Shown: positions 1 through 7,002 of the stretch, piece by piece
Numbering within the stretch: the first letter of the stretch is position 1
Layout of the letters: every line of letters starts with the position of its first letter
Source of the DNA: a virus
Lineage: Duplodnaviria; Heunggongvirae; Uroviricota; Caudoviricetes
DNA length: 7,002 bases
Direction: 5' to 3' (one strand)
IMG/VR virus record: IMGVR_UViG_2778261354_000001
Span: 1 to 7,002 of that record
Notes under the pieces: generated by a model
Told to the model about the DNA's origin: nothing
Database searches by the model: none
The model's input: only the letters and a program-made list of their open reading frames with translations
Translations under genes and position numbers: made by a program

Positions 1-50
1 CGAACTGCTCCCCTGGCGCGTAGCACTGCCGACTGAATAACACATCCCCG

Positions 51-77
51 TCAATACGGTTCTTGCTGCACGCTTAC
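51..77. repeat. Left copy of a bipartite inverted repeat: TCAATACGGTTCT (51-63), 7-nt spacer TGCTGCA (64-70), CGCTTAC (71-77)
   Basis: Read directly from the sequence. The reverse complement of 6926-6952 is TCAATACGGTTCT-GACGAGT-CGCTTAC, so 20 of 20 arm positions match and only the 7-nt spacer differs. The copy lies in apparently non-coding DNA upstream of the HNH gene. Confidence 0.8.
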
Positions 78-108
78 TTCTATAGTGTCCAGTAAATCAA
101 ACAGGAAA

Positions 109-130
109 CTTGTCCAACGTGTTGGACAAG
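109..130. promoter_or_regulatory. Perfect dyad symmetry element CTTGTCCAAC-GT-GTTGGACAAG (10-bp arms, 2-nt centre), a candidate operator or activator site upstream of the HNH/late gene block
   Basis: Read directly: 109-118 is the exact reverse complement of 121-130. It contains TGT(111-113)-N12-ACA(126-128). It sits about 120 nt upstream of the HNH start. No T-run follows, so it is not an intrinsic terminator. Confidence 0.45.
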
Positions 131-250
131 CCTCTCCATTAGTGAGTTGTATTGATCACAACTCTACAAAGAATTCATTACTGGGTAGATGAAAATAGTT
201 TCACTATGAATGGAGGAGGCTATGTCGGTGGCTTCTTCATTGGAGTACAT

Positions 251-601
251 ATGCCCCCACGAATCCCACGCGCCTGCCGTAAGCGTGGATGTGCAGGTAC
301 AACCACAGACAGTTCTGGTTACTGCGATAAACATCGTGGCGAAGGATGGGTACAGCATCAACGCGGACTGAGCCGCCACCAGCGTGGCTATGGCTCGAAA
401 TGGGATGCCATACGTGCGCGCATACTGAAGCGTGATAATCATTTGTGTCAGAACTGCCTGCGCAATGGGAGAGCCGTTGAAGCCAGAACTGTGGACCACA
501 TCATTCCGAAAGCTCATGGTGGCACGGATGCAGACAGTAACCTGCAGAGTCTGTGCTGGCCCTGTCATAAAGCAAAAACAGCGCGCGAACGCATCAATTG
601 A
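251..601 (+). CDS. HNH homing-type endonuclease, phage packaging-associated
   Basis: Part of track ORF 152..601. The translation from ATG 251 (MPPRIPRACRKRGC...) carries Cys pairs (CRKRGC, CQNC, CWPC) and the HNH core: DHIIPKAHGG (His), SNLQ (Asn), CHKAKT (His). A GGAG at 242-245 lies 5 nt upstream of ATG 251. Alternative in-frame starts are ATG 206 and TTG 152. Its position immediately upstream of terS is typical of HK97-like cos phages. Confidence 0.85.
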   Translation: MPPRIPRACRKRGCAGTTTDSSGYCDKHRGEGWVQHQRGLSRHQRGYGSKWDAIRARILKRDNHLCQNCLRNGRAVEARTVDHIIPKAHGGTDADSNLQSLCWPCHKAKTARERIN

Positions 602-748
602 TAACAGTTCCCATCTGTAGGGGAGGGGCAGGTCAAATCTCTGCAACCCTGGCTGCTCAGTACCGCCGCCTGACCTTTCCTCGCATCGCCGCAGGTTCGA
701 AAACTTTTTTTTGGAATGTGATTAAATGATTGATAGGTAAAACCGATT
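602..748. other. HNH-terS intergenic region; putative cos / terminase recognition region
   Basis: A 147-bp non-coding gap with GC-rich tracts (GGGGAGGGGCAGGTC at 620-634; ACCGCCGCCTGACCT at about 662-676) and a T8 run at 705-712. The assignment is positional: in HK97-like cos phages the cos site lies between the HNH gene and terS. The exact cleavage site cannot be determined from sequence alone. Confidence 0.35.
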
Positions 749-1231
749 ATGTCTGGACCCCCGAAAACCCCGCCACGCCTGCATTTGATACGAGGTAACC
801 CCTCAAAGCGGCCAGTTAAAGACTCCAAAAAAACCGCTAAAAAGGATGAAAAAGGTCTCCCTAAAATTCCGCAACATTTAGGGGCGCAGGGGAAGTACTG
901 GTTCAGGCGAATGGCGGAAGAGCTGAATGCGGAAGGGATCATTTCTCAGCTCGATGCACGTGCGCTCGAGTTACTGGTGGAAGCCTACACCGAATACCGG
1001 CATCACTGCGAAATACTCGATGTTGAGGGTTATACCTACCGCACGGAAACGCAGAATGGCGATGTGCTGATCAAGGCACACCCGGCTGCTGCGATGAAGG
1101 CTGATGCCTGGAAGCGGATTCGGGCGATGCTTGCAGAGTTTGGTATGTCACCGGCAAGCCGGGCGAAAGTAAATACCGCCGGACCGGATGATGTTGATCC
1201 GCTGGCAGAGCTTTTAAAAGCGAGAGACTGA
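749..1231 (+). CDS. terS: Terminase small subunit, P27 family
   Basis: Track ORF 749..1231 (160 aa). It has a basic, Pro/Lys-rich N-terminus (MSGPPKTPPRLHLIRGNPSKRP...) followed by a helical region (GKYWFRRMAEELNAEGI...), which is characteristic of P27-type small terminases. Its TGA stop overlaps the terL ATG (TGATG at 1229-1233). Confidence 0.85.
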   Translation: MSGPPKTPPRLHLIRGNPSKRPVKDSKKTAKKDEKGLPKIPQHLGAQGKYWFRRMAEELNAEGIISQLDARALELLVEAYTEYRHHCEILDVEGYTYRTETQNGDVLIKAHPAAAMKADAWKRIRAMLAEFGMSPASRAKVNTAGPDDVDPLAELLKARD

Positions 1232-2988
1232 TGGCAAAAGTGGCTGACGGGATCCGCTACGCCGAACGTGTTGTTGCAGGAGAAATTGTTGCTGGCGAAT
1301 TTGTCCGTCTGGCCTGCCAGCGTTTTCTTGATGATCTGAAGTACGGCGAAGAGCGGGGGATTTATTTCAGTGAACCCCGTGCACAGCACATCCTTAATTT
1401 CTACAAATTTGTACCCCATGTGAAAGGGGCGCTGGCAGGTCAGCCCATTGAGTTGATGGACTGGCATGTGTTTATCCTCATTAATATTTTTGGTTTTGTC
1501 ATTCCGCTGGTGAATGAAGAAACCGGGGAAGTTGTCATGCGCAGCGATGGCAGTGGACGCCCGGTGATGGTGCGCCGGTTCCGGACAGCATACAACGAAG
1601 TTGCCCGTAAAAACGCAAAATCAACCCTGTCATCGGGTATCGGTCTGTATATGACGGGGGCAGATGGTGAAGGCGGGGCTGAGGTGTATTCAGCCGCAAC
1701 CACGCGTGACCAGGCCAGAATTGTGTTTGAAGACGCCAAAAATATGGTCAGAAAAGCCCGGTCGACACTCGGGCGGTTGTTTGATTTCAACAAGCTGGCG
1801 ATTTACCAGGAGCAGAGCGCATCAAAATTTGAACCGCTTTCCTCGGATGCAAACAACCTGGACGGTCTGAACATCCACTGCGCCATTATTGATGAGCTGC
1901 ATGCTCATAAAACCCGTGACGTGTGGGACGTTCTGGAAACGGCAACCGGTGCCCGTCTGCAGTCTCTGTTATTTGGCATCACCACGGCTGGCTTTAACAA
2001 GGAAGGGATTTGCTACGAGCAGCGCGATTACGCCATTAAGGTATTGCGAGGCTATAACAGCGACGTGGAGGGCGCGGTAAAAGACGACTCCTACTTTGCG
2101 ATCATTTACACGCTCGATGAGGGAGATGATCCGTTTGATGAAACGGTCTGGCAGAAAGCGAATCCTGGCCTGGGCATCTGTAAACGCTGGGATGATCTGC
2201 GTCGTCTGGCGAAAAAAGCGAAGGAGCAGGTCTCTGCGCGGGTGAATTTTTTTACCAAACACATGAATGTGTGGGTCACTGCCGAATCTGCCTGGATGGA
2301 TATGATTAAGTGGGAGAAGTGCGAATACATTGCTCCACAACATGAGCTGAAAACATATCCCATGTGGGTCGGCGTCGACCTTGCTCATAAGATTGATATC
2401 TGTGCGGCGGCAAAACTCTGGCGAACCGATAACGGACATGTTCATGCTGATTTTAAATTCTGGCTTCCGGAAGGACGGCTGGAACGATGCTCGCGGCAGC
2501 AGGCAGAACTTTACCGGAAGTGGGCGGAGATGGATAAGCTCATCCTGACGGATGGTGATGTTATCGATCATGCTCAGATAAAAAGTGACTTACTGGAATG
2601 GATTGGCGGTGAAAACCTCAGGGAACTGGGGTTTGACCCGTGGAGCGCAATGCAGTTCAGCCTGGCACTGGCTGAAGAAGGGATACCGCTGGTGGAGGTT
2701 CCGCAGACGGTCCGCAATCTGTCAGAGGCCATGAAGGAAACGGAATCACTGGTTTATGCCGGGCGTTTCCATCACAGCAATCATCCGGTCATGAACTGGA
2801 TGATGTCTAACGTTACTGTAAAACCGGACAAAAACGACAACATCTTCCCGAATAAATCCACGCCGGAAGCCAAAATCGACGGCCCTGTTGCGCTTTTTAC
2901 AGCCATGAGCCGCTTTCTGGTAAATGGCGGGGGCGTGAATGACTTTCTGTCCACGCTTGATCCTGATGAGGACCTGTTAATTCTGTGA
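1231..2988 (+). CDS. terL: Terminase large subunit (ATPase plus RNase H-like nuclease)
   Basis: Track ORF 1231..2988 (585 aa). The P-loop region is VARKNAKSTLSSGIGLY, Walker B is CAIIDELH, followed by GAEVYSAATTRDQARIVF; the C-terminal nuclease region contains VGVDLAHKID. The start is translationally coupled to terS. Confidence 0.95.
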   Translation: MAKVADGIRYAERVVAGEIVAGEFVRLACQRFLDDLKYGEERGIYFSEPRAQHILNFYKFVPHVKGALAGQPIELMDWHVFILINIFGFVIPLVNEETGEVVMRSDGSGRPVMVRRFRTAYNEVARKNAKSTLSSGIGLYMTGADGEGGAEVYSAATTRDQARIVFEDAKNMVRKARSTLGRLFDFNKLAIYQEQSASKFEPLSSDANNLDGLNIHCAIIDELHAHKTRDVWDVLETATGARLQSLLFGITTAGFNKEGICYEQRDYAIKVLRGYNSDVEGAVKDDSYFAIIYTLDEGDDPFDETVWQKANPGLGICKRWDDLRRLAKKAKEQVSARVNFFTKHMNVWVTAESAWMDMIKWEKCEYIAPQHELKTYPMWVGVDLAHKIDICAAAKLWRTDNGHVHADFKFWLPEGRLERCSRQQAELYRKWAEMDKLILTDGDVIDHAQIKSDLLEWIGGENLRELGFDPWSAMQFSLALAEEGIPLVEVPQTVRNLSEAMKETESLVYAGRFHHSNHPVMNWMMSNVTVKPDKNDNIFPNKSTPEAKIDGPVALFTAMSRFLVNGGGVNDFLSTLDPDEDLLIL

Positions 2989-3146
2989 AACAGCTTATTA
3001 CTGATATGACCGGGCTGATCGGTTTCGGTCTGCTCACTGCTGGCGTTTATCTGTATGCAGGTCTGCCAGCGTCTCTGATGCTGTCTGGCTGTTTGTTGCT
3101 GCTTTATGCACTGGTGGTGTCCATGAGGAGAAAACATGCTTCTTGA
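2985..3146 (+). CDS. Small hydrophobic protein (about 53 aa from GTG 2985, or about 46 aa from ATG 3006), predicted membrane protein, hypothetical
   Basis: Not in the ORF track. My own translation is (V/M)KQLITDMTGLIGFGLLTAGVYLYAGLPASLMLSGCLLLLYALVVSMRRKHAS*, with two hydrophobic stretches and a basic C-terminus. It is rich in CTG codons. The GTG start overlaps the terL stop (GTGA), and its stop at 3144-3146 overlaps the portal start at 3136. It fills the otherwise unexplained terL-portal gap. Confidence 0.4.
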   Translation: MKQLITDMTGLIGFGLLTAGVYLYAGLPASLMLSGCLLLLYALVVSMRRKHAS

Positions 3147-4362
3147 TGCTCTGTTTCGCAGTGAGCCTCTGGAAAATCCCTCGGTTCCGGTAACCGGAGA
3201 GGCTGCTGAGACGGATAATATTTTTGCCCGGGATGTGTATGTCAGTCCGGAAACATCCATGAAGCTGGCTGCTGTCTATGCCTGTATTTATGTTATTTCA
3301 TCCAGTGTGGCTCAGATGCCCCTGCATGTGATGCGAAAAACGAATGAGCATGTTCAGCCTGCACGCGATCATCCGTTGTTCTGGCTCGTTCATGATGAAC
3401 CGAATGCCTGGCAGACCAGCTATAAGTGGCGGGAACTGAAGCAGCGTCATGTGCTGGGGTGGGGCAATGGTTATACGTGGGTAAAACGTAATCGTCGTGG
3501 AGAGGTTACCAGCCTTGAATGCTGTATGCCATGGGAAACTACGTTACTTAACACCGGTGGGCGTCATACTTACGGGGTGTATAACGAAGAGGGTGCATTT
3601 GCGGTAAGTCCGGACGACATGATCCATATCAGGGCGCTGGGAAACAATCAGAAAATGGGACTGAGCCCGATCATGCAGCATGCTGAAACCATTGGTATGG
3701 GAATGAGTGGCCAGCAGTATACCAGCGCCTTTTTTAACGGTAATGCCCGTCCTGCCGGTATTATTTCTGTGAAAAATGAACTGAACGAACAAAGCTGGGG
3801 CAGGCTTAAAAATATGTGGCAGCGGGCGGTGACAGCGCTTCGCAGCCAGGAAAATAAAACCATGTTGCTGCCTGCGCAACTGGATTACCGCGCTCTGACA
3901 GTTTCTCCGGTGGATGCTCAGATCATTGATATGACCAAGCTGAACCGGTCGATGATTGCCGGGATTTTTAATGTCCCGGCGCACATGATTAATGACCTGG
4001 AAAAAGCCACATTTTCGAATATTACGCAGCAGGCGATTCAGTTTGTTCGCTACACGATGATGCCCTGGGTTGCGAACTGGGAGCAGGAGCTTAACCGTCG
4101 CCTGTTTACCCGTACAGAACGGGCTGCCGGGTATTACGTTCGTTTCAACCTCACGGGGTTGCTCCGTGGGACCCCACAGGAGCGTGCGCAGTTCTATCAC
4201 TTTGCCATTACAGATGGCTGGATGAGTCGGAATGAAGCCAGGGCATTTGAGGATATGAACCCGGTTGACGGTCTGGATGAAATGCTGGTCAGCGTAAATG
4301 CAGCAAATCCGTTGAATAACTTTAAAGATACGAAAGGCAAAGAGGAAAAGAACGATGAATGA
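3136..4362 (+). CDS. Portal protein, HK97 family
   Basis: Track ORF 3136..4362 (408 aa). Its size, position immediately after terL, and sequence character (e.g. ...NRSMIAGIFNVPAHMINDLEKATFSNITQQAIQFVRYTMMPW...) fit HK97-type portals. A GAGGAG at 3125-3130 lies 5 nt upstream of the ATG. Confidence 0.93.
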   Translation: MLLDALFRSEPLENPSVPVTGEAAETDNIFARDVYVSPETSMKLAAVYACIYVISSSVAQMPLHVMRKTNEHVQPARDHPLFWLVHDEPNAWQTSYKWRELKQRHVLGWGNGYTWVKRNRRGEVTSLECCMPWETTLLNTGGRHTYGVYNEEGAFAVSPDDMIHIRALGNNQKMGLSPIMQHAETIGMGMSGQQYTSAFFNGNARPAGIISVKNELNEQSWGRLKNMWQRAVTALRSQENKTMLLPAQLDYRALTVSPVDAQIIDMTKLNRSMIAGIFNVPAHMINDLEKATFSNITQQAIQFVRYTMMPWVANWEQELNRRLFTRTERAAGYYVRFNLTGLLRGTPQERAQFYHFAITDGWMSRNEARAFEDMNPVDGLDEMLVSVNAANPLNNFKDTKGKEEKNDE

Positions 4363-4954
4363 CCGTGAAACGCGCTGTTACAGCGGGGAGGTGCGGGCGG
4401 AACAATATGATAATGCCCCGACCCACATTCTGGGGTATGGCTCGGTATTTAACAGTCGTTCAGAACCTCTGTGGGGATTTCGTGAAATCATCAAGCCGGG
4501 GGCTTTTGATGATGTACTGAATGATGATGTACGTGGCTTGTTTAATCATGATCCTAATTTCATTCTCGGACGAAGTTCTGCCGGCACGTTGTCATTGTCG
4601 GTGGATGAACGCGGTTTACGTTATGACATTGTTGCACCGGATACTCCGACTATTTGTGACCTGGTGCTGTCTCCAATGTTGCGTGGTGACATTAATCAGT
4701 CCTCGTTCGCGTTTCGTGTCGCCCGTGACGGAGAGAGCTGGTATGAAGACGACGAGGGGATTGTTATCCGGGAAATCACGCGCATTTCTCGTCTGTATGA
4801 CGTCAGCCCGGTGACATATCCGGCCTATCAGGACGCAGACTCTGGTGTCCGCTCAATGAAAGCCTGGCAGGAAGCGCGGGCGAGTGGTGCGCTGAAGAAA
4901 GCTGTTAACGAACGAATGGCGCGTGAGCGTCTTTTGACCCTTCTTAATGCATAA
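4355..4954 (+). CDS. Prohead maturation serine protease, HK97 family (S78/U35-type)
   Basis: Track ORF 4355..4954 (199 aa). It carries the HK97-protease-like motifs LFNHD (candidate catalytic His) and GDINQSSFAF (candidate catalytic Ser). It overlaps the portal stop by 8 nt (ATGAATGA) and sits directly upstream of the capsid gene. Confidence 0.92.
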   Translation: MNDRETRCYSGEVRAEQYDNAPTHILGYGSVFNSRSEPLWGFREIIKPGAFDDVLNDDVRGLFNHDPNFILGRSSAGTLSLSVDERGLRYDIVAPDTPTICDLVLSPMLRGDINQSSFAFRVARDGESWYEDDEGIVIREITRISRLYDVSPVTYPAYQDADSGVRSMKAWQEARASGALKKAVNERMARERLLTLLNA

Positions 4955-4968
4955 GGATACTACTGACG

Positions 4969-6186
4969 ATGAAACTTCATGAGATGAAGCAAAAACGAAA
5001 CACCATTGCAAAGGATATGCGTGCACTGCATGAAAAAATTGGTGATAACGCATGGACTGATGAGCAACGGGCAGAGTGGAACAGGGCGAAAGCTGAGCTG
5101 GATGCGCTGGATGAGCAAATCGCCCGTGAAGAAGAGTTGCGCCGTCAGGATCAGGCATATGTGGATGAGTCCGGGCCGGAAGAGCGCCAGAATAATGAGG
5201 CGGAGAACGGGAAAAAGGCGGTGGAAGAGAAGCGTGCTGCGGCATTTAACCGTTTTCTGCGTGCCGGATTTGCAGAACTGAATGCTGAAGAGCGTAATCT
5301 GATGCGTGAACTGCGGGCTCAGAGTGTAACAACGGATTCTCAGGGCGGATATACGGTGCCCACGCAGATGCGTAACAAAATCATTGACACCATGAAGGCT
5401 TATGGCGGGATTGCCAGTGTGGCGCAACTTCTGACCACATCAACCGGGCAGGATATCACCTGGTCAACGTCTGATGGCACGACTGAAGAGGGCGAACTGC
5501 TGGCGGAAAATACAGCCGCAACGGAACAGGATGTGACGTTCGGGACCGCTATTCTGGGGGCTAAAAAGCTGTCATCAAAAATAATTCGTGTGTCCAATGA
5601 GCTGCTCCAGGACAGTGGGGTGGATATTGAATCTTATCTGGCAAACCGTATTGCCCAGCGTATTGGTCGTGGAGAGGCAAAATATCTGGTTCAGGGGACC
5701 GGAACGGGATCACCGTTACAGCCAAAAGGGCTGGCAGCGTCGGTGACGGGAACCATCCAGACTGCAGCCTCTGCCGCTTTCACCTGGAAAGAAATGAATG
5801 CCCTGAAACATGCCATTGATCCGGCATATCGTGGTGGGCCGAAATACCGCTGGGCATTCAATGATGCCACATTGCAGACTATTGAAGAGATGGAGGATGG
5901 ACAGAAACGCCCGTTATGGCTGCCGGATATTGCAGGCGGTACGCCGGCTACTGTGCTGGGGATCCCTTATGTTATTGATCAGGCTATTGACGGGATTGGT
6001 ACCGGAAAAAAATTCATTTTCCTGGGGGATTTCAACCGCTTTATCATTCGCCGCGTTACTTATATGGAACTGAAACGTCTGGTTGAGCGTTATGCTGAGT
6101 TTGATCAGGTGGCATTTCTGGCTTTCCATCGTTTTGACTGTGTGCTGGAAGATGTGGCAGCCATCAAGGCGCTCACTGGCAAATAA
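4969..6186 (+). CDS. Major capsid protein, HK97 fold, with N-terminal delta (scaffolding) domain
   Basis: Track ORF 4969..6186 (405 aa). The N-terminal ~100 aa are highly charged and coiled-coil-like (delta domain), followed by a typical HK97-type body (GGYTVPTQ..., ...LWLPDIAGG...). An AAGGA at 4953-4957 precedes the ATG. The gene follows the protease as in HK97. Confidence 0.95.
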   Translation: MKLHEMKQKRNTIAKDMRALHEKIGDNAWTDEQRAEWNRAKAELDALDEQIAREEELRRQDQAYVDESGPEERQNNEAENGKKAVEEKRAAAFNRFLRAGFAELNAEERNLMRELRAQSVTTDSQGGYTVPTQMRNKIIDTMKAYGGIASVAQLLTTSTGQDITWSTSDGTTEEGELLAENTAATEQDVTFGTAILGAKKLSSKIIRVSNELLQDSGVDIESYLANRIAQRIGRGEAKYLVQGTGTGSPLQPKGLAASVTGTIQTAASAAFTWKEMNALKHAIDPAYRGGPKYRWAFNDATLQTIEEMEDGQKRPLWLPDIAGGTPATVLGIPYVIDQAIDGIGTGKKFIFLGDFNRFIIRRVTYMELKRLVERYAEFDQVAFLAFHRFDCVLEDVAAIKALTGK

Positions 6187-6207
6187 CCACTCGTTGTTCA
6201 GTTACAG

Positions 6208-6229
6208 ACCGCGCCGACGCGGTTTTTTT
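6208..6229 (+). terminator. Rho-independent terminator downstream of the capsid gene
   Basis: Stem ACCGCG (6208-6213) / CGCGGT (6218-6223) with loop CCGA, followed by a T7 run at 6223-6229. It begins 22 nt after the capsid stop codon. Confidence 0.6.
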
Positions 6230-6231
6230 AT

Positions 6232-6251
6232 GCCCGCACAGTGTTGCGGGC
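6232..6251 (+). promoter_or_regulatory. Second hairpin (7-bp stem GCCCGCA/TGCGGGC, 6-nt loop) abutting the ribosome-binding site of the connector gene
   Basis: Read directly: 6232-6238 is the reverse complement of 6245-6251. The 3' stem base C6251 is the first base of the CAGGAG Shine-Dalgarno (6251-6256) for ATG 6263. Confidence 0.4.
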
Positions 6252-6262
6252 AGGAGTTTCTG

Positions 6263-6580
6263 ATGGCAGCAATAGTGGAAAAACTCAGGGCGCAGTGCCG
6301 TATTGATACAGATGATGCAACTGATGATGAGTTACTGATGCTGTATTTCCGGGCTGCCTGCCGCAAGGCAGAAAATTTTATCAACCGTAAGCTTTATGAG
6401 GAGACGGTGCCGGAAGGTGATCCTGAAGGGGTGCTTATAGCTGATGATGTTTTGCTGGCGCTCATGTTGCTGGTCGGGCACTGGTACGAAAACCGGGAAA
6501 ATTCCTCAGATGTCAGCAAGGCACCAGTCCCGTTTGGTTTTTCTTCTCTGCTGGAGCCTTATCGTTTTATTCCTTTGTAG
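6263..6580 (+). CDS. Head-tail connector protein (gp6-like)
   Basis: This is the in-frame 3' part of track ORF 6083..6580. The ATG at 6263 is preceded by CAGGAG at 6251-6256 and lies downstream of the terminator. The 105-aa product (MAAIVEKLRAQCRIDTDDATDDELLMLYFRAACRKAENFINRKLYEE...) has the acidic N-terminal region typical of gp6-like connectors. The track's upstream extension would span the terminator and is rejected. Confidence 0.8.
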   Translation: MAAIVEKLRAQCRIDTDDATDDELLMLYFRAACRKAENFINRKLYEETVPEGDPEGVLIADDVLLALMLLVGHWYENRENSSDVSKAPVPFGFSSLLEPYRFIPL

Positions 6581-6588
6581 GAGGAGGC

Positions 6589-7002
6589 ATGCAGGCGGGC
6601 AGATTACGTGATCGCGTAATTATTCTGAATGTCACCACCGCCCGCTCTCCGTCAGGGCATCCGGTGGAGACGGTGACGGAGGGAGCTACCGTATGGGCAG
6701 AAGTTAAGGGTATCAGCGGGAGGGAGATAATCTCAGGCGGAGCAGAAACCGCTCAGGCTACGGTCAGAGTCTGGATGAGATTCCGGCGAGATGTAACAGC
6801 AACTTCATGTCTAAAAGTGCTGACCGGTGCATTTAAAGGGGCCATTCTGGGTATAGAAGGTCCACCAATACCGGATGCACGCGCTACCCGGCTTGAAATA
6901 CTCTGCAGCCTGAAGGGGAATGTGTGTAAGCGACTCGTCAGAACCGTATTGATATTTACTGAGAGCTCAGATCAACTTTCCAGGGCAACAGATCGCGTAC
7001 CC
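6589..7002 (+). CDS. Head closure / head-tail joining protein (HK97 gp9/SPP1 gp16-like); 3' end not reached within the window
   Basis: Not in the ORF track because there is no stop codon in the window. GGAGGAGG at 6581-6588 precedes ATG 6589. My translation is MQAGRLRDRVIILNVTTARSPSGHPVETVTEGATVWAEVKGISGREIISGGAETAQATVRVWMRFRRDVTATSCLKVLTGAFKGAILGIEGPPIPDARATRLEILCSLKGNVCKRLVRTVLIFTESSDQLSRATDRV..., which follows the head-closure family pattern. The frame stays open to position 7002. Confidence 0.7.
   Translation, partial: MQAGRLRDRVIILNVTTARSPSGHPVETVTEGATVWAEVKGISGREIISGGAETAQATVRVWMRFRRDVTATSCLKVLTGAFKGAILGIEGPPIPDARATRLEILCSLKGNVCKRLVRTVLIFTESSDQLSRATDRVP
6926..6952. repeat. Right copy of the bipartite inverted repeat: GTAAGCG (6926-6932), 7-nt spacer ACTCGTC (6933-6939), AGAACCGTATTGA (6940-6952)
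   Basis: Read directly: this is the reverse-complement partner of 51-77, with 13/13 and 7/7 arm identity and a different spacer. It lies within the open reading frame of the head-closure gene, at roughly codons 113-121. Confidence 0.8.

Follow-up and report, generated by a model that had tools for sequence, protein, structure and literature searches.

The closest described counterparts of the element analysed here occur in strictly lytic SP6-like phages of the Molineuxvirinae (SP6, K1-5, K1E and their Klebsiella relatives). SP6, K1-5 and KpnP_VR702 each have 3 promoters that are preceded by an inverted repeat of the form GTC(C/T)(C/A)AC-N2-GT(T/G)(G/A)GAC, a stem-loop lying 3-17 nt upstream of the promoter on the same strand. 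In these phages a 5' stem-loop and a strong Shine-Dalgarno (SD) sequence come after the promoter, which drives a 122-125-aa acidic protein of the gp20 type. A second point of reference is the set of tandem T7-like promoter islands in enterobacterial genomes that Chen & Schneider are said to have described in 2006, 4-13-kb elements with an integrase upstream and terminal direct repeats, which were reportedly read as satellites.

The locus of interest lies at the start of the window, by which we mean the whole stretch of 7,002 nt analysed here (positions 1 to 7,002 of IMG/VR record IMGVR_UViG_2778261354_000001). Positions 1 to 77 are the 3' end of an IS66-family insertion sequence on the plus strand, comprising the end of the transposase gene and the terminal repeat, with 100% identity to transposase ends from Stx phages. 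The IS genes are on the plus strand, the transposase CDS stops about 40 nt before the junction, and phage homology begins at 77. Read along the minus strand, the phage side then contains a T7-type promoter-like sequence (154..132), a hairpin (130..109), a U-rich spacer (positions 98 to 108, GUUUCCUGUUUG) and the sequence ATTTACTGGACACTATAGAAG (97..77), which belongs to a predicted promoter for a single-subunit phage RNA polymerase (RNAP) of the SP6/K1-5 type. This promoter occupies positions 75 to 97 of the minus strand, covering -17 to +6 (ATTTACTGGACACTATA followed by GAAG(TA)), with a predicted +1 at position 80. The unit resembles that of the lytic phages closely, with a 17-23-nt promoter that is identical or near-identical to theirs, including the group-specific bases at -12 to -10, and Klebsiella SP6-like phages align with the window over positions 78-127. 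Unlike in the lytic phages, it sits in a temperate lambdoid host element that has no single-subunit RNAP gene, it is antisense to the late operon, and the prophage cassette has a 40-aa ORF where the lytic phages have the gp20-type gene.

The assignment of the promoter is supported by a position weight matrix built from 29 promoters of SP6, K1-5 and KpnP_VR702, on which the window site scores 33.2 bits, compared to 24.1-38.3 bits for genuine sites, and is the sole match of at least 10 bits in the 7 kb. The SP6-group consensus ATTTA-NNN-GACACTATAGAAG (-17 to about +4) is present, and the window fits the K1-5 consensus through +4, where the IS begins. In the intact relative L001 the promoter, GATTTACTGGACACTATAGAAGGA, is identical over 24 nt to the K1-5 promoter at 12589, while SfIV carries the SP6-specific variant ATTTAGGTGACACTTTAGAAGG as the only match to the matrix in 39.7 kb. 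No phage-type RNAP gene is annotated in SfIV, and the loci lie in lambdoid prophages carrying genes for Q, holin, lysozyme, Rz and terminase, so the promoter is an orphan. Sigma-70 promoter-like sites were found neither in positions 1-800 of the window nor around the copy in L001. The site would be transcribed by its cognate single-subunit RNAP. A scan of representative genome contigs for ATTTANNNGACACTATAGAAG returned 21 matches, all in unrelated taxa and none in an enterobacterial genome, compared to a chance estimate of about 17.

The T7-type element upstream of the hairpin (CAATACAACTCACTAAT followed by GGAGAG, positions 132 to 154 of the minus strand, would-be +1 at 137) is degenerate in the lineage of the window, where 15 of its 23 positions agree with the T7 consensus and -11 is A. 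Its homologue in SfIV, AATACGACTCACTA, contains a 14-nt exact match to T7, and in other prophage cassettes this place is taken by T7- or T3-type promoters close to consensus. The arrangement found is a tandem of T7/T3-type and SP6-type promoters within about 60-80 nt in an element lacking an RNAP gene. A second, weaker candidate inverted repeat, GAGTTGT-N7-ACAACTC, overlaps the T7-type element at positions 144 to 164 and is assigned to neither strand; it shows one compensatory change in SfIV (GAGTCG/CGACTC) and a mismatch in NT1F10.

An earlier note, made from the window sequence by itself, had drawn attention to a perfect 22-bp dyad upstream of an HNH gene, and this dyad was confirmed as CTTGTCCAAC-GT-GTTGGACAAG, whose arms, at 109-118 and 121-130, are separated by 2 nt. 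Homologous annotated CDSs put the start of the HNH gene at 251, which places the dyad 121 nt upstream of it. Its supposed improbability in 7 kb has to be toned down: among 1000 dinucleotide-preserving shuffles of the whole window, 65 contained an inverted repeat without mismatches whose arms were 10 nt or longer and whose spacer did not exceed 10 nt, so that the dyad alone is only marginally improbable. In a separate search, the dyad was present once in the window, and no shuffled sequence matched it with up to 3 mismatches. The dyad is considered a real feature because it is conserved and covaries in relatives, not because of the shuffle statistics. Retention in relatives that keep the flanking sequence had been proposed as the test on which the feature should stand or fall, and in those relatives the dyad is retained. 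Since a 2-nt loop is impossible, any hairpin must have a 4-nt loop closed by at least 9 pairs; the minus-strand stem, with the core GUCCAAC-AC-GUUGGAC, can be extended to 13 pairs (134..105) if G·U pairs are included. An E-value search of Rfam with the homologous region of L001 gave weak chance matches only.

The pairing of the stem is maintained by compensatory change, from CCAAC/GTTGG to CTCAC/GTGAG, across prophages and lytic phages. Over 24 distinct sequences, pairing holds in 166 of 168 core cells; pair 9-18 is CG in 13, UA in 9 and UG in 2, and pair 10-17 is AU in 16 and CG in 7. The covariation score of 0.255 was reached by 0 of 500 shuffles (0.132 in shuffles), although these are related sequences and the number of independent events is smaller than the cell counts suggest. 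The wobble variants also indicate a strand, as each of them is U·G on the minus strand, where the plus strand would have C·A instead. The minus-strand RNA fold is the more stable of the two in 8 of 10 variants, and where the plus-strand fold of the window dyad reaches -13.5 kcal/mol, the U·G variants cost the plus-strand hairpin 2 to 10 kcal/mol. That the hairpin belongs to the minus strand is therefore established; that the molecule is RNA is most simply assumed, since single-stranded DNA hairpins tolerate G·T as well. The conserved inner motif, GTC-NN-AC N2-3 GT-NN-GAC, lies upstream of the SP6-type promoter and on the same strand; 11 nt separate the two in the window, lytic phages leave 3-17 nt between them, and certain prophage cassettes up to about 60 nt. 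We hold with high confidence that the dyad is a hairpin of the minus strand and forms part of an SP6-type hairpin-promoter unit. The earlier suggestion of an RNA stem-loop is thereby supported as far as the structure goes, but the stem-loop is on the opposite strand and in another transcription unit than had been supposed.

The unit does not stand alone. It is part of an insert of about 250 bp at the lysis-packaging junction of full-size Q-type prophages, where it runs antisense, with the lysis genes of the Q-regulated lambdoid prophage on one side and its HNH/terminase genes on the other. In relatives without the insertion sequence, a 5' stem-loop, a consensus SD and a 40-aa ORF lie behind the promoter. 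In the window the IS66-family element has inserted at +4/+5 of the SP6-type start, parting the promoter from the ORF, and IS insertions at the cassette are found in L009 and L019 as well; together these insertions show that the cassette is dispensable. The region was found in 628 of 5426 complete E. coli genomes (about 1 in 9), and Citrobacter-type prophages contain the cassette as well, there with T7- or T3-type promoters in the upstream position. Locus L140, immediately behind Rz and in antisense orientation, has ATTAACGACTCACTATAGGGGGA, the hairpin, ATTTACGGGACACTATAGAAGC, an SD and a 39-aa ORF; in L147, L150, L187 and L195 a T3-type promoter precedes the hairpin, and GACCACTATAGAAG follows it. 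One lytic SP6-like contig has exactly this GACCACTATAGAAG promoter variant together with the same hairpin with a 3-nt spacer. Across lineages whose flanks are 75-85% identical, the promoter core, the hairpin pairing, the SD and the ORF length are all kept, and changes in the promoter concentrate at the specificity positions -12 to -10, where they match real lytic phage groups. Contamination by cloning vectors was considered and rejected, as the promoters are tandem rather than convergent, have diverged from vector sequences and occur within a region present in 628 complete genomes. A full-text literature search yielded no account of SP6- or T7-type promoters in lambdoid prophages, nor of the hairpin or its function in lytic phages.

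The ORF behind the promoter is open at 40 aa in all 35 of 35 haplotypes and has the SD AAGGAGG. The family comprises small, mostly hydrophobic proteins of 36-44 aa with conserved motifs and GRAVY values of 0.45-1.0. Searches of the small ORFs against PHROGs, NCBIfam, Pfam and PADLOC gave no match, and tblastn against phages recovered the same prophage loci only. Lytic phages have a gp20-type protein behind the equivalent promoter, and the small ORF products are not homologous to it. When 640R1 is compared with SfIV, the window-type ORF shows about 15 nonsynonymous changes versus 1 synonymous change in its N-terminal half, and its C-terminal half overlaps an Rz1 3' end on the other strand; coding constraint in the window lineage is uncertain for both reasons. 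That the small proteins are toxic or membrane-active is a guess.

When the structural claim, which is well supported, is weighed together with the functional one, we consider it rather probable that the dyad is one part of a cassette that was taken from virulent phages of the T7 supergroup or is matched to them. In the lysogen this cassette would be silent, and it would be transcribed only when a superinfecting SP6-like or T7-like phage brings its RNA polymerase. The phage-driven transcription would yield the small protein as an abortive-infection or exclusion payload, with the hairpin acting as a boundary element that would block or terminate upstream read-through or stabilise the transcript end, and not as a protein operator. 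That the cassette serves in defence and is triggered by the polymerase of the invader has, in our view, somewhat less than an even chance. More tentatively, lambdoid phages of Escherichia, Shigella and Citrobacter could be said to carry a "polymerase trap", in which orphan T7/T3-like and SP6/K1-5-like promoters, a hairpin between them and a small membrane-active protein would fire only on the polymerase of a podovirus and abort or blunt its infection, with the promoter bases and the hairpin type tracking local lytic phages.

The specific role of the hairpin as a terminator or insulator is likewise tentative. In a terminator scan, the minus strands of the window and of L001 pass with 13 pairs and the tail CUGUUUGAUU, but the U-tract is absent in many homologous copies, among them L150, L187 and those SP6 copies that lie downstream of the RNAP gene. 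This lack of conservation makes it doubtful that the hairpin is a canonical terminator. We also looked for a class II (ATCTGTT) terminator after the hairpin, and ATCTGT occurs only in SP6 and is not conserved. The hairpin is presumably not an RNase III site, its stem being too short by the general requirements of RNase III substrates. SP6 itself has seven annotated RNAP terminators, some of them very near start sites (PMC11347151).

An alternative function for the hairpin, unlikely but the best placed of the competing readings, is that of a sequence-specific site (in RNA, single-stranded DNA or double-stranded DNA) for a factor of SP6-like phages involved in promoter regulation or a replication origin, which the prophage copy would titrate or exploit; the dyad would then be more than a hairpin with a passive structural role. 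The arms GTCCAAC/GTTGGAC are conserved across elements from Escherichia, Shigella, Citrobacter and Klebsiella, each phage genome keeps to one variant (CTCAC in 3 of 3 copies in K1-5, CCAAC in 3 of 3 in KpnP_VR702), and the hairpin type in prophages co-varies with the promoter class. Two copies flank promoters just downstream of the RNAP gene, and the primary origin of T7 lies just downstream of its RNAP gene. On the other hand, the spacing between hairpin and promoter is variable, U·G wobbles are tolerated, in SP6 copies too, and no candidate factor was identified.

It is less likely still that recombination between lambdoid and SP6-/T7-like phages, whether illegitimate or homologous, left the cassette behind as a relic without function, drifting free of selection. 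Late regions of lambdoid phages are mosaic, a bor/iss insertion and a 3' remnant of Rz1 adjoin the cassette in L001, the cassette has been hit repeatedly by insertion sequences, and the T7-type element of the window has degenerated, all of which a relic would explain. Against this stand the retention of promoter core, pairing, SD and ORF length in lineages whose flanks have diverged, the fact that the same architecture is built with different promoter classes in several prophage lineages, and the clustering of promoter changes at -12 to -10 in a pattern that matches existing phage groups.

A satellite-like role, with the polymerase of the invader used to express functions that spread the prophage instead of aborting the infection, appears improbable. 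It is the idea that Chen & Schneider reportedly proposed in 2006 for the tandem T7-like promoter islands, and orphan promoters in an element without an RNAP gene are in keeping with it. The only sense product near the promoters is, however, a protein of 37-44 aa, further transcription would run antisense to the lysis and late genes, and SfIV is an autonomous phage.

We regard as very improbable that the hairpin acts instead in the plus-strand late (pR'-type) transcript, in the stability or processing of the mRNA that enters the HNH and terminase genes. The dyad of the window is perfect, so that the plus-strand RNA would fold too, and by analogy with lambda a Q-antiterminated late transcript would have to traverse the region. 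The minus-strand U·G pairs would nevertheless become C·A on the plus strand at the energetic cost given above, the element always accompanies a minus-strand SP6-type promoter, and the lytic copies are on the coding strand, in the sense of the promoter.

The reading from which the earlier note had started, a duplex-DNA operator for a dimeric regulator (Ogr/Delta-type or helix-turn-helix) of the plus-strand HNH-terminase-head operon, has almost no remaining probability, for although its perfect twofold symmetry, its TGT-N12-ACA geometry and its place 121 nt before HNH are literally there in the window, the outer TGT/ACA is not conserved (CGT...ACA in SfIV, one side different in the phage copies), the arms vary through compensated double substitutions with strand-asymmetric U·G wobbles and not by conservation of sequence, and the same element is found in strictly lytic SP6-like phages at a promoter distance so variable (3-17 nt, and about 60 nt in prophages) that it is incompatible with a fixed activator geometry. 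The likeness to P2 Ogr / P4 Delta late promoters is confined to that spacing in this single sequence; their sites have a conserved form, are repeated before late operons, have a partner sigma-70 promoter about 55 bp on and have a cognate activator, whereas the dyad occurs once in the window and once in the complete SfIV genome, and not before other operons. The proposed late-gene control at the entry to the HNH block finds no sigma-70 promoter-like site downstream, in particular no -10 element about 55 bp on, and no Ogr/Delta-like zinc-finger activator is annotated among the 54 genes of SfIV (by annotation only), where late control is assigned to a Q-like antiterminator, as used by the relatives, which have no annotated Ogr/Delta-like gene either. 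The window itself contains packaging and head genes only.

Whatever its function, the hairpin before some SP6-group promoters is a conserved, covarying element that merits study in the lytic phages themselves. If the polymerase-triggered cassette is what we suggest, it would represent a principle of defence or sensing built from about 250 bp and a 40-aa protein, in which the most specific and indispensable enzyme of the invader is the trigger. Surveys of defence systems that are based on protein families would miss such a cassette, as payloads of this kind seldom carry an annotation and have no matching family. The cassette would further account for the presence of promoters of the cloning-vector type (SP6, T7 and T3) in roughly a ninth of complete E. 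coli genomes. A trap of this kind predicts effects on host range and escape mutations in the polymerase specificity loop of K1-5 and K1E, phages used against K1 E. coli.

Among known systems, the islands of Chen & Schneider reportedly share with the cassette at least 2 tandem promoters of the T7 supergroup, a location in enterobacterial mobile DNA without a polymerase gene and an implied activation by an infecting phage. They differ from it in scale and composition, the cassette being about 250 bp in a prophage late region, with a conserved hairpin between the T7/T3-type and SP6-type promoters and a small-protein payload. Morons of the bor and lom type and type I toxin genes are likewise small autonomous units among late genes, in opposite orientation and with a small hydrophobic product. 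Morons, however, have sigma-70 promoters and are expressed in the lysogen, whereas no sigma-70 promoter was found for the cassette, and type I toxins have an antisense RNA antitoxin, whereas no antitoxin RNA was identified here. The same logic that we propose, a silent lethal or inhibitory gene that would be transcribed only by the transcription machinery of the invader, reportedly underlies the triggered suicide system engineered in Lactococcus by Djordjevic, O'Sullivan, Walker, Conkling and Klaenhammer in 1997, in which a lethal gene is said to have been placed behind a phage-inducible promoter. The Lactococcus system is synthetic, with a promoter dependent on a phage activator; the cassette is natural, and its promoters are those of the invader's own polymerase.

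By sequence comparison, the dyad at positions 109 to 130 of the window is identified as the hairpin module of a predicted minus-strand cassette, consisting of a T7-type promoter, the hairpin, an SP6-type promoter, a leader, and a small open reading frame (ORF). Its predicted parts match units of virulent phages of the T7 supergroup, and the host prophages have no annotated phage-type polymerase. The dyad itself, CTTGTCCAAC-GT-GTTGGACAAG, has two exact 10-nt arms and a 2-nt spacer as the earlier note had described, and the TGT-N12-ACA geometry is literally present. The same note considered such a repeat unlikely by chance, which holds only in part: the dyad occurs once in the window even when 3 mismatches are tolerated, but it is only marginally surprising by itself, since a perfect inverted repeat with arms of at least 10 nt and a spacer of at most 10 nt was present in 65 of 1,000 dinucleotide-preserving shuffles of the window.

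Positions 1 to 77 belong to an IS66-family element, of which they form the 3′ end. They match IS66-family ends found in Stx phages at 100% identity, and the element has its genes on the plus strand. From 77 on, the window is a lambdoid late region of the phiP27/SfIV type, with an HNH endonuclease gene (start at 251, by homology to annotated coding sequences), a cos region, and genes for P27-family small terminase, large terminase, portal, HK97-type protease, and capsid. The intergenic region between HNH and the small terminase (approximately 602–748) is the counterpart of the annotated cos site of phiP27, listed as “cos-site” in the matched records. In the 2 IS-free relatives examined, phage vB_EcoS-640R1 (640R1, L001) and Escherichia coli 203740 (L002), the left side holds holin, lysozyme, and Rz genes on the plus strand and bor/iss on the minus strand, after which come a minus-strand ORF of 40 amino acids with a perfect Shine-Dalgarno sequence, the dyad, and the plus-strand HNH gene. 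The 40-amino acid ORF of SfIV (L003) is antisense to Rz1 and overlaps its 3′ end. A noncoding leftover of an SfIV-type Rz/Rz1 3′ end adjoins the 640R1 cassette (L001 3770–3882 versus L003 2770–2882), with the real Rz and the bor/iss moron further left. The cassette seems to have been inherited jointly with the Rz1 3′ end, a linkage found twice in another prophage, L140.

A distant-mode search with window positions 78–250 matched an intergenic region of Klebsiella SP6-like podoviruses, and the minus strand of the window was then read. On their coding strand, these podoviruses have a stop codon, GTCCAACACGTTGGAC, 16 nt, ATTTAGGGGACACTATAGAAG, a Shine-Dalgarno sequence, and a gene, and the minus strand of 640R1 has, in order, CTTGTCCAACACGTTGGACAAG, TTTCCTGTTTG, and ATTTACTGGACACTATAGAAGGA. 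SP6-type promoters were catalogued in the lytic phages SP6, K1-5 (consensus (G/T)ATTTACTGGACACTATAGAAG), and KpnP_VR702, and a PWM was made from 29 genuine sites. The 640R1 sequence is identical to the K1-5 promoter at 12589 across 24 nt. The window site (97..75, minus strand) scores 33.2 bits, genuine sites scoring 24.1 to 38.3, and is the only match of at least 10 bits in the window. The sole PWM match in SfIV is the SP6-specific form ATTTAGGTGACACTTTAGAAGG; the annotation of this phage lists no RNA polymerase gene, and its late control gene is a Q-like antiterminator. Cassettes of the E. coli/Shigella lineage have spacer and flanks in common and vary at bases −12 to −10, which read CTG as in K1-5, GGT as in SP6, or ATG, for which no counterpart is known. 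Around the cassette, scans for sigma-70-like promoters gave no match. The 173-nt region was found in 628 of 5,426 complete E. coli genomes, and cassette loci always lie antisense in Q-type lambdoid late regions, with lysis or Rha genes on one side and terminase on the other. Promoter and hairpin are members of the SP6-group repertoire as far as sequence can assign them, yet orphans.

Directly 5′ of the hairpin, the SfIV minus strand carries CAATACGACTCACTAATGGGGAG, which shares 17 of 23 positions with the T7 consensus, including an exact run of 14 nt. The window counterpart (154..132, minus strand), CAATACAACTCACTAATGGAGAG, is degenerate, because it matches at 15 of 23 positions and has A at specificity position −11. 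Calling it T7-type is not an over-reading, because other prophages have a T7-type (L140) or T3-type (L147, L150, L187, and L195) promoter. A second inverted repeat, GAGTTGT-N7-ACAACTC (144–150/158–164), overlaps this element in the window, with one compensatory change in SfIV (GAGTCG/CGACTC) and a mismatched form in the NT1F10 prophage.

Antisense and directly after Rz, L140 has ATTAACGACTCACTATAGGGGGA, AAAAGTCCAACACGTTGGACAACCCC, ATTTACGGGACACTATAGAAGC, TAAGGAGA, and a 39-amino acid ORF; its T7-type promoter is near-consensus, and a second cassette lies 690 nt from the first. These tandem cassettes occupy 8566–8790 and 9022–9456 (minus strand), and L133 1379–1873 is a comparable locus. The first ORF past the promoter of the second cassette is a truncated, 20-amino acid member of the window-type family, and behind it lies an ORF of 38 amino acids (44 in L133) with its own Shine-Dalgarno sequence; L133 has one extra hairpin without a promoter. 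L147, L150, L187, and L195 have T3-type promoters (e.g., GATTAACCCTCACTATAGG), then GTC(C/T)AAC-N3-GTTGGAC and, past this hairpin, the SP6-type variant AGACCACTATAGAAGCAGG, a 5′ stem-loop, AGGAGGT, and an ORF of 38 to 44 amino acids. Citrobacter-type leaders (L144 2960–3000; L147, L150, and L187) have a GCAGG-N5-CCTGC stem and then CTCGTTTTT right before the Shine-Dalgarno sequence, a terminator-like element that might stop read-through by host RNA polymerase (RNAP). Promoter class and hairpin form of the prophage cassettes track real lytic phage groups, because a lytic 44.6-kb podovirus contig, the SP6-like IMGVR_UViG_2706795706_000001 (loci L155, L174, L180, L205, and L213), has the exact GACCACTATAGAAG promoter variant, at 9 sites, with the same 3-nt-spacer hairpin before 3 of them. 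Its 9 promoters have the form AATTA(A/G)AGACCACTATAGAAG and the 3 hairpins the form GTCCAAC-N3-GTTGGAC, and it represents an SP6-group lineage with distinct promoter specificity (C at −8).

The IS66-family element of the window interrupts the cassette at +4/+5 relative to the SP6-type start, and the predicted promoter now points into the IS, antisense to the transposase genes. Among the best matches, the complete E. coli genomes all lacked this junction. Independently, IS1203 (IS3 family) has inserted into the upstream arm of the hairpin in 2 variants (L009 ~1520–1590 and L019), and in an O157:H7 prophage (L004 1832–3113) it lies within the HNH gene. The cassette region seems to have been struck repeatedly by IS elements.

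In each of SP6, K1-5, and KpnP_VR702, a hairpin of the form GTC(C/T)(C/A)AC-N2-GT(T/G)(G/A)GAC stands ahead of 3 promoters, 2 just 3′ of the RNAP gene and 1 between gp19 and gp20 or their equivalents. Additional IMG/VR podovirus contigs show the same pattern, and hairpin and promoter are 3 to 17 nt apart in the lytic phages. The stem variant CCAAC/GTTGG of SP6 and the Klebsiella phages is also that of the window, 640R1, and SfIV, and the CTCAC/GTGAG variant of K1-5 is also found in the O157, A0 34/86, NT1F10, and JB2 prophages. Across an alignment of 24 distinct sequences, which are kin to one another and so represent few independent events, pairing is present in 166 of the 168 cells of the 7 core pairs, with pair 9–18 being CG in 13, UA in 9, and UG in 2, and pair 10–17 AU in 16 and CG in 7. 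The covariation score is 0.255 versus 0.132 in shuffles, none of 500 shuffles equalling it, and 0.02 to 0.07 in slid registers. All wobble variants (the SfIV type, L021, L029, L092, and 2 SP6 copies) are U·G on the minus strand, hence C·A on the plus strand; the sole opposite wobble is at the loop-closing position of NT1F10, a pair unable to form with a 2-nt spacer. ViennaRNA gives the minus-strand hairpin as more stable in 8 of 10 variants. Compensated pairs, U·G-only wobbles, and minus-strand stability together argue that the element acts single-stranded on the minus strand, most simply as RNA (G·T is tolerated in single-stranded DNA hairpins too), and not as a symmetric duplex operator.

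For the role of the hairpin, we favor a boundary, an insulator, or a transcript-end-stabilizing stem-loop, because a U-tract is missing from many homologous copies and a strong terminator at this place would nullify the T7/T3-type promoter lying 5′ of it. A serious alternative is that an SP6-group factor recognizes the hairpin, since the sequence of the arms is conserved and the copies in any one phage genome are alike. Termination is less favored on the same 2 grounds that speak for a boundary, even though the window copy, taken with its U-rich spacer, is picked up when the minus strand is scanned for terminators, and 7 RNAP terminators, some at most 14 bp from start sites, have been reported for SP6 (PMC11347151). 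The operator or late-activator site put forward in the earlier note is unsupported, given strand-asymmetric wobbles and compensatory pair changes, and its other suggestion, an RNA stem-loop, was right about the kind of element but wrong about its strand and transcription unit.

The ORF past the promoter is 40 amino acids long in all 35 haplotypes, nearly all of which keep the Shine-Dalgarno sequence AAGGAGG, a few having AAGGAAG. The family consists of small, mostly hydrophobic proteins in 3 related groups, of 44 amino acids (MFSxLxIS..IAIAPSIN..CLAISLALLKRYGIIKPTRR), 38 amino acids (MSRNQFFELAKAYADSINAIISLICLLIAKHYGVLQYF), and, including the window-type ORF, 37 to 40 amino acids (...S(L/V)IH(F/Y)x(L/I)TGxPL). 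Database homologs are all labelled “hypothetical”, and no family match was found in Pfam, NCBIfam, PHROG, or PADLOC. In the window lineage, the C-terminal half overlaps Rz1 sequence on the opposite strand. The N-terminal 20 codons of the 640R1 ORF (L001 3833–3952, minus strand) differ from SfIV by approximately 15 nonsynonymous changes and 1 synonymous change, which could reflect fast or positive evolution, or weak coding constraint. That the payload is toxic and membrane active is a guess.

We infer, with rather less than even confidence, that only a superinfecting podovirus may supply the polymerase that transcribes the cassette, which would lead to production of a small protein with a putative inhibitory effect on the infection. 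If true, this defense reading would represent a new principle. A full-text literature search found no description of the cassette. The nearest prior concept is that of Chen and Schneider, who in 2006 reportedly described tandem T7-like promoters in enterobacterial islands without a polymerase, these islands being integrase-bearing satellites of 4 to 13 kb. The cassette differs from islands so described in being located at the lysis-packaging junction of full-size prophages, in joining 2 promoter classes, and in having a conserved hairpin and a small-protein payload.

Follow-up and report, generated by a model that had tools for sequence, protein, structure and literature searches.

The 7,002-nucleotide stretch of DNA analysed here (IMGVR_UViG_2778261354_000001:1-7002; hereafter the window) very probably (about 93%) carries, between positions 78 and 6925, the head and packaging block of a widespread Escherichia coli lambdoid prophage that combines an HK97-type head with a lambda-type tail, and that has been cut by insertion sequences (ISs) of the IS66 family. 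The head and packaging block itself is ordinary and already known. It looks self-contained because the sequence stops at IS copies on both sides, and not because of its biology.

Gene content of the window

The initial annotation listed HNH, terS, terL, portal, protease, capsid, connector and head-closure genes, and a Pfam search of the window recovered all eight at their places, with scores exceeding the curated cut-offs (Table 1). They all lie on the plus strand in HK97 order, and the arrangement HNH-cos-terS-terL-portal-protease-capsid-gp6-gp7 on one strand is that of a lambdoid late region. The kit is as complete as had been described, but the further statement that the window contains nothing else does not hold, as it also includes two IS66-family ends, a 53-codon ORF and a predicted cos region, and the stop codon of the head-closure gene has been lost. 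No tRNA genes, and no Rfam matches at the gathering threshold, were found in the window.

Table 1. Features of the 7,002-nucleotide window
Feature	Position	Strand	Evidence
Transposase-proximal (IRR) end of ISEc22-like IS66-family element	1-77	+	43-nt exact match, window 35-77
8 bp beside left IS, TTCTATAG	78-85		Collinearity with intact prophage resumes here
HNH endonuclease (HK97 gp74 counterpart)	251-601	+	PF01844, E 1.9e-16
Predicted HK97-type cos region (GGGGAGGGGCAGGTCAAATCT ... TACCGCCGCCTGA)	~609-673		Alignment to HK97 right end
TerS, P27 / Terminase_4 family	749-1231	+	PF05119, E 1.7e-25
TerL (ATPase and nuclease)	1231-2988	+	PF03354 and PF20441
Small hydrophobic 53-codon ORF	2985-3146	+	ORF list
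Portal	3136-4362	+	PF04860, E 3.3e-100
HK97-family (S78) prohead maturation protease	4355-4954	+	PF04586, E 1.6e-40
Major capsid protein, HK97 fold, 405 aa	4969-6186	+	PF05065, E 2e-70
Terminator-like hairpin and T-run	6206-6233	+	Sequence scan
gp6-like head-tail connector (adaptor)	6263-6580	+	PF05135, E 6.7e-14; coordinates from EC32 locus
Head closure (gp7-like), all 112 codons present	6589-6925	+	PF05521, E 8.4e-20
8 bp beside right IS, GAATGTGT	6918-6925		Comparison with relatives
Transposase-proximal end of ISCro1-like IS66-family element, inverted orientation	6926-7002	-	41-nt exact match

The 53-codon ORF overlaps the terL stop and the portal start and has no Pfam match; it is conserved, since relatives have a hypothetical protein or an unnamed gene at the same position. 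In the major capsid protein, PF05065 covers residues 126-403, and the charged N-terminal ~125 residues, which lie outside the capsid domain, presumably constitute a delta (scaffolding) domain. The best solved relative of this protein is the RcGTA capsid (6TBA, E 9.5e-22), to which its sequence is closer than to HK97 gp5 (1OHG, E 2e-4). The position of the terminator-like hairpin, just 3' of the capsid gene, matches that of the putative terminator after gene 5 in the HK97 annotation.

The module resembles that of HK97 (gp74 HNH, cos, gp1-gp7) in gene order, in Pfam families, in the location of HNH beside cos and in a shared cos-proximal motif. Both capsid proteins have an N-terminal extension with no separate scaffold gene, and a putative terminator follows the capsid gene in both. 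However, the proteins are only ~24-37% identical (HNH is 37% identical to gp74), TerS has no detectable similarity, and an additional small ORF lies between terL and portal in the window.

The right end of the HK97 virion DNA maps to ~673/674 of the window. The score of this alignment is 43, compared with 19.6 +/- 3.6 (maximum 35) for 200 shuffles, i.e. ~6 SD above them, and the interval 609-673 is thus predicted to be an HK97-type cos region. In HK97, the HNH protein is needed as a terminase cofactor for cos cleavage (PMC9410871).

The TerL protein matches that of HK97 (6Z6D) with an E value of 1.3e-35, and its Walker A motif, VARKNAKS (residues 124-131, encoded at 1600-1623), differs from the IARKNGKT of HK97, with ARKNAKS aligned to ARKNGKT. 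A motif census found the Ala-containing Walker A in 119 of 120 members of this TerL clade and in ~30% of more distant TerL representatives. TerL of the satellite EcCIEDL933 has PRKNAKS, and because this shares the Ala-Lys-Ser ending the variant is not diagnostic. Judged from these sequences, Ala-for-Gly is a normal, conserved variant of the clade, found in both prophage and satellite TerL proteins.

Genomic context in relatives

Window positions 77-6926 are 100% identical to a locus of E. coli EC32 (NZ_CP085619.1, 2.40-2.44 Mb), where the module sits inside a ~41-kb lambdoid prophage at the Qin locus. Holin, lysozyme, Rz/Rz1 and iss genes lie directly upstream of it; directly downstream are gp10, gp17, an Ig-domain tail tube gene, the G/T chaperones and the tape measure gene, followed by M, L, K, I, J, Lom, fibre and fibre-assembly genes. 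The same prophage also encodes int, xis, exo, cI/cro-type regulators and Q.

This situation is general among the relatives. At least 80% of the window is present in 621 genomes, and the DNA from the capsid end through the tape measure gene is contiguous in 896 complete genomes (1019 matches, all of them chromosomal). The order lysis genes, head module, tail genes was recognized in nine of ten distinct, non-redundant contexts of the exact HNH protein, and gp10 and gp17 directly follow head closure in all 32 IMG/VR loci with this capsid. Phage Evi (LR597642, 40,019 bp) has the module at 98% identity together with tail and lysis genes, which are also present in the short 'phage' records ON470600 and ON470621. 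The relatives, which are lambdoid elements of ~40 kb, carry int/xis/exo, cI/cro-type regulators, a replisome organiser and Q, and none of the loci examined has an integrase, alpA and primase block beside the module. All TerL relatives at 99-100% identity that were inspected in context are prophage-borne.

The closest known elements are Qin-locus-type E. coli lambdoid prophages such as EC32, Evi, PhiR49_2 (PV340570) and vB_EcoS-813R8 (ON470619), with 98-100% nucleotide identity over window 78-6925 and the same gene order, including the 53-codon ORF. The window differs from these in that it alone has the two IS66-family insertions at those sites and has lost the head-closure stop.

The initial annotation had left it undecided whether the window was a prophage late region or part of a capsid-forming satellite, and had proposed inspection of the flanks, where contiguous tail and lysis genes would establish an ordinary prophage. 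When this was carried out on the relatives, rather than on the window, lysis genes were found upstream (in EC32 and nine of the ten contexts) and a contiguous lambda-type tail module downstream (in EC32, the 896 genomes, the 32 IMG/VR loci and Evi). The first option is borne out by the 100%-identical EC32 locus with its lysis and complete tail genes, and the second is contradicted by contexts that are 40-kb-class lambdoid prophages. For the source strain itself, we infer tail and lysis genes from these relatives, because the flanks of the window are not readable and its junctions are absent from the genomes and metagenomes searched.

IS66-family elements at both ends

At the left end, bases 2-40 encode the final 12 residues of a transposase (ELLPWRVALPTE) and its stop codon, and the element ends ...CGCTTAC at 77. 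The exact match of 43 nt is to the right end of an annotated ISEc22-family element in a relative locus (L002), and the remainder of window 1-77 differs from that copy by one C in a C-run. The EC32 locus is identical from position 78 onward, whereas its upstream sequence differs from window 1-76. Based on the ISEc22 copy in L002, TTCTATAG would be the expected target-site duplication if the left IS is a simple insertion.

The right element starts GTAAGCG at 6926, and its minus strand from 7000 to 6956 encodes a transposase C-terminus (VRDLLPWKVDLSSQ) and a TAA stop; the exact 41-nt match is to the boundary of an annotated ISCro1-family element in another relative locus (L003). The adjacent 8 bp, GAATGTGT, also make up the target-site duplication of an ISEc22 copy that occupies exactly this site in strain PRO_A-1028-6W-A. 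The insertion has changed the head-closure stop of the intact prophage (TGA, 6925-6927) to TGT, so that the frame reads on to the end of the window.

Likeness to ISEc22 and ISCro1 lies in the terminal repeats starting GTAAGCG and in the transposase C-terminus coding close to the end, the window holding only 77 nt of each element. The two ISs are different IS66-family members in opposite orientation, and their transposase-proximal ends both face the head module. An inverted repeat of 27 nt (arms 51-77 and 6926-6952, 78% complementary) has one arm in each IS end.

The IS-derived parts are exactly 77 nt at both ends, consistent with a k=77 assembly whose contig broke off at repeats. Most likely, the window is a whole short-read contig ending 77 nt inside either repeat, and this is why a head kit and nothing else was seen. 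In 5,426 complete E. coli genomes the junctions of the window were not found, except that one strain carries another IS at the right-hand site; neither junction was found in IMG/VR, JGI metagenomes or GTDB representative genomes.

The IS-rich relatives of this prophage show many independent insertions. At the head-closure/gp10 junction, one bond has been the insertion point of two different IS66-family elements in different strains, which hints at a preferred target.

Proposed function and consequences of the insertions

From the family assignments and the HK97 literature, the cos region in the HNH-terS spacer would be bound by TerS and cut by TerL together with the HNH protein, and the TerL ATPase would drive ~40 kb of DNA via the portal into a prohead. 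In this prohead, the capsid protein would supply its own scaffold as an N-terminal domain that the S78 protease would take off, and the gp6-like connector and gp7-like head-closure protein would then seal the head. For tails to join, gp10, gp17 and the tail genes would be needed; in all intact relatives these follow immediately outside the window.

In the source strain, an ISEc22-like copy occupies the spacer between iss and HNH (ending at 77) and an ISCro1-like copy the head-closure/gp10 junction (from 6926). As a result, the head-closure protein would gain a C-terminal extension, the late operon would be interrupted twice, and ~5 kb would be added between successive cos sites. These two insertions probably make this copy of the prophage defective.

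Alternative explanations

An unlikely alternative to an IS-cut but otherwise whole prophage is that the module is a decaying remnant, a cryptic head-only fragment left after an IS-mediated deletion took the tail and/or lysis genes of the source strain. IS-mediated deletion or rearrangement could have removed these genes there, the two IS copies being substrates for deletion, and deletion remnants of this prophage do exist: one relative (L098) has lost the entire head-tail region, leaving terS fused to lom. The related Qin element of K-12, at the same locus, is also cryptic, judging by gene names. However, the eight genes are intact, with 100% identity to their counterparts in a complete prophage, which argues for recent insertions rather than long decay, and in the four IS-carrying relatives examined (H1, H2, H4 and L097) prophage genes continue beyond each IS.

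It is very unlikely that the 6.85-kb head module and the IS66-family copies on its two sides make up a composite transposon, or an IS-translocated segment separate from the rest of the prophage. IS66-family ends do abut the module on both sides, the left junction is absent from complete genomes, and numerous independent insertions are seen in the IS-rich relatives. A composite transposon requires two copies of the same IS on either side of the cargo, and a single duplication enclosing all of it, whereas the ends here come from different family members (ISEc22-like and ISCro1-like), whose inner ends are only 78% alike over the 27 nt. In addition, the IS boundaries are clean and collinearity with the intact prophage is perfect from one to the other, as expected of two simple insertions; that both IS parts measure exactly 77 nt indicates an assembly break, not a biological end; and a second copy elsewhere was not seen, all 1019 capsid-to-tape-measure matches being chromosomal.

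There is an even slighter chance that the head module of the source strain is cut off from tail-gene expression yet inducible, obtaining tails from co-resident lambdoid phages as a prophage in transit to a 'tail piracy' like that of cf-PICIs (phage-inducible chromosomal islands that form capsids), or that the IS66 pair moves the module as a unit. In the first case, DNA-filled, tail-less heads would be completed by the tails of co-resident lambdoid phages.

Least likely of all, and almost certainly incorrect, is that the module belongs to a cf-PICI, an element that builds small capsids of its own, packages no DNA but its own and takes its tails from a helper phage. Two features that had been taken to raise this question, the bracketing inverted repeats and the non-canonical TerL P-loop, are both real, but neither speaks for a satellite: the repeats belong to the termini of two IS66-family elements, and the P-loop variant is that of nearly the whole TerL clade. 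A cf-PICI is a 10-18 kb element with an integrase, an alpA/merR-type regulator and a primase-replicase beside the packaging module, and its definition in SatelliteFinder treats holin/lysis genes and a tail module as 'forbidden components' (PMC10085698). Every context examined of (near-)identical DNA is instead a 40-kb-class lambdoid prophage whose head genes have holin, lysozyme, Rz and a full tail module next to them, or a fragment or deletion remnant of one, and in none does an integrase, alpA and primase block adjoin the module. On a short contig that ends at insertion sequences, a head and packaging block looks like a capsid-forming satellite, which calls for caution in scans; a satellite call needs flanks in which integrase, regulator and primase are present, and lysis and tail genes absent.

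The gene content does agree with the published packaging-module set of cf-PICIs (HNH, P27 TerS, TerL, portal, S78 protease, HK97-fold capsid, adaptor and connector). The prototype, EcCIEDL933 (NZ_CP008957.1 1,680,329-1,694,760; 5330-19761 in our locus L089), has the same protein families for all eight genes, including a P27-family TerS, the same Walker A ending and a similar cos-like motif in its HNH-terS spacer. However, EcCIEDL933 is a 14.4-kb element with int, an alpA-like regulator and a DUF927 primase, and without lysis or tail genes. Its packaging genes run capsid-protease-portal-closure-connector-HNH-terS-terL, with capsid first and terL last, unlike those of the window. It forms T=4 capsids, whereas the capsid protein of the window serves 40-41-kb phage genomes, from which we infer its capsid size. 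Protein identity to EcCIEDL933 is only 22-40% (HNH 40%), with no significant match for the closure protein. With this one satellite compared, TerL scores higher against EcCIEDL933 TerL (272 bits, 32%) than against that of HK97 (142 bits, 28%), and the capsid protein is 22% identical to that of EcCIEDL933 and 24% to that of HK97.

Genomic context of the head module

Gene calls across the window were made with an open reading frame (ORF) scan and a Pfam scan, which confirm that all head and packaging genes form a single array on the plus strand; the gene inventory of the initial annotation is therefore correct.

Features of the window, with protein identity to the satellite EcCIEDL933
Feature	Position	Strand	Evidence	Identity to EcCIEDL933
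IS-derived left end	1–77
Inverted repeat I1, left arm	51–77
Hairpin, 13 pairs	105–134
HNH endonuclease	251–601	+	ORF scan, Pfam scan	40%
Sequence aligned with HK97 right end	609–670
Predicted cos cut	near 673/674
TerS, P27/Terminase_4 family	749–1231	+	ORF scan, Pfam scan	28%
TerL	1231–2988	+	ORF scan, Pfam scan	32%
53-codon hydrophobic ORF	2985–3146	+	ORF scan
Portal	3136–4362	+	ORF scan, Pfam scan	31%
S78 prohead protease	4355–4954	+	ORF scan, Pfam scan	37%
Major capsid protein	4969–6186	+	ORF scan, Pfam scan	22%
gp6-like connector	6263–6580	+	ORF scan, Pfam scan	27%
gp7-like head closure	from 6589	+	ORF scan, Pfam scan	no significant match
Inverted repeat I1, right arm	6926–6952
IS-derived right end	6926–7002

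The initial annotation weighed a prophage late region against a capsid-forming phage-inducible chromosomal island (cf-PICI). The window is an ordinary, very common and already-annotated prophage head module. A megablast search of 5,426 complete E. coli genomes found at least 80% of the window in 621 of them, and nearly all matches cover exactly positions 77–6926. Strain EC32 (NZ_CP085619.1) is 100% identical over this stretch, and its annotation places the locus in a lambdoid prophage of about 41 kbp, with rspB on one side and ydfJ on the other; judging by gene names such as dicB, ydfA-D, hokD, rrrQ, tfaQ and pinQ, the site is the K-12 Qin locus. The EC32 prophage carries int, xis, an exonuclease, cI/cro-type regulators, replication genes, RusA and an antiterminator, next holin, lysozyme, Rz1 and iss (bor), and then HNH through head closure. 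Head closure is followed by genes for an HK97-gp10-like protein, gp17 tail completion, an Ig-domain tail tube, G/T chaperones and the tape measure, and these by M, L, K, I, J, Lom, tail fibre and fibre assembly. Contiguous tail and lysis genes had been named in advance as what would establish an ordinary prophage; the lysis–head–tail order in EC32 is this arrangement, and speaks against the satellite alternative.

This adjacency holds generally among relatives. In 896 genomes, always on the chromosome, a query spanning the capsid 3' end to the tape-measure gene matches without a break. The exact HNH protein occurs in lysis–head–tail order in nine of ten non-redundant contexts, the tenth being a terS::lom deletion remnant, and gp10/gp17 directly follow head closure in all 32 IMG/VR loci with the window's capsid. 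In phage Evi (40,019 bp) the module, 98% identical, is accompanied by genes for tail and lysis. Records of 11–18-kbp "phages" (11 kbp, 18 kbp) with the module were considered as satellites and rejected: each is an incomplete piece of a lambdoid prophage and contains tail and lysis genes.

In the deletion remnant, carried by one genome (L098, 10499–11242), an in-frame fusion joins terS to a gene of the Ail/Lom family, and the whole terL-to-J region is gone. In several database proteins (P0003, P0070, P0077–P0079 and P0086), the first 450–570 or so residues of this TerL run into domains of the tail tip or fibre, among them DUF1983 and Phage-tail_3. Such fusions probably arose in other strains by internal deletion of a similar kind or by misassembly.

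Comparison with the cf-PICI EcCIEDL933

According to published criteria, cf-PICIs are 10–18 kbp long and have integrase, regulation and replication modules and an exclusive packaging module, without lysis genes or a complete tail module. The prototype, EcCIEDL933, occupies 14.4 kbp between roxA and phoQ in the EDL933 chromosome, and its genes include int, an alpA-like regulator and a DUF927 primase. The packaging set is ordered capsid, protease, portal, closure, connector, HNH, terS and terL, unlike that of the window, and the protein identities are similar to the window–HK97 distance. The window's TerL scores 272 bits against EcCIEDL933 TerL versus 142 bits against HK97 TerL, which at 32% identity appears to reflect a shared broad TerL/P27-TerS lineage rather than membership. 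EDL933 also has a different lambdoid prophage, adjoining potC.

The deviant TerL P-loop, one of two features that had been given as reasons for asking the question, is real. Its Walker A motif reads VARKNAKS, versus IARKNGKT in HK97 TerL (6Z6D), and ARKNAKS is present in 119 of the 120 closest TerL clusters (72–100% identity), which come from Escherichia, Salmonella, Serratia, Yersinia, Klebsiella, Proteus, Xenorhabdus, Hamiltonella and others. In a wider census of 150 representatives, mostly at 37–61% identity, the motif was readable in 123, with Gly in 79, Ala in 37 and Ser in three at the variant position. The Ala variant is thus conserved and common, and because it is found in both prophage and satellite TerL (PRKNAKS in EcCIEDL933), it has no diagnostic value. 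The census likewise rejects it as a sign of decay.

IS66-family ends bounding the window

The inverted repeat flanking the module (I1), the other feature that had raised the question, does not point to a satellite. Its left arm (...CGCTTAC) lies in an ISEc22-family end: positions 35–77 are an exact 43-nt match to the right end of an annotated ISEc22-family IS66 element, the remainder of 1–77 equals that copy except for one C in a C-run, and bases 2–40 encode the transposase C-terminus (ELLPWRVALPTE, then stop). The right arm (GTAAGCG...) lies in positions 6926–6966, which match exactly the transposase-proximal boundary of an ISCro1-family element annotated in inverted orientation, and the minus strand of the right end encodes a transposase C-terminus ending in DLLPWKVDLSSQ (then stop). 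Judged by these matches, two different IS66-family elements point their transposase-proximal ends at the head module. The sequence between them is base-for-base collinear with the intact prophage. A single IS in a circular molecule was rejected as the source of both ends, since the adjacent 8-mers differ (TTCTATAG versus GAATGTGT) and the ends come from different elements. The exact left and right junctions are absent from the 5,426 complete E. coli genomes, IMG/VR, JGI metagenome contigs and GTDB representative genomes, so that the genes beside the window are read from relatives.

Both IS-derived parts measure exactly 77 nt. With k=77, assemblers based on de Bruijn graphs extend a unique contig k bases into the repeat on either side and stop there. 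Because of these 77-nt parts and the peculiar length of 7,002 nt, the window is very likely a whole short-read contig bounded by repeats; its boundaries are therefore technical, and show two IS copies inserted in a prophage rather than the end of an element. The features that had seemed of interest come down to IS66 insertions, a boundary set by the assembly and a Walker A variant that is normal.

State of this prophage copy

Going by the copies in strain PRO_A-1028-6W-A (L002) and in a related prophage (L003), the two insertions measure about 2.5 and 2.7 kbp. They likely cut the head genes off from the late promoter side and the tail genes, and likely add about 5 kbp between the cos sites of this ~41-kbp element, whose free-living relatives have 40–41 kbp. 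The right-hand insertion changes the head-closure stop from TGA to TGT, the frame continuing to the window end, and so likely lengthens the protein. Given these effects, the source strain probably carries a defective prophage.

PRO_A-1028-6W-A has an ISEc22 copy at the identical bond (6925/6926), with an 8-bp duplication, GAATGTGT (L002 21840–21860, 24297–24312). The same bond after this 8-mer has been hit by an ISCro1-like element (window 6918–6932) and by ISEc22, and lies at the overlapping head-closure stop and gp10 start, which suggests that this junction is either a favoured target or under strong selection.

Relatives of the prophage have many independent IS insertions, and insertion sequences seem to target this element often. 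Three loci (L003, NZ_CP116188.1; L004, NZ_CP025913.1; and L097) are riddled with insertion sequences at differing sites: an IS21-family copy beside rusA, IS2 in a DUF1327 gene, ISEc62 after the capsid gene, and IS66-family copies in head closure, gp10 and the holin region. The tail-fibre region of one locus also contains a group II intron and pieces of IS629.

Predicted cos and packaging

The alignment of a stretch upstream of terS to HK97 DNA immediately inward of the virion right end (GGGG.GGGG..TCAAATCT ... ACCGCCGCC) scores 43, against 19.6 ± 3.6 for shuffles. This would place the predicted cos cut some 75 nt before terS, an arrangement shared with HK97. Taking HK97 packaging as the model (PMC9410871), TerS would recognize cos, the HNH protein would help TerL to cut it, and TerL would then package the DNA into the prohead with the portal. 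In the capsid protein, the Pfam domain does not start until residue 126, and the charged N-terminal segment before it is presumably a scaffolding domain of the delta type, removed by the S78 protease. The connector and head-closure proteins would then make the head ready to receive a tail. Family membership is the basis for each of these predicted steps.

By sequence, the best solved relative of the capsid protein is the Rhodobacter capsulatus gene transfer agent capsid (6TBA, E = 9.5e-22), with HK97 gp5 far behind (E = 2e-4); the module organization is nonetheless HK97-like.

Other features of the window

G+C content is about 0.51 throughout. No tRNA genes were found in the window, and an Rfam search gave no matches at the gathering threshold. 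The promoter scan gave three sites, fewer than in shuffles (6.2), and the terminator scan seven, about equal to shuffles (5.9). The remaining direct and inverted repeats are short, imperfect, two-copy and within coding sequence, and were treated as chance. The hairpin (core CTTGTCCAAC..GTTGGACAAG) lies within the iss–HNH spacer, has a terminator-like score on the minus strand, and has the left IS 28 nt upstream of it.

The 53-codon ORF, between terL and portal and overlapping both, encodes a very hydrophobic small protein (MKQLITDMTGLIGFGLLTAGVYLYAGLPASLMLSGCLLLLYALVVSMRRKHAS) with no match in Pfam and no counterpart in HK97. The ORF is conserved: the relatives that were examined have a gene in this position, annotated as hypothetical or called without a name.

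What the first reader, a model, noticed from the sequence alone, without database searches (positions are those of the whole stretch)
2985..3146. Unlisted small hydrophobic ORF wedged between terL and the portal gene
A 46-53 aa ORF encoding two predicted transmembrane-like segments is translationally coupled to terL (GTGA overlap) and overlaps the portal start. It is missing from the six-frame track. Its codon usage looks genuine (many CTG, GGT, GCG codons). Small membrane proteins at exactly this position are known in some Gram-positive HK97-like phages. Its function is unknown.
Basis: partly seen in the sequence, partly recalled or inferred. Interest (0 to 1): 0.45.

Follow-up and report, generated by a model that had tools for sequence, protein, structure and literature searches.

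The report
Conserved tiny membrane protein between terminase and portal
The small ORF is a real, conserved 53-residue membrane-hairpin gene in the head-gene operon of an E. coli prophage; databases already list it as a hypothetical protein, and its function is untested, though its position suggests a link to the portal.

Summary
The ORF at 2985..3146 (+) exists as described. It has a GTG start inside the terL stop (GTGA), encodes 53 aa, and overlaps the portal ATG by 11 nt. It is a real gene. Orthologues of 52-53 aa occupy the same slot in Escherichia, Shigella (SfV), Morganella, Edwardsiella, Buttiauxella, Rouxiella and Ralstonia phages. Longer members of 60-67 aa occur in Vreelandella, Marinobacter and Vibrio. 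Pooled pN/pS is 0.40 with no stops in this frame; all five other frames carry stops. Within the E. coli clade there are 12 synonymous changes and 1 non-synonymous change.

AlphaFold predicts a helical hairpin, and Gly13/20/26/35 are conserved. The gene has no promoter or terminator of its own and no GC anomaly, so it belongs to the late operon and is not a moron.

It is not unlisted. RefSeq annotates it as WP_000811487.1, hypothetical protein, and it matches PHROG 7105, with weaker matches to PHROG 502 and 4810. Gram-positive phages carry analogous proteins at the same position (Sfi21 orf59c, Pfam DUF1056), but homology to them is not supported.

The gene follows the head module whatever the tail type. 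In phage phi467 the terminase tail, small gene and portal are replaced as one block. My preferred hypothesis, untested, is a portal- or packaging-linked inner-membrane factor. The gene is known but uncharacterised, so interest is modest.

The parts
2985..3146 (+). Gene X: a 53-aa inner-membrane helical-hairpin microprotein with a GTG start. It matches PHROG 7105 and is identical to RefSeq WP_000811487.1 in E. coli EC32.
   Evidence: ORF and translation; annotation; phrog_7105, E=9.4e-20; conservation and selection; AlphaFold hairpin.
2985..2988 (+). GTGA start/stop overlap between X and terL, read as a termination-reinitiation junction. No Shine-Dalgarno lies in the 12 nt upstream.
   Evidence: sequence. 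ATGA or GTGA in all 26 distinct loci examined, and the upstream 12-mers lack GGAG, GAGG and AGGA.
3006..3056 (+). Helix 1, about residues 8-24. It is Gly-rich and only marginally hydrophobic, and it carries the conserved Gly13 and Gly20, which are seven residues apart.
   Evidence: invariant or near-invariant glycines.
3060..3068 (+). Tight turn Gly26-Leu-Pro between the two helices. Gly26 is invariant in 63 sequences.
3069..3125 (+). Helix 2, about residues 29-47. It is strongly hydrophobic and carries the invariant Gly35.
   Evidence: Kyte-Doolittle 2.15-2.34.
3123..3146 (+). Basic C-terminal tail MRRKHAS. The same bases carry the portal Shine-Dalgarno (AGGAG at 3126-3130) and the portal start codon (ATG at 3136).
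   Evidence: A basic cluster also follows helix 2 in the Vreelandella and Marinobacter homologues, where the overlap with the portal gene differs.
1231..2988 (+). terL (TerL_ATPase plus TerL_nuclease). Its last 17 codons, about 2935-2985, co-segregate with X and the portal gene in recombinants.
   Evidence: (phi467 breakpoint).
3136..4362 (+). Portal gene (Phage_portal, PF04860).

Best explanation
X is a real late-operon gene for a 53-residue inner-membrane helical hairpin. Both short tails probably face the cytoplasm, and the C-tail is basic. It is probably made at low level by ribosomes that terminate on terL and restart at the overlapping GTG. The portal gene starts inside its last codons with its own strong Shine-Dalgarno.

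My preferred functional reading is an inference, not a demonstration. I propose that X is a portal- or packaging-associated membrane factor. It would tether or nucleate the portal, or the terminase-portal complex, at the inner membrane. It could do this directly through its short cytoplasmic tails, or indirectly, because co-translational insertion of X would hold the terL-X-portal mRNA at the membrane where the portal is then made. This would be functionally comparable to T4 gp40, which is needed for the membrane-bound gp20 portal initiator.

Shown here: the gene is real, it is under purifying selection, it is predicted to form a helical hairpin, its place in the operon is conserved, and it co-inherits with the portal. 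Inferred: membrane topology, low abundance, and any role in assembly or packaging.
For: Coding status:
- Pooled pN/pS is 0.40 with 0 stops in 12 diverged sequences. All five other frames carry stops. The adjacent terL and portal segments give 0.32 and 0.34.
- Within the E. coli clade there are 12 synonymous and 1 non-synonymous variants, binomial P=1.9e-6.

Breadth:
- A profile search found 94 clusters at 90% identity across Enterobacterales, Pasteurellaceae, Halomonadaceae, Marinobacter, Vibrio and Ralstonia.
- Wherever context was read, the order is HNH, TerS (Terminase_4), TerL, X, portal, S78 protease, capsid.

Part of the late operon, not a moron:
- No + strand promoter and no terminator in 2400-3500.
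- GC content and codon use match the flanking genes.
- Junction geometry is invariant.

Linked to the head module and the portal:
- X occurs with a lambda-like non-contractile tail in the window prophage and with a Mu-like contractile tail in SfV.
- In phi467 the terL body is 95% identical to the window up to about position 2930. The last 17 TerL residues, X and the portal are replaced together.
- The replacement X is of the PHROG 502 type, and the replacement portal is closer to PY54's than to the window's, the same pairing as in PY54.
- Unrelated 2-helix miniproteins occupy the same slot in Firmicute phages.

Precedent: assembly of the membrane-bound T4 portal initiator depends on gp40 (PMC9958956).
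Against: - No experiment or paper addresses this protein.
- HK97 itself and several related modules have terL and the portal gene abutting, with no room for X. These are Serratia Opt-148, Staphylococcus phiSa2wa, Pseudomonas BR322a, Acinetobacter AbIPP1, Burkholderia vB_E184 and Vibrio 1222. X is therefore not generally required for HK97-type assembly.
- Almost the whole protein is predicted to be buried in the bilayer. The tails are only about 7 residues each, which leaves little surface to bind a soluble portal.
- Co-inheritance with the portal can follow from physical linkage alone. One recombinant type does not prove co-adaptation.
- The terL-portal slot also hosts unrelated cargo, for example Phd/Doc in a Streptococcus suis phage.
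Confidence: 0.35

Rival explanations
1. X is a late-expressed membrane effector that acts on the host envelope rather than on the capsid. It could be a superinfection-exclusion or DNA-entry blocker that binds an inner-membrane component. It could also modulate another host membrane protein, as small inner-membrane phage proteins such as HK97 gp15 or T4 Imm do.
For: It is a small, almost fully membrane-embedded hairpin with conserved small residues suited to helix-helix packing within the bilayer. There is precedent for an inner-membrane exclusion protein encoded inside a morphogenesis operon: HK97 gp15 (PMC3594210). PHROG 502, a related family, carries the curators' label 'membrane protein' in the category 'moron, auxiliary metabolic gene and host takeover'. 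X is dispensable in many related head modules.
Against: X lacks the defining moron features. It has no promoter or terminator of its own and no GC difference (definition), so it should not be expressed from a repressed prophage. Its synteny is conserved across two proteobacterial classes, unlike typical exclusion genes. It follows the head module across non-contractile and contractile tails, whereas gp15-type exclusion depends on the tail of the incoming phage. It gives no PADLOC hit.
Confidence: 0.22
2. X is a lysis-timing accessory. It would be a pinholin-, antiholin- or holin-like hairpin that oligomerises in the inner membrane late in infection and affects membrane potential or holin triggering.
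For: It has two helices and a basic C-terminal tail, the general layout of class II holins. Helix 1 is Gly-rich and only marginally hydrophobic. From my own knowledge, this resembles the releasable first helix of the phage 21 pinholin. The conserved Gly13 and Gly20 are seven residues apart, and Gly35 is also conserved. Expression is late.
Against: The same prophage already encodes a complete lysis cassette elsewhere: a class II holin, a lysozyme and an Rz1 spanin. X has no match to any holin family in Pfam or NCBIfam. The lack of a Shine-Dalgarno and the reliance on reinitiation after the weakly expressed terL predict low copy number, whereas holins act at high copy. Its position and co-inheritance with the portal are not explained.
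Confidence: 0.12
3. The peptide itself has no function. The ORF persists only as a translated spacer that passes ribosomes from terL to the portal start, or as a by-product of constraints from the two overlapping genes.
For: Both ends overlap neighbouring genes. The C-terminal Arg-Arg or Arg-Gly codons double as the portal Shine-Dalgarno. HK97-type modules work without it.
Against: Only 4 nt at the 5' end and about 20 nt at the 3' end are shared with neighbouring signals. The analysed central 135 nt (codons 3-47; about 140 nt are free of overlap) still show pN/pS 0.40 and 12 synonymous against 1 non-synonymous changes. Specific residues (Asp7, Gly13, Gly20, Gly26, Gly35) and hairpin hydrophobicity are kept from about 50% GC E. 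coli to GC-rich Ralstonia. The portal has its own strong Shine-Dalgarno in an unstructured region (z=+1.67), so it does not obviously need coupling.
Confidence: 0.05
4. X is a minor virion or ejection protein. It would be packaged near the portal and inserted into the recipient's inner membrane during DNA delivery.
For: It is encoded among the head genes next to the portal gene and has hydrophobic character.
Against: There is no evidence that it is present in virions. A fully hydrophobic hairpin would need a chaperone to stay soluble in a capsid. It is found with very different tails.
Confidence: 0.05

Closest known systems
PHROG 7105 (unknown function), with the related PHROG 502 ('membrane protein') and PHROG 4810
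   Same: X matches phrog_7105 over its full length (1-52 of 52, E=9.4e-20). It matches phrog_502 (E=1.3e-6) and phrog_4810 (E=3e-4) in the same register. The SfV, Morganella, Ralstonia, Vibrio, Vreelandella and Marinobacter proteins at the same slot hit the same families.
   Different: These families carry no function, so membership names the protein but does not explain it. The 'moron' category attached to phrog_502 does not fit X's operon structure.
Pfam DUF1056 (PF06341), equivalent to PHROG 1142; example Streptococcus phage Sfi21 orf59c
   Same: It occupies the same slot between terL and the portal gene in an HK97-type head module. It is of similar size (53-59 aa) and has two hydrophobic helices. 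It is also uncharacterised.
   Different: No sequence relationship can be shown. X gives no Pfam hit and hhalign probability is 2.4%. The junctions are not overlapping in Sfi21: gaps of 3 and 17 nt.
Bacteriophage T4 gp40 (portal-initiator assembly factor at the inner membrane)
   Same: [quoted passage not shown]
   Different: There is no sequence evidence. From my own knowledge, T4 gene 40 is not adjacent to the portal gene. Membrane-bound prohead initiation has not been described for HK97-like phages. This is a resemblance in proposed mechanism only.
Phage lambda gpW (head completion protein encoded between A/terL and B/portal)
   Same: From my own knowledge, it is a small protein (68 aa) encoded at the same position between the large terminase and portal genes. 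Some database entries label DUF1056 proteins 'head-tail joining protein', presumably by this positional analogy.
   Different: From my own knowledge, gpW is a soluble alpha/beta protein. X is a hydrophobic hairpin with no Pfam match, including to the gpW family.
HK97 gp15 (moron-encoded inner-membrane superinfection exclusion protein)
   Same: It is a small inner-membrane phage protein encoded within a morphogenesis operon (PMC3594210).
   Different: gp15 is an independent transcription unit with its own promoter and terminator and deviant GC content. It is expressed from the prophage and lies in the tail operon. X has none of these features and lies in the head module.

Membership tests
PHROG 7105 | Significant full-length match to the family profile | tested here: met
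   E=9.4e-20, residues 1-52 against profile positions 1-52 of 52. Orthologues score E=1e-13 to 1e-23.
PHROG 7105 | Phage or prophage context shared with other members. This is my own criterion: the slot between terL and the portal gene. | tested here: met
   Same slot in SfV, IME1369_02, EPP-1, Ralstonia YO190_1, Vibrio K308, and the Vreelandella and Marinobacter prophages.
PHROG 502 ('membrane protein') | Significant match to the family profile | tested here: inconclusive
   E=1.3e-6 over residues 4-50, but weaker than phrog_7105. True phrog_502 members (PY54 X, E=1.7e-17; phi467 X) show no BLASTP similarity to X. Compositional bias of hydrophobic hairpins cannot be excluded.
Pfam DUF1056 (PF06341) | Score at or above the Pfam gathering threshold (22.2 bits) | tested here: not met
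   No Pfam hit for X at E<=0.1, nor at E<=1 for three homologues at the same slot (Vibrio K308, Ralstonia YO190_1, Vreelandella). Sfi21 orf59c scores 39.5 bits.
Pfam DUF1056 (PF06341) | Profile-profile homology | tested here: not met
   hhalign of A3 (63 sequences) against A4 (12 sequences): probability 2.4%, 17 aligned columns. The DUF1056 alignment had low diversity.
Moron (independent accessory transcription unit) | Own promoter and terminator | tested here: not met
   No + strand sigma-70-like promoter and no terminator-like site in 2400-3500. Both ends overlap neighbouring genes. Definition from PMC3594210. This was a consensus scan only.
Moron (independent accessory transcription unit) | GC content differs from surrounding genes | tested here: not met
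   GC is 0.49-0.52 across X against 0.47-0.58 in the flanks. GC3 and Leu codon use match terL and the portal gene.
Holin (class II / pinholin) | Match to a holin family profile | tested here: not met
   No Pfam or NCBIfam hit to any holin family. The prophage has a separate class II holin gene.
Holin (class II / pinholin) | Location in a lysis cassette next to an endolysin | tested here: not met
   X lies between terL and the portal gene. The lysis cassette lies about 3.6-5.2 kb upstream in strain EC32.
Holin (class II / pinholin) | Membrane permeabilisation or lysis triggering | not testable with these tools
   This requires expression and lysis assays.
Lambda gpW-like head completion protein | Sequence or fold of gpW (soluble alpha/beta) | tested here: not met
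   No Pfam match. The predicted fold is an all-helical hydrophobic hairpin.
T4 gp40-like portal assembly factor (functional class) | Required for membrane-associated portal or prohead initiation | not testable with these tools
   Only genomic linkage to the portal is available.

The most novel reading that the evidence does not exclude
The last 17 residues of TerL, X and the portal would form a co-adapted unit. Small membrane hairpins at this slot (PHROG 7105, 502 and 1142/DUF1056) would be a widespread, overlooked component of HK97-type packaging modules. They would tie portal or prohead initiation, or DNA packaging, to the cytoplasmic membrane, in proteobacterial and possibly Firmicute phages. 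That would extend the T4 gp40 paradigm to small temperate phages. Two such cassettes are each present in roughly a tenth to a quarter of complete E. coli genomes.
Probability: 0.25. Interest if true: 0.6.

Novelty: already known. Interest (0 to 1): 0.3.

Why it matters
The gene is not new. It is annotated as a hypothetical protein in E. coli RefSeq records that carry it and belongs to an existing PHROG family.

The modest value lies in the comparative picture. A tiny membrane hairpin sits between the large terminase and portal genes, is under purifying selection, and is conserved from E. coli to Ralstonia. The window type covers at least 80% of the query in 630 of 5426 complete E. coli genomes. 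An alternative type is found in 1384. Unrelated look-alikes occupy the same place in Gram-positive phages.

If the protein does link portal or packaging functions to the membrane, it would add an unrecognised component to one of the best-studied virus assembly systems. If it is instead a late membrane effector, it would be one more small phage membrane protein.

The work also exposes annotation gaps. The ORF is missing, and the portal start probably misplaced, in the reference SfV genome. The equivalent ORFs are missing in PY54 and phIS3501.

Tried and rejected
- Literature: searches for the accession, the PHROG id, DUF1056, Sfi21 orf59 and descriptive phrases found no functional study.
- Pfam, NCBIfam and PADLOC gave no meaningful hit for X.
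- PDB sequence search with the family profile gave 0 hits at E<=1.
- Foldseek against BFVD returned only uncharacterised helical hairpins, none at E<=0.001. This is uninformative for a 53-residue hairpin.
- Homology to DUF1056 was rejected by hhalign at 2.4%. Weak HMMER cross-hits of single family members to phrog_1142 probably reflect hydrophobic composition.
- RNA-element explanations were rejected. Rfam gave no hit in the window. Neither junction folds better than shuffled sequence: z=-0.20 at the terL/X junction and z=+1.67 at the X/portal junction.
- The 159-aa antisense ORF at 2781..3260 (-) was rejected as coding. All three minus-strand frames carry stops across the X region in relatives: 11, 13 and 39 stops in 12 sequences. 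SfV has no equivalent ORF.
- The alternative 46-aa start (ATG at 3006) was rejected because the seven upstream codons are conserved and begin with ATG in relatives.
- The genome-contig scan returned only 3 loci because a single stringent peptide pattern was used. The single-sequence word-based protein search found only close relatives.
Full report
**1. The observation**

The window is part of an E. coli lambdoid prophage. Positions 2700-3500 are 100% identical to E. coli EC32, and 929 of 5426 complete E. coli genomes give a match. Of these, 630 have a match covering at least 80% of the query. The same segment is 99% identical to phages such as PhiR49_2 and Evi.

The gene order in EC32 is HNH endonuclease, P27-family small terminase, large terminase, a 162-nt 'hypothetical protein', portal, HK97-family prohead protease, major capsid protein and head-tail connector. 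A lambda-like non-contractile tail module follows.

The ORF in question is at 2985..3146 on the + strand, with a GTG start and 53 codons. Its GTG shares bases with the terL stop codon (GTGA). The portal ATG at 3136 lies 11 nt before its own stop. The description is therefore correct.

The ORF is not unlisted. RefSeq annotates it as WP_000811487.1, and GenBank phage records annotate it too.

**2. Is it a gene?**

An ORF of this length is not remarkable by itself. The window has 59 ORFs of at least 30 aa. The evidence comes from comparison.

*Diverged orthologues.* Orthologues of 52-53 aa sit at the same place in several phages and prophages:
- Shigella phage SfV, Morganella phage IME1369_02 and Edwardsiella phage EPP-1, at 49-55% identity.
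- Buttiauxella, Rouxiella and Edwardsiella prophages.
- Ralstonia phage YO190_1.
- Longer relatives of 60-67 aa in Vreelandella, Marinobacter and Vibrio.

*Family size.* A profile search returned 94 clusters at 90% identity. They span Enterobacterales, Pasteurellaceae, Halomonadaceae, Marinobacter, Vibrio and Ralstonia. All are unnamed or called 'membrane protein'. An exhaustive HMMER search with the single sequence found 20 representatives at E<=0.001.

*Junction geometry.* I examined 26 distinct loci. The 4-nt ATGA or GTGA overlap with the terL stop is invariant. The 11-nt overlap with the portal start was seen in all 17 loci where my start-recognition pattern found the portal start.

*Selection between diverged sequences.* I used codons 3-47, which exclude both overlaps, in 12 diverged sequences.

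| Region or frame | pooled pN/pS | stops in 12 sequences |
|---|---|---|
| X frame | 0.40 | 0 |
| Five other frames | 0.48-1.93 | 5-39 each |
| Adjacent terL tail | 0.32 | n/a |
| Adjacent portal N-terminus | 0.34 | n/a |

Pairwise dN/dS values range from 0.08 to 0.52.

*Selection within the E. coli clade.* Sixty-seven loci give 12 haplotypes, with 12 synonymous variants and 1 non-synonymous variant (M32I). With 72% of sites non-synonymous, the binomial probability is 1.9e-6.

It is negative within this lineage. A few rare E. coli length variants exist as singleton clusters and are probably errors or pseudogenes. The conserved MKxLxxD N-terminus settles the start at 2985 rather than at the ATG at 3006.

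**3. What the protein looks like**

AlphaFold2, run on a 63-sequence alignment, gives two helices (2-25 and 27-52) forming a hairpin. Mean pLDDT is 85.7 for the best model; the other four models score 63-77.

Kyte-Doolittle hydropathy is high for the second helix, at 2.15-2.34 for residues 29-47. It is marginal for the first, Gly-rich helix, with a maximum of 1.55-1.72.

Gly26 (the turn) and Gly35 are invariant in 63 sequences. Asp7, Leu11, Gly13, Gly20, Leu23 and Leu31 are at least 90% conserved. Gly13 and Gly20 are seven residues apart, on one helix face. This suggests tight helix packing.

The C-tail is basic (MRRKHAS). Part of that is imposed by dual coding, because AGGAG or AGGGGG is the portal Shine-Dalgarno. 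A basic cluster also follows helix 2 in the Vreelandella and Marinobacter proteins, where the overlap differs. By the positive-inside rule I infer that both termini are cytoplasmic and that the periplasmic turn is very short. This topology is inferred, not shown.

**4. Expression logic**

No + strand promoter-like or terminator-like site is found in 2400-3500. GC content, GC3 and Leu codon use match the flanking genes. No Rfam family matches. Neither junction is unusually structured.

The 12 nt before the start lack any Shine-Dalgarno core in all representatives. The portal start has a strong one at the right spacing.

I infer that X is translated mainly by reinitiation of ribosomes finishing terL, and so at or below TerL level. 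The portal initiates independently. X therefore fails the definition of a moron, which requires its own promoter and terminator and a deviant GC content (PMC3594210).

**5. What it travels with**

X is present with a lambda-like siphovirus tail in the window prophage and with a Mu-like contractile tail in SfV. It therefore follows the head and packaging module, not the tail.

About 300 E. coli genomes, and phages phi467 and vB_EcoM-606R7, match the query only up to window position about 2930. In phi467:
- TerL is the same protein until its last 17 residues.
- After that come a different C-tail, a different 60-aa two-helix ORF and a different portal. That portal is 28% identical to the window's and 35% identical to PY54's.
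- The replacement small ORF is 53% identical to an unannotated ORF at the same slot in Yersinia phage PY54. The PY54 ORF is a PHROG 502 member. The replacement ORF has no BLASTP similarity to X.

The TerL C-tail, the small membrane protein and the portal are thus exchanged as one block. The type of small protein matches the type of portal. This alternative cassette is in 1384 of 5426 E. coli genomes.

From my own knowledge, the C-terminus of lambda gpA is the prohead-binding region. That makes co-inheritance of the tail with the portal sensible. Co-inheritance of X may reflect function or only linkage.

**6. Where it is absent, and look-alikes**

HK97 itself has terL and the portal gene abutting. 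So do Serratia Opt-148, Staphylococcus phiSa2wa, Pseudomonas BR322a, Acinetobacter AbIPP1, Burkholderia vB_E184 and Vibrio 1222. X is therefore not a universal requirement.

In Firmicute phages the same slot holds Sfi21 orf59c, a 59-aa two-helix protein in Pfam DUF1056 and PHROG 1142. Bacillus phage phIS3501 has an unannotated 53-aa ORF that also hits PHROG 1142.

Homology to X is not supported. X gives no Pfam hit, and hhalign probability is 2.4%. Note that the DUF1056 alignment I could build had little diversity. DUF1056 is itself uncharacterised.

A Streptococcus suis phage carries a Phd/Doc pair in this slot, so unrelated cargo can also be inserted there.

**7. Mechanism**

What is shown: a conserved, selected, late-operon microprotein predicted to form a membrane hairpin, inherited together with the portal.

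What I infer as most likely (confidence 0.35): a portal- or packaging-linked membrane factor. It would tether or nucleate the portal or the terminase-portal complex at the inner membrane. Alternatively, it would localise the terL-X-portal mRNA there through co-translational insertion. This is analogous in role to T4 gp40 (PMC9958956).

Main weaknesses of this model:
- X is absent from HK97.
- The cytoplasmic tails are tiny.
- Linkage alone can explain the co-inheritance.

Rivals:
- A late membrane effector such as a superinfection-exclusion protein (0.22). It is weakened by the non-moron architecture and by independence from tail type.
- A lysis-timing accessory (0.12). It is weakened by a complete separate lysis cassette, the lack of holin-family matches and the predicted low expression.
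- A functionless translated spacer (0.05). It is contradicted by selection on the peptide.
- A minor virion protein (0.05).

The remaining probability is for functions not considered here.

**8. Verdict**

However, the gene is already annotated and already sits in a PHROG family of unknown function. It is an ordinary 'conserved hypothetical' with an interesting genomic position. Novelty: already known. Interest: 0.3. There is a speculative upside if the portal link proves functional.

Noticed in passing
L003 (SfV NC_003444) 2289..2450 and 2392..3666: The SfV reference genome does not annotate the X orthologue, a 53-aa ORF with an ATG start. Its portal CDS is annotated from a GTG at 2392. That start lies 48 nt upstream of the conserved start at 2440 (VLLDALFRS...), so the annotated portal N-terminus runs through X in another frame. 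This is probably a mis-annotated start.
   Followed up: partly
L098 (Yersinia phage PY54) 2295..2492; L104 (Bacillus phage phIS3501) 2218..2379: Both records have unannotated two-helix ORFs (65 aa and 53 aa) in the 'intergenic' gap between terL and the portal gene. The PY54 ORF hits phrog_502 (E=1.7e-17). The phIS3501 ORF hits phrog_1142, which corresponds to DUF1056 (E=8e-15).
   Followed up: yes
window ~2935..2985 versus L106 (phage phi467) 2230..2289: There is a mosaic breakpoint inside terL. The last 17 TerL residues differ completely between otherwise 95%-identical terL genes. They switch together with the small ORF and the portal. The alternative cassette is found in 1384 of 5426 complete E. 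coli genomes.
   Followed up: partly
L092 (Streptococcus suis phage phiSC070807) 1316..2437: The terL-portal slot here holds a Phd-like antitoxin and a Doc toxin plus a 114-aa soluble hypothetical protein, not a membrane miniprotein. This slot also accepts accessory cargo.
   Followed up: no
window 2781..3260 (-): A 159-aa antisense ORF spans the terL end, X and the portal start. It is not conserved: the minus-strand frames carry 11-39 stops across this region in 12 relatives. It is best read as a chance ORF.
   Followed up: yes
L070 (IMGVR_UViG_2778261163_000008) 1..243: In one E. coli-type locus, sequence identity to the window begins only at codon 5 of X and the upstream sequence is unrelated. 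It may be a rearrangement, an insertion or a prophage decay boundary inside the terL/X junction.
   Followed up: no
P0005, P0006, P0010, P0011, P0012 (E. coli protein clusters): Rare length variants of X (48-83 aa) are identical to X over the first 33-50 residues and then diverge. Each cluster has 1-3 members. They look like frameshifts near the portal overlap, from either decaying prophages or assembly errors.
   Followed up: no
L001 (E. coli EC32) 2733..3026, about 280-570 nt upstream of the window start: The prophage carries iss (increased serum survival lipoprotein) on the opposite strand, between the lysis cassette and the HNH/terminase genes. This is a typical virulence-associated moron.
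   Followed up: no
source names for DUF1056 proteins: Different sources label DUF1056 proteins 'phage tail protein', 'putative head-tail joining protein', 'scaffold protein' and even 'polyferredoxin'. These names are mutually inconsistent and appear to be positional or spurious transfers.
   Followed up: no

Follow-up and report, generated by a model that had tools for sequence, protein, structure and literature searches.

Introduction

Head-closure proteins of the Phage_HCP family, represented by the profiles PF05521 and TIGR01563 and by the NMR structure 2KZ4 (112 aa), are single-domain proteins of approximately 105-115 aa. The closest described relatives of the locus analyzed here are the intact prophage of E. 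coli EC32 and vB_EcoS-813R8 (ON470619.1), a temperate phage obtained by induction. The head-closure gene of EC32 has a length of 339 bp and encodes a 112-aa protein ending in ...SLKGNV. Its TGA stop codon shares bases with the start codon of the gene that follows, a member of the HK97-gp10 family (hereafter gp10-like), in a TGATG arrangement.

Insertion sequences (IS) of the IS66 family encode the DDE transposase TnpC together with the accessory proteins TnpA and TnpB. Terminal inverted repeats that begin with GTAAGCG are a hallmark of the family. IS66 members are multi-ORF elements of ~2.7-2.8 kb associated with 8-bp repeats (PMC3281130). In keeping with these values, three related copies in prophages of the type studied here are each flanked by an 8-bp target duplication. 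The annotated ISCro1 of E. coli DETEC-E223 (NZ_CP116188.1; L004 12742-15440) is 2699 bp long and interrupts codon 76 of the head-closure gene between two copies of TCTGAAAG. In strain 203740, where the capsid gene is followed by an IS21-like ISEc62, an ISCro1 copy (L001 10081-12779) lies in the gp10-like gene and has duplicated CATCCATT. In E. coli PRO_A-1028-6W-A_ESBL (NZ_CM136177.1) another family member, ISEc22, lies at the end of the head-closure gene and is flanked on both sides by GAATGTGT (L003 12842-12849 and 15305-15312). An ISEc23 is annotated near terminase and capsid genes in NZ_CP159917.1.

The window, that is, the whole 7002-nt stretch of viral DNA analyzed here, contains a head-closure reading frame that reaches the right edge with no stop codon. 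An initial annotation, based on the sequence alone, had linked the C-terminal part of this frame to one arm of an inverted repeat. We compared the window with intact prophages, annotated IS elements, and head-closure homologues.

Results

Positions 78-6925 of the window comprise the head module of an HK97-like temperate E. coli phage or prophage, as identified from ORFs, profile matches, and the RefSeq annotation of the same genes. All genes of the module are on the plus strand. They encode an HNH endonuclease (251-601), a P27-family small terminase (749-1231), the large terminase (1231-2988), the portal (3136-4362), the prohead protease (4355-4954), the major capsid protein (4969-6186), a gp6-like head-tail connector (6263-6580; PF05135, and TIGR01560 with 78.3 bits), and the head-closure protein (6589-6924; PF05521 and TIGR01563). 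The HNH gene lies just 5' of the small terminase gene, an arrangement shared with HK97-type cos phages. Its NCBIfam similarities are all sub-threshold and are to the HNH domains of IscB, ZorE, and HlpB. A 53-aa ORF at 2985-3146 (+) bridges the large terminase and portal genes, overlapping the last bases of the former and the first bases of the latter. It corresponds to the RefSeq hypothetical protein WP_000811487.1 and has no NCBIfam match. The intergenic DNA upstream of the HNH gene contains a near-perfect palindrome at 109-130 (CTTGTCCAAC-GT-GTTGGACAAG) with 10-bp arms and a 2-nt spacer, separated by 31 nt from the IS end on the left that is described below. The palindrome may bind a protein or form the base of a terminator.

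Over positions 78-6925 the window differs from the intact EC32 prophage by 1 mismatch in 6848 nt. The single difference is at position 443, a T in the window and a C in EC32, and is synonymous in a Leu codon of the HNH gene; the phage part is thus almost clonal with that of EC32, a Chinese urinary isolate. The phage vB_EcoS-813R8 is 99.5% identical over the same interval. In both relatives, unlike in the window, the head module has no flanking IS. A BLAST search of 5426 complete E. coli genomes found the prophage part in 665, and genomes with an intact prophage match the window from 77 to 6926 only.

The frame that begins with the ATG at 6589 is open for 138 codons up to position 7002, which is the window edge, as had been noted. 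Residues 1-107 match Pfam family PF05521 with 71.9 bits (cut-off 25), residues 8-107 match TIGR01563 (gp16_SPP1) with 38.5 bits (cut-off 20.6), and 2KZ4 aligns over residues 1-107. Residues 1-112 are identical to the EC32 protein, and this exact 112-aa sequence is present on 92 public contigs. A search of 5.8 billion protein clusters found 281 homologues, of which 120 are listed, nearly all with a length of 112 aa. None of these 120 aligns past residue 112, so that query coverage is at most 81% (112/138). Residues 1-112 of the window therefore represent a typical full-length member of the family, encoded directly 3' of the gp6-like connector gene, and the native coding sequence of 112 codons is complete. 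What sets the window apart is the C-terminal tail of the ORF, which is IS-encoded and has no counterpart in the family, and the sequence that comes next: an IS in the window, in place of the gp10-like gene of intact relatives.

These alignments also refine where homology ends. The initial annotation had placed the end of the family-like sequence at an ILC tripeptide immediately before the repeat and had regarded the residues that follow as less typical. Homology does end just before the repeat, with family matches stopping at residue 107 and the native protein at residue 112, ahead of position 6926. The ILC tripeptide is not that end, as it is residue 106 and the native protein runs on to V112 (6922-6924). 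Accordingly, the first three residues of the less typical string, GNV, are native, and only the remainder is IS-derived.

Alignment with EC32 and strain 203740 shows that native sequence breaks after GAATGTGT (6918-6925), placing the junction at 6925/6926. The native sequence reads ...GGGAATGTGTGATGGATTTC... and the window reads ...GGGAATGTGTGTAAGCGACTCG...; in codons, GGG AAT GTG TGA TGG ATT TC is replaced by GGG AAT GTG TGT AAG CGA CTC G. The final base of GAATGTGT, the same 8 bp that are duplicated in PRO_A-1028-6W-A_ESBL, is the T of the native TGA. The stop codon that overlaps the gp10-like ATG has thereby been destroyed, and positions 6925-6927 (+) read TGT, encoding Cys113. A junction was among the options offered by the initial annotation, and phage DNA is indeed joined here to foreign DNA. 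Its proposal that the native 3' end had been replaced is not borne out; all 112 native codons are kept and only the stop is lost, as TGA has become TGT.

The DNA to the right of the junction (6926-7002, minus strand) is the tnpC-proximal end of ISCro1, an IS66-family element, and is 100% identical over 77 nt to L004 12742-12818 in the annotated copy of DETEC-E223. The shared end includes the GTAAGCG terminus at 6926-6932, the remainder of the terminal inverted repeat (6926-6952, minus strand; GTAAGCGACTCGTCAGAACCGTATTGA), and the C-terminus of TnpC, of which the last 14 full codons and the stop (...VRDLLPWKVDLSSQ), as well as the last two bases of a 15th codon that the window edge truncates, lie at 6956-7002 on the minus strand and agree with the annotated protein. 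The insertion sites of the two ISCro1 copies differ: codon 76 (TCTGAAAG) in DETEC-E223, as opposed to the stop codon of the same gene (GAATGTGT) in the window, where 77 nt of the element are visible. On the plus strand, the continuation of the head-closure frame from 6925 to 7002 reads CKRLVRTVLIFTESSDQLSRATDRVP... and is antisense to tnpC. No homologue covers these residues.

The left edge of the window also consists of an IS end. Positions 1-77 (+) are the right, tnpC-proximal end of an ISEc22-like element of the IS66 family, with 98.7% identity to the annotated ISEc22 end at L003 15227-15304 in a 78-nt alignment that contains one gap. This stub holds the last 12 codons and the stop of tnpC (2-40, +; ELLPWRVALPTE), the translation of which matches the TnpC C-terminus, and the left terminal inverted repeat (51-77, +), which ends in CGCTTAC at 71-77. 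The same termini are found in both reference copies. The ISEc22 copy of PRO_A-1028-6W-A_ESBL has a frameshifted tnpC (L003 13728-15267), with a one-base gap relative to positions 1-77 of the window in the last codons, and is probably immobile. The left stub is followed at 78-85 by TTCTATAG, the presumed 8-bp target duplication, in the intergenic region between iss and the HNH gene, where native sequence reads ...CTGTCC/TTCTATAGTGTCC. The second copy of TTCTATAG would be located at the other end of this IS, outside the window. The left IS is a second element, different from ISCro1, positioned upstream of the HNH and terminase genes. The window holds the terminal 77 nt of each IS, and the full tnpA-tnpB-tnpC gene structure is taken from the reference copies. 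These alignments establish both breakpoints and the identity of both IS ends.

The inverted repeat formed by positions 51-77 and 6926-6952 is 27 nt long and 78% complementary. Its right arm extends from the second base of codon 113 to the first base of codon 122 of the head-closure frame, close to the codons 113-121 given initially. Approximately 0.32 such pairs are expected per 7 kb, and other 24-25-nt pairs of similar quality occur in the window. What makes this repeat meaningful is that both arms are located exactly where identity to intact prophages ends (77/78 and 6925/6926), and that both stubs are 98.7-100% identical to annotated IS66-family ends. The repeat is the family-level similarity between the ends of two different IS66 elements whose tnpC ends face the phage segment. 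It had not been recognized initially as the terminal inverted repeats of two such elements. A composite transposon built from two copies of one IS was considered and rejected, as the left element is ISEc22-like and the right element is ISCro1; the 78% similarity extends over 27 nt and the two diverge fully further in.

Both stubs are exactly 77 nt long (1-77 and 6926-7002). De Bruijn assembly with k=77 leaves stubs of this kind on contigs that are bounded by repeats. This suggests that the 7002-nt window is an entire short-read contig, assembled with k=77 and broken at multi-copy IS66-family elements. The absence of a stop from the window would then follow from a contig break at a repeat and need not involve any biology.

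The insertion in PRO_A-1028-6W-A_ESBL provides a precedent at the identical octamer. As in the window, the same 8-bp target was used, the stop was lost, and the frame continues as ...GNV-CKR.... The gp10 and tail genes are present 3' of ISEc22, and the head-closure protein is annotated in RefSeq with 129 aa, ending in ...GNVCKRRLSTVWQILKFLRE (WP_458681443.1). The two cases differ in the element itself, since ISEc22 is another IS66 member of 2455 bp, inserted in the opposite orientation so that its tnpA-proximal end is beside the head-closure gene, and in the length of the tail, which is 17 aa with ISEc22 and predicted to be 36 aa in the window. Given the different element and the opposite orientation, the two are independent events at the same 8 bp. 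By analogy, the ISEc22 precedent supports a simple insertion in the window.

We searched for further instances of the junctions and of the fusion proteins. BLAST searches with both junctions in the 5426 complete E. coli genomes and in PLSDB plasmids returned separate phage and IS parts only. Neither the exact right junction (as a 40-mer) nor a generic 25-mer representing an IS66 end at this site had a match in GTDB species representatives, IMG/VR, or JGI metagenomes, and the expected far-side junction (CGSTTAC followed by GAATGTGTGATGG...) and the left junction had no matches in the collections searched. By exact look-up, the 138-aa partial ORF and the predicted 148-aa fusion are absent from a collection of 15 billion proteins, as is the C74 version of the 129-aa ISEc22 fusion. 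Nine longer homologues (P0002, P0007, P0010, P0014, P0016, P0017, P0058, P0099, and P0112) contain no further ...GNVCKR fusion; they are frameshift fusions with neighboring genes or other disruptions.

Discussion

We consider it very likely that an ISCro1 element inserted at GAATGTGT in the late operon of an HK97-like E. coli prophage, with loss of the head-closure stop codon and read-through into the IS. The last base of the target octamer is also the first base of the TGA stop, and any IS66 end (GTAAGCG) placed behind it creates TGT-AAG-CG., which encodes Cys-Lys-Arg and leaves the frame open. Translation would then continue into the IS end, in antisense orientation relative to tnpC. No stop is visible in the window because it ends 77 nt into the IS. 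When the ISCro1 copy of either L004 or L001 is appended to the window, a stop is reached at codon 149 in both cases, 33 nt past the window edge, and the predicted product is 112 native residues plus 36 (148 aa). The initial suggestion of a fusion or extension is correct to the extent that the ORF has been lengthened by read-through.

The right IS is presumably full-length. A simple insertion would give an ISCro1 of ~2.7 kb, with its genes in the order tnpC-tnpB-tnpA on the minus strand, ending in ...GAGCCGGTTAC and followed by GAATGTGT-GATGGATTTCAG with the gp10-like and tail genes. The far flank of the right IS would accordingly read GAATGTGT-GATGGATTTC in the gp10-like gene, and the gp10-like and tail genes would be found ~2.7 kb further on, behind the second copy of GAATGTGT. 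At the left IS, a simple insertion would give ...GCATTCTGTCC-TTCTATAG before the tnpA-proximal end, with iss upstream.

The principal alternative is that the IS elements mediated a rearrangement, whether a deletion, an inversion, or a translocation, such that the gp10-like and tail genes no longer follow and a 6.85-kb head module has been left isolated between IS elements, possibly mobilizable in the manner of a composite transposon. The head module is indeed bracketed by inverted IS66-family ends with the tnpC-proximal ends directed inward, both junctions are private to this sequence, and the second copies of the target duplications would lie outside the window. However, the two elements are different, with terminal repeats that are 78% alike over 27 nt and reference copies of 2455 and 2699 bp, and this difference between the ISEc22-like element and ISCro1 makes recombination between them or joint transposition unlikely. 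The right breakpoint also matches to the base that of a proven simple insertion of a related IS in PRO_A-1028-6W-A_ESBL, and all other IS66 copies examined in this prophage are simple insertions with an 8-bp duplication. We therefore regard a rearrangement as unlikely.

It is considerably less probable still that the junctions are an assembly artefact, in which repeats gave rise to chimeric phage-IS contig ends while the actual genome retains an intact gene. Stubs of this length are characteristic of de Bruijn assembly with k=77, and neither junction was found in any other public sequence searched. However, the terminal k-mer overlap of a de Bruijn contig represents a real adjacency that is backed by spanning reads. 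Nor would a chimera be expected to start, at both ends, exactly where an IS terminal repeat (GTAAGCG) starts, or to fall on an octamer independently proven to be a target of the IS66 family. A mixed population in which the insertion is present in some cells only is possible. That the ORF represents a natural long form of the head-closure protein, or a functional fusion of domains, has almost no chance of being correct, because the 26 further codons that are open within the window, an openness that has a probability of ~0.29 ((61/64)^26) and is thus unremarkable on its own, are identical at the DNA level (100%) to the antisense of the ISCro1 tnpC 3' end and terminal repeat, and because the 120 listed homologues of the 281 stop at residue 112.

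With ISCro1 inserted at the stop codon, the gp10-like gene would be uncoupled from the head-closure gene with which it has a stop-start overlap, and the head and tail genes would be split by an IS of ~2.7 kb in the opposite orientation. The AAGGGG stretch 5' of the gp10-like ATG would be shifted to the other side of the IS. The prophage is probably defective, as its late operon appears to be interrupted between the genes for completing the head and those for attaching the tail, and another IS is located upstream of the terminase genes. The event is ordinary prophage decay, of a kind already known, and not a new protein variant. For annotation, the locus should be described as a head-closure gene of 112 aa that has lost its stop codon to an inserted ISCro1, and not as a long variant or a fusion protein.

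The locus also illustrates how an IS that starts with GTAAGCG turns a stop codon interrupted after its T into a Cys-Lys-Arg read-through. That two IS66 members used one 8-bp target in independent strains offers a modest clue to target choice, consisting of two events only. Our literature search on IS66 target specificity yielded general descriptions of the family, and we know of no target preference described for it. The four targets (GAATGTGT, TCTGAAAG, CATCCATT, and the presumed TTCTATAG) share no obvious consensus. That GAATGTGT, where the head-closure stop and the gp10-like start overlap, is a preferred IS66 target is a tentative and rather unlikely idea on the basis of these two events. 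If true, IS66 elements may choose their targets by a cue in sequence or structure, and this prophage would be inactivated repeatedly at one point.
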